Shown: piece by piece, positions 1 to 64,000 of the stretch
Numbering within the stretch: position 1 is the stretch's first letter
How the letters are laid out: each line of letters starts with the position of its first letter
Assembly (NCBI GenBank): GCA_964016885.1
Contig: OZ024747.1
Location: forward strand, 91,078,001-91,142,000
DNA length: 64,000 nt
From: Eledone cirrhosa
Lineage: Eukaryota
Direction of reading: 5' to 3'
Program-made: the position numbers and the translations under genes
The notes under the pieces: generated by a model
The model's database searches: none
Told to the model about the DNA's origin: nothing
What the model saw: the letters and a program-made list of their open reading frames with translations, nothing else

Positions 1-170
<170 letters not shown>

Positions 171-343
171 TAATTGAATAAACAAGAGAGATGACCACTA
201 ATATAAACATACCTGTGTTCGAATCTTTAGGACCAAGATTGCTAGGGTGAAAAAATACTAACTACAGCAATATGGTTTGTCAGACTTAATTTTAAATATT
301 AAATTATTAAATTAAGAAATATATATTGGGCAAATCGCCTGGT

Positions 344-425
344 AACAACTAGACAGTATAGGAGACTGTTTCGCAACATCTTATTAAGTGAAGTTCACAC
401 TCTTCTCTGCTCATCAGTAGTTGTT
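344..425 (-). ncRNA. Type I hammerhead ribozyme
   Basis: Minus strand reads AACAACTA-CTGATGA-GCA...TGC-GAAA-CAGT-ctcctat-ACTG-TC-TAGTTGTT. This gives an 8-bp stem I, an intact core, a 5-bp stem III and a GUC cleavage triplet. Confidence 0.85.
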
Positions 426-598
426 GAGAAATTAGTGATCCTTCCACTGCTAAAAATATTAGATACTGAATTGTGTGCGATAAGAATTATCCCACGTGAT
501 TTCGGAACCCAGCTTGTCTCAAAATTCCCTGCCGCTAAAAATAGCAGCCTGGCTGACAGGACATTAAAATTAGCTCTACATGATGGAGCCAATAAACA

Positions 599-750
599 TA
601 TAGTGAGTTAGAAACTCAGAGTAGTCTCTTACAATTAAATAGCTCTAAGAAAAATGCTTTTCCGAGCCGTACAATATTGTACGGCTCGGAAAAGCTTTTT
701 TCTTAGAGCTATTTAATTGTAAGAGACTACTCTGAGTTCCTAACTCACTA
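599..750. repeat. Near-perfect fold-back palindrome with about 75-bp arms and no spacer, next to (TA)n
   Basis: tagtgagttagaaactcagagtagtctcttac...ccgtacaatattgtacgg...gtaagagactactctgagttcctaactcacta. Confidence 0.9.
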
Positions 751-770
751 TATGTATATATATTTATTTA

Positions 771-818
<48 letters not shown>

Positions 819-819
819 C

Positions 820-933
<114 letters not shown>

Positions 934-1556
934 AATAAAATGGGGAGAAAAATACTGCTGGTAGCACATGGATAACATGTAATAAAATAAGTCCCTCATC
1001 AGTGATTTGCCGACGATCATAGATATTTCATTGCATTAAAAATCATATACCTCACGTCGGTGCAATAATAACTAAATTAAGTTATTAGGACAATTAAAAC
1101 GCGTAAAGCGAGTGAGACAAGAAAACAACAAAGAGTAGAGCTAACCGTAGAAGGAAGGAGACAAGCTTCATAGTTATTCTATTAGCATAAGCTAGGTGAA
1201 TATATGAGCGCTTAGAAAAGAGACCTTTCACGAACGAATGCAATGTGAGAAAAGAGAGAAATTGCTTTCTTCGCGAACGGGGTGAAGTGAGGAGAGGAGA
1301 AACAGTGAGTGAGTGAGTGGAAGTGTGAGGAAGAGTTAACTGACATGACAGAGGGGGCGAAAGAAAGTAGGAGAAACAGAGAGAATGGGGGAGCAGTAAG
1401 AGAGAGAGAGAGAGAGAGAAAAACAGAATCGCAGTTTGGGTAAATATATGTAATAAAATGGGGATGAATATATATGTATATATGTACATGCATATATATA
1501 TGTGTGTGTATATCTATATCTACATACACGCACATACTCACACACACACACATAAT

Positions 1557-1661
<105 letters not shown>

Positions 1662-1770
1662 GAGAGTAAGTAAAACAATTATCCGCACATTCTTTATAAC
1701 ATATCTTTTACGTTTGTCACACTACCTTCTGCTTATGCAATCTTATAGTTGGTTTTATTGTGGACTCATA

Positions 1771-1992
1771 AGGGCGGTGGATTAGCAGTATCGGTAGAGC
1801 GTGAGACAACATGCTTCGTGGCATAGAGTTATGGGCCTTTACGTTCTGTGTTCAAATCTCGCCGAGGTTAGCTTTGCCTTTCATTCTTACGGGGTCGATA
1901 AATTAAAGCACGAGTAATAAACTGGGGCCGATTTAATCGACCCCCCCCCCCATTCAAATTACTGGCCTTCTTCCTGAAGTAGAAACAATTAT
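1771..1992 (+). mobile_element. tRNA-derived SINE, full length, long form (dominant family)
   Basis: Head GGGCGGTGGATTAGCAGTATCGG (A box), GTTCAAATC (B box), central GCCTTTCAT(C/T)CTTACGGGGTCGATAAA resembling the MetaSINE domain, and tail AGAAACAATTATT. More than 25 copies occur in the window. Confidence 0.85.
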
Positions 1993-2079
1993 TGTGGTCT
2001 TGCGATCGAAGTTTCACCTTGATCGAGCACGTTTTCTTTCTGCTATTACAATGTAAACATGGCCGCTCGCTAGCAGTGT

Positions 2080-2330
2080 GCACCAGAATGTTTCCACTAC
2101 ATAACTTGTTCTATAGATTCTGGTTCATAGTGATGGACCCACGTTGCATCTCCTGTGACTATTCTATTAAAATATTCTTCACCTTTATTGTTGTAGCAGT
2201 CAATTAAACGACAGACGTCAGTACATTTGCACTTGTGCTCTGTGGTAAGCTCTCTTGACACACGTCTCACACGGACTTTATAGACGCCGAATATTCCCTT
2301 TGTATTGCTCTTGCTATGTGAGTCACATTT
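2080..2330 (-). pseudogene. Mariner (Tc1/mariner) transposase relic
   Basis: Minus-strand translation gives GEEYFNRIVTGDATWVHHYEPES..*WKHSG, matching the mariner IVTGDETWVHHYEPE motif around the first catalytic Asp. It contains a stop. Confidence 0.75.
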
Positions 2331-3410
2331 GACGCTTATTTTCTGCGTCTAAGTTTCCTACAGTCTATCATTTTTCTTTCATTCCTTCTTGTGTGCGTTT
2401 ATCGTACAGGCAGTGGCAGCCATTACGAAACCATAATCACATTACTGTCAATTAGTGTTAAGTGGCCTTGTCTATGTATATCGCAAACGCCGCCACCACC
2501 ATCATCATCAAAAGACACACTCCCACAACCACCAAGACTATCACCACCACCACCACCATGTACTTACACATACACAAATACAGTTATTTTATTTCGGACC
2601 AACTTTTTTACAAGACGTTCTAATTTGAGGAAAACATCTTCAGTTGTTATACCTCTTTCTAACGATCGTCAAAACAGTAAGTCTTCAGTGTAGAGTTTCC
2701 GTCTTATTTAGTAATCGTAGTTGAACTGCAATTGTAACGTCTGTAGTTATATCTTACTGCATCGCAAATTGAGCTTCAGCACTTCCTTTAATTATTTCAA
2801 TGAATTATATGATTAAATTTTTTTCAGTTTTCTTCATACCCTAGGTCTACCTCCCTACTCACCCCCATAGGCGCTGAGCTGGCTAGTCGCAAGTGTGAGC
2901 CTCGCGAGATGGAATGGCTTTTACAACGCATCTCCCTTACCCTTCCATTCTGTCCACAGGGAAACGCCTTTCCATTCTGTCCGCCGGGGCTGTGGGGCAG
3001 TCAGCACGTGGTACCCCATTTGCTCACAATACAGAAATATGGCGAGGGCAAGAGAGATGGAGGCGATGACAGTGGGAGTTTGACTCTTCCGTGTTCGGAC
3101 ACATTACACCTGTCATGTGGATCATGTGATAATTTCATTTCTGAACGTTTATCAATGTAGTCTCATGACCAACAACAGCAGATAGCTGTATCAATTGACT
3201 GGATTGTATGCTATTTCATCCGCACATGTCTTTCCGCCAATGATATTTGTAATTCTAATTGTCACTAGCAATATAATATCTCCGTCAATCGTGTATAATT
3301 TCCAAGCTGTTGTAGTGAAGTATTAAGATTCGGAAAAGCAATGACAAAACAGACGACACAGTACATGGAAGAAATATATTAGTTTAACGCTTGAAATAGC
3401 AGGAAGAGAG

Positions 3411-3446
3411 TTTTAACGTTTCGGACACTAGTCCTTCATCAGAAGA
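3411..3446 (-). ncRNA. Minimal hammerhead motif (PLE type)
   Basis: TT-CTGATGA-A-GGAC-tagt-GTCC-GAAACGTTA-AA. Stem III is replaced by the palindrome AACGTT and stem I is weak. Confidence 0.55.
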
Positions 3447-4255
3447 TGGAGTTAGAAATAGAAGATAAATAGAAAATAAAGATGATGAGTGGAAGGAACG
3501 GGGAAAATGAGAAAAATAAATGGGAGAAAAAAAATATACATGTGCGTATTCAGTCGGCCATCTTGGAGATTCGTAAACTGCTTTTAATTATTTGTCTTCA
3601 ACTAATGTGTGTTAAAAAGTGTTTTGGTACATTTAAAGTTTTGTGCTTTCGAAGATTTGTCTACATAAGAAACATACTTACCTTCAAGTTGTCTTTGTAA
3701 TTTAGCAGATTTCACACTTTTATTAACTGTTTTGCTTTGCATTTGATATTGTTACTACAGGCGTTGATATTTGTTTGTGTCCTGCATAAATGGAAGTTCT
3801 ACAGCTTTGTATTTAGGCCTGCAAAAACCCAATACCTTACTTAAAGACAAATAGCATCAAACTTTAGAAGAGCCTATCACCCTCCCACTTCTATCCTTCT
3901 CATGTAACCCTAGTTCCATTGTCTTTCCCTTCAGTTCCTGTTTATAAATATTTGTAGTGTTATAATTAATCGGGTTGGACGATGTTCTTCATGCATATAT
4001 TGAAGTAAATCCACAACATTAAACATATACGCTATATTTCCTCTTTTTATGAACCAGATTGATCAGCTTCAATAGTTATACACATCATCTAGCTGTTCCC
4101 ATAAATGGAATTGGAGATATACAAAAGCGTGGAGAACTTAATATTGCTAACAAACATTTTATTGGACCGTTTGACACAACCAATAATACACCTTACTATA
4201 TAACAACTCAAAGCTCCTAATTCTGTTGAGCACTTAATGCTGTTAAGCAAGGAAT

Positions 4256-7011
4256 ATGATGGAGAAATTCTCGGTGAACTCTTCGCTCAAGGACATCCCT
4301 TTGCCTAGCATGAAAGAATTCACAAGGTTGGCCATAGGTAAATCGGACTCCTTTGTCCGTAGAATGCATTGGAAGGCCTTCCACTTCGACAGAGGAACAC
4401 CAACAAACCACCCCAGGGAGGAAACGCGCGGCATCGAGGGAAAATCCAAATACAGAAGAAACCCACCGCACAATAAGTACCTGAAGGAATTCGAGGCTGA
4501 AATGTCTAACATAGTGTCCAACCTTAAGTTTAGGAAAAACCTACTCAGGGGAAAAAGCTACTTAAGAAGACTGAACGGTGATCTAGGAAAACTAAGGAAC
4601 TCGACCGGCATTCTGGTGCACGCAGCTAAAACTAACAACCTGTACGATATGGATAGAGTAACCTATGACGACTTGATAATCAGAGAACTTAGAAAAAGCT
4701 ACAAAAAAACTACACGGGCCAACCTGTATTTAATCAACACGGAGGCCAATAGCGTCATGACTCAACTGGGTATTGAAGATAAAACCGAACCCTTCCATCC
4801 TAGAATTCCGAGGATTTTATTGAAAGATCACAAGTTAAACTTTGAATCATCAAGACCTGTCAGGCTGATAGCCCCTTTAAAGTCAGACATAGGAATCGTG
4901 AGTAAAAACATTCTTGATAAAATAATCACCACTCTAGTTAGGAGATCGAAGTTTAAATTATGGTCAGGAACTAGTGAGGTAATTAACTGGTTTGAGAAAT
5001 CGCAGAATAAGAATAGCACTAAGTTTAAACAGTTCGATATCTCTAACTACTACTCTTCGATCTCTCCAACTCTTCTAGGTAAGGCCCTAAACTTTGCTAG
5101 CTTACACACCGACCTTACATCTGAAGAAATTAACATTATTCTCCTAGCTAGGAAAACCTTAATTGAGTTCAACGGTGACTTGTGGACCAGGAAAGATTGA
5201 CCGGACAATTTCGACAACACGATGGGATCCACGGACTCGACCCAGGTGACTGATCTGGTGGGCCTTTACTTCCTCGACTGTCTCAGAGTGGAAATGCCTC
5301 ACTTGGGAGGTGGCGCTTACCGTGACGACGTTTTGTTTACGGTATCGTTCCATAATAATAGTATGGTAGAGAGGGTGAGGAAAAAACTAAGCAAATTTTT
5401 CAACAACATAGACCTAAGTATAGTATTTGAAGAAAACCTGAAGATAGTTAATTTTCTAGATGTTACACTTAACCTCAATTCAGGATTCTTCCAACCCTAC
5501 CACAAACCCAACGAAAATCTAAATTATGTCAACGTAAAATCGAACCATCCTAGAATAGTCACTAATGGTATTACCAAAAGCGTCTCTAGTAGAATTTCAG
5601 GACTATCTTCCAATGAAGAGACCTTTGATAGGATCTCGAATTACTATAATAGCGCCCTGGAACGCACGGGGCATAGCGAGGGAATCTCATTCAAACGTCC
5701 ATTAAATAGTAGTAGCAACATTGCCTGCGATAGCTTAGGCTAAAATAGTGACACATTATTTAACAGCAGGCGGGATGTGAGGGAAGATCAATATAGACTT
5801 CATGTTGTATTGCCTCCTAGTCCCAATGTCGATAAGGGAACCAATCACCCAGGTACAAACACGGGGTCTGAGCACCGTAATGCCAGCGGAAACTCTAATT
5901 GTAACCTTAATTGTAGAACTGATAAAACGACCGTTGAACGTAAAATGGAACGAGGGCCGAGTAGAGGAAATAGGAATAGATGTAGAAGGCGCATAGTGGA
6001 TATAACCCTGGCTATCGAGGGTAATCCCAATGGCTGCACCGCCCCGGAGACATGGGACGATTCCGAACACAATCGAGACACCCCAGAAAACCATCGACCC
6101 ACAGACAGTTTTCAGTTATAATAGACCAGTAGCTACTAGGGAGATAGATAACTCCAGTATAGATAGCAAGAACAAGAGGCATCGCACCAGAAAAATCCTG
6201 TGGTATAACCCCCCTTACTCCACTGGCCTAACCACTAGTATAGCTAAGCTTTTCTTTAGGGCCTTAGACAAAATGCTTCCCTAGATCACACAGATACTAT
6301 AAAATATTCAATAGGAATAACATTAAGCTGTCCTACTCCACAACCAGTAACATAGCTCAGAATATAGCTAAGATGAATTATAGTAGACTTAGGACAGCTC
6401 AAGGGGGGATAAGACATGGCAGAACTAATGGCAGCTCTATGGATTAACGGACTCATACACGTGAGGTGAGTCGGGTCACCCCAACTTCTGGGAACTTACC
6501 TATAGAGCAGAGAAGAACTGAGACCCGACCCTAGAGGTACCGTGGTTCCTCTGGAACTACCCAGGCCGATAGCAGAAAATGTAATTGCAGGAACACCGCC
6601 ACTTGTCCCTTGGCTGGGAAATGCCTCACCAAAAACATAGTCTACGACTGTAAGGTCTCCACTTTAGATAGAACCTTCAGATATGTTGGGTCAACTGCCA
6701 CTGAATTTAAGGATAGATGGTATAATCACCGCCATACCTTTAATAGATTAGATAAAAGAAATAGCACGGCGTTTTCTGAATTAGTCTGGAAGCTTAAACA
6801 ACAGAATATAGAGCACTTCTTATCCTGGTCCATAATTTGCTTAGCCCAGTCATATAACGGCAGCACTGGCGTTTGTAATTTGTGTATAGCTGAAACCTTT
6901 AATATTATTAGAGGCGCCCCCCTCCCCCTATTAATCAATAGGAGAGCAGACCTTTTCAGCAAATGCCAACATAGAACCTCGAAAACCTTCCGTAGGATTT
7001 TTGGAAAGTAA
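4256..7011 (+). pseudogene. PLE reverse transcriptase plus GIY-YIG endonuclease (Naiad-like), disrupted
   Basis: RT motifs QFDISNYYSSI, MGSTDS, AYRDD and FLDV. Linker RKILWYNPPY and CNCRN..CPLAGKC. Endonuclease NIVY..YVGST..FKDRWYNH..CNLC. In-frame TGA at 5198, TAA at 5741, further TAA/TAG stops and two frameshifts near 6050-6120 and 6280. Confidence 0.9.
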
Positions 7012-7043
7012 CCTACCATTAACTCCTCCCTCTCTACCTTAGC

Positions 7044-7495
7044 CGCAGAGTTCTCTCAATTAGCAAAAAGCAGACAATCACTCACTCAGGTAGTTAGACA
7101 GCGAAGATCGTTTGCTCACTTACAAACGGTACTCGGACTGTTTCCACAGAGTTCTCACAGCTGAGTGCACATTAGAATACTTAGTTAGTAAATAGTTAGA
7201 AAGATTACACACTCAGGTAAGACCGATTATGCGCATTCACCATTACTTTAGGATACCCTAACCACTGAGTTCTCTCGGTTGGGATATAGCTAGGCGTATT
7301 ACACACTCAGTTAAGACTAATTACGCTATCTATACATAACTCTACACACAATACCCGGTTTCTTTAGACACTGAGTTCCCACAGTTATTACTGGTCACGT
7401 TCCTATCGATTGAATACTACACTAGGTTTTGATCCGTGATCATCTAACCATGGAGTGCTCACGGTTACAGATTGGACAATAATACTTACACACCA
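7044..7495 (+). repeat. Diverged array of 80-120-bp units in the PLE 3' UTR
   Basis: Motif CACWGAGTTCYCWCRGTT at 7044, 7145, 7263, 7369 and 7449, with partner (TTACA)CACTCAGKT at 7083, 7205 and 7299. Confidence 0.6.
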
Positions 7496-8323
7496 TTAAT
7501 GGGCCTACACACATTCTCTGGGTTTTGCTATTATTTGTTATTTTATTTTGCATTTTGTGTTGGATAACACACCTCCACCACTCAAACACCTATCTTAAAA
7601 GCCCAAGGGCCCATATGACGGGAAATCGCACATACTGACACCTTAACCCAAGTACCCAACCCTACACAGAGCCCCTTGGTGGCCCACATAGCGGTTGCTT
7701 GCACGCACAGATTTGGGGACTCAGATTCTCAATGGGACAACGGCACATACTGAGTTCGATATGAGCTGACAACTTGCTCTTCGCAGGGATATGTATATAC
7801 CTAAACATACACTTTTTTGGACGATACGGATGTGTATATACCATAACATACACTATTTGGAGATACGGATGTTACAATTCAATCTATACACGTATAGCAG
7901 ATCATTGAACTGAACTTACACGCGTGTGTATAGGGCTGCGGTTGACCCAATTTTTCAAATTTGCATCGTCAAATTGAGATTTGACCAATATAACATTTGT
8001 TGTTTTGTAAACTAACTTTCGGTGAATACTATGTTGGTATATTTGTATTTTTCTTTTTTCTTTAACCTCGTGTCGGTGTGTGTGAGTGTGTGTGTGTACT
8101 CACTCACAATAACTGTGACGGACTGTAATTCTACAGATTTGATTGATGTCCAGCGTCTTTTACAGCTACTGGGAGATAGAGACTTGATAGTTTTATGACC
8201 CTAACTGAGGACGATACCAGTCGCCGTGTTCTGACTGCTTGATCTTCAAATGAGGGACTAAACTCTGTGAGTGAACACCGTTAATTTTCTCCCTCATATC
8301 AAGGATTTGAAGACAATTCATTT

Positions 8324-8397
8324 TCACCTGACGAGGTCAGTGATAATCGATCATGGCTACACGATCGATCTATCTCTTATTGAAACATGTGTCGTGA
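8324..8397 (+). ncRNA. Hammerhead ribozyme of the PLE pLTR
   Basis: TCAC-CTGACGA-G..ATCGATC..GATCGAT..T-GAAA-C-atgt-G-TC-GTGA, with palindromic ACATGT at stem III. Confidence 0.75.
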
Positions 8398-8575
8398 TTA
8401 AAATGATTGGAATTTATACCATGCTTTCGGATCTTTATTTTGATACAAATACTTCGTTTTACATCATCTAGCTGTTCCCATAAATGGAATTGGAGATATA
8501 CAAAAGCGTGAAGAACTTAATATTGCTAACAAAAATGTTATTGAAGCGTTTGACACAACCAATAATACACCTTAC

Positions 8576-8619
<44 letters not shown>

Positions 8620-8627
<8 letters not shown>

Positions 8628-8716
8628 TTAGTTAAGCAAAACAAGACCACAAATTTCACAAGGAAGTCATTATTTAAAGATTGTCAACATAGTTGTAGTT
8701 TAATGTAAGGATTGTA

Positions 8717-8764
<48 letters not shown>

Positions 8765-9060
8765 AATAATGTCCGTTTACAATTGTTTCGCTACTCCATA
8801 TAATGTTTCTTATTATACTTTACGATCTGAGTTCAAATCCCGCCGAGGTTGACTTTGCCTTTCATCCTTACGGGGTCGATAAAATAAAGTACCAGTAATG
8901 CACTGGGTAATTGCTGGCCTTGTGCCTAAAGTAGAAACAATTATATTATTATATTATTATTCTTTACATTCCTTACATTAAACTACAACTATGTTGACAA
9001 TCTTTAAATAATGTCTTCCTTGTGAAATTTGAGGTCTTGTCTAGCTTAACTAATGAATAT
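8620..9060. repeat. Inverted duplication (8620-8725 and 8955-9060) enclosing (AAT)n and a 5'-truncated SINE (8824-8942)
   Basis: atattcattagttaagc...tgtaaggattgtaaa is the reverse complement of tttacattccttaca...gcttaactaatgaatat. Confidence 0.85.
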
Positions 9061-9230
9061 TTCCAGCTCTGCGCACCTAACCTCTGCATGAACCCAGCCA
9101 CCTAGCTGCCTTCCACTGCATATTGCGCATTGAGCACATGCCTTTACGCTTTTGGCTTCTAACTAATTCACCAATCTGTCTTCTCCTCTCCTATCTCCAT
9201 CTCTCTCTTTAAGATTGGTTACTCTTGAAC

Positions 9231-9400
<170 letters not shown>

Positions 9401-9515
9401 CATACATACATACACACATATATACATACTTACGTACACACATACATATATACACACATACACACATACACATATACGCATACTCATTCAAACACATACA
9501 TACATATATATATAC

Positions 9516-9630
<115 letters not shown>

Positions 9631-9992
9631 AGCAACTCATTCCATGTCACGCTTTGAGGTGAGTCGGCGTATTTAATCATTTAATTGTTCCCTAAAAAAA
9701 TCGATACTTTGCTCTGCTCTGCTTCTATCAGAGCTGGCCCGGGGCTAAACTGCAAAATAACCGAGGCAAATAACTCTTTTTTTTTTCATACTTCGATGAA
9801 CGCTAGGATAACAAAAAGTAAGAAAAAAAGTATTTAGTAAGAGAACCTTAAGCAGAATACTAAATAATAATACCAAATAACCTTTTAATTAGTAGTCATT
9901 GCAGTAGCATTTTCTTAAAGTATATAAAGGTTTGGAAATATTTAATTTAGTTGACTTGAGGGATTTGAAATTTGAAAATATCCTCACCATAA

Positions 9993-10712
9993 TGCTTTCT
10001 TATATAGGCACGAGGCCAGCAATTTTTGGGGAAGGGGAAAGTCAATTAAATCGATTCCAGTGCGTGACTGGTACTTTATTTTATCAACCCCGTAATGATG
10101 AAAGGCAAAGTTAACCCAGGCGGAATTTGAACTCAGATCATAGGGGGCCGTAACTCTTTGCTGCAAAGTATGGCATCCGATCCTCTACCGATACTGCCAG
10201 TCCACCGCCCTAAAAATGTCCTTACCATAATGATAACTTTAATAATGGTTTCTGATTTAGGAACAAGGCCAGCAATTAGCCAGTACATTACTGGTACTTT
10301 ATTTTATCGACCCCCTAAGGATGAAAGGCAAAGTTAACCTCGGCGGGATTTGAACTCTCACTGTAAAGGGACGTAACTATGCTAGAAAGCATGGCGTCCA
10401 ACCCTCTACCGATACTGCCTATTCAATAATGGTTTCTGATTTAGGTACAAGGCCATCAATTTTTTTGCGGGAGGGGAAAGTCGATTAAATCGGCCCCAGT
10501 GCGTAACTGGTGATTTATTTTATCGACCTCCTAAGGATGAAAGGCAAAACTAACCTCGGTGGGATTTGAACTATTGCCAATCCACAAGGCCAGCAATTAC
10601 CCCAGTGTGTGACTGGTACTTTGTTTTATCGACCGCGTAAGGATGAAAGGCAAAGTTAACCTCAGCGCCATTTGAACATAAAGGGCCATAAATGGACGTA
10701 ACTCTATGCTGC
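9993..10712 (-). mobile_element. Cluster of four head-to-tail SINE copies
   Basis: Four repeats of GGCCAGCAATT...GGTACTTTATTTTATCGAC...GATGAAAGGCAAAGTTAACCTCGG..ATTTGAAC. Confidence 0.9.
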
Positions 10713-10979
10713 AAATTAATACCTGATAACTATACATGATTGTTAAATAAATTGGGTGACGTACCACTGGAGACAAAAAAATAACCTTTAACCAGGCATC
10801 TATCACCCAGTGTATAAGAGATGTGTAATTCGATTCCCTGCTGGCGTCTGTTTCCCCCGCCCCAGGCAACAAGGTTACTTCATCCGACTTATTTAACTAT
10901 TGTTTATAGTTGGACAACTATAATTTAAAATCTAATTGAGGTTTAAATACAAACGTTGCACTATATTTTCCCATTTTGT

Positions 10980-11212
10980 CACCACCACTACTACCACACC
11001 ACCACCACCAGCCCCACACCACTACTACCACACCGCCACCACCACCACTACTAACCCGCCCACACCACCACCACCACCACTACAACCACCATTACTACCA
11101 CCGCCACAACCACCACTACCACCACCACTACCACCACCACTACTACCACCGCCACAACCACCACTACCACCACCACTACAACCACCACTACTACCACCAC
11201 CACCACCAACAA
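10980..11212. repeat. (CCA)n/(CTA)n compound microsatellite
   Basis: Direct inspection. Confidence 0.9.
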
Positions 11213-12805
11213 CATTTCACCCCGTTTGGGGGACACTTTTTATCATGGTACTCCCCATTTGGGTTTTTAGAGGTTAACAGGTCTGCATATTAATCTACCA
11301 GTAATTGATCTACCAGTATATTATTTTCTTGTATTTGTTTTCTAAATACTAATCCGTTATGTTGTTTCCAGTTCTGTATTTTTGTTGACACGTCGTGTAA
11401 TTTGGAGATTTCCTATAAAACCCATATATTACAAAGCTAAGAGTACAAGTGACTGACTGGGTAAGATACAGGGGTGCTAAATGAAAGATTCACAGTTCTT
11501 CGTATACTATCAGGATCACAGTGACAAGCAGAGGGTGGTTAAGAAACTAGCCACATTTACTACCATGATTGAGAATTCGAACTCACGATATCGATTTTCA
11601 AATAAACTCACCTGACTGAATCGTCTATTCTTGTTGTGCTAAATAACTCATAAACTAGTTTTAATATTGCTATCTTAGTGATCTCGTGGGACTTGATATA
11701 ACTGTTTAGCGGGTCAGACTTTGTGCTGTCTGTTTCTTTGCCTGAAGTTTGGGAAATAGTTTACAGTAAATGAAATTACAACGTTAAATGTCTACATAAT
11801 ATAGAAACGTAAAATAGTTTTTGAGGTAACATAGCGTATCAAAAGACACAAGCTATTCCCAGTCAAAGTGGAATTGATAAGTATAATTAATTATATGTTT
11901 CTTTTAAATTACGTGCCACCTCTTGTATTTCTTTTAAAAGAAAACTGCCATCAATTTTCCTTGTCTTTGGGGTTTTAATCTGTTGGGCAATGAGCGTTTT
12001 CAATGCAATAGAACTTCTAAAGTGTTTTCCCTACTTTTATTATTATTATATTAACGATACCGCCTTCAATTAAAGAAAATATTTATAGTTTTTCCACATT
12101 TTATAATATGTTGTTTTGTTTTCTATATAATATCAAGTGATTTCTGAAGTATGAGAAAATAGTATTTATTTGAACAGAATAATGTTAGTAGTAGTTTTAT
12201 TAACCTACATTCATCTTTAATTTCAACGCTAAAAAGATTGTATCAGTTTCCACCACATTAGCTGTTACTATTTTCTTATTTCTGTTAAATTTTTTCTCTC
12301 TCCAAATACTATATTTTATAATATTTCAGACAATGCAGTTTTATCAGTGACATTTTTCTATTTTTTGCACTGGTGGATGTTAATATTGATTCAGTAGCTG
12401 TGGATGCTGCAGATGTCTAATGCTATAAAATGGTCATTCACTTCCATATAGCATGTGACGAGTTGTGCTTATGGTGAAAACATTGAAAGCTAAAAAAAAA
12501 AAAAAAATAACAAAAACAAAAAAAAAGAAACAAAAAAAAAACTGAGTACAGCCATGCAAAACTCAATTTCCTCCGGTTAGGTTTTATATCTAAATCTTAT
12601 GTTGCGGTCAGTTCAATCAATGATGACCCTGTCTTACTAAAGCGATGCTTTTGTAGACCTGGTGGCATGTTTGGTTTAGGGGAATATTGTGACATCAGTA
12701 TTAGGTGTTGTGCGTGACATATAAACTTTAGAGACTCTTGCACTGGAGTCATCACACATTGCAAACTGTAGGAGCTCTGAAATAGAAAATTATATTATTA
12801 GAATT

Positions 12806-12965
12806 GGCGCCATGCTTTGCAGCAAAGAGTTACAGCCCTTTATGATCTGAGTTCAAATCCCGCCGAGGTTAACTTTGCCTTTCATCCTTACGGGATCAAT
12901 AAAATAAAGTACCAGTAATGTACTGAGATAATTGCTGACCTTGTGCTAAAAGCAGAAACAATTAT
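12806..12965 (+). mobile_element. SINE copy, short form, 5'-truncated
   Basis: B box, central domain and AGAAACAATTATT tail. Confidence 0.85.
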
Positions 12966-13385
12966 TATTATATATTATAATTAATGGTATTATATATTAT
13001 ATTATTAAAACAAAAAATAATGAAAGTTTAAAAAATATGTGACAAGGGGTAAATTGGTAGTAGAGACAAAATGATGTTAAAGAAGAAGGAATAGAAAAAG
13101 AAGCAGGAAGAAGGAACTGAATGGTGTAAACCTCAACGAGAGAAGCTGTACTTTCGAACGAAACTCATTGATATTTATCCTGCTTGAATTATAGAAATAA
13201 TTCATTCTAACTCTTGCCTTCTTAAACGCAGTGACTAAACTGTTGGGAAGCTGTAACATCGCTGTTATCCACAAAGTGTGATATACACACACATATATAT
13301 GTATATATACATACACATATACATATGTATATATATAGAATAAGTAAAAGCGAAGTAGTTTCAGATGTTCAAGTCCTTTAATAAT

Positions 13386-13564
13386 AATTGTTTCTACTTT
13401 TGGCACAAGGCCAGCAATTATCCCAGTGTATTACTGGTACTTTATTTTATCGACCCCGTAAGGATGAAAGGCAAAGTTAACCTCGGCGGCATTTGAACTC
13501 AATCCGTAAAGGGACGTAACTGTGCTGCAAAGCATGGCGTCCGACCCTCTATCGATACTGCCAA
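13386..13564 (-). mobile_element. SINE nested in the inverted copy just 3' of its hammerhead
   Basis: Element sequence resumes on both sides (..cctttaataataat | SINE | atgctgtgatata..). Confidence 0.85.
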
Positions 13565-13566
13565 AT

Positions 13567-13640
13567 GCTGTGATATATATTTCAATGACGACACTGCCCA
13601 CACTGTTCTGTGTGCGAGTGTCGTGACATCATCAGACAGC
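13567..13640 (-). ncRNA. Hammerhead ribozyme (13-16 kb family)
   Basis: Reverse complement of 15954-16027. Confidence 0.7.
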
Positions 13641-14695
13641 TTGTTACATAATAAGGTTGTTTCCGAGGCAATCCAAATTGAATCGACATGGGAACGGATG
13701 AAGTTCGTGCTTTTGGGTTTTTCATCCGTTCCCTTGTGAGTACCAATTCACCCCCACCGGTCTGCGCAAGCGCATGTCCGAAGGAAGTTGACCATTAGCA
13801 CCGCAGATTTCAACGAAATTCACTGTCAGTGGCCCACCTGTGCCTTGCCAAAGTTTACTGCTACCATCGCTACTGTGGCAGTCAGCCGAAAGCCAGAGGG
13901 GATGGGAGGGTGTTAGTTTTTATAGGTCATAATACTACCTTTCACTAAGCGTTGACAGTAAGACTGACCATCAACTCATAAGGTAAAATAAACTTAATTC
14001 TAGGTACTATGGTTTTACATAGTAAGTTAAGAGTGAGAGTTGGGAATAAAAATTAAAATTAAAGGTTAAAATCCTAAATCAAATATCAGAGATTATAAAT
14101 TAAACAATAAAGAATTCAAAAATGTTTCAAGTGATAATTCGGATTAAGTAAAGATATACATTGAAGTGAGTAAATAATATGGAGAGAGATGTTTAAGTAA
14201 TATGTTCTGGGAGGGATTCTAGTGTTACAGATATTGAACGGCAGTGCCGGACCTTATAACGGAGGGCAAACCACATGGTTCAAGGCATTAGTCAATCCGT
14301 TACACGGTCATACTTTCCATCCATATTATTTACTCAATTCAATGTATATCTTTGTTGGTCAGTTGATGGTCAGTCTTACTGTCAACGCTTAGTGAAAGGT
14401 AGTATTATGACCTATAAAAACTAACACCCTCTCATCCCCTCTGGCTTTCGGCTGACTGCCACAGTAGCGATGGTAGCAGTAAACTTTGGCAAGGCACAGG
14501 TGGGCCACTGACAGCGAATTTCGTTGAAATCTGCGGTGCTAATGGTCAACTTCCTTCGGACATGCGCTTGCGCAGACCGGTGGGGGTGAATTGGTACTCA
14601 CAAGGGAACGATGAAAAACCCAAAAGCACGAACTTCATCCGTTCCCATGTCGATTCAATTTGGATTGCCTCGGAAACAACCTTATTATGTAACAA

Positions 14696-14769
14696 GCTGC
14701 CTGATGATGTCACGACACTCGCACACAGAACAGTGTGGGCAGTGTCGTCATTGAAATATATATCACAGC
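14696..14769 (+). ncRNA. Hammerhead ribozyme (13-16 kb family; stem I closing mismatch)
   Basis: GCTGC-CTGATGA-..ACGACACT..AGTGTCGT..-GAAA-T-atat-A-TC-ACAGC. Confidence 0.65.
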
Positions 14770-15953
14770 ATTATTATTAAAGGACTTGAACATCTGAAAC
14801 TACTTCGCTTTTACTTATTCGATATTTACTCCGTCACTCCTATGTGGAAAAAGTACGTTGAGTGCTTGAATTGAATTGCATCAATGTTTACCCTTATAAT
14901 TAAGCTCCGATTAGTTGAGCGCTTTATGATATAACCGATATGGTGGAGAAGAGAGGAACCAACCAAGAGCTACCCCGGAAATCCCCTCTACCATGGGGAT
15001 GAAAAACCCCTGACACTGGACGGGCGTAATAGTATCTTTCGGCAGGATAAATACGCGGAAACAAAAAATAAGATAAACCCCTATTTTTCTGCACCAAATC
15101 GCTTCTGAACAGAGGCCACCTCAATTCAATCTATACATGGACAGATGGACAATCATATGGATCATTTTACATATATGTACTCTGTGTTTTTGCATTTATT
15201 CCCTATTGTCTCTGTTCTTTTCTTTTCCTTTTGTGTACTTTTTGTCTGCTTTTCTTTGACTCTGTTCCATGTGATGGAAAGTATGACCGTGTAACGGATT
15301 GACTAATGCCTTGAACCATGTGGTTTGCCCTCCGTTATAAGGTCCGGCACTGCCGTTCAATATCTGTAACACTAGAATCCCTCCCAGAACATATTACTTA
15401 AACATCTCTCTCCATATTATTTACTCACTTCAATGTATATCTTTACTTAATCCGAATTATCACTTGAACAATTTTTGAATTCTTTATTGTTTAATTTATA
15501 ATCTCTGATGTTTGATTTAGGATTTTAACCTTTAATTTTAATTTTTATTCCCAACTCTCACTCTTAACTTACTATGTAAAACCATAGTACCTAGAATTAA
15601 GTTTATTTTACCTTATGAGTTGATGGTCAGTCTTACTGTCAACGCTTAGTGAAAGGTAGTATTATGACCTATAAAAACTAACACCCTCCTATCCCCTCTG
15701 GCTTTCGGCTGACTGCCACAGTAGCGATGGTAGCAGTAAACTTTGGCAAGGCACGGGTGGGCCACTGACAGCGAATTTCGTTGAAATCTGCGGTGCTAAT
15801 GGTCAACTTCCTTCGGACATGCGCTTGCGCAGACCGGTGGGGGTGAATTGGTACTCACAAGGGAACGGATGAAAAACCCAAAAGCACGAACTTCATCCGT
15901 TCCCATGTCGATTTAATTTGGATTGCCTCGGAAACAACCTTATTATGTAACAA

Positions 15954-16027
15954 GCTGTCTGATGATGTCACGACACTCGCACACAGAACAGTGTGGGCAG
16001 TGTCGTCATTGAAATATATATCACAGC
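15954..16027 (+). ncRNA. Hammerhead ribozyme (13-16 kb family)
   Basis: Stem I GCTGT/ACAGC, core CTGATGA..GAAA, long stem II ACGACACT/AGTGTCGT plus CACAC/GTGTG, AUC triplet. The base of stem II is non-canonical. Confidence 0.7.
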
Positions 16028-16170
16028 ATTATTATTAAAGAACTTGAACATCTGAAACTACTTCGCTTTTACTTATTCGATATTTACTCCGTCACTCCTA
16101 TGTGGAAAAAGTACGTTGAGTGCTTGAATTGAATTGCATCAATGTTTACCCTTATATGTATATATATATG

Positions 16171-16219
<49 letters not shown>

Positions 16220-16222
<3 letters not shown>

Positions 16223-16881
16223 AGGTCACCAGTTGGTGCTACTGGTAACATGTATCCCAGTACAATCTGTCCCATGGTCGGGTCGTCGGCGACTAAACTG
16301 GCAACCCCACCAAGGTTTCTTGGTGAGGAGAGTGACTTTGGACATCCTGCAGGACTAAAAACAAAACCTGTCAAAGGGCAAAGGAGCTCTTAAGAGCTGT
16401 ATATATATGTGTATGTGTGTATATGTATATGTATGTGTATATGTATATGTGTGTATGTGTATGTATATGTATGTGTATATGTGTGTATGTATATATATAT
16501 ATGTATGTGTATATATATATGTATGTGTGTATGTATGTACATGTATGTGTATGTATATATATGTATATATATGTGTATGTATGTATGTATGTATATGTAT
16601 GTGTATATATGTGTATATGTATATATATATGTATGTATGTATGTATGTATATGTATGTGTATATGTGTGTGTATGTATGTATGTATGTATATATATATGT
16701 GTCAGGTCACCAGTTGGTGCTACTGGTAACATGTATCCCAGTACAACCTGTCCCATATCATCTTGGTTAAGAGAGTGGGACTGGCTTTGTGCAGTGCCTT
16801 TGCTCACTATAAGCATCGGTCGGGGTTCTCCTACATGGATATAAGGTAGTGGCCGTACTCGAAAACGAGTTGGCAGCCACC
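16220..16881 (+). mobile_element. Two partial copies (16220-16395 and 16701-16881) of an RTE-derived non-autonomous element, separated by TA/TG tracts
   Basis: They share GTCAGGTCACCAGTTGGTGCTACTGG with the full copies at 17164 and 34000. Confidence 0.75.
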
Positions 16882-17163
16882 ATATATATGCATATATATG
16901 TGTATATATGTATATATGTATGTATATGTATGTGTATGTATATGTATGTGTATATGTATGTGTATATATATGTATGTGTGTATGTATATGTATGTGTATG
17001 TATGTGTATATGTATGTATATGTGTGCATGCATGTATATATGTATATGTGTATGTGTATGTATGTATATGTGTATATGTATGTATGTATATATATATGTA
17101 TGTGTGTATATGTGTATATATATGTATATGTGTATGTATGTATGTATGTATATATGTATATGT

Positions 17164-17771
17164 GTCAGGTCATCAGTTGGTGCTACTGGTAACATGTATC
17201 CCAGTACAACCCGTCCCATGGTCGTGTCGTTGGCGACTAAACTGGCAACCCCACCAAGGTTTCTTGATGAGGAGGGTGACTTTGGACATCCTGCAGGACT
17301 AAAAACAAAACCTATCAAAGGGCAAAGGAGCTCTTAAGAGTCAATGGCCATCTAAAATCACTGGGAGAGATGACCCCTTAGCCTTTGTCAAGGCAGAATT
17401 CTAGGAGAAGGAAAACTCTGATATAACACATGCAACCCTGATGGTATCCAATGATGTTGACTTGTTCTTCTTTTTGGTAAATATCATCTTGGTTAAGAGA
17501 GTGGGACTGGCTTTGTGCAGTGCCTTTGCTCACTATAAAAGCTTCACGGCACAGGCATTGCTTTATATCTGGAGATCTCTCTGCACTTGTCATCACATGG
17601 TACCATGGGCCCAGCACTATGTGTCAATAATTGTCACAAGTGTAGTGTTTGTACCAGAGTTTTCAAGTCGCTGGCTGGACTAAAATGTCACACTCGTTCA
17701 GCGCATCGGTAGGGGTTCTCCTACATGGATATAAAGTAGTGGCCGTACTCGAAAACGAGTTGGCAGCCACC
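17164..17771 (+). mobile_element. RTE-derived non-autonomous retroelement of about 610 bp, full copy
   Basis: Nearly identical to 34000-34628. It has the internal motif CTAGGAGAAGGAAAACTCTGA, a 3' remnant C2H2 frame and a terminal hairpin GGCCGTACTCGAAAACGAGTTGGCAGCC. Confidence 0.7.
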
Positions 17772-17985
17772 ATATATATATATATATATATATGTAGAGA
17801 AATCTACCAAAATATACGGTAGTGTCCAATCCGTATGAAGAACTCAATGTAATCCAAATATCATGAAAAGAGAAGTTGTATTCAAATTTTCTTTCGATGA
17901 ATAACACAGGAAAACAGAGTCAAGATAAATTAATAAAAATAATGAATAAAAACAAAGAAACAGATCCTTATATTAAAAAATTCAT

Positions 17986-18091
17986 CATTTTACGATCGTT
18001 TCTAGGATATATATGTGTGTGTTGTAAAATTTTTACAAACTATCAGAGGGAATATACATGCCTACACATATATATGCTGTCTTCAGAAACA
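17986..18091 (-). ncRNA. Hammerhead motif (18/21 kb family)
   Basis: TGTTT-CTGAAGA-..ATATATATGTGT..ACACATATATAT..-GAAA-C-gatc-G-TA-AAATG. The base of stem II is imperfect. Confidence 0.6.
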
Positions 18092-18696
18092 TATATGTAT
18101 GTATGTATATATATATATTTGTGTGTGTGTATGTATATATATATGTGTGTGTATGCATATATATATATATATGTGTGTGTATGTGTGTATATGTGTGTGT
18201 ATATATATATATATATATATGTATGTATATATATATATATGTTTATAACTATAAAAACTATCAGCGTTCAACCTATTTCGTTTAGCTAACAAAGGACTAA
18301 ACCTATCTGATGCCGGTTAAAATGCCAGAACGGTACCGTTAGGGTGCTCTCTAGTTGCTGCAAAGAATAGCAATGACACGATCACAGCTTTTTAAATTCA
18401 TATCGAGACTATATGTAAATATATACGATATATACATTACACATATACATATGTGTGTGTGTATATATGTAGAGAGAGAGGGTGAGAGATGGTGGGAGTG
18501 AGAGAGAAATAGGTTAATATTAGAAATAAAGGAAACAGATTAGCAATAATATGATAAATGGGCAAGAATCTCGCACACAAGGCCATGTCAGGGCGTCGTT
18601 ACTCCGTCCAATAATTTCTACAACACTTCCACTCTACAATATCGTTGCCTAACTATGCCCATTACATGCCAGCATCATTTCATTACTAGTCATGTT

Positions 18697-19192
18697 AGTT
18701 CAAATCCCGCCGAGGTTAACTTTACCTTTCATCCTTGCGGGGTCGATAAAATAAAGTACCATTCATGCACTGGGTCGATTTAATCTACATTACCCTCCCC
18801 CCCAAAAAAATTGCTGGCCTTATTTCTATATAAGAAACCATTATTACTCATGTTATTCAAATCCCGCCGAGGTTAACTTTACCTTTCATCCTTGCGGGGT
18901 CGATAAAATAAAGTACCATTCATGCACTAGGGTCGATTTAATCGATATTCCCCTCCCCAAAATTGCTGGCCTTGTGCCTATATAAGAAACCAATTTTTAA
19001 GGGCGGTGGATTGGCAGTATCAGTGGAGAGTCGGACGCCATGCTTTGCAGCATAGAGTTAAGGTCCTTTATGATCTGAGTTCAAATCCCGCCGAGGTTAA
19101 CTTGACCTTTCATCTTTAAGGGGCCGATAAAATAAAGTACCGGTCACACATTGGTATAATTGCTGGCCTTGTGCCAAAAGTAGAAACAATTA
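18697..19192 (+). mobile_element. Three tandem SINE copies (two truncated, one full)
   Basis: Repeated TTCAAATCCCGCCGAGGTTAAC. The third copy has the full GGGCGGTGGATTGGCAGTAT head. Confidence 0.9.
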
Positions 19193-19636
19193 TTAGTCAT
19201 GCTGAAACAGACTAAATATTTAATTCATGATATTTCTTCTTTCACTCTTGCTGTGGAAATGACGTAAAAAGAAAAATGAGCATTTCGTTGGTTTTTAACA
19301 AATAAATTATATAAAAAAATAATGTTGTTGTCATGATTTAATCAATATATAACCAGATCGGGTATTTCTGAAATAATTAATGTGTAGTGGAGGAGATAGG
19401 GAATTGGTTGAATACCTTGTGTCCATTATCTAATAATAGGAATCACACTGTAATGTGGTATAATGTGTATTGGAGTTAATCCCAGCTTTTAAGGTGTTAT
19501 GTAGCTGAGACAGATTTTGTTCTCAAGATATAAATGTCAATTTTTCGCTCGTTTTACTATAGGATTGGAAGTTTTACTACAGTTACGTAAAGAAAGAAAA
19601 CATGTGCAACAACCTGATTCCAATGCCTCTAATATC

Positions 19637-19856
19637 GGTTTCAGATTTAGACACAAGGCCAACAATTTTGGGGAGAGGGGAAGGTAAGTCGATTAAATCG
19701 ACCCAGTGCATTACTGGTACTTTATTTTATCGACGCTGTAAGGATGAAAGGCAAAGCTAACCTCGGCGGGATTTGAACTCAGAACGTAAAGGGTAGTAAC
19801 TATATGCTGTGAAGCAGGTTGTCCGACGCTCTACCGATATTGCCAATCTACCATCC
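19637..19856 (-). mobile_element. SINE, full length, long form
   Basis: Family consensus on the minus strand. Confidence 0.85.
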
Positions 19857-21368
19857 TCTCCCCAATGCCTCTAATATCAACAAGTTGTATCTATTTATAT
19901 CTTGGTTATCTAGTTGTTGTTTTAGCCCCAGGTGAGATTTGATCAAAGAGAAAGATCTATAATCGAAGCTATACCAGCTATGATTATCCCATCTTTCTTT
20001 ATTATAATAATGTTTCACCTAGAATTATAGTGACCAATGTATCCTTCCTTTTTTAAGTTGATAGTGTATTATGTGAGGGTCATTTTGTACTTATCTCTAG
20101 CAAGAAGAACGATCGCGTAGCTGATACCCTTTTAATTCACGGTCGATGACTAAGTGATGGCCATCTTTTTCAGCGAGGTCAGTATTTGAAAGTTCAACCA
20201 TCCAACTTGTTGATGGACACCATAATGTGTATGTCGTGGATCGTGAATGTATCATGTCCAAATGGTTAAGTAGTACGTTTCGCAATCATTAGGTTCTGGG
20301 TTTGATCCCATTGTACGGTACCTTGGACCAATTTCATTTACAATAGCTACAGGTAGACCCAAGCTTTGTGAGTGAAATCATATAGAGAGAACCTCTTCGG
20401 AAGCCCATCGGATGGGCCGTACTTGTTATGCAAAAGACCAACCGTGTCATAAAATTGTCACACTGAATCTTCCTGAGAATTATGTTATACGCGTCTGTGG
20501 AAGGTTCAGCCAATTGCACGTTATTTCACGAGCAGGCTGTTTTGTTGATCTTACAACTAGAACACTGCTCGTCGAAACTGATGGAGGTCCATTCCATACA
20601 GTCTAGGATCATATTGAAATTTCCAACACTGGTTCATTATCTTTGGAAAATCAAGTTTCATAAAAATGTCTGGGTGTCTGACAATGGAGTACAAGAAAAT
20701 GAGTAGTTAGGTAGCAGAAAATGAATTCTTCTTCTACTTCATTGTGGGTAAGTGTGATGCATGAGTGATAGTGTGAAAAGGAAACTAATAAGTGTAAAGT
20801 CACGTATCTACGTGAAGGTGGTTGTATTTGATGACTTACTCGTAAATTCTTCTATCTAAAAGGTGTTATCAATAAACCGTCAGATGCTGAGAAATTGTTC
20901 AATCAAATTAATTTTGTTAATTTCTGGACTAACTGAAGTGTGAGAAACAGAAACAATTTTAAGCCTAATTCCTAAATGAAACTGCTGTATCTTCAGACAA
21001 CAGATAATGTCAATTCTTCATTTGACCTAATTGATTTATTATAATTATAACAAGGAACATACAAAGCAAGGAACAAATAGCTTTATCGAAATGTTCTTGT
21101 CTTGAAGCAACAAGATAAAGGACTATTGCTACCAGAGCTCTGTTACTGGTACCCACTTCCATATGTAAACACCTACATGCAGACGACATACTTATCTCTC
21201 GCCCCTCTCTCTTACTATACTAGCTCTCTCACCACTCTCTCACCACTCTCTCACTATATATATATATATATTGGGTGTCTTTAAAACATGTATATACAAC
21301 AAAATCTTTAAAAAAGGCATTACAATAAATTGTTGTTGTGAATACATTTTCTGGGGACACCCAATATA

Positions 21369-21466
<98 letters not shown>

Positions 21467-21713
21467 AAGGGTGTCCCAAAAATACAACAAAATCTTTAAA
21501 AAATGCATTAAAATAAATTCTGTTTCTATGCAGTATTTAAATTACGTAAACATTTTTGGGCGTTGACATACAATTGAATTATGTCTGTGGATCATTTTAT
21601 TTTGGGGAAAGGTTGTGCATTATAATAAATATTGCATGTACAATTAATAAAAGTATGTATATAGTTTTGGGGGATACCAAGTCTATGTGTGTGTATATAT
21701 ACATATATATACA

Positions 21714-21767
<54 letters not shown>

Positions 21768-21816
21768 TAAACAAATAATGAATAAACAATTCCTTATATT
21801 AAACAAAAAAAGTTCA

Positions 21817-21961
21817 TTATTTAACGATCGTTTCTAGGATATATATGTGTTAGAGTTGGCATGCATATTCAACAGATCTATGTACAAAATTATACAAAAT
21901 TATACAAACTATCAAGATTAAATATACATACCAACACATATATACGCCGTCTTCAGAAATA

Positions 21962-21962
<1 letters not shown>
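21817..21962 (-). ncRNA. Hammerhead motif (18/21 kb family)
   Basis: TTATTT-CTGAAGA-..TATATATGTGTTGG..CTAACACATATATA..-GAAA-C-gatc-G-TT-AAATAA. Confidence 0.62.
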
Positions 21963-22000
<38 letters not shown>

Positions 22001-22002
<2 letters not shown>

Positions 22003-22128
22003 AGCCGTCGAAACGGCTTGAGCTCAGCTGTCGGGGTCTTACTGGTTCCTATTACCCACTCTACTACCTCAAGTATTGAGTACTTTGGTGCGTTATGGTC
22101 CACCTGGTTCCTTATCACATTTCCTTCG

Positions 22129-22131
<3 letters not shown>
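22001..22131 (+). mobile_element. Short PLE-type 3' fragment (family X) with half hammerhead, inside (TA)n
   Basis: CGAAAC-GGCT..AGCT-GTC-GGGGTC followed by CCTATTACCCACTCTACTACC. Relatives lie at 22744-22910, 23898-23955, 24042-24265, 38058-38228 and 57428-57515. Confidence 0.7.
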
Positions 22132-22165
<34 letters not shown>

Positions 22166-22190
22166 CATATATATATATATACATATATAT

Positions 22191-22263
<73 letters not shown>

Positions 22264-22397
22264 TCAGTGTGTGTACCGGGTTTTCGTGGTTAATATTTAA
22301 GATAAAGGTCTCCATTTTAGCATCACACGTTAAAAAAAAACAAAAAACCTTAAAGCCTTTTAATATATTTAAAGTAGTTCGTACTTTTACTTCTCAC

Positions 22398-22572
22398 CAG
22401 TATCGGTAGAGGGTCGGACACTATGCTTTCCAGCATAGGTACGTCCCTTTACGTTATGAGTTCAAATCCCGCCGAGGTTGACTTTGCCTTTTATCCTTAC
22501 GAGGTCGATAAAATAAAGTAGCAGTAATGCACTGGGTAATTGCTGGCCTTGTGCCTAAAGTAGAAACAATTA
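22398..22572 (+). mobile_element. SINE, short form
   Basis: Family consensus. Confidence 0.85.
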
Positions 22573-22706
22573 TGTTTGCTAAGTCATAAGTCATGTATCT
22601 ATAATAAATGCACCAAGGGCGAACGGTTATGAGCCTAATAAATGGAATGATAAAAACCCACAGAATGGGCTCTTATAACTCCAATTAGGCTAATTTACTT
22701 ATTTAA

Positions 22707-22740
<34 letters not shown>

Positions 22741-22938
22741 TAAAATTCGGGACGCTGCCGGCTGAGCTCCGGCCGTTTAAACAGCAAGATCCGAATTGTT
22801 GAAACGGCCGGATCTCAGCCGCCGGGCTCCCGAAGTTTTCATATTACCCACTCTACTATTCCAAGTATCGAGTACTCTGGTCTAACTGGTTTTTACCGCC
22901 TGCATTCTGATATATATATATATATATGTTTATATATA

Positions 22939-23025
<87 letters not shown>

Positions 23026-23028
23026 GTT

Positions 23029-23070
<42 letters not shown>

Positions 23071-23129
23071 TATATATAATCATATATATGTATATATATA
23101 TATATATATATATACATATGTTTATATAT

Positions 23130-23161
<32 letters not shown>

Positions 23162-24002
23162 GGGGGAGATTACTCTATGATTACACAAGCAAAACTCATG
23201 TATAACGTAGCGAGTATATATATATATATATATATATATACATACGCACACATGGTCGCCTATTTTTTATATACTGTATATATATAATCCCATAAATATA
23301 TAAACATATTTCTACAGGTTTATGAAATCTCCGTAAAATAAAGTTATGACAAGATTGTTCCTTCACCGGTCACTTAACAAGAAACCACATTGAAAAATAC
23401 CATTGATTTGGAAATGTAACGAAAATACTAAGTCGAATGTTAAATGCATAAATAGCGCAGTTAATGTATCTTTAATTAGATTCGCTGGTGTCAGCACAAG
23501 TGTAATTTTGAAGATAACGTCAGGGTGTAGCTAATTGAAGATATTCTATTACTATATTCATAAGTAATGTGTTTTACACATGTTATTCCATGGAATACTT
23601 TCTCGTAGTTGCACTGTTTACTATTACATAATTAATTTCAGTCCTATGTCGGTGTTGTTGCCGTAGATAATACCAAGTTGTGCTAAATCTCATGCATTTA
23701 CGTTTGTATGTATGGTATGGTATGTATGATATGTATGTATGATATGTATGTATGATATGTATGTGTACATATATGTGTGTATGTTTGTTTGCATGTATGT
23801 ATGTATATGTATGTATGCATGTATCTATTTACTTATGTATTATATACACACACACACACACACACACAAACATATATATATATATATATATATATATAGG
23901 AAAATAGTCAGGACCCCGACGGCAGAGCTCAAGCTGTTTCGACGGCTATGTCTAGAAATATCTATCTCTCTATCTATCTATCTATCTATCTATCTCTCTC
24001 TC

Positions 24003-24441
<439 letters not shown>

Positions 24442-24660
24442 AGTGTATTGAAGTTTGCTTGAAGCATTGTGGAATAATAAGACATATTTTCTTTAAGTCG
24501 TTTTGGAAGCCTCGACAATGCAGATGGGTAAATCTCCGAGTAACAAGATCCGGTGGTGAAGAGAGAGATGTAGGTGAATGTAGAATGAGATGTATAGTGT
24601 GTAGAAGAACGTAAGAAAGAGCGTAAAAAATAAAAAATAATAACACGAGATAAAGTTACC

Positions 24661-26200
24661 TTGGGAGAGATTTGGCAGTGTTGTTAGAACGTGGGATAGA
24701 ATAGGCAGTGTCGTTAGAACGTGGGATAGAATTGGCAGTGTCGTTAGAACGTGGGATAGAATTAGCAGTGTTGTTAGAACGTGGGATAGAATTGGCAGTG
24801 TCGTTAGAACGTGGGAGAGATTTGGCAGTGTTGTTAGAACGTGGGATAGAATAGGCAGTGTTGTTAGAACGTGGGATAGAATAGGCAGTGTTGTTAGAAC
24901 GTGGGATAGAATTGTCAGTGTCGTTAGAACGTGGGATAGAATTGGCAGTGTTGTTAGAACGTGGGATAGAATTGTCAGTGTCGTTAGAACGTGGGATAGA
25001 ATTAGCAGTGTTGTTAGAACGTGGGATAGAATTGGAAGTGTCGTTAGAACGTGGGATAGAATTGGAAGTGTCGTTAGAACGTGGGATAGAATTGGCAGTG
25101 TCGTTAGAACGTGGGATAGAATTGGCAGTGTTGTTAGAACGTGGGATAGAATTGGCAGTGTTGTTAGAACGTGGGATAGAATTGTCAGTGTCGTTAGAAC
25201 GTGGGATAGAATTAGCAGTGTTGTTAGAACGTGGGATAGAATTGGCAGTGTCGTTAGAACGTGGGATAGAATTGGCAGTGTCGTTAGAACGTGGGATAGA
25301 ATTGGCAGTGTCGTTAGAACGTGGGATAGAATTGGCAGTGTCGTTAGAACGTGGGATAGAATTGTCAGTGTCGTTAGAACGTGGGATAGAATTAGCAGTG
25401 TTGTTAGAACGTGGGATAGAATTGGAAGTGTCGTTAGAACGTGGGATAGAATTGGAAGTGTCGTTAGAACGTGGGATAGAATTGGCAGTGTCGTTAGAAC
25501 GTGGGATAGAATTGTCAGTGTCGTTAGAACGTGGGATAGAATTGGCAGTGTTGTTAGAACGTGGGATAGAATTAGCAGTGTTGTTAGAACGTGGGATAGA
25601 ATTGTCAGTGTCGTTAGAACGTGGGATAGAATTGGCAGTGTTGTTAGAACGTGGGATAGAATTAGCAGTGTTGTTAGAACGTGGGATAGAATTGTCAGTG
25701 TCGTTAGAACGTGGGATAGAATTGTCAGTGTCGTTAGAACGTGGGATAGAATTGGAAGTGTCGTTAGAACGTGGGATAGAATTGGAAGTGTCGTTAGAAC
25801 GTGGGATAGAATTGGCAGTGTTGTTAGAACGTGGGATAGAATTGGCAGTGTTGTTAGAACGTGGGATAGAATTGGCAGTGTTGTTAGAACGTGGGATAGA
25901 ATAGGCAGTGTCGTTAGAATGTAGGATAGAATTAGCAGTGTTGTTAGAACGTGGGATAGAATTGGCAGAGTTGTTAGAACGTGGGATAGAATAGGCAGTG
26001 TTGTTAGAACGTGGGATAGAATAGGCAGTGTTGTTAGAACGTTGGATAGAATTGTCAGTGTCGTTAGAACGTGGGATAGAATTGGCAGAGTCGTTAGAAC
26101 GTGGGATAGAATAGGCAGTGTTGTTAGAACGTGGGATAGAATTGGCAGAGTCGTTAGAATGTCGGATAGAATTGGCAGAGTCGTTAGAATGTCGGATAGA
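24661..26200 (+). repeat. 30-bp minisatellite of about 51 units, derived from a SINE head
   Basis: Unit GTGGGATAGAATTGGCAGTGTCGTTAGAAC, running directly into a SINE B box and body at 26217-26297. Confidence 0.95.
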
Positions 26201-26746
26201 ACGCTTGATGGTATTCGTTCAAATCCCGCCGAGGCCAACTTTGCGTTTCATCCTTTCGAGGTCGATAAAAAAAGTACCAGTCTTGTCCTGGGTCGATCCT
26301 TTCTCTATATCTCTTTCTCATTTTCTTTCTCTCACTTTCTATCTCTCTTTCTCTGGAAGAAATCTGCTGTACCCAGTCCTGGAGAGGAATCGTCTCCGCT
26401 AGGCTTAAAATGCCCAACAAACACCGTATATCAATACGGTGCCCCTACGACTCTATCAGGAGTTATGGGACCATACTATATAAAGATAAATGATAACACA
26501 ATTCTAAAGAAATAAACTGTACATAAACCCATTCATTGCAATATAATGACATAGAAATCACAAGTAAACATATAGTCTTTCATGCACTTCATTTATATAA
26601 TATGCCTTTAAATCTAACTGCTTGCTTTACCCTAAATGATTTTGATATTATTTGTTTTTGTGTTTTAAACCACGCGAGGTTGTTAAACCTCATTTATAGC
26701 TTATTTATTGTCAAGGGAATTGTGGTGTTTGTTAGTGTAAATAGAC

Positions 26747-26823
26747 AAGGTGTCCCCCAAAAGTGTATACACACTTCAACAACATTATAAGCAAAGCTTG
26801 TATACATTTTTGGGGGACATCCT
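26747..26823. mobile_element. Tiny palindromic MITE with Tc1/mariner-like ends (related ends near 21270-21365 and 21465-21680)
   Basis: GGTGTCCCCCAAAAGTGTATACA ... TGTATACATTTTTGGGGGACATCC. Confidence 0.5.
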
Positions 26824-27189
26824 ATATGTGTATTGTGGAGATTTGGTGATTATGATGGTTATTAGGGTGTATAATGACGTGCTATCGCACTGTTCTTTAT
26901 ATAGAGTCAGGCTAGTTGTTATAGAACTGTTGTGACTGTAGTAGGGGCTGGTGTTAAATTAGGGGAACCAACGGCCTCCGTAAGCTATGAAGTTTGAGTT
27001 GGTATATATCCACTCAAAATTCATAGCCTAGGGATACCGTAGGTATAAAACAATAGACACAATCTTCCAATTTTTCCGAGCATCAGCCAAACCAAAGCTC
27101 TGAGAAACTTTATAGTGTCATTTTATGGTGTTTTATATAAGCAGCATTGGTTGGTGGTTGATTTGTCTGTTTGAGGGTTGGTTTTTGAT

Positions 27190-27718
27190 AGTGGTTTCTA
27201 ATTTAAGCACAAGTCCAACACATTTGTTTAGGGAGGGGTGGGGTACTTTATTTTATCTATCCAGTTGGGTAAGGGGAAGTTGACAATATTGACCCTAGTA
27301 CTTGATTGGTAGCAAGAAAAGCATATTTGACCTTGGTGGGATTTGAAGCACAAGGCCAACAATTTGAGGAAAGAGGTAAGTCGATAAAATCTATCTCAGT
27401 GTGTTACTGGTACTTTATTTTATCGACCCCATGAGGATGAAAGGCAAAGTTAACCTCGGTGGGATTTGAACTCAGAACATAAAGAGCCGAAAAAAATAAT
27501 TGTTTCTACATTAGACACAATGCCTGCAATTTGAAGGAAAGAGGAAAGTCAAAGAAATCGACTCCAATCATTACTGGTACTTTATTTTATCGACCCCGTA
27601 AGGATGAAAGGCAAAGCTAACCTCGGCGGGATTTGAACTTAAAACATAAAGGGCCATAACACTATGCCATAAAGCTTACTGTCTGACGCTGTACCGATAC
27701 TGCTAATCTACCACCCTC
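27190..27718 (-). mobile_element. Three SINE copies (the first degraded)
   Basis: Family consensus on the minus strand. Confidence 0.8.
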
Positions 27719-27834
27719 AGAGACCAAACAAATAATGCTAAGTATTTATCTGACGCACTAACCACAAAAGTCACAGTTTAATTACAATAGTTCAATTATT
27801 GATGGTTGAATCTTCAAAATTCATAAATATCCAG

Positions 27835-27844
27835 ACGCTGCCGT

Positions 27845-27875
<31 letters not shown>

Positions 27876-27881
27876 CTGTTG

Positions 27882-27946
<65 letters not shown>

Positions 27947-27994
27947 GTTGCTGCTGCTGCTGCTACTGCTGCTACAACAAGAACAAGAACAAGA

Positions 27995-28051
<57 letters not shown>

Positions 28052-28114
28052 GCTGCTGCTGTTGCTGTTGCTGCTGCTGCTGCTGCTACTACTGCTGCTA
28101 CAATAAGAACAAGA

Positions 28115-28181
<67 letters not shown>

Positions 28182-28193
28182 AGGCTGCTGCTG

Positions 28194-28247
<54 letters not shown>

Positions 28248-28300
28248 GTGCATTCTTCTGCTTATGATGATGGTGATGATGATGATGATGATGATGATGT
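27835..28300. repeat. Compound (CTG)n/(CTA)n/(AAGAAC)n/(GAT)n microsatellite with a higher-order duplication
   Basis: The block CTA-run, CTG-run, CAAGAA occurs twice. Confidence 0.9.
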
Positions 28301-28847
28301 CAACGAAATGATATATTTCCTCCATATTACCAACCAAATCCAAATACTATATTTCACAATACAATCTATTTATTACTGGTATCAGAACAAACTAATAAAG
28401 TAATACCGACATTTTCTTTCACGCTACATGGCGCAACAGCCGTTGCAGTCAGTATACATTATTTATATAGAAATTTCCATCACAGTTACTGCATTAGGTT
28501 TCACCACACTTGACGTAATGACGCTAGAATTAACGCCATTATGAACATATTCACATAACAATATATTAGAAAGTTGAAATGGAATTTCATTTAAGACGGT
28601 TTTATTAATTTTTTTTAATGTAGATTTTTTTCACCCCGAATCTATTATGCCATCTATATCTATTTAGATATAGATGGCTACTGCGAAATTGTAACATTTA
28701 TATTCCATTACGGTCATTGCACATTGACCATAGATAAAACCCTTAACTCTCATTGACTTAGATTTTGATTTCCTTACTGACCAATGAGGGGGCCAAAATG
28801 AGCCAACCGTGAACCATCTATCGTGTAGTTGGCCCTGCAAGAAAAAG

Positions 28848-29450
28848 AATGGTTTCTGATTTAGGCACAAGGACAAACATTTTGGGGGAGGGGCAAGTCG
28901 ATTAAATCGACCCTAGTGCGTTAATAGTACTTTATTTTACTGACACCGTAAGGATGAAAAGAAAAGCTAACCTCGGTGGAATTTGAACTCAGAACGTAAA
29001 TGGCCGTAACTCTATGCTGCAAAGCATGGTGTCCAACGCTCTACCGATACTGCCAATCCACCGCCCTCATAATAATAATAATAATTGTTTTTACTTTTGG
29101 CACAAGGCCAGCAATTACCCAGTACATTACTGGTAATTTATTTTATCGACCCCGTAAGGATGAAAGGCAAAGTTAACCTCGACGGGATTTGAACTCAGAC
29201 CGTAAAGGGACGTAATTATGCTAAAAAGCATGGCGTCCAACCATCTACATATACTGCCAATTCACCGCCCCTGTGATAATAATAATAATAATGATTTCTT
29301 CTTTAGGCACAAGGCCAGCAATTTTGGGGGAGGGGAAATCGATTAAGTCGACCCAGTACTTTATTTTATCGACCCCGTAAGGATGAAAGGCAAAGTTAAC
29401 CTCGGCGGGATGTAATTCTATGCTATAAAGCATGTTGTCCGATGCTCTAA
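28848..29450 (-). mobile_element. Three tandem SINE copies separated by (AAT)n
   Basis: Family consensus on the minus strand. Confidence 0.9.
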
Positions 29451-31039
29451 GAAATATAGAAATAAATGATAACAACATATTCCTGAAACCTTATTTTTTT
29501 TAAAGGAATGGATAAATCGGATTATGTGAATCTGGTGAACATTGCAAAAGAGACAGATGAGATGGTCACACCATTGTAAATGAGATATCACGATATTGTA
29601 AATGAGAGGTCGAAATCATTTCAGCCAACCAGACGTGATGAAGCCATTACTCGGTTAATGGATCCGCTATAAATAGCAACTAATGCCCCATGCTCCAAAC
29701 TACACCCCTCTCTCTTTAAAAATTAGACACATTGAATAATGTAGTCTCGATACACTATTCCTAACAGAAGATAAGATGGTCATAGAACTCTCCAATCATA
29801 GCAGACTTGAAGCTAAACAACAACTACGATAGAATGATATGATAGATTAGATAGGAATTTCATAATTTTGAAATGGCTGGTGGACCAGTTAGTATCTATA
29901 AAGTTGATTTATATTGAAGCAGCGCCAATTTTATATTTTTCTAGGGAAGAAAATGGAAATTTTATTTGATCGTGCCTAGATTTGAACTCAACTCACAAAA
30001 TCAACAAAACTATATTCCATTACCTTTGTCTATTACAACGATTAAATATCACACGACTGCTAGTATAGTTTCTCTCATATCGATGTTTAACCGCCTATAA
30101 TATTTTCTCCAAGGATTTTATGTTAATTCCCTGCTCCAAAGAGAAAATGATAGCTTTTTGATTGATTATTTACCCTTCCAAGACTGACCTTTAAACCCTG
30201 AAGCTCTTGAAAGGATATTTTAGTAATGGATTTTCTTTTATAAGACAATTTTAATATCAGTTTTGTTTATTTTATATTAATTACTTCAATCTCGTTAAAT
30301 ACTAAATTAGAGCATCTTTTATGTGTTTTTTTTCATCCTTTCAATAAACTCTTTCCGTTATTTTGTAAACAATAGGTTGTCGTTATTATTCCAACCCTTT
30401 ATCTACCCTCAGTATTAAACTTCATTTTCTTCTCTTTCCCATAAATCTACTTCCAAAACAGACAGATCATCAAATATTATTTAGATCGTATTTTCTCCAT
30501 GACTGCTTCCATTGTAACTCTGAATAAAACATATATTACCCCCTTTATAATTAGTGCTGTATAAACACCAGGAGATAATACAGATAGTGGAGTCGATAAC
30601 ATGGCAGATCACCAGCCGAAAGGTCGTCAGTTCGTATACTGCCAAAACACTGCTCTGTGCTCGTCAATACTATAAATAACTCTCAAATATCTTAGTCTAT
30701 TCTGACAGAAAGTAGACAATTCTGTAGGTTTTTTAACGATGCTGTGTTAGTTACTCATCTTGAAAGTGTAATGAGTTGGCTAATTTATTTTTAGATAGGC
30801 GTATAAGAACAAGCCAAATAATAAAGTTGCATTCATTTCTGAAAATATTTTAACGGCTGCTTTCAGTATTATAAGTTGAGGGCTTTAGCTATGGACAATA
30901 TACAATGACCGTAATGGGATATGAACGCTACAATTACGCAGCAGTGATCTATATCTAAATAGATATAGATGACATAATATATTCTCATGAAGAGAACGAG
31001 CAACAATGTAGAGTTACGTGGCAACATGAAACAGTGAAG

Positions 31040-31335
31040 CAGACCTGCCAACCTCTAAAAACCAAAAATGAGGTGTGCCATGAAAAATAGTGGCCCCAAA
31101 TGGGGAGAAATGAGGCAAAAGGGGGAGATTTTACATAATTGTTTCTACTTTAGGCACAAGGCCAGCAATTACCCAGTACATTACTGGTACTTTATTTTAT
31201 CGACCCTGTAAAATAAAGTACCAATAATGGGGAGATTTTACATAATGAAAGATATACTCATTTTCACAAGAGAAGACATATCTGACCTATCCCAAAGTGG
31301 GCGGGTGATCTCCCCGTCGGTCGTTGACAGGTCTG
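31040..31335. mobile_element. MITE with 13-bp TIR and 6-bp TSD, containing a SINE fragment
   Basis: gtgaag|CAGACCTGCCAAC ... GTTGACAGGTCTG|atgaag. A second copy lies at 44439-44633. Confidence 0.7.
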
Positions 31336-31697
31336 ATGAAGTACAGATTAAACAATATAGAGTAATAGAGTAGAATCTATGGAATAAATATAATACCTCG
31401 AGGGAGAAAATAAAGACTAACGTTTCAGAAAGAAGGGTATTTATCTCTTGTTAATTATAATTAATTAATTTAATAGCAGTTCGAGATGCATATGGCCAAA
31501 TCAATGAGGTATCGGACAAAAACCTGATTGATCAACTGGTATTTTTGATAAAAATACATTTAATGTAACAATTACAAAAATATTTATTCGGTCGGATCAA
31601 AGAAAAGAAAATTTTTGAATATACCCTTAAATATACCCTTTTTACTATAATGTTTGATGTGTATGGAACTTTACCCCATTTTTCAATTATATACATA

Positions 31698-31771
<74 letters not shown>

Positions 31772-32074
31772 AACAGCACTTAATTATTTGTGATACCGAA
31801 GTGTTGAAACACAAAATCAAATACGACAGCAAATTCATTAATAACCATATGAATTAGTTGGAGGTTATTCTCTTCTGTATGTAGTCCATCACCATTGCTA
31901 ATCTGAACTATATTTTTATGCTTCTAGACGTCTGCTTCTACAACCTTTTCCCTTGATGCTTCTGATACACTGACAGTAAAATCAACCCAATGAAACTATA
32001 TTGCCTCATAACTGTTACCAGACCAGACCAGACCAGAAGATCAATAATTCTACAGTTATATCGTATTGCGTGAA

Positions 32075-32345
32075 AGCGCGTGGCTTATAGGTAAGGTGAT
32101 TGCTTCATGATCTTGAATCTGTGAGTTCGTGTCTTTGGGGAAAACCCTTTATTTCCCGTTATTGCAGTCCATTCAGCTGAAAAACAAAATAGATGTACCT
32201 GTAAATTAAATGGGCCAGCAGTGTCACACGCTGAGCACTAATGAACCACCTTGAGAAATGCGTTTAGGGTACAGTTACATTTGTGTGTAGAATACTCAGC
32301 CACTCGCATGCTAAATATGCTAGCAGGCTTTTCCATTGCTCAAAA
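32075..32345 (+). mobile_element. Older, different tRNA-derived SINE (degraded relative near 20260-20560)
   Basis: A-box-like GTGGCTTATAGG and B-box-like GAGTTCGTG. The tail shares TGTCACAC..CTGAGAA..CAGCCA with the 20.4-kb copy. Confidence 0.45.
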
Positions 32346-32416
32346 AACTGATGCACACGCAATCGGAACAGGGGCTCGGCTAAGAACATGTATGAGATAA
32401 CAATTTTTAATATAAC

Positions 32417-32585
32417 TGTTTCTACTTTTGGCACAAGGCCAGCAATTAATGGTACTTTATTTTATCGACCCCGTAAGGATGAAAGGCAAAGTTAACCTCG
32501 GCAGGATTTGAACTCATAACGTAAAGGGCCGTAACTATATGCTGCAAAGCATGGCGTCCGACCCCTACCGATACTGCCAATCCAA
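32417..32585 (-). mobile_element. SINE, short form
   Basis: Family consensus. Confidence 0.85.
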
Positions 32586-32595
32586 CAATTTGTAA

Positions 32596-33547
32596 TCTAT
32601 ATATATATAAAACTGTGGTTGTCTGTCTGTCTATCGATTTTTGGCACACATCTCCTCTTAGAATCTCTCACGGAATTGCACCGAAATTGCTATACTTGTA
32701 CATTGAGCCCTAGCGAAGACATCGGAAAAAAAAAATTCAAATTGACCCACCCTATGTGACGAAATCGAATATAATGTATCGATTTTTGAGCGTAAGTTAT
32801 CAGTTATTTCCCTTTGTTCTGTTTACATTGAGCGTCTTACGTAAAAAATTACGCTGGCTTTCTCAGCGTTTAAAATGACATTAACACACGAACACTAAGC
32901 TTCCGTTTTGCTTCATTTCCATTTAAAAGCATTTTAAAACAATATTTTTACTTGAAAACAAGTCTATTTAAAGACTACGTAAAACAAGCAAATATTTCGT
33001 CGTTAGGCGTGCAGACAGACAGTCGTGCAGACAGACAGTCGTGCAGAGAGGTGATATACGCGTGCAGACAGATAGTCGTGCAGAGAGGTGATATAGGCGT
33101 GCAGACAGACAGTCGTGCAGAGAGGTGATATAGGCGTGCAGACAGACAGTCGTGCAGAGAGGTGATATAGGCGTGCAGACAGACATAACTGATAATTTGG
33201 TTACGCTAATGTTTTTCTCTGCGTTGCAGTGTTTACATTTTCGATCTTTGTTAATAAATAACCAGTGCAGTTTTTATCCCCAGCATCCTCTTTTGTTATA
33301 ACATTCGGGTTGTAGTGCACCTGAGCACTGTACACAATAATTTCATTATTATTATTATTATTCGGGTTATCGTTATGTTTTCTTAACTTCATAAGGCATA
33401 TTGTTGGTTGAGGGAATATTAATCAAAAACACCACATGCAAGTCTGCACAGTAGACACTACAGTTTTTAAGCCAAAAAAGAAACTTAACATTGTAACTTT
33501 AACACAGCTACTGAGCGACCCCGAGCAACGCCGAGCTTTACTGCTAG
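32596..33547 (+). mobile_element. Non-autonomous Helitron-like element with internal minisatellite (33005-33183)
   Basis: 5' A|TCTATATATATATAAAA, 3' GC-rich CCCGAGCAACGCCGAG then CTAG|T, no TSD, and internal repeats of GCGTGCAGACAGACAGTCGTGCAGAGAGGTGATATAG. Confidence 0.65.
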
Positions 33548-33999
33548 TATTATATACAACCATAGGGCAGTGAATTTGCAGTATTAACAGAGTGTCAGCC
33601 AACATACCTACCGGCATACAGTTACGGCCCTTTGCGGTCTGAGTTCAAATCCCACCTAGGCTATCAAGGTTATCAAGGTTAGGTATCAATCTCTGGTTTT
33701 GTTATGAGTTGAAGAAGCTGGATTCTTATGGAATACCAAATTATGTTTATGAGTTGTTTAAACTCATTAACATACAGAGCGGTTGCTAGCCCAGCAACAA
33801 TTAGAAATTTCTGTTAGAGCTATGAAAGAGCGATGTATATATGAATGTACGTATTGTATATATATATGTGTGTGTATGTATGTATATATATATATATATG
33901 TGTGTATGTATGTATGTATGTATGTATGTATGTATGTATGTATGTATGTATGTATGTATGTATGTATGTATGTATGTATGTATGTATGTATGCATTATG

Positions 34000-34628
34000 G
34001 TCAGGTCACCAGTTGGTGCTACTGGTAACATGTATCCCAGTACAACCTGTCTCATGGTCGGGTCGTTGGCGACTAAACTGGCAAACACACCAAGGTTTCT
34101 TGGTGAGGAGGGGGACTTTGGACATCCTGCAGGACTAAAAACAAAACCTGTCAAAGGGCAAAGGAACTCTTAAGAGGAACTCTTAAGAGTCAATGGCCAT
34201 CCAAAATCACCGGGAGAGATGACCCCTTAGCCTTTGTCAAGGCAGAATTCTAGGAGAAGGAAAACTCTGATATAACACCTGCAACCCTAATGGTATCCAA
34301 TGATGTTGACTTGTTCTTCTTTTTGGTAAATATCATCTTGGTTAAGAGAGTGGGACTGGCTTTGTGCAGTGCCTTTGCTTACTATAAAAGCTTCACGGCA
34401 CAAGCATTGCTTATATATCTGGAGATCTCTCTGCACTTGTCGTCACATGGTACCATGGGCCCAGCACTATGTGTCAATAATTGTCACAAATGTAGTGTTT
34501 GTACCAGAGTTTTCAAGTCGCTGGCTGGACTAAAAAGTCACACTCGTTCAGCGCATCGGTAGGGGTTCTCCTACATCTACATGGATATAAAGTAGTGGCC
34601 GTACTCGAAAACGAGTTGGCAGCCACCA
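34000..34628 (+). mobile_element. RTE-derived non-autonomous element, second full copy
   Basis: Matches 17164-17771. It carries the remnant frame [22 protein letters not shown]. Confidence 0.7.
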
Positions 34629-34630
34629 AG

Positions 34631-34738
<108 letters not shown>

Positions 34739-34741
34739 TAT

Positions 34742-35217
34742 ACATCAAGCTTGTTACATACACTTTCCGTACTCTTCCATGTCTCACGGGCATATATCGC
34801 TGTTGGTACTACAATGGACATGTAAACACGGAATCTGACGGCGTTGCCGATGGAACACCTGGACCATACCATCGTTGCATTCGGACCATATTGAAAATTT
34901 CATGGAGAGACCAAGTTAGCAACGAGGAAGTGATGAGGAGGTCAGGATTGGAGAGGTTAAGGGACATTGTCCGGAAAAGGAGACGGTGGTTCGCGGGCCA
35001 TATCGTTCGTTTGCCGGCAGATCGACCTGCTCATATTGCCATGGATTGGGTACCAGAAGGTGGCAGGAGAGTACGGGGAAGACTACAAAAAACATGGCGG
35101 ACCTGCGGGAGATGGGAATTACCTGAAAAGGTGCTAGGAGGGCCGCCAGTGACAGGATTAAGTGGAGAAAGCTCGTCGCCCAATGTTCAACAAGGGACTG
35201 AAGGAACTAAGACTAAG

Positions 35218-35221
<4 letters not shown>
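34742..35221 (+). mobile_element. RTE-clade LINE 3' end with 5' inversion, inside (TA)n
   Basis: Plus strand: [45 protein letters not shown] with tail CTAAGACTAAGTCTAA. Minus strand: [20 protein letters not shown]. Confidence 0.85.
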
Positions 35222-35283
<62 letters not shown>

Positions 35284-35295
35284 TGAACTCCTACG

Positions 35296-35880
35296 TATTC
35301 TGGAGCATGAAACCGCGGTAAAGGCACATATAGTAAGTACAGCGAATTTTTTAAAATTTATTAAAAAACTTTTTTGCTATTTGCTAGACTTTGATTTTAT
35401 ATGTTCTGGCTTGTTAATTTATTAACCCGCCAAAGAACCATATTGGCATACGGTTGGATAATACTTGTTTCCCTATATGTATTTTTTACACGTAGGATCT
35501 CCGACTTTATTATTATTGATCTCCCCCTAAAGTACAGATAAAATTTTGGCCGTTTGGACTGCTGCTATTTCTAGTGGCAGGACATTGACCTGTCTACCCT
35601 TCCTTTTGTCTTTGCACACGGCACCAGAAAGAATTATTTCTTTCATCATCCGCTCTCATTTGGGAATGGTTTTGTATGGCGTCAGTTTATGATTTGAACT
35701 CGGGAATTATATATTCTCCGAGGGAGAAGAGCCTTCTGAAGATTGGTCCTTTCTCAATGGAAATCCGCTTGGATTTTCTGTTTATTCTGGAGCATGAAAC
35801 CGCGGTAAAATCACATATAGTAAGTACAGCGAATTTTTTTTTATTTATTTCAAAACTTTTTCTCTATTTACTAGACCTTG

Positions 35881-35887
<7 letters not shown>
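35296..35887 (+). mobile_element. Non-coding HHR mini-element, 487-bp unit with about 100-bp terminal direct repeat, inside (TA)n
   Basis: TATTCTGGAGCATGAAACCGCGGTA...CTAGAC.TTGATTTTATAT at 35296-35402 and 35783-35888. Confidence 0.8.
35731..35812 (+). ncRNA. Hammerhead motif (35 kb family)
   Basis: GCCTT-CTGAAGA-TTG.TCC...GGAGCAT-GAAA-C-cgcg-G-TA. The 3' stem I strand is AAATC here but AAGGC (a perfect match) in the upstream repeat. Confidence 0.65.
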
Positions 35888-35971
<84 letters not shown>

Positions 35972-36826
35972 GCTAGTAGTAGCAGTTATGTGTGATGTAA
36001 GCGATGAATATTCACGTAGAACTAATAAGTGGGTTAATGATGATATATATACCAATATAACACAATGGCTGTTGACAGGAAGTTTTATTGCCTACTCCGT
36101 GACTGTTTTGGGAGTATATAATTCTTCCCCAGATTTCTGTTCTTATCGACAAGCTAGAGCTGAGGCTGGAAATATAAGAGCTCGTATATCTATTGTATTT
36201 TCAGCCACCCAATTATTCTCTAAATTTTAAAGTAATGTTCTGTTTCCTACTGATGTGTGCCTCTGCTAATAGGAGGTTTACAGTCATTTCAATGTTGTGC
36301 AATACTATTCTGTGATATTTGGCTTTTCTGGAATGCTACATGCGGTGTTGTATTCTTCTAGTTTCATTGATAAAGCTTATATTCTGCTGACTTCCTTAAA
36401 CGTAACTGTCATTTGGTATGACTGGTTAATTTGTAAGCAACATATATGTCTTCTTAGATGTAAGTGGCGGCGATTGTAGCTATGGGTCTCAGGTGTCTAT
36501 TGCTGCTTTTGTGCACGTTGTTGTCTCTAATGAATAAGGCACCATAGTCCCTCATTCATGCCCTTAATATGTTGAGACTAAGTTGATAGTTGTTGCGTGT
36601 TTTTACTGGAGAGATAATACTATGTGCAAGCTGACGTCATGCTGATTTTCTTATTAAAATGTCAATTTTTGTATTTTCTCGGCTCCTTTTATTGAATAAA
36701 TGCCTGATGGAATTTTTATGAGATGTTACGGAGATATGTAGATATATTAAGGATTCAGAATTATGAGAAAGTAAAACAACCAGGAAAATTGGAGTCCAAG
36801 GGAAGCATTGTAGATTTGCGTAAAAT

Positions 36827-37548
36827 AATTGTTTCTACTTTAGGTGCAAGGTCAGTAATTACCCCAGTGTATTACTGGTACTTTATTTTATCGACCCCGT
36901 AAGGATGAAAGCCAAAGTTAACCTTGGCGGGATTTGAACTCAGAACGTAAAGGGACGTAACTATGCTCTAAAGCATAGCGTCCGACCCTCTACCGATACT
37001 GCCAATTTACCGCCCTTTGCCAATTCACCGCCCTTGATTTCCATAAAGTTATATACTTTTGTGTATTGTGAGAACATTTCCGACGTTTCGAACCAGGATT
37101 TATCTGATTAAAGTGTTAGAAAATACCTTTTCTCACAGAATACAGTTAATCTGCCCTTGCGTTATGAATATATATAAAAAAAAAAAAAGTGATTAATTGT
37201 TTGAAGTGCAAAACCACATTCAACATTCCGTTAAGTTTGATGGAGATCATGTTAACTTTTTTGGAAAGCTACTTTAAGGGATTTGTTCCAATGTTATTGG
37301 GTGATAGCCGTACTCGCAGCACATCATTAGTAATAATTGTTTATACTATAGGCACAAGGCCAGCAATTTTGGGAGAGGGGGAAGTCAATTAATCGACCCC
37401 AGTGCGTTACTGGTACTTTATGTTATCGACCCCGTAGGAATGAATGGCTAAGTTAACCTCGGTGAAATTTAAACTCAGACCACAAAGGGCCGTAACTCTA
37501 CGCCATCATAGTGTCCGACGCTCTACCAATTCTTTCAATCCACCACCT
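36827..37548 (-). mobile_element. Two SINE copies (36827-37033 short form, 37334-37548 long form)
   Basis: Family consensus on the minus strand. Confidence 0.85.
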
Positions 37549-38057
37549 TACATCATTAGTAACAATAAATGTGATGAAATTAGAATGAGGTTTTAAACAA
37601 CATTTCAACACTCTATACACTGAAATGTTTGATTAGCAGTCTTGGAACAGTTTTTTATGTCATTCAACTCATGAAAATATCTTCAGTCAAAATTGCCTGA
37701 CATTTTCCATTTGCAATTTTCCTGTTCGTTAATAGTCGATCAAGTTAAATTTGTATATAATACCTTAGCGAACATCGCATCAATGGACAATAATGCTGAC
37801 CACGGTTTATGTGAGTTATCTATGAAAATGAATTTGACCATCACATAAATGTATTCATTAATACACAAGACGTCAGTCCCAAGCACAGTTTTTAAGACTT
37901 GAAAGATTAAGGTCAACGTTATTGTACTGAACGCTATGCGACTATTGCATAAAGATACATCGAAAAATGTACAGGGAAATATCTATACTAAGCTCCTAGT
38001 TTCAGAAAAGAAGCAACCTTCTATATGTACTACACACACACATATATATATATATAT

Positions 38058-38224
38058 AGGAAAATGTATAACCTCGACGGCAGAGCTCTAGTCGTTTCGA
38101 CGTTGAAACGACTTGAGCTCTGCCGTCCGGGTTATACATTTTCCTATTACCCACTCTACTACCCTAAGTATTGAGTATTCTGGGTGCGTTATGGTCCATC
38201 TGGTTCCTTACCACACTTCGTTCG

Positions 38225-38228
<4 letters not shown>
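38058..38228 (+). mobile_element. Family X copy with fold-back 5' arm
   Basis: aggaaaatgtataacc..gtcgtttc|gacgtt|gaaacgac..ggttatacattttcct, followed by the family X tail. Confidence 0.75.
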
Positions 38229-38260
<32 letters not shown>

Positions 38261-38450
38261 ATAATAATAAATTTGAAGACTAAAATCCAAAGAGGGCTCG
38301 ATAAGGATAAATATATATCAAATATATAAGAACCGTAGAGCAAATATTTATTAAAAGCAGCGATTCTTTGCTTAAACTTTAATCTGTTATTTTAATAAAT
38401 ATAAATATATATATATATATAAATATATAAATATATATAAATATATATAA

Positions 38451-38780
<330 letters not shown>

Positions 38781-38864
38781 TATATATATATATATATAAA
38801 TATATATATAGTGAAAGAATGAATAGTAACATGGTTGGCTGTACAATAAGGGGCTTTATTTCAA

Positions 38865-38975
38865 GTACTGACAATTGTTTCGTTGATCAGGTGAGTCTAG
38901 AAGTCGCTAATCGCTTGAAGTTGCGTCATTAAATCTCCAATACATTATTTACCTCTGGTCAACACATCAGAGTAC
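38865..38975 (-). ncRNA. Hammerhead motif with core substitution A9U, possibly inactive
   Basis: GTACT-CTGATGT-GTTGA.CAG...CTG.TCAAC-GAAA-C-aatt-G-TC-AGTAC. Confidence 0.65.
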
Positions 38976-39859
38976 GTGGATATAAAAATAATTCACTCGA
39001 GGCAAGACATATATAGAATATATAAGAATAGCGTATAAGCCAAACAATAACATCAATAATAAAACATATATGGTAAATAGGTAGAGAAGTTACAGATGTA
39101 AAAAGTGAAAAGTAAAAAGTAAAAGATAAGATAGGATACATTTAAAAAATAAGAAAATGAGAAAATGGAAAATATAAATAAATAAATAAGGATAAGTGAG
39201 AGCATGTAAGTACAGAGTAAGTGTTCTTATAAGGATTGATTGGTGGATTTAGTGCTAACATGAAAACCAGATTCAAGATATACATAGATACGTGTAGATG
39301 GGCTGATGTAGTGACAGATGAAAGAAAAAGGAAAAGAAATAAATTAGAGATTAATTTGGGAATACATGTATGAGATTTACGGGCTAGGGGTGAAGGGAGG
39401 TTTGACAAACGTTTGTTGTAAATGTTTTGCTGAGTGTTCTATCTTAATGGGGTTGATGCTGTTTCAGTGAGAGAGGGTGAAGAGATGTTCAAAGATTTAT
39501 GATCCAGTGACCAGTTGGCCGTTTGACAGCTAATAGCAGTGCGATGGTGTGTATTCTATATGCTAAAGTCTAGGTGGTTCAGTTTTAATTTTGGGATTGC
39601 TGGTTCAAATCATGGTGGTTTGAAGTTTGTGAATGTGGTAGCTATTTTATGCCTACATATATATAATGTTGAGATGTGACAGACGAGTTGATATATACTA
39701 GTAAAATACGAAAAACAGTAGAAAATGGTATATGGGATTTTCTCATAGAATACGAGCAGAACATATTTAAAAATTCCTTTTTTTTGTAAATAAATATGTT
39801 GCTGTTATTATATGAGAAAATCACATTAACCTTTTCTACTGTTTTTCTTGTTTTTACTA

Positions 39860-39954
<95 letters not shown>

Positions 39955-40074
39955 GAGGTGAGTTTTATTGTAGCACAATAAAGCAATGCAAATATCGGAT
40001 AAGCAGCACTCAACAGTTTATAGGACAGGAGTATAAATAATATAAAATCAAAAGATGGTTAAAAGAGTTCCATG

Positions 40075-40145
40075 TATTTTATTATGCGCATTTCAAAAAC
40101 AAATATCATCATGGGATGATATTTGCGTTCTCATCAGATAAAATA
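40075..40145 (-). ncRNA. Type I hammerhead ribozyme (40/57 kb family)
   Basis: TATTTTAT-CTGATGA-GAAC-GCAAATATCATC-ccat-GATGATATTTGT-TTTT-GAAA-T-gcgc-A-TA-ATAAAATA. Confidence 0.82.
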
Positions 40146-41075
40146 GGGAGACATGATATGAAGCTTAAAAAACAATTGCGCGCAGTGAAGTGTTAAATCA
40201 ACATATGAAAAATAAAATTAGAGGGATATATCAGATTGGAAAAAAGGAAAGGAAGGGGGGGGGGGAAGGTAAGGAAGAGGAAGAAAAAATATATAGATAG
40301 AAAAAAAAAATATAATAATAAGGAAAGGATGATGGAGGAGGAGTATAAGAAGGAAGGATGAGAGAGGAGGAGAAAATGAGTGAGAGAGAGAGATAACCTT
40401 TAATACTGAGAAACACTGTCTCACAGAGAGAAATTTAAAAAAACCATTGTAAGTTAATACATAATCTAAAAAAATTTAGAAATTAAAAGTTAATGAGGTT
40501 TATGAATGGTGATGCTTATGAAAAAAGAAAAATGAATTAAGAATACTATTTATTTATATTGAAGGGTTTAATAAGATGTGCGAAAAGGAATTTATTAAAA
40601 TGTATTATTAAAATAAAATATATTAAGAAGATAAGATGAATAAAGATAAGGTTAAATGAATTATGAACTTAGAGGAATTAATTAGGGTCCAAGTTTGTTT
40701 CAATATATTGTAATAGGAAAAAGTAAATAATAGATTTAATACGAGCATGGAAGGAGAGAAGAAAGAAAAAATTCAAGGAAGAAAAAATATATAACGTCAA
40801 AAAAATATGTTTACAAAATTTCTCTAATGGTAATATTAGTATATATTAAAAATAAAAATTTGTATGGCCGAGAATATAAGGAAAATGCTATAGTGAGTTA
40901 TAAGATGAATTAAGAAGTAATTGAGAAGTAAAGGTTGCAGATTAAAGATTAGAAATTACATTTTTTTTCTTCTTTTTTAATTTCTAATCTTTAAGCTGCA
41001 ACTTTTACTTCTCAATTACTTTTCATGTCTTAACCACGAATTGGATTACAATAAGCAATTTTCTGCTTCCCTAAC

Positions 41076-41151
<76 letters not shown>

Positions 41152-41264
41152 GTATATATATATATGTATATATATATATGTATATATATAAATGTATATG
41201 TATATATATATATAAAATAAAGTTAAATAAAAAGTCAAATGATTAAAATTTAGCTTCGTTTATT

Positions 41265-41319
41265 ACTGCTATATATATTTCAGTGACAGCCATCTTTGGC
41301 TGTGACCTCTTCAGGCAGT
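41265..41319 (-). ncRNA. Hammerhead ribozyme (41 kb family)
   Basis: Exact reverse complement of 41399-41453. Confidence 0.8.
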
Positions 41320-41398
41320 TTGAATTAGTATGGTATAGACAAGTACATATGTACTTGTCTATACAACATATGTACTTGTCTATACCATACTAATTCAA

Positions 41399-41453
41399 AC
41401 TGCCTGAAGAGGTCACAGCCAAAGATGGCTGTCACTGAAATATATATAGCAGT
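41399..41453 (+). ncRNA. Hammerhead ribozyme (41 kb family)
   Basis: ACTGC-CTGAAGA-GGTC-ACAGCCA-aaga-TGGCTGT-CACT-GAAA-T-atat-A-TA-GCAGT. Confidence 0.8.
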
Positions 41454-41602
41454 AATAAACGAAGCTAAATTTTAATCATTTGACTTTTTATTTAACTTTA
41501 TTTTACACTACTCAGGAGTAACCAAACCAACCTGCGCACTTCGTCGAGTGCTCCAGCCTGCATACTGAGGTGTTGGTATACAACCAACATAAACTCAAAA
41601 TC

Positions 41603-41693
<91 letters not shown>

Positions 41694-41804
41694 ATGCTTT
41701 GGGAGGGTCATGTTGCCAACAAGAAACACCCACCCAAAGCATAACAATATCGGTTTCAACACACGTTTTCAGATAAAGAATCTTGCTAAAGAAATTCAGA
41801 AACG

Positions 41805-41844
<40 letters not shown>

Positions 41845-44438
41845 GCATGCGCATATATATATTATTCACATATACAGAAAATACCATTGATACACCCCCA
41901 CCCCAATACGTTGCACACACAGATACACACATCTAACGTAGACAACATACTCAGCGACATATATACAAATAATAGATACATCAATTTTTATTTATTTAAT
42001 TAACATGTTTATTTACTAATTCAATTCATTTCATATAAATAATGTATTTATTTATTTATCCATTAATGTATTTAAATAAAAACAACCACATATCTCTACA
42101 CTCGAACGCTTAGTTTATTTTCTTGAATAAGCTTGGTATAATTTATTGACAATCTATTTACCTGTCAACACAATAACTAAAGTAGAATACTCAGTTATTT
42201 TCATCAAGTTTATGTATTTGTTTTGCAAGATTCTTGATAGGAAATCGTATGTTTGAAGAAATATTGTTATATCAGCAAAGTCAATGCACGAGGTGTGTGA
42301 TAGGCAGATTGTCTTTCTGCCGACCGCTGGCTGTTGGTCTCTGTCCTAATACATTTTTGCCCATCGCAGTATTTTACAGCAATTGGCTGTTTTAACAGTT
42401 ATTCTAGCGTTGAGTGTTTTCATTTTTATATAAATACCAGACCACCCGTGACCCGTTGGGTCACGTTCACTTGAAAATATAAAAAAAAAATTCATGCTCA
42501 CTTAAAATTAATTTTTAAATAATTAAAATATACACAGACATGTATATAATGTGAAATGAAACTGGAAAGCTCACATATATATACGTGTGTGTATGTATAT
42601 ATATATATATATATATAAATGTATGTTTGTATACATATTGTTATATTTGGGGATGGTCGTGTTTGTGTGTGTGTGTGTGTGAGAGAGAGAAAGAGAGAGA
42701 GAGAGAATTTTTGGAGAGATTGAGAGAGGAAGCCAAGAGTAAAAGCTCGAGACAAATGATTGGAATATTGAATGGTTCCATATGTTTAACAAGCACACTC
42801 CTCATTCTACTTAGTATGTTAGTATTTCCTCTAAAATACATATTTTACTGCCTCTTCGAAGTCTATTGTTATTTCAACTCCAAGAATGTAGCAAAATATT
42901 ATCGAAAGGAATAGTGTGTTTGTCAATAGATCAAAGCTAGAGTCAAAGAAGATAAAAGATTGACCAACAACACTGGTTTTGCTGAGAAAACATCAATGAA
43001 ACTATATCGGAAGACATTGATGTTTCGTATCAACATACCAAATCCTTCAAATCTTAGTTCTAGGAACTCAACAGGGAACAAACGGGAAAAATGTAGCGAA
43101 TGACCGGTGTTTAGGAGAATATAATTTTTCCTGGAATTGAATCCGAAAATAAAATAAAATATGTTTTTTTTTTTGTATTGTTTCTTTTGTCCTAATATTT
43201 CGGGATTTGAAATTCCCTTCCTTGGAGAATAAAAAATTTCTGAGAAAATGGTTTGGTATCTTCTCTTTCGAATTAAATTTCATTCCAAAGAGAAGAATCC
43301 GGAACATTTTTCTCTGAGAGTTCCTTATACTCTGAAGAAGGGAATTTTAAGTCCCGAAATATTAGAACGAAAGAATAAACTTTATATTACATTTTAGCTG
43401 TAACTATTTAACAGTAACAATTATAATTTACACCTAAGTGAGATTAACATAATTAGTGTAGAGATAAAAAAACTCATAAAGTTAAATTTACAGCCATTAC
43501 GAGAAGAAGAATCATAAGCGTTAATAATATTTCTTACAAGCAAAAATTAAAAACAAACCGGCACAAAAAGTAGATCTGGTGTTTGGTATGCAGAAAGAAA
43601 CCCCGGACGTGTTTCAGCCCTCATTAGCGAAGAGTCTTACTCATAGTTATGCAATCTTTAACTTTGAGAATAATTTTTCGTATAACATTTACTGAAGAAG
43701 CATTCACAGATTAAACCTATGTAAAATATAATATAGTTTGCACAGATAATTATATTATGATATATCAAGTTATATATTTGTTTAATAAACTCTCAATGAC
43801 ATAGAATCACTTATTAACAGTTGGTGATATTTACACTCGATTTTTTTCTTTGCAGTAATTGAAATGTCGAAGTTATGGAAAATATGAAATTATTTTCAAA
43901 AAATTGTCACATATACCATTTACAAATTTAATTATTAAAAAAAGTATCTTTGATACTATGTTATAGTTAGAAGAAAAGTTTGATTTTTTTTCCCTCTAGG
44001 GCATATGAAAAACTCAATATATATACTGTTTTAGGCTAAATATTCCCCCAGGAGTTCTTATTTCGGAAATATTTCTTTTTCAAAAAAATTACAGCCGTAC
44101 TTCAAGATATGAAATGATTTTGAGAGTAGACCCTAATATTAGTTTCAAATTGAATTCATGTAATCATGTTATAGTTGTATCTACTATAAAGCTCTTCGCG
44201 GATTTGTTTCCTCAATGAAACTATGACAGATCAACCAAATGAGTGCCAGTTCGAAATATGTCAATGAAAGATGAAGTATCGTTAATGCTTTGTTTGAATT
44301 AGTTGAAGATATATATTTATTATGATACGACCAAGCGTAAGGTTCCAAAGGCAATAAAAATAAAACAATCTTGTTTTTCAATAAAACTTGTTATGTAGAA
44401 GTAACTATTTCCAGTTGAACATGGAAGTGCTATTACTC

Positions 44439-44633
44439 TAGACCTGCTAACCTCTAAACACCTAAACGGAGACTACCGTGAAAAAAAGTGCCCCAGATCG
44501 GGGAGAAATGAGGCACAATGGGGAGATTTTACATAATGAAAGCTATACCCATTTTCACAAGGGAAGTCATCGCTCACTCACCCCAAAGTACGTGGGAGAT
44601 CTCCCCGTCGTACGGGGAGCGTTGACAGGTTTG
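44439..44633. mobile_element. MITE, same family as 31040, with perfect 6-bp TSD
   Basis: ttactc|TAGACCTGCTAAC ... GTTGACAGGTTTG|ttactc. Confidence 0.7.
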
Positions 44634-45608
44634 TTACTCTATTAATCTGTTACGTGTTCCAGCCGACAGACTGAGGCCATGCTGGGGCACCGCCATTATT
44701 ATGTTATTTCACTTCACTTGAACCCGCAACTCCTGATGAAATCGCAGGGGTGGCATCCAAATCTGGGAAAGTCCATTCTTCTCCAGATTTAAACACAGCT
44801 GATTTCTTCCCGAGAATAATGGAGAGAGCTAGAGAGAGAGAATGAAAAAAAGATATAGAATATTCGAATCCTGTACTTGATTGGTACTTTATTTATCAAA
44901 AGGATGAACAGCAAAGCTTACCACGGTGGGATTGAACTCAAAGTACAAAAACCTGGAACATTTACTCGTCTTACACCCAAGCAGAAAATCTATTCTTAAT
45001 GCATCTGTTTATATTGATAAAATGAATTATAACATATTGAGAAGTGCATAAAACATAATTAGACAATCTATGCTAAAATATACCATGAAAATCTCAGAGA
45101 CTTCAGTTAAATTACCATATCTCTTCGACAATTTGTGTCTTGCGAGACGATTTTAATCAAAATTAATGATTTCTAAATAATGCTTTATTTCTAAAGGTAA
45201 AAGAAAAAAAATACTAACAAATTATGTTTTCTGAAAATGGCTGTCGATTATTTCTATTCCAATAAATAATCGGTATATCACAGATATATCAATAGGAGAA
45301 TCAAACCAAATCAACGGCATCCATTACAAAGTCAACTGTTAGACATTTTCCACTGGAAATATTCAAATGTTTCAAACATGACAAACTTCGCGGGAATAGT
45401 TGATGCTTGTTCTGGATAAGATAATGGCTACAGGTGTAGTTTATGTTGTTTATCGTGATCGAGCTGAGCCATGATTATGTCAACATTATCTAGTTTATCC
45501 TTTATTTAAGATATTTTATAAATATTTGACTGGAAATTATTGATACAAAAACTGTTCTTCAGATTAAAATAAATAGGTTACTCCTACTACAACTACAACA
45601 ACAGCAAT

Positions 45609-45666
<58 letters not shown>

Positions 45667-45729
45667 GCTGCTGCTGCTACTGCTGCTGCTGCTGCTGCTG
45701 CTACTACTACTACTACTACTAATAATAAT

Positions 45730-45910
45730 AATTGTTTCTACTGTTGGCACAAAGCCAGCAATTAATCCAGTGTATTACTGGTACTTTATTTTATCGACCC
45801 CGTAAGGAAGAAAGGCAAAGTTAACCTCGGCAGGATTTGAACTCAGACCATAAAGAGCCGTAACTCTTTGCTGCAAAGCATGGCGTCCGATCTTCTACTG
45901 ATACTGCCAA
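45730..45910 (-). mobile_element. SINE, short form, next to (CTA)n/(CTG)n
   Basis: Family consensus. Confidence 0.85.
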
Positions 45911-46076
45911 TAAATAATATTGAGGGCAAATCACGTCATACCCATGGACAAAAGGCTGTGTGAGGCTTTCTACTCTGGGGTTTCACCCGTTTGTCACAGG
46001 GTCATCAGACAAGAGTATTTAAACTCTACTTCAGTATTGAATTCTCTTTTCTCTCGGCCGTCAACACTACATACTG

Positions 46077-46162
<86 letters not shown>

Positions 46163-46252
46163 CATATCACTCGAAGGAAATTATCAGGAAAGCCCTGATG
46201 ATTTTCTACGAATGAAACAGTTCTAATCCTGTAGAAGCCACTCCTATATCAA

Positions 46253-46353
<101 letters not shown>

Positions 46354-47164
46354 GTCTCTCCCTCATATCAGTGGCGAAACGCGCGTCGCCAACCAATAAA
46401 CATAATGAAGAAGTAACCACTCGTCCTTGTTTTATTTTACTATAATACACTGAGTCTAGCTCTACACCTCGACACAGAAGTGAACCTAAACATCGAGTGC
46501 TCACTCGGGTGAACCTACAGTAACTCCAAGTTATATTCCCTATATATATATGTCGGCGACCATATATATATATATATATATGGTCGCCGACATGTCGCTT
46601 TCTTCCATATTGTAGATAAGACCCATAAATGCTTCAGCAGAAATGAAAATATATTGTAAAATAGTAAAATAGTAAAATAGTATTGAATGCATGAGTAACC
46701 AAGAGATACTTGATCAAACTGAGAAAATTACAGCAATCGTAACTTTTCTCATTGAACAAATCAATATCCCACAATGCCTTTGCGGTGGCAGTGTTATTAT
46801 CAACATTAACGAGAGTTGATTGATCAAGTGAGAAAATTCATTATATTGACAGCAAAATAAGAATGGTTCTGACAACCAATGCCAATTTACCAGTCAACAT
46901 TTATAGACTTTATTATGAAGGTTAAATAAGGTGTAGGAGACCTTGAATCAGTCCAGACAGTCTTTATATGTTTTATGGTGACGTTTAGACGGAATCTTAT
47001 GAGAAACTAATAAAGAAATGAATGTATCAGTTAACCGTGCCGTATCATGCAAATTAGTAGGAGAGAAGAGATATTAATATAGTTAGATTATATATATGGA
47101 AATGATCAGATGTGAACATCGAACACTACTGTGTCGTTTGAGGTCTGGAAATATATAACTAGGC

Positions 47165-47168
47165 ATGT

Positions 47169-47202
<34 letters not shown>

Positions 47203-48225
47203 TCCTCATTAACAACAACATCTATAATAACAACAACAAAAACAACTACATCAAAAACAACAACTATAACAACAACAACAACAATAACAATAACAACAAC
47301 AACAACAACAACAAGAACAAGAACAAGAACAAGAACAATAACAACAACAATAACAACAAAAACAACAACAACAACAACTACATCAAAAACAACAGCTATA
47401 ACAACAAAAACAACAACAACAACATCAACAAGAACAAGAACAACTACCTCAACAACAACTATAACAACAAAAACAAAAACAGCAACCACAACAATCTCCA
47501 CCACCACCACCACCAGCAACAGCAACAACAACAACAAAATCAGAATCTCCACACCACCACCACCAACAACAACAAAAACAACACCAACAACAACAAACTT
47601 CACCACACCGCCGCCACCACCACCAACAACAACAATCTCCAACCATCCCACCACCACCAACAACAACAACAATCTCCACCCCTACCGACACCAACAACAA
47701 CAATCTCCACCGATACCAACACCACCAACACCACCACCACCGTCACCATCACCACCACCACTACCACCCGCAACACCACCACCACCTCCACCAACACCAC
47801 CACCACCACCACAACCACCACCACCTCCACCGACACCACCACCGACACCACCACCACCACCACCACCACCACCACCACCACCACCTCTACCACCTCCACC
47901 GACACCAACAGCACCAACACCACCACCGCCACCGCGACCACCACCTCCACCGACACCAACACCACAAACAACACCAACAATCTCCACCACCGCCACCATC
48001 ACCACCGCCCTACCACCATCGACACCACCACCACCACCGCCACCACCACCATCACCACCGCCACCACCACCATCACCACCGCCACCACCACCATCACCAC
48101 CACCATCACCACCGCCACCACCACCATTACCACCACCATCACCACCGCCACCACCACCATCACCACCACCATCACCACCGCCACCACCGACACTACCACC
48201 ACCAACAACAACAACTATAATAACT
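47165..48225. repeat. (ACA)n to (CCA)n low-complexity tract
   Basis: Direct inspection. It is open in several frames on both strands. Confidence 0.9.
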
Positions 48226-48569
48226 AGGTACTGATCCTAATTTGGATAAATGATATCCACAACGCTAAAGTCATGAACATTTTATGAGAAAATGATCGGT
48301 AAACAACGAGACACACAGTTGTTGTTGTTTAACCCTAGGTCAAACTCGATCTAGTAGACATACGACCAAGCATTTTCTGGCGGCAGTTTCTGTAAGTCTA
48401 CGTTATTCAGTTTCTCCTTCATTTTTTTTTAAGATGAGCAGATAAAGTTAAGGGATATTACCAGATGTTGATGGCCAGGAATGCAACATACATAGGTAGT
48501 ACCTGTAGCAAAGAATGTAGATGAGTTAGTGGTCTAAATAGTGATATTAAAGGGTATAACGGTCCTTAA

Positions 48570-48899
48570 CCCTTTAGCATTTAAACCGGCTGTAATCGGC
48601 CAGAATTCTCTCGGCTCTTTCTGTTTAAACTGTCTGTAACTGGCCACTCATACTGACATTAAGGTATTGTTCTCAAAATAAATAATATCAAAATCTCTTA
48701 GATTCAATATTATGGGGGATAATTATGTGAGGTAAAGCCTTTACGGTGAAAATATAATTGTTTCTACTATTTGACACAAGGCCAGCAATTACTCCAGTGC
48801 ATTACTGGTACTTTATTTTATCGACCCCCCCCCCCCTAAGGATGAAAGGCAAAGTTAACCTCGGCGGGATTTGAACTCAGACCGCAAAATGCTAAAGGG
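48570..48899. mobile_element. piggyBac-type MITE with nested SINE fragment (48756-48885)
   Basis: TTAA|CCCTTTAGCATTT ... AAATGCTAAAGGG|TTAA. Confidence 0.75.
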
Positions 48900-49153
48900 T
48901 TAACAGGCCAATGATCTTCTGCCGTGAGTGTTGCTCACCCGCGAACTCTGTGCAAAACGCCGTAAGTTATTTACATGTCCGAAAACCCCTATTCCTTCAC
49001 AAAACCTACTGATTTCGTTTGATAGCCATACGCGATCATGTATTGGCTACTATCATGTATGTATATATATTTGAATGTATGTATGTATGTATGTATGTAT
49101 GTATGTATGTATGTATGTATGTATGTATGTATGTATGTATGTATGTATGTATG

Positions 49154-49552
49154 TTCTTCTGGTTTTATAATTTCATAATTTTTTACCAATAGAGAGAGAG
49201 TTTGTTTCTAAAATAGATTCAAGACTCTCTCATTAGAATTTACACAACATCAACTAGGTAGATATGTATGCATGTCTGCATATGTGTGCAGGTATGAATG
49301 TTATTGTATGTATGCATGTTTATGTTTTGAGTTATATGTGTGCATGTGTATATGTTTTGTATCCGTACATGTGTATATATGCAGTTATTAGATGCAGAAT
49401 TTTTGGAATGTTTTACATACTTTTACTGTTCCATTAATGGATTGTACTTGTAATATCCTAACTAGTCGTGATCTTTCTATTTCTATGAAGCTCAGCTTCT
49501 CAAAATTTGTACTGAGGCAGTTACTAACATATCCCAGTGACCCAATTACAGG
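49154..49552 (-). mobile_element. RLE-type non-LTR retrotransposon 3' end (distal half), ending in (CATA)n
   Basis: Minus frame 49552-49388: PVIGSLGYVSNCLSTNFEKLSF..LQVQSINGTVKVCKTFQKFCI*. It continues the RLE frame at 54346-54537. Confidence 0.8.
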
Positions 49553-50137
49553 CAGTGGCGGACTGGACAGGTTGCCAGGTTGCCCAATGGCAAGTGGGCC
49601 CCAGGCCGCCTACGGTAACATTGCAAGTGCCCACGGTAGCCTTGCAGGGCCCACTGTAGTATTTTAGGGGCCAATGCTTTGCTTTAAAAAAATACCTGAA
49701 ATCTAAGAGAAAGAATAAAAAGTAAATAAAAAGTAATTAAAACAATTAAGCAAAGCATTTGGTCAACCAATTCCCCAGGGAATTACAAGAAACCAAAATA
49801 TACGATAGTGCAAATAGCTGGAATCAGTGGTTGTAAATTCTACTAAATCTAAAGTCTAGTGTATTCATTCATGCATGCAAACATACATATATAGAGACAG
49901 ACACATATTAATATCCAATTGAGTTCTTAAACACGTGGTTAAAATACCTAACAGGCTTCAATGACCAGCGTGTATATTATTTTATATTTTACGATGACCT
50001 CCCCTTTCCCTTTTGGGGACAGTATGAATTTTCTTTTTGAAGGACTACTGGCTTTTCAAATTTAGCTGTCCTTCTAGCACTGACGGAGACCATCACTAAT
50101 TATCAATATCGATGTAGTTTTTTATATCGATATTGCA

Positions 50138-50266
50138 TGGGCATCCACTGATGAGTTATAAGGGCCCGCTTCTGTGTATATCTATGGATTATATACAAGT
50201 TTCTACATAACCTGGACATTATTTATCCCAACTTGTAGAAATCTTATAACGAAACGATCGTATGGA
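50138..50266 (+). ncRNA. Hammerhead ribozyme with expanded stem II
   Basis: TCCA-CTGATGA-GTTATAAG-(80 nt)-CTTATAAC-GAAA-C-gatc-G-TA-TGGA. Confidence 0.88.
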
Positions 50267-50574
50267 AGAAAAGAGAGATTTATTTAATTATGTCTCATAT
50301 AAAATAATACAACCAACTTTCTACGGAATACTGTGTAGTTAGCACTCCAAACACTAAATTGGGATTAAACGATATGATTAATGTTAGATTAAGGGTTCTA
50401 TATAAATATATAAACATATAGACTGTTAATATGATTTCTTGATGAATATGCATATCATTTGATTGTGTAAGTACATTTAATTTGGTCGGGAATTTTGTAT
50501 TTTTTAAAATATATAGCTTATATGGTTAACAGTTACAAGGAACCGTAAACCATTCATGTATTTATTCATTTGGA

Positions 50575-51600
50575 GTATGTTGATTTTAAGATTCAAGATG
50601 TTTGATTTATATATTTATATATATTATAGTATATGTGTCGCACACGATCCTAGTCGACAAACCTTTTCCACTTAACTTGATGTAAAACCTCATTATAACA
50701 TTATTAACATTATTATAACATTATTAACAATAATTGTATTTATTATTTAATATATGTATATGGATCACTAATATATCGTCTTGAGTTCCGAACAGAATAC
50801 TCTGTATGTATTTAGACAAATGTGTATAGTTTAATAACATACTTCTAGCTACATTTATAAGTGCCATCCTAGTGTTATAATTGTTAAATATTTTCTAAAT
50901 TATATAACGATTATTATTTTTTAATATAATTAAATTCGGGTTACCTTCGGGTTACCTTCGGGTCGATGAAAAGCTTAAGTCTTCTCTTTCTCATGTTTTC
51001 AGACACTTTAAATATGATATTATACTATAATATAGATCCTTAAAATTTTTCTTGTATTTTTAAATCATATAGCCTAGATATTTGGCACTTATAGGATCGC
51101 AAACCATTTATTTATTTATTTTGAATCTGGTTCTTATCTTTTGATTCATGAAGTTTGATTTGTATATTTATGGTATATATGTATTACATGATCCTAATAT
51201 AATAATTGATGTAAAACCTTAATTTTAACAATATTAACAGTAACTTATTTATTATATTATATTATATATAACTGACTAATATCGTCTTGAACTTTAGACA
51301 ATATACTCTTTGTATAAATTTAGACAAATGCGTATATCTAGTTTAATAATACCCTTTTTAAGTATAATTATAAGACCTTTGGATACTTTAGGGCGTTCTA
51401 ATTGTTAATTTAAAATTTTAAAAGTTATAACTGTAATTACTTTCTAAATTATATAATGATTATTATTTTTTAATATAAAATCTCTTTAATATAAAACATC
51501 TTTTTAATATAATTTAATATGGATTACCTTCGAGATTCTGAAAATATTAAGTCTCTTCTTTCTCATGTTTGCAAATACTTTAAATATGATATTATAAATT
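50575..51600. repeat. Degenerate AT-rich tandem duplication with a period of about 550-590 bp
   Basis: Shared blocks TTGATGTAAAACCT, ATATCGTCTTGA, TTTAGACAAATG, TTCTAAATTATATAA and CTTTCTCATGTTT in both halves. Confidence 0.7.
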
Positions 51601-52661
51601 AAATATGATAGTATACTTTAATATAAATACTTATAAATTTGTTTAGCCTGAAATATTATACCTTTAGATTAATTCATTATTCTGAACTAACATAAATTAT
51701 TCGAAATTTAACGGTCATCCGGATACGTTTGGATATATATAATTGATTAATAGTATATTTCTAATTAACTTAAGGACTCGAAATTAAACCCTCATATAAT
51801 TACACCCAGATATATTTAATATTTAGATTGATTGATTATTTCTAGATAATTCAAAGATTCGAAATTACTCTTGCGCAAATGTATATTTATGTATTTATAT
51901 ATATATATATTTTTGCATCATCTAATTATACGCTATTTATCCACGACAATACAAATCTCCCTCCCTATGCTTTATACTATAAAAATTATTCCTCCTTGTC
52001 TCTCTATCCTTGATCAATTCTCTTTTGCTTTCTATACTTCTAGTAACTATCTTTTTCCTCATCTGTTTCTCTCTATCTTTCTCCTTTCTTCAATAATTTA
52101 AATTATTTGAATCTCTAACAGTTATGTAAATTGCTATTATGTATTTTTAAGCTTTCTCACATGCACCCTCTGTATTATATGTAATTTGTTCATGTCTCAA
52201 TCTTAAGGTATATAAATATTGAGTTTTGTCATATCTTATTCACTACCATGACTGAATCTTAACCATCTACTAAGTCAGGGTATGTCATGCATCATCTTAT
52301 TTTATCTGATGAGGACGTACTGTTGAAGATTCATACTTATAAACCTACTTTCAATATTTTGAATTAATATATATATATATAGAGAGAGAGAGATAGGTAG
52401 ATAGATATAGGTACACGCACACACACATATATATTGAATGAGTGTTAAAGACCAAAGGTCATTATTGAAAGTCTCTGGATTTCACAAAATACATATTTTT
52501 TTATTGGAGAAGGTAAGATATCTTTCAGCAAAGATTTGATTTGTTTCCACTTATGTATTTTTGGAAAATGTTATTTATTTATTTAAAAAATTAAATGATA
52601 GCATTCTATATGTAGGTGGGTCCCCTTCCACTGGCACCCAATACTTTTAGACCTAGTCCGC

Positions 52662-52695
<34 letters not shown>

Positions 52696-53088
52696 CCATT
52701 TGCCCTTTATAGCATAACTTTCTGCATTTACTGCGGTTATGAGAAGCGGTTCTTATTCGGGTACAACTTCTGATTTAGCCTAAGAAAATATCTATATGCG
52801 TGTGTAATTTATACAAGCATATATTTATTTTTTTAATTTTCAATTGAGTTCTTAAACACGTTGGATTGATAATGTTTTCAAAAAAACTAATTTTCCCGCG
52901 TGTATATTATTATTTTTTTCCTCATTTCGTGGGTTGTCTCCCCTTCCCGCTTCGTGTCGCTATGATACTTCCTCAGTCAAAAACTGCTGGAATTTCAAAT
53001 TTAGCGGTCATTCGAGGTGAGAGAGACCAACTTTACGGACATGATTTTTGACAGCGGTAAGAAATTGTTTTCTTATATCAATGTTTAA

Positions 53089-53219
53089 TGGGCTTCCACT
53101 GACGATTTATAAGTGCCCACCTAAATATATTCTTACATGAATATATATTAGGCTTCTACATAAACAGGAAACATTCTCCCAAACTTGTAGAAAACTTATA
53201 ATGAAACAATTGTTTGGAA
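53089..53219 (+). ncRNA. Hammerhead ribozyme with expanded stem II
   Basis: TTCCA-CTGACGA-TTTATAAG...CTTATAAT-GAAA-C-aatt-G-TT-TGGAA. Confidence 0.78.
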
Positions 53220-53789
53220 AGAGAGATATACTTTAACTTTAATTATATCTCCTAAAATAATACAACTGGTTTTTCCACATTATACATATTGTTAGCACCC
53301 CAAACACTTAAATTGGGTTTATATTTTAATATAACCTAATGTTTGTTGAGTGAGATGGTTACAAGTCAGAGTTTAGCTTTAAACTATCTCTGTTATTGTA
53401 TTAATTATATATATATATATATCATTGGAAGTTTGAATCTAACTGACATGCAAAAACACATATATAGGAATAAGGTAGGGCCAAATTATAGTAGATTCAA
53501 ATATCACTGAGAGAGAGAGAGAGTGAGAGGGGGTGGGAGGATAGGGCGGAGGGCGGAGGGCGAGAAATGAGGTGCAACAGAAATGAAACATGGATTACAG
53601 GTTAAAATATAGTCTAGATAGATGAGAAACAAAACGGGGATGTAGTTATGGAACACCCAAATGATTTAGAAGTCGACCTTAAGTAGGAGCAATAACATTA
53701 AGAAAGACATGGACGACGCCGCAACACTTTGTTTTAAAAATATTAAAAGTAGGTTTATATGTATGAATTTTCATAAAATTTTTGTAGTT

Positions 53790-53879
53790 GTCTCTCTGGC
53801 CTACCGGTAGGTACTTGAGTCGGTGGAGATCCTGGCCGCGGGTTCAATTCTGGTCAAGAGGTACATGAAACCTTTTTTT
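53790..53879 (+). other. tRNA-like Pol III unit (A box, B box, T7), left arm of an inverted repeat
   Basis: GTCTCTC-TGGCCTACCGG ... GGTTCAATTCT ... TTTTTTT. Confidence 0.45.
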
Positions 53880-53903
53880 CAGTTTTTATTTTACAACCCA
53901 TTG

Positions 53904-54006
53904 AAAAAAACTGAAAAGGCTTACTGAGAACCCTACTCCGGCCCATGATCGAACTACAGACCAGGATCACCACCGTCTATGATTCCTCTAACTAGGCTAC
54001 CGAGAC
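53904..54006 (-). other. tRNA-like Pol III unit, right arm, convergent with the previous one
   Basis: Minus strand GTCTCGG-TAGCCTAGTTAG ... AGTTCGATCAT ... TTTTCAGTTTTTTT. Confidence 0.4.
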
Positions 54007-54345
54007 ATCTACAAACGTATATTGAAAATTGATAATTATAAACCTACTTTCAAAATCAAAGTTAAATAGATGTGGTGGCGTTCATGGCTTTTCTAGAGTT
54101 ATTAGTCATATTTAGGGTCGACTTCTGGTCATTATTAAAAGTTTCTGGGTTTCGCAAAATACATATTTTTTTATTGGAGAAGGTAAGATATTTTTCCGCA
54201 AAAATTTGATTGCACTGTTTTGTTTCCACTTATGTATTTTTTGAAAATGTTATTTATTCATTATAAAAATTAGATGATAGCATTCTATATGTAGGTGGGC
54301 CCCCTTCAACTGGCAACCAATATTTTTAGACCCAGTCCGCCAATG

Positions 54346-54537
54346 ATCACAGGTATAAATCTGAAGGTATAGTCAGGGTGGAATATCTGCAGATTCCTCA
54401 TTAGTTCTTCATATATATTCACCTTTTCACTAATCTTTGATATTATATTGGCATCTGTTGGGCAGCAAACTTCCACTACTGTGCATGCCTTCTTTTCCCT
54501 GTCCCATATCCTTATATCTGGTCTGTTATGTTTGCAG
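54346..54537 (-). mobile_element. RLE-type LINE endonuclease fragment (proximal half), 5'-truncated in (CATA)n
   Basis: CKHNRPDIRIWDREKKACTVVEVCCP..ISEKVNIYEEL..FRFIPVI, a PD-(D/E)xK RLE signature. Confidence 0.82.
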
Positions 54538-54729
54538 TATGTATGTATTATGCCTGTATGTATGTTTGTATGTATGTACGTATGCATATATATAAGTATG
54601 TAGGTATGTTTAAAAGTATGCATGTATGTATATCATTATATCTGGTCTGTTATGTTTGCAGTATGTATGTATGTATGTATTTATGTATGTATGTATGTAT
54701 GTATGTATGTATGTATGTATGTATGTATG

Positions 54730-54761
<32 letters not shown>

Positions 54762-54884
54762 GGGCGGAACAACTGATACGAGTCAACGGCCATCCAAAAA
54801 TGTGTAAATATGTATATATACACATGTACATATGTATGTATATGTATATGTGTATATATATGGGTGCATATGTGTGTATATGCG

Positions 54885-55220
54885 CGGGGACATAGAAATA
54901 GTCGGGCAGGACACCCGATCGTGCGGTTAAACCACTGGGAGTGAAGGACCCCTAACCTTTGTCAGGGAATTCTTCTAGGAGAAGGCAACTCAGGAAACTG
55001 GGAGAACTCCGTTAAAGAACCTGCGGCTGAGTAGTTAACGATGATGTTGATCTTTTCTTCTTTTCGGGTTATAGCTACTGTGGGATTGGCTCAGTGCACA
55101 GTCTTTCCTCACTTTAAAAAATATCATCACGCACAGGCATTGCACGATAGATTTAATTAATAATTATTAATAATGGTATATCATGCAATGGCCATACTCG
55201 ATAACGAGGGGGTAGCCATC
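54885..55220 (+). mobile_element. Diverged relative of the RTE-derived non-autonomous element
   Basis: Shares CCTTTGTCA, CTAGGAGAAGG, ATGATGTTGA, GTGGGA.TGGCT and the terminal GGCCATACTCGATAACGAG..AGCCA. Confidence 0.6.
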
Positions 55221-55465
55221 ATATATGTATGTATCCATGTATGTATAAACACAGACATGTTTAAAAGCCTAAGGGAAACAGGAATTAAAACCGTTAGATT
55301 TCTCTAAAATGACGAATGTATTCTTGCTTTTGACAACGCATTTACTTATGCTACGTAACAGCTATCTATATATATTTGTAAACGATGATATATATACACA
55401 CATATAAGTATCAACGACATATATACATGTGTATATATATATATGTGTGTATATATATAAATATG

Positions 55466-55597
<132 letters not shown>

Positions 55598-55696
55598 GTA
55601 AATATATATATATATATATTATATATGTGTGTGTGCGTGTGTGTGCGTGTGTGTAAGTATGCATAGGCGAGAGAGAAATATAATTATAATTTTATA

Positions 55697-55731
<35 letters not shown>

Positions 55732-55734
55732 ATA

Positions 55735-56071
55735 CATATGAATAGATTTGCCAATAATTTAATATATGCATATCAACACAGATTCAAATATATTTATATA
55801 TAAACATCCAGTGCACACTCATGCACGCACACATGTGTGCATCTGACATACATATATTTATATACATGTATGTGTGTATGCATATATATATATATATATA
55901 TACCTATATATGCATACACACATACATGTATATACATATATGTATGTGTATGTATACTCTGTCAGATGCACACGTGTGTGTGCATGTGTGTGCACTGGAT
56001 GTTTATATATAAATATATTTGAATCTGTGTTGATATGCATATATTAAATTATTGGCAAATCTATTCATATG
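55735..56071. repeat. Inverted repeat with about 113-bp arms around a TA/CA spacer
   Basis: catatgaatagatttgcc...catctgaca versus tgtcagatg...ggcaaatctattcatatg. Confidence 0.9.
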
Positions 56072-56368
56072 CGAACATACAGACACACACACACACACAC
56101 ACATACACACACACATACGCAGCAACACACTCACACACACACACACATAAATATATATATGTATATATATACTCACACACTCACAATCACACAGCAACAC
56201 ACATATATACATACATAGTCACAAACACACACACACACACACACATACGCACACACACATATATAAATATATACACAGCCACAAACACACAGCAACACAC
56301 ATATGTATATGTATATATATATACACACACACTCACTCACAAACACACACACACACCCACACACACAA

Positions 56369-56403
<35 letters not shown>

Positions 56404-56445
56404 ACTATATATATATATATATATATGCACACACACTCACAAACG

Positions 56446-56492
<47 letters not shown>

Positions 56493-56787
56493 TTATAAAC
56501 ACACATACACATTTATACTTATATTGTACATAAGTGTGCACGTCTAGATAGACCTTTATATTAGCTTTAAAATTCTAATCCTTCTTGAGGCATGGATTAA
56601 GATTAAAACTAAATTTGCTGAATACTCTCACCACACAAATACCTAAGTCCGCAGAACAGAAAATATAAATACAAAGAAACACATTCAGACGCTAACACAA
56701 ACACACATAATAACATATTTTTTCTTTTAACAATTTCTAGTTTATCAGTCACATTTTCTGAAATATCAATGCTATTTCATGATACTC

Positions 56788-56844
<57 letters not shown>

Positions 56845-56850
<6 letters not shown>

Positions 56851-57147
56851 TGAGGATGAAAAACTCAGAGCTGTATGGGAGCATCCCAAAAGTCAGCTCA
56901 AAAGTGACACAGAGGAGACTGAGGTTGGCTGGACATGCTCACCGACATCCAGAGTTGACATTGCACTCAGTGCTCCTTTGGGAGTCCCTACATGGACACA
57001 CTAGAAGAGGAAGACCAAGGTTAACATATGTTGATGCCCTAAGGACAGACACTGGTCTGTTGGAGATGCAGGATATGGCAGCGATAATGAGGGACAGAGA
57101 CCGCTGGAGAGAACTCGTCCATGGATCTCGGGAATTTTACCCGCCTT

Positions 57148-57148
<1 letters not shown>
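56845..57148 (+). mobile_element. RTE-like LINE 3' end inside (TA)n
   Basis: NSELYG..KVTQRRLRLAGHAHRHPE..LLWE..HGHTRRGRPRLTYVD..DRDRWR. A second copy lies at 61296-61595. Confidence 0.85.
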
Positions 57149-57211
<63 letters not shown>

Positions 57212-57240
57212 GGTCAAAAGATGGTTAAATGAGTTCCATG

Positions 57241-57311
57241 TATTTTATTATGCGCATTTCAAAAACAAATATCATCATGCAATAACATTTGTGTTTTCAT
57301 CAGATAAAATA
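57241..57311 (-). ncRNA. Hammerhead ribozyme (40/57 kb family)
   Basis: Same frame as 40075. Stem II substitutions keep pairing through G-U or A-U (ACAAATGTTATT/GATGATATTTGT). Confidence 0.8.
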
Positions 57312-57394
57312 GGAGGACATGATATGAAGGTTAAAAAACACTTGTGGATAGTGCAGTTTTAAATCAACATTGTACTACAATAAAACTCACCTCC

Positions 57395-57429
<35 letters not shown>

Positions 57430-58042
57430 CGGAGGAGTTGTGGTAAGGAACCAGATGGACCATAACGCACCAGAGTACTCAATACTTAGGGTAGTAGAGT
57501 GGGTAATAGGAGAAAGTGTCTACCCCGAGGCGACCATCGAGCCTCTTTTGCCTCAGTACCTACAACCCAGTAACTTAAGAGATACCATTCGCCGATTACG
57601 CTATACTAACTATTCATAGCAGCTGTGTTAGACCCCAGATATGTGGTATTAATATATATATATAATATATATATATATATAGGTTTTTTACAAAATGAAA
57701 AATAACCGAAGTGTCCTACAAAAGTAGAGTTGAGATGGAGGGTCTGTGGTTTTTCACAGATCCTCCATCTCAACTCTACTTTTGAAAAGCAGAAGAACTG
57801 CGAAACCGGTAAAGGAACCAAAGAAATATATATATTTAAAAAAAAATAAGACTCCAGTTGCATTTTCGATTTCATCTTTTTTTCTTTATACTTTCACTCG
57901 TGTAGGACACTTCGGTTATTTTTCATTTTGTAAAAAAACCTCACTTTCTTATATATATATAACCTGACAGATACCTCAGGCACAGAAGATGATGATTATC
58001 GCTAAATACTGATGTTGGTTAGATTATCAATATTAGTATTAT

Positions 58043-58176
58043 TGGGGCACCCACTGATGAATTATAGGAGCCCACTTGAATATATATCTATTGATGGTAT
58101 ACAAGCTCCTACATAAATTGGTATAATTTCACCCAAATTGTAGGAATCCTATAATGAAACGAGACGTCCGTCTGGG
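58043..58176 (+). ncRNA. Hammerhead ribozyme with expanded stem II
   Basis: CCCA-CTGATGA-ATTATAGGA...TCCTATAAT-GAAA-CG-agacgtc-CG-TC-TGGG. Confidence 0.85.
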
Positions 58177-58748
58177 AAGAGATATATTAGATATGTCTCA
58201 TATGAAATAATACAGCCAATTTTCCACGCAATACTTTTAGTTAGCACCCCGAACGCATAATTGGGAATGTAATCACTTATTTCCTAATGTTTGTTGAGTG
58301 AGTTGGAATTTGGCCGGAGTATCGCTAAAAAGCTTTCTCCGATATTGTATTTATTTATTTACTCTTGGAGCAACAGATTCGAAAAAATTCCCGGTATAAG
58401 GTTAGCATTTCATTGTTTATTTTTTACATATGAATATTGATTGTTCCTTATATCTAATTCTGTTATTTTGCCCGAGAAAATATCTGTGTGTCATCAAATG
58501 TTGTACACAGATGGATATTTTTTCAATTTCCAATTGAGTTCTTAGCACGTGGCCTGAATTCCTTTCAGAATTCATTGTCATGCGCATGTATTGTTTTTTT
58601 TGGTGGTAATTTACTTCCTCAATTTTTGAATCAGTTTGAGCACTTCTTTAAAACTGCTGGACTGGCAACCTGACAGATACCTCAGGCACAGAGGATGATG
58701 ATTATCGCTAAATACTGATGTTGGTTAGATTATCAATATTAGTATTAT

Positions 58749-58882
58749 TGGGGCACCCACTGATGAATTATAGGAGCCCACTTGAATATATATCTATTGA
58801 TGATATACAAGCTCCTACATAAATTGGTATAATTTCACCCAAATTGTAGGAATCCTATAATGAAATGAGACGTCCGTCTGGG
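58749..58882 (+). ncRNA. Hammerhead ribozyme with expanded stem II (tandem partner)
   Basis: As at 58043, with C-to-T in stem III leaving a U-G pair. Confidence 0.82.
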
Positions 58883-59060
58883 AAGAGATATATTAGATAT
58901 GTCTCATATGAAATAATACAGCCAATTTTCCACGCAATACTTTTAGTTAGCACCCCGAACACATAATTGGGAATATAATCACTTATTTCCTAATGTTTGT
59001 TGAGTGAGTTGGAATTTGGCCGGAGTATCGCTAAAAAGCTTTCTCCGATATTGTATTTAT

Positions 59061-59140
<80 letters not shown>

Positions 59141-59178
59141 AGGTAGAGAGTGAGAGAGGGATAGAGAGAGAGAGAGAG

Positions 59179-59242
<64 letters not shown>

Positions 59243-59607
59243 ATTACACGCTAAATTTTACCCCAGTATGTCCGTATTTCATTAACTGAAGCTAGCAATG
59301 TAACTTGATACCCTAGCTAGTTCAGAAGCAGCAACACCAATTGGAATATCTCCCACACATATATGAACTGCTACTTGTGAATTTCGGACATATGCTTACT
59401 GGTTGGCGAAGGGAATAACATGTATGACCGGTAACATATCAATGGATCTTTAGAACTCGTTAGGATTTTTGTCAGAAGAGAACATGTAGGGCAATTGTTA
59501 TACAACTGGTTTACGTCTTTGAAATACGTATAAAAAAATGAATAGGGATGTACAAATGAAACCGTTTTTATTGTTTATTATTGTTATATTATTATTATCA
59601 TTATTAT

Positions 59608-59927
59608 TTTTCTTTGAGTCTCAGTCATTGATGTTATTTAACTGGAAAGTTTGTTGAAATGAATATCAAGCCACTACCTGCAGCCTCAGATATTCAGGAC
59701 GTATCGGGGGGTATTTGCTGTTCCCAGCAAGCATGCCTTTTGAAGTGTTCCAAAAAGCGGGGCGGGACCAATTTTCTTTAACCATCCTTGGAAACTCTTT
59801 GAGATAGTACCTAGTGCGCCTATGACAATCGGGACGACCTTGACTTCATGGCAGTTCCAAATCTTTTTTACCTCCCACTTTAAGTCCTGGTATCGGTTAA
59901 TTTTCTCCCTCTCCTTCTCTTGCACTC

Positions 59928-59928
<1 letters not shown>
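59608..59928 (-). mobile_element. R4/Dong-like RLE LINE 3' end inside (TAA)n
   Basis: EKEREKINRYQDLKWEVKKIW..VKVVPIVIGALG..LQKACLLGTA, with (TTA)n on both sides. Confidence 0.82.
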
Positions 59929-59967
<39 letters not shown>

Positions 59968-60172
59968 GGGCGGTGGATTGGCAGTATTGGTAGAGAGTCG
60001 AACAACATGCTTTGCAGCACCGAGTTACGGCCCTTTATAATCTGAGTTCAAATTCCGCCGAGGGGTAACTTTGCCTTCATCCTTACCGGGTCGATAAAAT
60101 AAAGTACCAGTCACGCACTGGGTCGATTTAATCGACTTTACCCTCGCCCAAAATTAGAAGAAACCATTATTA
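59968..60172 (+). mobile_element. SINE, near full length
   Basis: Family consensus. Confidence 0.85.
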
Positions 60173-60479
60173 TTCTCTCTCTCTCTCTCTCTCTTATATA
60201 TGTATATATATATATGTGTGTATATATATATATATATCATAAATCATGTCTTTAGAATCATCAGATAATAAAATATTTACTATTTCTTCTTCTAATTAGC
60301 ATAATTAACCATATAAAAAATCAATCAGAACAAGCTATAAGAATAAATGCTCTTATGGGGAAATCTTCGACAAATAACCGAACGTAGCCTCTTCGCGGCG
60401 GCCCCAGTCGAGTATTTATCCAACATTTCGACAGCATGTAGAAACTGACTAAATATACCATCAACCATACACAATTAGT

Positions 60480-60536
<57 letters not shown>

Positions 60537-60567
60537 AATTATACACACAAACACACACACACACACG

Positions 60568-60608
<41 letters not shown>

Positions 60609-60635
60609 AATTATACACACAAACACACACACACG

Positions 60636-60701
<66 letters not shown>

Positions 60702-61231
60702 TGCTAACGTAATACTCATCTAAAATAATGCAGTGTAGAATATCGTAAAATAAAGTTAAGTTTAATAATAATTCGTTGACTGTATTCTACACTCGAATCA
60801 CAGTTTTCCTCAACTCTCAATCCTGTCTATATAATAAATCATATTTTTTAGCTCCGGCTCATTACAATCTGATTCCATACACTGTGTCAATTTAATCGAC
60901 TAACACGTCGTCTTCCATATTGCTGGCCTCTGGCATGAATTAGAAAAAATTATTATTACAATTATTATTACAATTATTATTGTCATATTTGCAGGTATGT
61001 CTGTGTGGTTAACGAGTTAGCTGTGTAATTTAAATCAATAATTTCATTTTACATTCATTTAAACATAATTTTGTTTCATATTTTTAATAATTAACAAGCA
61101 ATATTTCTATACATTTCGTGTCATCAAATATTTTTTATCTCATTGTTAGTTATAGAAATTCTAAAACGTTTTTGTTCATCGGTTCGATACACATATTCAT
61201 TTGTACATAGTTACATGTATTTAAAGAAAAC

Positions 61232-61295
<64 letters not shown>

Positions 61296-61297
<2 letters not shown>

Positions 61298-61595
61298 GCT
61301 GGGGATGGCTCTGAACATTAATCAGTATACACTGAGGATGAAGAACTCAGAGTTGTACAGGAGCCTCCCAAAAGTCAGCTCGAAAGTAGTACAGAGGAGA
61401 CTGAAGTTAGCTGGACATGCTCACCGACTTCCAGAGTTGACACTGCACTCAGTGGTCCTGTGGGAGACCCTGCACGGACACACTGGAAGCGGGAGACCGA
61501 GGTTGACTTATGTTGATGCCTTAAGAACAGACACCGGTCTTTGGGAGACACAGGACATGGCAGCGGTGATGAGGGACAGAGACCACTGGAGAAAC
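61296..61595 (+). mobile_element. RTE-like LINE 3' fragment, paralog of 56845
   Basis: ORF track translation RRLKLAGHAHR..GRPRLTYVD. Confidence 0.8.
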
Positions 61596-61702
61596 AGGGA
61601 GCTGTGTGGTTACTTGATAAAGTGTATTTAAAAATAAAAGGTAAGCACAAGTGGGGGATAATCCCTTCTTCAGTTGTCTGCAACCACCACCACGACACTC
61701 AG

Positions 61703-61800
61703 GAAGAAGAAGAAGAAGAAGAAGAAGAAGAAGAAGAAGAAGAAGAAGAAGAAGAAGAAGAAGAAGAAGAAGAAGAAGAAGAAGAAGAAGAAGAAGAAGA
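61703..61800. repeat. (GAA)n microsatellite
   Basis: Direct inspection. Confidence 0.95.
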
Positions 61801-62508
61801 TTTGACTAATAAACAGACATCTACGAAAGGAGTACCAGACTATTGATATCATATCATTGACTAAAAACACCTAAAGCGGGGTTGCCCAATTTTAGCTGGT
61901 GTTCAAGTGAAACCAGCTGAGTGAAACCAGTAGAGAAATACACACGACGCTATGATCGGAACAACGCTATAATCGGAAATATAATTTATGAATATTGGAA
62001 ACTGCAGTCGTGTACAGACTGATATAATGTCTACACTAAGTTTTCCACTTTAATTTATCAGCTGTTTCCCCAGTGGTACAGTGATTCAAATGAAAAAGAA
62101 GAAAAATGAAAATAAAAACGGTCGTTAGTAACAAGTCGTTATCAGGTCAAGACAGCAAACTGTGTATTACTTTGATCGCTGCGTTTGCTAGTATTGCCTG
62201 TGATTAAAGCTATGTCTTCAAAGAAATTGGAAGTGGCCCTCTAATTAATCAACCCGTTTATTTGGTCGTATGGCTTTCGAGGGAATACGTTGAAGGGGCT
62301 ACTTTGATCTAGTATTTCCTAATTTGTTCATTATATGGAGTTATTAAAATAGCACCTTGGTAACACCTTCATTTAAGGGAATAATTCATAGTTATTGATA
62401 AAGTAAAGAAAGTTTCTTATATGTATTGTACACATATATGCTTAGTAATTTATGGACACTGTGATGAGACTTTAAAACGTACAGCGAGATAATTTATACA
62501 TAATATAA

Positions 62509-62704
62509 GGGCGGTGGATTGGCAGTATCGGTAGAGCATCGGACACCATACTTCGTTCTGAGTTCAAATTCCACTGAGGTTAGCTTTGCCTTTCATCCTT
62601 AAGGGGTCGATAAAATAATGTACCAGTAATGCACCGGCGTAGATTTAATCAACTTTCCCCTCCCCTTTAAAGTGCTGGCCTTGTGCCTAAAGTAGAAACA
62701 ATTA
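62509..62704 (+). mobile_element. SINE, long form with internal deletion
   Basis: Family consensus. Confidence 0.85.
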
Positions 62705-63285
62705 TACGTAATATAATATAGAATTTTCCTGTAGAAAAGCAAAATACACTTATTAAATGCAAGTAGCGCCACATGACGATAACAGTGAAGCTAAAACCTA
62801 AAGAAAAATAAATACTTATAAAGGATGTACAAGTATAATTTTAAAAATTAACTTTTACATTTAATTGGGGTCAAACCTTGAAAAATATGACAGATCTTCA
62901 AATTTGCAGAAATATATACTCAAAATGTTCAAAAATCAATTAACAAGCAACATTTAGTTAACCAATGAAACATTTTCTATCAAATTTACTAAGATAAGGT
63001 TATTTAAACTCTAGACCATCAGGATTCGAAAATGTTGCAGTAGAGTGACTTAGATAACTTTAAGGGGCAACTCATTGATTGGAGGTAACATTTATGAACT
63101 TGAGAGGTGAACTAGAAAACATCGAAAGAGGTCACTTCGTGGCAGGAATAAAGCAAATAAACACAGAAGACCATACTTTGAAATCTAGAATTCAATCCCT
63201 GGAACGAGGCAATATTTACAGTGTTTCATCAACATACTGACACAAGTTATTATTTTCAGTAATAAAATAAGTCTGGTTTAATTAC

Positions 63286-63500
63286 GGTTTCTGATTTAGA
63301 CACAAGGCTAGCAATTTTGGGGGAGGAGGAAGTCGATTAAATCAACCCCAGTGCAATACTGGGGCTTTACTTTATCGACCCCTTAAGGATGCAAAGAAAA
63401 GTTAACCTCACCAGAATTTGAACTTAGTCACTGCAGTCGATTTAATCGACTTCCCTTCCCTTAGAATTGTTGACCTTGTGACTAAATCAGACACCAATAT
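63286..63500. mobile_element. Truncated SINE (-) fused to an inverted copy of its own 3' end (+)
   Basis: ggtttctgatttagacacaagg..agtcgattaaatc versus agtcgatttaatcgact..ccttgtgactaaatcagacacc. Confidence 0.75.
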
Positions 63501-64000
63501 AGTGAGATCAACTTATATGATATATTAGTTACCAAAAACTGCAACAGCTCTACTGTATCTCTTGCTGTCTTAGAAATATTACTAATCGGCCATCTTGGTA
63601 TAGTTAAATTTAAACTATGAATTCTCTTTCGTCTATGTCACTAGAACGATGGATATTTAATAGTAAACATAGGTTTTAAAATAGCAAGAAGGACAGTCAT
63701 ATTGATTTTTGTGACATATTGTTGTTTCTGAGAATGTGTATATATGAAGGGGTGTATATGTAGCGAAATGAGAAAGAGAAATATATATACATACGTGTAT
63801 ACATACATACGTGCATACATACATACGTACTTACATAATACATACATACATACATACATTCATACATGCGTACATACATACATGATTTATACATAATACA
63901 TACATACATATACATACATATTCATACATTTATACACAATACATACGTACGCACATACATACATAGATGCATACATACATACATACATACATACATACAT

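What the first reader, a model, noticed from the sequence alone, without database searches (positions are those of the whole stretch)
35296..35887. 487-nt unit whose circularisation rebuilds a fully paired hammerhead stem I
Seen: the insertion starts mid-ribozyme (stem II 3' strand, GAAAC-CGCG-GTA, AAGGC) and ends after a full ribozyme whose 3' stem I strand is mutated (AAATC). Joining 35807 to 35321 gives GCCTT-CTGAAGA...GTA|AAGGC, a complete 5-bp stem I. Both ends lie in (TA)n. Inference: this is a circularly permuted 1.2-mer cDNA copy of a small ORF-less ribozyme RNA.
Basis: partly seen in the sequence, partly recalled or inferred. Interest (0 to 1): 0.7.

Follow-up and report, generated by a model that had tools for sequence, protein, structure and literature searches.

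The report
Decayed Penelope-type hammerhead retrozyme copy
This is one damaged copy of a 487-base non-coding repeat that carries a predicted self-cutting RNA fold and sits at hundreds of places in this animal genome, and the fixed ends of its copies show it was likely pasted in by Penelope-type jumping-gene enzymes, possibly from a circular RNA: a new family of a known kind of element.

Summary
The sequence is as described: 107-nt repeats 487 nt apart, a half and a full hammerhead, (TA)n flanks. The headline is wrong. The AAATC stem I is a private mutation (1 of 48); sister copies carry an intact ribozyme in linear DNA, and stem II of this copy stays mismatched after joining. The family has hundreds of ORF-less copies and one 19.4-unit array. 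Ends are not freely permuted: 185 of 225 arms end at one of two sites 111 nt apart, and 40 of 41 two-armed insertions use one of each, the Penelope 'tail' footprint. Repeats within one insertion share alleles (361 of 372 vs 65% between), so one template haplotype made each insertion; cDNA ends show no excess at the cut site. That fits a circle or an uncut multimer; neither is shown. A young coding Penelope-like element here has the same ribozyme-to-end spacing (81 vs 82 nt) and is a candidate mobiliser. Verdict: new family of non-LTR retrozymes. The scan already reported this anatomy for other families in this genome.

The parts
35222..35280 (.). (TA)n target array, left side
35281..35296 (-).
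   Evidence: Reverse complement matches the S2 end motif seen 109 times in fetched loci with one mismatch; S1+S2 inverted pairs are the family norm
35296..35889 (+). Sense arm, 594 nt = 1.22 units of 487 nt, 5'-truncated, ending at fixed end S1
35296..35325 (+). 3' half of a hammerhead (stem II 3' strand, GAAA, 1-bp stem III with palindromic loop, predicted cut after 35320, stem I 3' strand AAGGC)
35403..35513 (+). Internal copy of the 111-nt 'tail' between ends S1 (35402) and S2 (35513)
35731..35812 (+). Full type I hammerhead fold with long stem II; damaged at 35746 (stem II) and 35810-35811 (stem I); predicted cut after 35807
35783..35889 (+). Second copy of the 107-nt repeat (pseudo-LTR-like redundancy); 35889 = end S1, 82 nt past the cut site
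35885..35969 (.). (TA)n target array, right side

Best explanation
The locus is a mutated, 5'-truncated copy of a multi-copy 487-nt ORF-less hammerhead repeat (a non-LTR retrozyme) that was likely inserted by a Penelope-like reverse transcriptase/GIY-YIG protein acting in trans. Shown: hundreds of dispersed copies in (TA)n, two fixed 3' ends 111 nt apart, scattered 5' ends, inverted second arms that use the other end, and one haplotype per insertion. Inferred: the enzyme cuts both strands of a (TA)n tract, primes cDNA from each DNA end at two internal sites (S1, S2) of the same RNA, copies through the ribozyme cut site without stopping, drops off at about 0.003 per nt, and the two cDNAs are joined 5'-to-5'. 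Here that gave a 594-nt S1 arm and a 16-nt S2 arm, and later point mutations damaged the ribozyme. The template is inferred to be a ligated circle (about 50%) or an uncut multimer or jumped template (about 50%). This locus is predicted to be unable to release a monomer itself.
For: Copy number: 150 and 280 exact hits of two short patterns. Ends: 128 S1 + 57 S2 of 225 arms in 144 loci; two-armed insertions S1+S2 40, S2+S2 1, S1+S1 0 (P=2e-11 against 50:50); 154 of 185 such ends abut TA repeats. Allele concordance at six ancestral polymorphic sites: 174 of 179 direct, 187 of 193 inverted, 0.651 between insertions. 118 of 128 S1 arms cross the cut site; stops at the site 6 vs 5.0 expected. Ribozyme stems covary across three lineages: 8 of 14 pairs change on both sides. 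Sister family with homologous ends 105 nt apart. Coding Penelope-like element in the same genome with ends 81 and 143 nt past its own hammerhead. Literature: PMC11167929 (two internal RT starts define the tail, both strands extended), PMC8557442 (partial tandems, inverted copy, tail at one end), PMC7229834 and 10.64898/2026.07.22.740005 (retrozymes).
Against: No RNA, cleavage or circle data were obtained. No significant sequence homology between the family and the candidate coding element's 3' region (local score 32 vs shuffled 23+-3.7, max 39), so the mobiliser is unassigned. The tail is 111 nt, longer than the 30-40 nt in print. 40 of 225 arms end elsewhere. The 19.4-unit array shows secondary duplications, so long arrays need DNA-level expansion and are not evidence for rolling-circle copying. 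The stem III (1 bp) would need a dimer to cut.
Confidence: 0.85

Rival explanations
1. The unit is only the pseudo-LTR of a long coding Penelope-like element, and the copies are its 5'-truncated ends.
For: Same end anatomy as coding PLEs; 10,597 GIY-YIG candidates in the genome; 10 of 144 loci have a PLE-protein hit within the fetched stretch.
Against: 63 of 185 arms exceed one unit and continue into another copy of the unit, not an ORF. 54 of 80 one-orientation loci have a dinucleotide repeat directly upstream. In the 4 of those 10 loci read in full, the PLE is a separate insertion. A pattern for a short-stem version of this ribozyme found 0 hits. Only part of the family was sampled.
Confidence: 0.07
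2. One reading: a circle made from this kind of locus, with freely permuted entry points, where circularisation itself restores the ribozyme.
For: Joining 35807 to 35321 does give a 5-bp stem I; cut-to-cut circles fold better than shuffles (z -2.0 for this copy, -2.6 to -4.8 for five others, 30 shuffles each).
Against: AAATC is private (1 of 48); 3' ends are fixed; neither cut site of this locus has a complete undamaged ribozyme in a linear transcript.
Confidence: 0.03
3. A satellite spread by DNA-level recombination, with the hammerhead as a passenger.
For: One 19.4-unit array with shared-variant clusters among units.
Against: Dispersed copies have fixed 3' ends, random 5' ends, inversions with short junction overlaps (24 of 38 overlap by 1-13 nt) and a (TA)n target; the array itself has a truncated 5' end and an S1 3' end.
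Confidence: 0.03
4. SINE-like element copied from ribozyme-cut linear monomers.
For: Small, non-coding, multi-copy; 6 arms stop within unit positions 22-30.
Against: A cut monomer offers only 82 nt upstream of S1, yet 118 of 128 S1 arms cross the cut site and stops there are not enriched (6 vs 5.0 expected). Efficient end-to-end template jumping could rescue this model.
Confidence: 0.02

Closest known systems
Metazoan non-LTR retrozymes (Cervera and de la Pena 2020, PMC7229834, parts 2-4 of 6 read; Li, Clavereau and Pollet 2026, 10.64898/2026.07.22.740005, parts 1-3 of 5 read)
   Same: Small ORF-less low-GC (36-38%) unit with one type I hammerhead, dispersed monomers, partial tandems and an array; 1-bp stem III with palindromic tetraloop as in axolotl HHR_Amex1; co-occurs with PLEs.
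   Different: 487 nt is above the 170-400 nt of the 2020 paper though inside the 51-972 bp of the preprint; stem II carries a long extension; expression, cleavage and circles untested; in the parts read neither paper describes two fixed ends or paired inverted arms.
EN+ Penelope-like elements and their pLTR/tail (Craig et al. 2021, PMC8557442, 12 passages read; Frangieh et al. 2024, PMC11167929, parts 1-3 of 4 read; Cervera and de la Pena 2014, PMC4209133, part 1 of 4 read)
   Same: 5' truncation, partial tandems, inverted 5'-truncated copy, tail at one end, two internal RT start sites, microsatellite targets, minimal dimer-type hammerhead upstream of the ends.
   Different: No ORF; tail 111 nt against 30-40 nt; the two start sites are strictly paired across arms (40 of 41), whereas the in vitro study saw no strand difference in start site.
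Non-autonomous Chlamys elements such as MRC1 (passage in PMC8557442)
   Same: Non-coding PLE dependants with pLTRs and head-to-tail multimers.
   Different: Those resemble autonomous families at the 3' end and their clade lacks canonical hammerheads; here a hammerhead is present and no homologous autonomous family was found.

Membership tests
Non-LTR retrozyme | Type I hammerhead core with three stems in each unit | tested here: met
   CTGAAGA in 47 of 48 instances; covariation in 8 of 14 pairs across three lineages, rows not independent; damaged in this copy
Non-LTR retrozyme | Short constant unit in tandem or multimeric copies | tested here: met
   18 of 21 spacings 485-490; 19.4-unit array
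Non-LTR retrozyme | No coding capacity | tested here: met
   Longest ATG ORF 44 aa (+) and 40 aa (-) in a real dimer
Non-LTR retrozyme | Two consecutive complete ribozymes at the locus ('active' criterion of the 2026 preprint) | tested here: not met
   This locus has one half and one damaged ribozyme; other loci of the family do have two
Non-LTR retrozyme | Self-cleavage of the transcript | not testable with these tools
   Needs in vitro transcription
Non-LTR retrozyme | Expression as linear and circular monomer RNA | not testable with these tools
   No RNA holder listed
Penelope-like element (autonomous) | ORF with telomerase-like RT and GIY-YIG endonuclease | tested here: not met
   No ORF in the unit; no unit-to-ORF junction seen
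Penelope-mobilised non-autonomous element | Two fixed 3' ends defining a tail, variable 5' ends | tested here: met
   185 of 225 arms at S1 or S2; 5' ends spread over all 25-nt bins
Penelope-mobilised non-autonomous element | Partial tandems and inverted 5'-truncated copies | tested here: met
   59 two-armed and 85 one-orientation clusters, 3 complex, in 144 loci
Penelope-mobilised non-autonomous element | Microsatellite target | tested here: met
   154 of 185 canonical ends abut TA repeats
Penelope-mobilised non-autonomous element | Sequence similarity to the pLTR of an autonomous partner | tested here: inconclusive
   No significant alignment to 50 GIY-YIG loci; only spacing and short end motifs match one coding family

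The most novel reading that the evidence does not exclude
One circular 487-nt ribozyme RNA is primed twice, at two fixed sites 111 nt apart, by a dimer of a Neptune-type Penelope protein that has cut both strands of a (TA)n tract, so each insertion is two cDNAs run round one circle. The mobiliser is the young RT + GIY-YIG family at G000:C1:145.87 Mb and C5:100.72 Mb, recognised through a shared ribozyme-to-start distance of 81-86 nt and not through sequence homology.
Probability: 0.3. Interest if true: 0.6.

Novelty: new member of a known kind. Interest (0 to 1): 0.33.

Why it matters
The single locus is an ordinary dead copy. The family is useful because it gives counted genomic evidence on a step that the papers read here propose but do not show: how retrozymes are reverse-transcribed and by what. 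Strict pairing of two start sites across arms, one haplotype per insertion and no stop at the ribozyme cut site make sharp predictions for an in vitro assay with a named candidate enzyme. Other families in this genome were already reported with the same anatomy by this scan and are younger, so they are better test material.

Tried and rejected
Rfam: 0 hits at gathering threshold. RNA evidence: no RNA holder listed; contigs of three runs of unknown kind from one sample show only family-wide variation and may be the source sample. No exact hit in metagenome contigs. Enrichment of 5' ends at the cut site: seen by eye in top hits, rejected by hazard analysis (6 vs 5.0 expected; 4 vs 2.8 in the least biased set of 83 loci). 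Stop after exactly one round: 3 vs 2.8 expected. A-to-G editing scars: none (A>G per A 0.0078 vs T>C per T 0.0084, P=0.5). Array as a one-shot rolling-circle product: weakened by shared-variant clusters, e.g. 11-14 shared among three adjacent units. Rod-like viroid fold: only 59-64% paired. Direct autonomous partner: blast against 50 GIY-YIG loci gave two weak hits, one of which was the sister family; short-stem pattern 0 hits; the start-site pattern gave 276 hits and the 100 listed all look like this family or its subfamilies (not fetched). A Pfam accession recalled from memory was not in the library. Six of twelve polymorphic sites were dropped for the final concordance count; with all twelve it was 214 of 232 and 219 of 243 on the earlier set. 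Locus L069 (nested, complex) was left out. Four pairs of loci share upstream flank sequence; not inspected further. Paper searches for a cephalopod or two-armed retrozyme description returned nothing beyond PMC8557442, PMC6765202 and a plant review; supplements were not read and may list such families.

Full report
1. Observation. The window lies at G000:C7:91078001-91142000 in a 3.0-Gb genome. A 107-nt direct repeat occupies 35296-35402 and 35783-35889, 90% identical and 487 nt apart, between (TA)n arrays. Rfam gives no hit.

2. The family. A DNA search gave 2,653 candidates, of which 40 were scored; best matches are 90-93% identical. Exact patterns of 23 and 26 nt occur 150 and 280 times, reversed controls 0, so the family has at least several hundred copies. 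I examined 144 distinct loci plus one array: 30 top hits and loci drawn from the first 100 listed places of each pattern. Segments differ by 3.7% from the per-site majority. Unit length is 485-490 in 18 of 21 spacings. The longest ATG ORF in a real dimer is 44 aa. One array of 19.4 units (9,448 bp, C1:176.44-176.45 Mb) is 5'-truncated, ends at the usual 3' end and sits in (TA)n; some units share many variants, so it was expanded at least partly at the DNA level.

3. The ribozyme. In the 30 top loci the 3' strand of stem I is AAGGC in 38 of 48 instances and AAATC in 1, this copy; the 5' strand of stem II is TTGCTCC in 30 of 48 and TTGGTCC in 5. The family ribozyme is therefore intact in linear DNA, and 'circularisation rebuilds stem I' only reflects a mutation in one of two repeats. 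After the join, stem II is still mismatched (-5.4 vs -9.5 kcal/mol). A typical copy folds into the three-stem type I topology when the core is held unpaired (-22.7 kcal/mol), this copy does not. A subfamily with a different stem II and a sister family of 459-467 nt (287 of 519 columns identical, score 67 vs shuffled -97+-16) give compensatory changes in 8 of 14 pairs; the 12 rows stand for only three lineages. Stem III is one base pair plus a palindromic loop, the form that PMC4209133 and PMC7229834 describe as cutting in dimers. Cleavage is inferred, not shown.

4. Ends. Of 225 arms, 128 end at site S1 (unit position 107, 82 nt past the cut site), 57 at S2 (218-223) and 40 elsewhere; 154 of the 185 canonical ends abut TA repeats. 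5' ends are spread over the whole unit. Among 59 insertions with two outward-facing arms, 41 have two canonical ends: 40 are S1+S2, 1 is S2+S2, none S1+S1. One-orientation insertions end at S1 in 69 of 85. The window's insertion belongs to the two-armed class: 35281-35296 is the reverse complement of the S2 end with one mismatch to the commonest form, too short for BLAST, which counted it as one-armed. The sister family has homologous ends 105 nt apart. This is the Penelope pattern: partial tandems, an inverted truncated copy and a tail at one end (PMC8557442, passages), with the tail lying between two internal RT start sites and both DNA strands extended (PMC11167929, parts 1-3).

5. Template. 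At six ancestral polymorphic sites, repeats inside one insertion agree in 174 of 179 comparisons (direct) and 187 of 193 (inverted arms), against 0.651 between insertions (with twelve sites 214 of 232 and 219 of 243; comparisons are not fully independent; L069 left out). Each insertion thus derives from one haplotype. 118 of 128 S1 arms run through the cut site, 63 of 185 arms exceed one unit, and termination is flat at about 0.003 per nt with no excess at the cut site (6 vs 5.0) or after one round (3 vs 2.8). A cut linear monomer is therefore not the main template unless the enzyme jumps end to end. A ligated circle, an uncut multimer from a homogeneous source locus and template jumps all remain. 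PMC11167929 reports unprocessed RNA as the dominant substrate in vitro for a coding PLE, which counts against needing a circle; PMC7229834 shows that retrozyme circles are abundant in other animals, which counts for one. I put the circle at about even odds.

6. Mobiliser. The genome holds 10,597 GIY-YIG candidates. One young family (copies 96-98% identical) has an open RT + GIY-YIG frame with a cysteine motif in the linker, which PMC8557442 gives as a mark of the Neptune and Nematis clades; the clade was not tested by a tree. Its 3' end holds a fixed U3-A8 hammerhead variant (26 of 29 identical; variant described in PMC4209133) and two ends in (TA)n, 81 and 143 nt past the cut site (15 and 47 ends). 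The first distance matches this family (82) and the sister (86), and the short end motifs are alike, but alignment shows no significant homology. It is a candidate only. No unit-to-ORF junction was seen: 10 of 144 loci have a PLE hit nearby and the 4 read in full are separate insertions.

7. Mechanism for this locus. Inferred: a Penelope-type protein cut a (TA)n tract behind an older LINE-like fragment, primed at S1 and copied 594 nt, primed at S2 and copied about 16 nt, and the two cDNAs were joined. Mutation then damaged stems I and II. The locus has one half and one damaged ribozyme and is predicted to be inert.

8. Novelty. Non-LTR retrozymes and their link to PLEs are in print (PMC7229834; 10.64898/2026.07.22.740005). 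My searches found no description of this family or of strictly paired arms; supplements were not read. The scan's index has no note on this sequence or place but several on other hammerhead families of this genome with the same two-armed anatomy; I had counted the pairing before looking. One note reports editing scars and cut-unit ends for a 467-nt family; neither was seen in this family. Verdict: new member of a known kind, interest 0.33.

Noticed in passing
L132:7010-7920 (G000:C5:100722009-100722919): Sister retrozyme family of 459-467 nt, homologous over the whole unit, with compensatory ribozyme stems and two ends 105 nt apart; 2,399 candidates. Probably the 467-nt family of note e1-8803865; identity not checked.
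   Followed up: partly
L131:3809-6622 (-) and L132:3276-6775: Young coding Penelope-like family with a 938-aa open frame, a fixed U3-A8 hammerhead variant and a 62-nt tail.
   Followed up: partly
G000:C1:176443890-176453337 (L061, L062): 19.4-unit array of the family; units are more diverged from each other (10.6%) than dispersed copies (6.4%), unexplained.
   Followed up: partly
L262, L252, L214, L246, L269: Subfamily of the same unit with a different ribozyme (core CTGACGA, altered stem II, longer stem III loop).
   Followed up: partly
window 34743-35221: 3' fragment of a LINE-like element (RT C-terminal-like peptide, no Pfam hit; the RTE-type label is recalled) between two (TA)n arrays, ending in short repeats.
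   Followed up: no
window + 8382, - 18002, - 21834, + 50251: Other hammerhead-like cores (GAAAC...GT with CTGANGA upstream at two of them); three share a motif and look like decayed copies of another repeat.
   Followed up: no
window 35498-35503: Five clustered private changes just before the internal S2 site, unlike any of the other loci; possibly a templated micro-replacement.
   Followed up: no
window 35571-35582 and L132 about 7500-7511: A short block (TAGTGGCAG) is conserved between this family and its sister outside the ribozyme and ends; role unknown, perhaps a promoter element.
   Followed up: no
L133-L148 and flanks of family loci: Many further hammerhead families lie in the same (TA)n-rich neighbourhoods.
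   Followed up: no

What the first reader, a model, noticed from the sequence alone, without database searches (positions are those of the whole stretch)
57961..59062. 706-nt ribozyme-delimited unit: candidate retrozyme circRNA
Seen: near-identical direct repeats of about 395 bp, each with an HHR, with predicted cuts after 58172 and 58878 (706 nt apart). The unit has no convincing ORF and sits in (TA)n. The marker CAATTGAGTTCTTA..CACGT also occurs near 49917 and 52841, so diverged subfamilies exist. Inference: a read-through transcript would release a 706-nt monomer able to circularise, and the 1.5-mer genomic layout is what reverse transcription around a circle would leave.
Basis: partly seen in the sequence, partly recalled or inferred. 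Interest (0 to 1): 0.75.

Follow-up and report, generated by a model that had tools for sequence, protein, structure and literature searches.

The report
Penelope-driven retrozyme with oversized hammerhead
This is one of more than a thousand copies of a non-coding 706-base repeat that carries a predicted self-cutting RNA fold; its copies share one fixed end in TA repeats and are likely pasted in by a borrowed Penelope retrotransposon enzyme, partly from cut RNA and likely mostly from one RNA unit read more than once, probably a circle.

Summary
Observation confirmed: two 395-bp repeats (98.7% identical), 706 nt apart, each with a type I hammerhead whose stem II is a 95-nt branched arm; compensatory changes across three subfamilies support the fold, which Rfam misses. 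The unit is no local deletion product: its end 20-mer occurs 1049 times genome-wide. Copies have one fixed 3' end in (TA)n, 183 nt past the cut, and scattered 5' ends (under 0.1 to 4.75 units), the footprint of Penelope-like (PLE) insertion; intact Hydra-type PLEs are abundant and share an RCTC mark at their ends. So the 1.5-mer is one point of a continuum, not itself proof of a circle. Two genomic tests go further: 5' ends pile up at the cut (11 of 88 passes, 3.3 expected), and units within one insertion share derived alleles (205 versus 38 permuted), pointing to cleavage in vivo and re-reading of one monomer. DNA-level duplication also occurs, no RNA data exist, and the exact partner was not found. 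Known kind (animal non-LTR retrozyme), unusual variant. The scan found this kind before in other families of this genome.

The parts
57950..57960 (.). (TA)n target, left flank
57961..58355 (+). 5'-truncated upstream partial unit (first repeat); its 5' end is a random truncation point
58050..58176 (+). type I hammerhead fold 1: stem I 58050-53/58173-76, CTGATGA 58054-60, stem II 58061-68/58148-55 enclosing two inner hairpins, GAAA 58156-59, stem III with palindromic GACGTC, predicted cut after 58172
58173..58878 (+). predicted 706-nt cut-to-cut monomer; folds as a circle at z -6.8 against 60 shuffles
58354..58364 (+). internal, read-through copy of the family's fixed 3' end, followed by ACTC (58361-64), the mark shared with Hydra-type PLE ends; likely reverse-transcription start signal
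58356..58666 (+). single-copy middle part of the unit, non-coding, most variable region of the family
58531..58550 (+). conserved marker CAATTGAGTTCTTA..CACGT; function untested, no match to U6 or U2 upstream regions
58667..59061 (+). downstream repeat ending at the family's fixed 3' end
58756..58882 (+). hammerhead fold 2, with C>T at 58866 in stem III; predicted cut after 58878
59062..59110 (.). (TA)n target, right flank
52693..53407 (+). 5'-truncated copy of sister subfamily B (unit 1003-1016 nt), same hammerhead fold and end
49910..50367 (+). fragment of sister subfamily C (unit about 761-767 nt, shorter variants seen)
4247..8580 (+). broken Hydra-type PLE (RT and GIY-YIG pieces 4247-7011, hammerhead-like core at 8328, 3' end into (TA)n): example of the likely helper class, not shown to be the partner

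Best explanation
The 1.1-kb stretch is a 1.56-unit insertion of an abundant non-coding repeat family with a hammerhead fold, likely a non-autonomous Penelope-like element (animal non-LTR retrozyme) that is likely moved in trans by Hydra-clade PLE proteins. Shown: family size, fixed 3' end in (TA)n, scattered 5' ends, conserved fold, excess of 5' ends at the cut, allele sharing between units. Inferred: transcripts of copies with two ribozymes are cut into 706-nt monomers; a PLE endonuclease nicks (TA)n and its reverse transcriptase starts inside the RNA, 183 nt past the cut and 4-7 nt before ACTC; on linear cut RNA it stops at the cut, while on a re-joined (circular) monomer it reads through the junction and on round the unit until it falls off. 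Later unequal exchange modifies some multimers. About 0.85 for the PLE-driven retrozyme, about 0.6 for the circle as main template.
For: Family: 2377 first-look candidates, 40 scored, full units 93-97% identical; 1049 exact end 20-mers, control 0. Fixed end: 35 of 40 loci from the full-unit search end at unit position 702-706; 46 of 52 loci run into TA there. 5' ends scattered; 83 position-sampled loci have median 461 nt, 19 exceed one unit. Fold: 94% of cells paired, 8 of 37 pairs with changes on both sides in 10 sequences of three subfamilies; ribozyme and tail diverge 1.6-1.8% against 3.6% elsewhere. Cut footprint: 11 5' ends within -3..+16 of the cut in 88 passes, 3.3 expected, p 5e-4; three lie within 3 nt of the cut (L277, L229, L253); 8 of 24 copies with allele 553T against 3 of 50 with 553A, p 0.004. 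Read-through: 75 passes; 116 of 117 matched junctions without indel. Monomer re-use: shared derived alleles in 45 unit pairs 205 against 38 +- 9 permuted, 83 against 16 in 15 newly fetched pairs, 42 against 9 in 13 pairs of the position sample; 27 locus-private alleles in all overlapping units against about 0.5 by chance, in 22 of 47 loci, with no significant loss of differences around them (47 against 57, p 0.11). Helpers: intact PLE ORFs with RWK/RWR, DKT, CxCX5C motifs in three families (motifs from PMC8557442 section 11); RCTC 4-7 nt after all 6 autonomous ends and all 3 subfamily ends, background 0.3-0.5% per base.
Against: No cleavage assay or RNA evidence. Predicted pairing of stem III is near zero and stem I is lost in full context; the ribozyme region alone folds only at z -1.5. 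Six of the near-cut ends sit on an ATATAT microhomology, another cluster (5 of 21 passes at 92-111) has no cut, and the window was chosen after seeing the data. DNA-level duplication is evident in L193, L011 and L197 (units 0.5-0.8% apart), and L195 and L204 share 7 rare variants spread over unlike units, which a single monomer cannot give. The window's own two repeats differ at two sites (57987, 58097) where the alleles recur in other loci. No autonomous element with a homologous terminal repeat was found; the best end match, subfamily B to family D, was reached by 3 of 100 shuffles. No robust A>G editing signal.
Confidence: 0.62

Rival explanations
1. Same PLE-driven element, but templates are linear: uncut or partly cut read-through transcripts of tandem copies, with multimers made and homogenised at the DNA level by unequal exchange or conversion. 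No circle is needed.
For: In vitro, an anole PLE used unprocessed RNA and ribozyme mutants did not change insertion (PMC11167929). DNA-level duplication seen. L229 and L253 end at the upstream cut after reading through the downstream one. L195/L204 share a mixed pattern.
Against: Private alleles shared by both units in 22 of 47 loci without a significant local loss of differences; only 2 of 1035 locus pairs share more than two unit-specific variants; no run longer than three units among the first 100 end matches or two among 100 of 116 junction matches, so no master array is in view.
Confidence: 0.22
2. The reverse transcriptase jumps from the cut 5' end of a linear monomer to the cut 3' end of the same or another monomer, giving circle-like repeats without ligation.
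For: 5' ends at the cut in first and second rounds (183 and about 890 nt); would explain occasional mixed units.
Against: 116 of 117 junctions lack indels, whereas template jumps of non-LTR enzymes often add or lose bases (own knowledge).
Confidence: 0.1
3. The unit is a passive terminal fragment of an autonomous PLE, or a satellite spread by DNA mechanisms; the ribozyme is a passenger.
For: Li et al. propose local tandem amplification of PLE ends (bioRxiv 10.64898/2026.07.22.740005); autonomous PLEs here also carry long-armed hammerheads.
Against: Three subfamilies are homologous along the whole non-coding unit and close head to tail without an ORF; dispersed insertions with fixed 3' and variable 5' ends; compensatory changes.
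Confidence: 0.06

Closest known systems
Animal non-LTR retrozymes (Cervera and de la Pena 2020, PMC7229834, parts 2-4 of 6 read; Li, Clavereau and Pollet 2026, bioRxiv 10.64898/2026.07.22.740005, parts 1-3 of 5 read)
   Same: Non-coding head-to-tail units, each with a type I hammerhead with a palindromic stem III loop, low GC, predicted well-paired circle, coexistence with PLEs.
   Different: Unit 706 nt (sisters about 765 and 1005) against about 170-400 nt for the tested circles, though within the 51-972 bp range of Li et al.; stem II is a 95-nt branched arm; most copies are shorter than one unit; cleavage and circles are shown there, not here.
Hydra-clade Penelope-like elements (Craig et al. 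2021, PMC8557442; passages, section 11 and supplement hits seen)
   Same: (TA)n target, partial tandem layout, 5' truncation, hammerhead before the 3' end, RCTC just after the end.
   Different: No ORF; no homologous terminal repeat found in four autonomous families; the listed Hydra-1_oBim hammerhead has an 8-nt loop 2.
Anole Poseidon PLE (Frangieh et al. 2024, PMC11167929, parts 1-2 of 4 read)
   Same: Fixed genomic 3' end explained by internal start of reverse transcription; AT-rich target.
   Different: There two start sites and no sign that cut RNA is used; here one main end and an excess of 5' ends at the cut.
Non-autonomous Chlamys elements such as MRC1 (passage in PMC8557442)
   Same: Non-coding, often multicopy head-to-tail PLE dependants.
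   Different: They resemble their partners at the 3' end and mostly lack canonical hammerheads.

Membership tests
Animal non-LTR retrozyme | Type I hammerhead in each head-to-tail unit | tested here: met
   no Rfam model matches, the fold rests on core motifs and covariation
Animal non-LTR retrozyme | Non-coding, GC under 50% | tested here: met
   GC 0.34, longest ATG frame 56 aa
Animal non-LTR retrozyme | Dispersed multicopy family with tandem copies | tested here: met
Animal non-LTR retrozyme | Monomer of a few hundred bases | tested here: inconclusive
   706 nt: above the 150-450 bp of PMC7229834, inside the 51-972 bp of the 2026 preprint
Animal non-LTR retrozyme | Self-cleavage of the RNA | not testable with these tools
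   indirect only: 5' ends in excess at the predicted cut
Animal non-LTR retrozyme | Expressed circular monomer | not testable with these tools
   no RNA holder listed
Non-autonomous Penelope-like element | Fixed 3' end internal to the unit, variable 5' truncation, partial tandems | tested here: met
Non-autonomous Penelope-like element | (TA)n target as in Hydra clade | tested here: met
   46 of 52 at the 3' side, 40 of 52 at the 5' side
Non-autonomous Penelope-like element | Terminal sequence shared with an autonomous partner | tested here: inconclusive
   RCTC mark in 9 of 9 ends and a weak 33-nt match of subfamily B to family D; no homologous repeat found
Non-autonomous Penelope-like element | Optional tail (second end) and inverted 5' arm | tested here: not met
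   one main 3' end; an inverted piece of the same subfamily in 1 (L015) of the 27 loci; both features are optional in PLEs
Plant LTR retrozyme | Type III hammerhead in true LTRs with fixed ends | tested here: not met
   type I topology; 5' ends variable

The most novel reading that the evidence does not exclude
A lineage of 0.7-1.0-kb viroid-sized RNA circles with a three-way-junction hammerhead parasitises Hydra-clade Penelope enzymes, and its genomic copies record the whole cycle: ribozyme cutting in the germline (copies that start at the cut, with a subfamily-specific rate), exact re-joining, and a reverse transcriptase running more than once round one RNA molecule.
Probability: 0.45. Interest if true: 0.7.

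Novelty: new variant of a known kind. Interest (0 to 1): 0.45.

Why it matters
Retrozyme papers propose, but in the parts read do not show, that PLE enzymes copy circular monomers into the genome, and the one PLE studied in vitro did not need its ribozyme. This family gives countable genomic evidence on both points and names concrete reagents (a defined start site, intact Hydra-type ORFs in the same genome). The long branched stem II escapes Rfam, so such ribozymes are likely undercounted. The weight is limited because the class is known and the scan has noted sister cases in this genome many times.

Tried and rejected
Rfam scans: no hammerhead hit. RNA runs: no RNA holder listed; two contig runs of unrecorded kind were laid and tell nothing on expression. 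Early reading 'no 5' ends at the cut' came from best-hit samples that excluded such copies; overturned by the position sample. BLAST edges overcounted near-cut ends (13); stricter alignment gave 9 of 59, then 11 of 83. A-to-I scars: A>G 4 against T>C 0 in private shared alleles at first, 3 against 1 in the larger set; not supported. Marker as snRNA promoter: no match upstream of the 8 U6 and U2 loci scored out of 30 printed, nor in four PLE units. Partner searches by pattern: 0 hits and 4 hits whose shown matches run from an element end into (TA)n, not opened further. Pfam and PDB gave nothing for the PLE ORFs; the clade call rests on motifs compared by eye. The 3' end statistic was not taken from tail- or end-selected samples. 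Print searches that found no description of this family, of such a long stem II, or of cut-site footprints; subscription journals and the preprint's supplements were not visible and may hold it.

Full report
Observation. The two repeats, their spacing, both hammerhead cores, the cut positions, the lack of an ORF, the TA flanks and the marker at 49916 and 52841 are all present. Rfam does not see the ribozyme, likely because 95 nt lie between the two core halves.

The ribozyme. Stem I (4 bp), stem II (8-9 bp) opening into two inner hairpins, and a short stem III with a palindromic loop can be drawn in subfamilies A (this finding), B and C. On 10 sequences, 94% of cells pair and 8 of 37 pairs change on both sides, in stems I, II, III and both inner hairpins; slid controls give 32-44%. 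The sequences form only three lineages, so the shuffle counts are not probabilities. Palindromic stem III loops are typical of dimer-acting PLE hammerheads (PMC4209133 and PMC3088659, passages). Folding programs favour stems I and II in the isolated motif but not stem III, and lose stem I in full context, so activity is not shown. The cut-to-cut monomer folds far better than shuffles as a circle (z -6.8; B -4.0, C -5.8).

The family. The window lies in a 3.0-Gb genome; earlier notes call it octopus-like, which I did not test. The end 20-mer has 1049 exact matches and the read-through junction 116. B (1003-1016 nt) and C (about 765 nt) have 2633 and 3438 first-look candidates and align with A along the whole unit. 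So the unit is an old non-coding lineage, not a local deletion.

Ends. Of 40 loci from the full-unit search, 35 end at the same site, 183 nt past the cut, mostly into (TA)n. 5' ends are scattered. In all 83 loci behind the first 100 end matches on contig C1, the median length is 461 nt, 19 exceed one unit and 8 keep two ribozymes; the longest seen anywhere is 4.75 units. A fixed internal 3' end with random 5' truncation is what internal initiation by a PLE enzyme gives (PMC11167929). The window's 1.56 units are one draw from this distribution.

Does the ribozyme cut? In the 83-locus sample 11 5' ends fall within -3..+16 of the cut in 88 passes, against 3.3 expected (p 5e-4); L277, L229 and L253 begin within 3 nt of it, L277 exactly. 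The excess is concentrated in one subfamily (8 of 24 against 3 of 50), although all share the nearby ATATAT. Caveats: six ends use that microhomology, a second cluster exists away from the cut, and the window was chosen after the fact. The other 75 passes read through, and 116 of 117 matched junctions have no indel (the pattern sees only junctions with intact flanks).

Circle or line? If one monomer is read repeatedly, units of one insertion start identical. They share derived alleles 205 times against 38 +- 9 in permuted pairs, replicated in two further samples, and 27 alleles are private to one locus yet present in all its overlapping units (0.5 expected). Differences around those alleles are not significantly depleted, which argues against recent conversion. 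CpG and low-complexity columns were masked, duplicate loci dropped, and L193, L195 and L204 left out. Against: three multimers show DNA-level duplication, L195 and L204 share a mixed pattern that needs a longer template or ectopic exchange, and the window's own repeats differ at two recurrent sites. A monomer bottleneck is well supported; a covalent circle is its simplest, not its only, form.

The helper. A search with a homologue of the window's broken PLE gave 86,101 candidates and many intact 735-780-aa frames. Four families (H1, H2 in the window, H3, D) carry the Hydra-clade motifs named in PMC8557442 section 11 and end in (TA)n. None has a terminal repeat homologous to A. All six autonomous ends and the three subfamily ends are followed after 4-7 nt by RCTC, and D's first end resembles those of B, C and A over about 40 nt, weakly by a whole-unit test. 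A Hydra-type helper is likely; the exact one is open.

Comparison and verdict. It works like, and by every testable feature except size belongs to, the animal non-LTR retrozymes, which a 2026 preprint treats as non-autonomous PLEs. The variant features are the large unit and branched stem II; the added value is the genomic record of cutting and re-reading. Earlier notes of this scan describe the same kind, oversized hammerheads, end signals and cut footprints in other families of this genome; none matched this sequence. Interest 0.45.

Noticed in passing
window 57211-57397 (-), also cores at 52306 (+) and 40137 (-): Short type I hammerhead elements of other families between TA runs (e.g. core at 57303 with palindromic TGCGCA stem III); the fetched loci hold many more families with 12-106 nt between the cores.
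   Followed up: partly
window 57682-57949: Palindromic insertion directly left of the element, with long inverted arms; similar sequence near 38400-38700.
   Followed up: no
L157:2060-5851 (family D): Autonomous Hydra-type PLE, 3262-nt unit, two 3' ends 89 nt apart, no CTGANGA core in its terminal repeat; a CAGAAGA...GAAA remnant sits just before the first end.
   Followed up: partly
L131 (family H3) and L076: Hammerheads with long stem II (roughly 85 and 106 nt between cores) in an autonomous PLE and a likely PLE end, so the long arm is not confined to non-coding families.
   Followed up: partly
L047, L029, L004: Ribozyme-damaging changes (GAAA to GAGA; stem II; stem I) present in both units of a single insertion, as if they arose after cutting or were tolerated.
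   Followed up: no
L195 and L204 (contig C3, 0.5 Mb apart): Independent insertions sharing seven rare variants in permuted unit order; possible heterodimer template or ectopic exchange.
   Followed up: partly
subfamily C tail (L088): A short frame MELVRVSLK... just before the fixed end faintly recalls Hydra ORF starts (ME...SLKDIP); not kept in B.
   Followed up: no
window 24662-26201: 30-bp minisatellite, 51 copies, 94% matches, strong G skew.
   Followed up: no
window 34591-35286, 56622-57149, 61296-61631: Frames resembling LINE (RTE-type) C-terminal fragments (recalled label; Pfam gave nothing for the two tested).
   Followed up: no
G000 C19:31.78-31.84 Mb and C3:307.35-307.45 Mb: Tandem arrays of U6 (about 1.8-kb unit) and U2 (about 2.2-kb unit) genes; in some U6 units another repeat replaces the upstream octamer region.
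   Followed up: no
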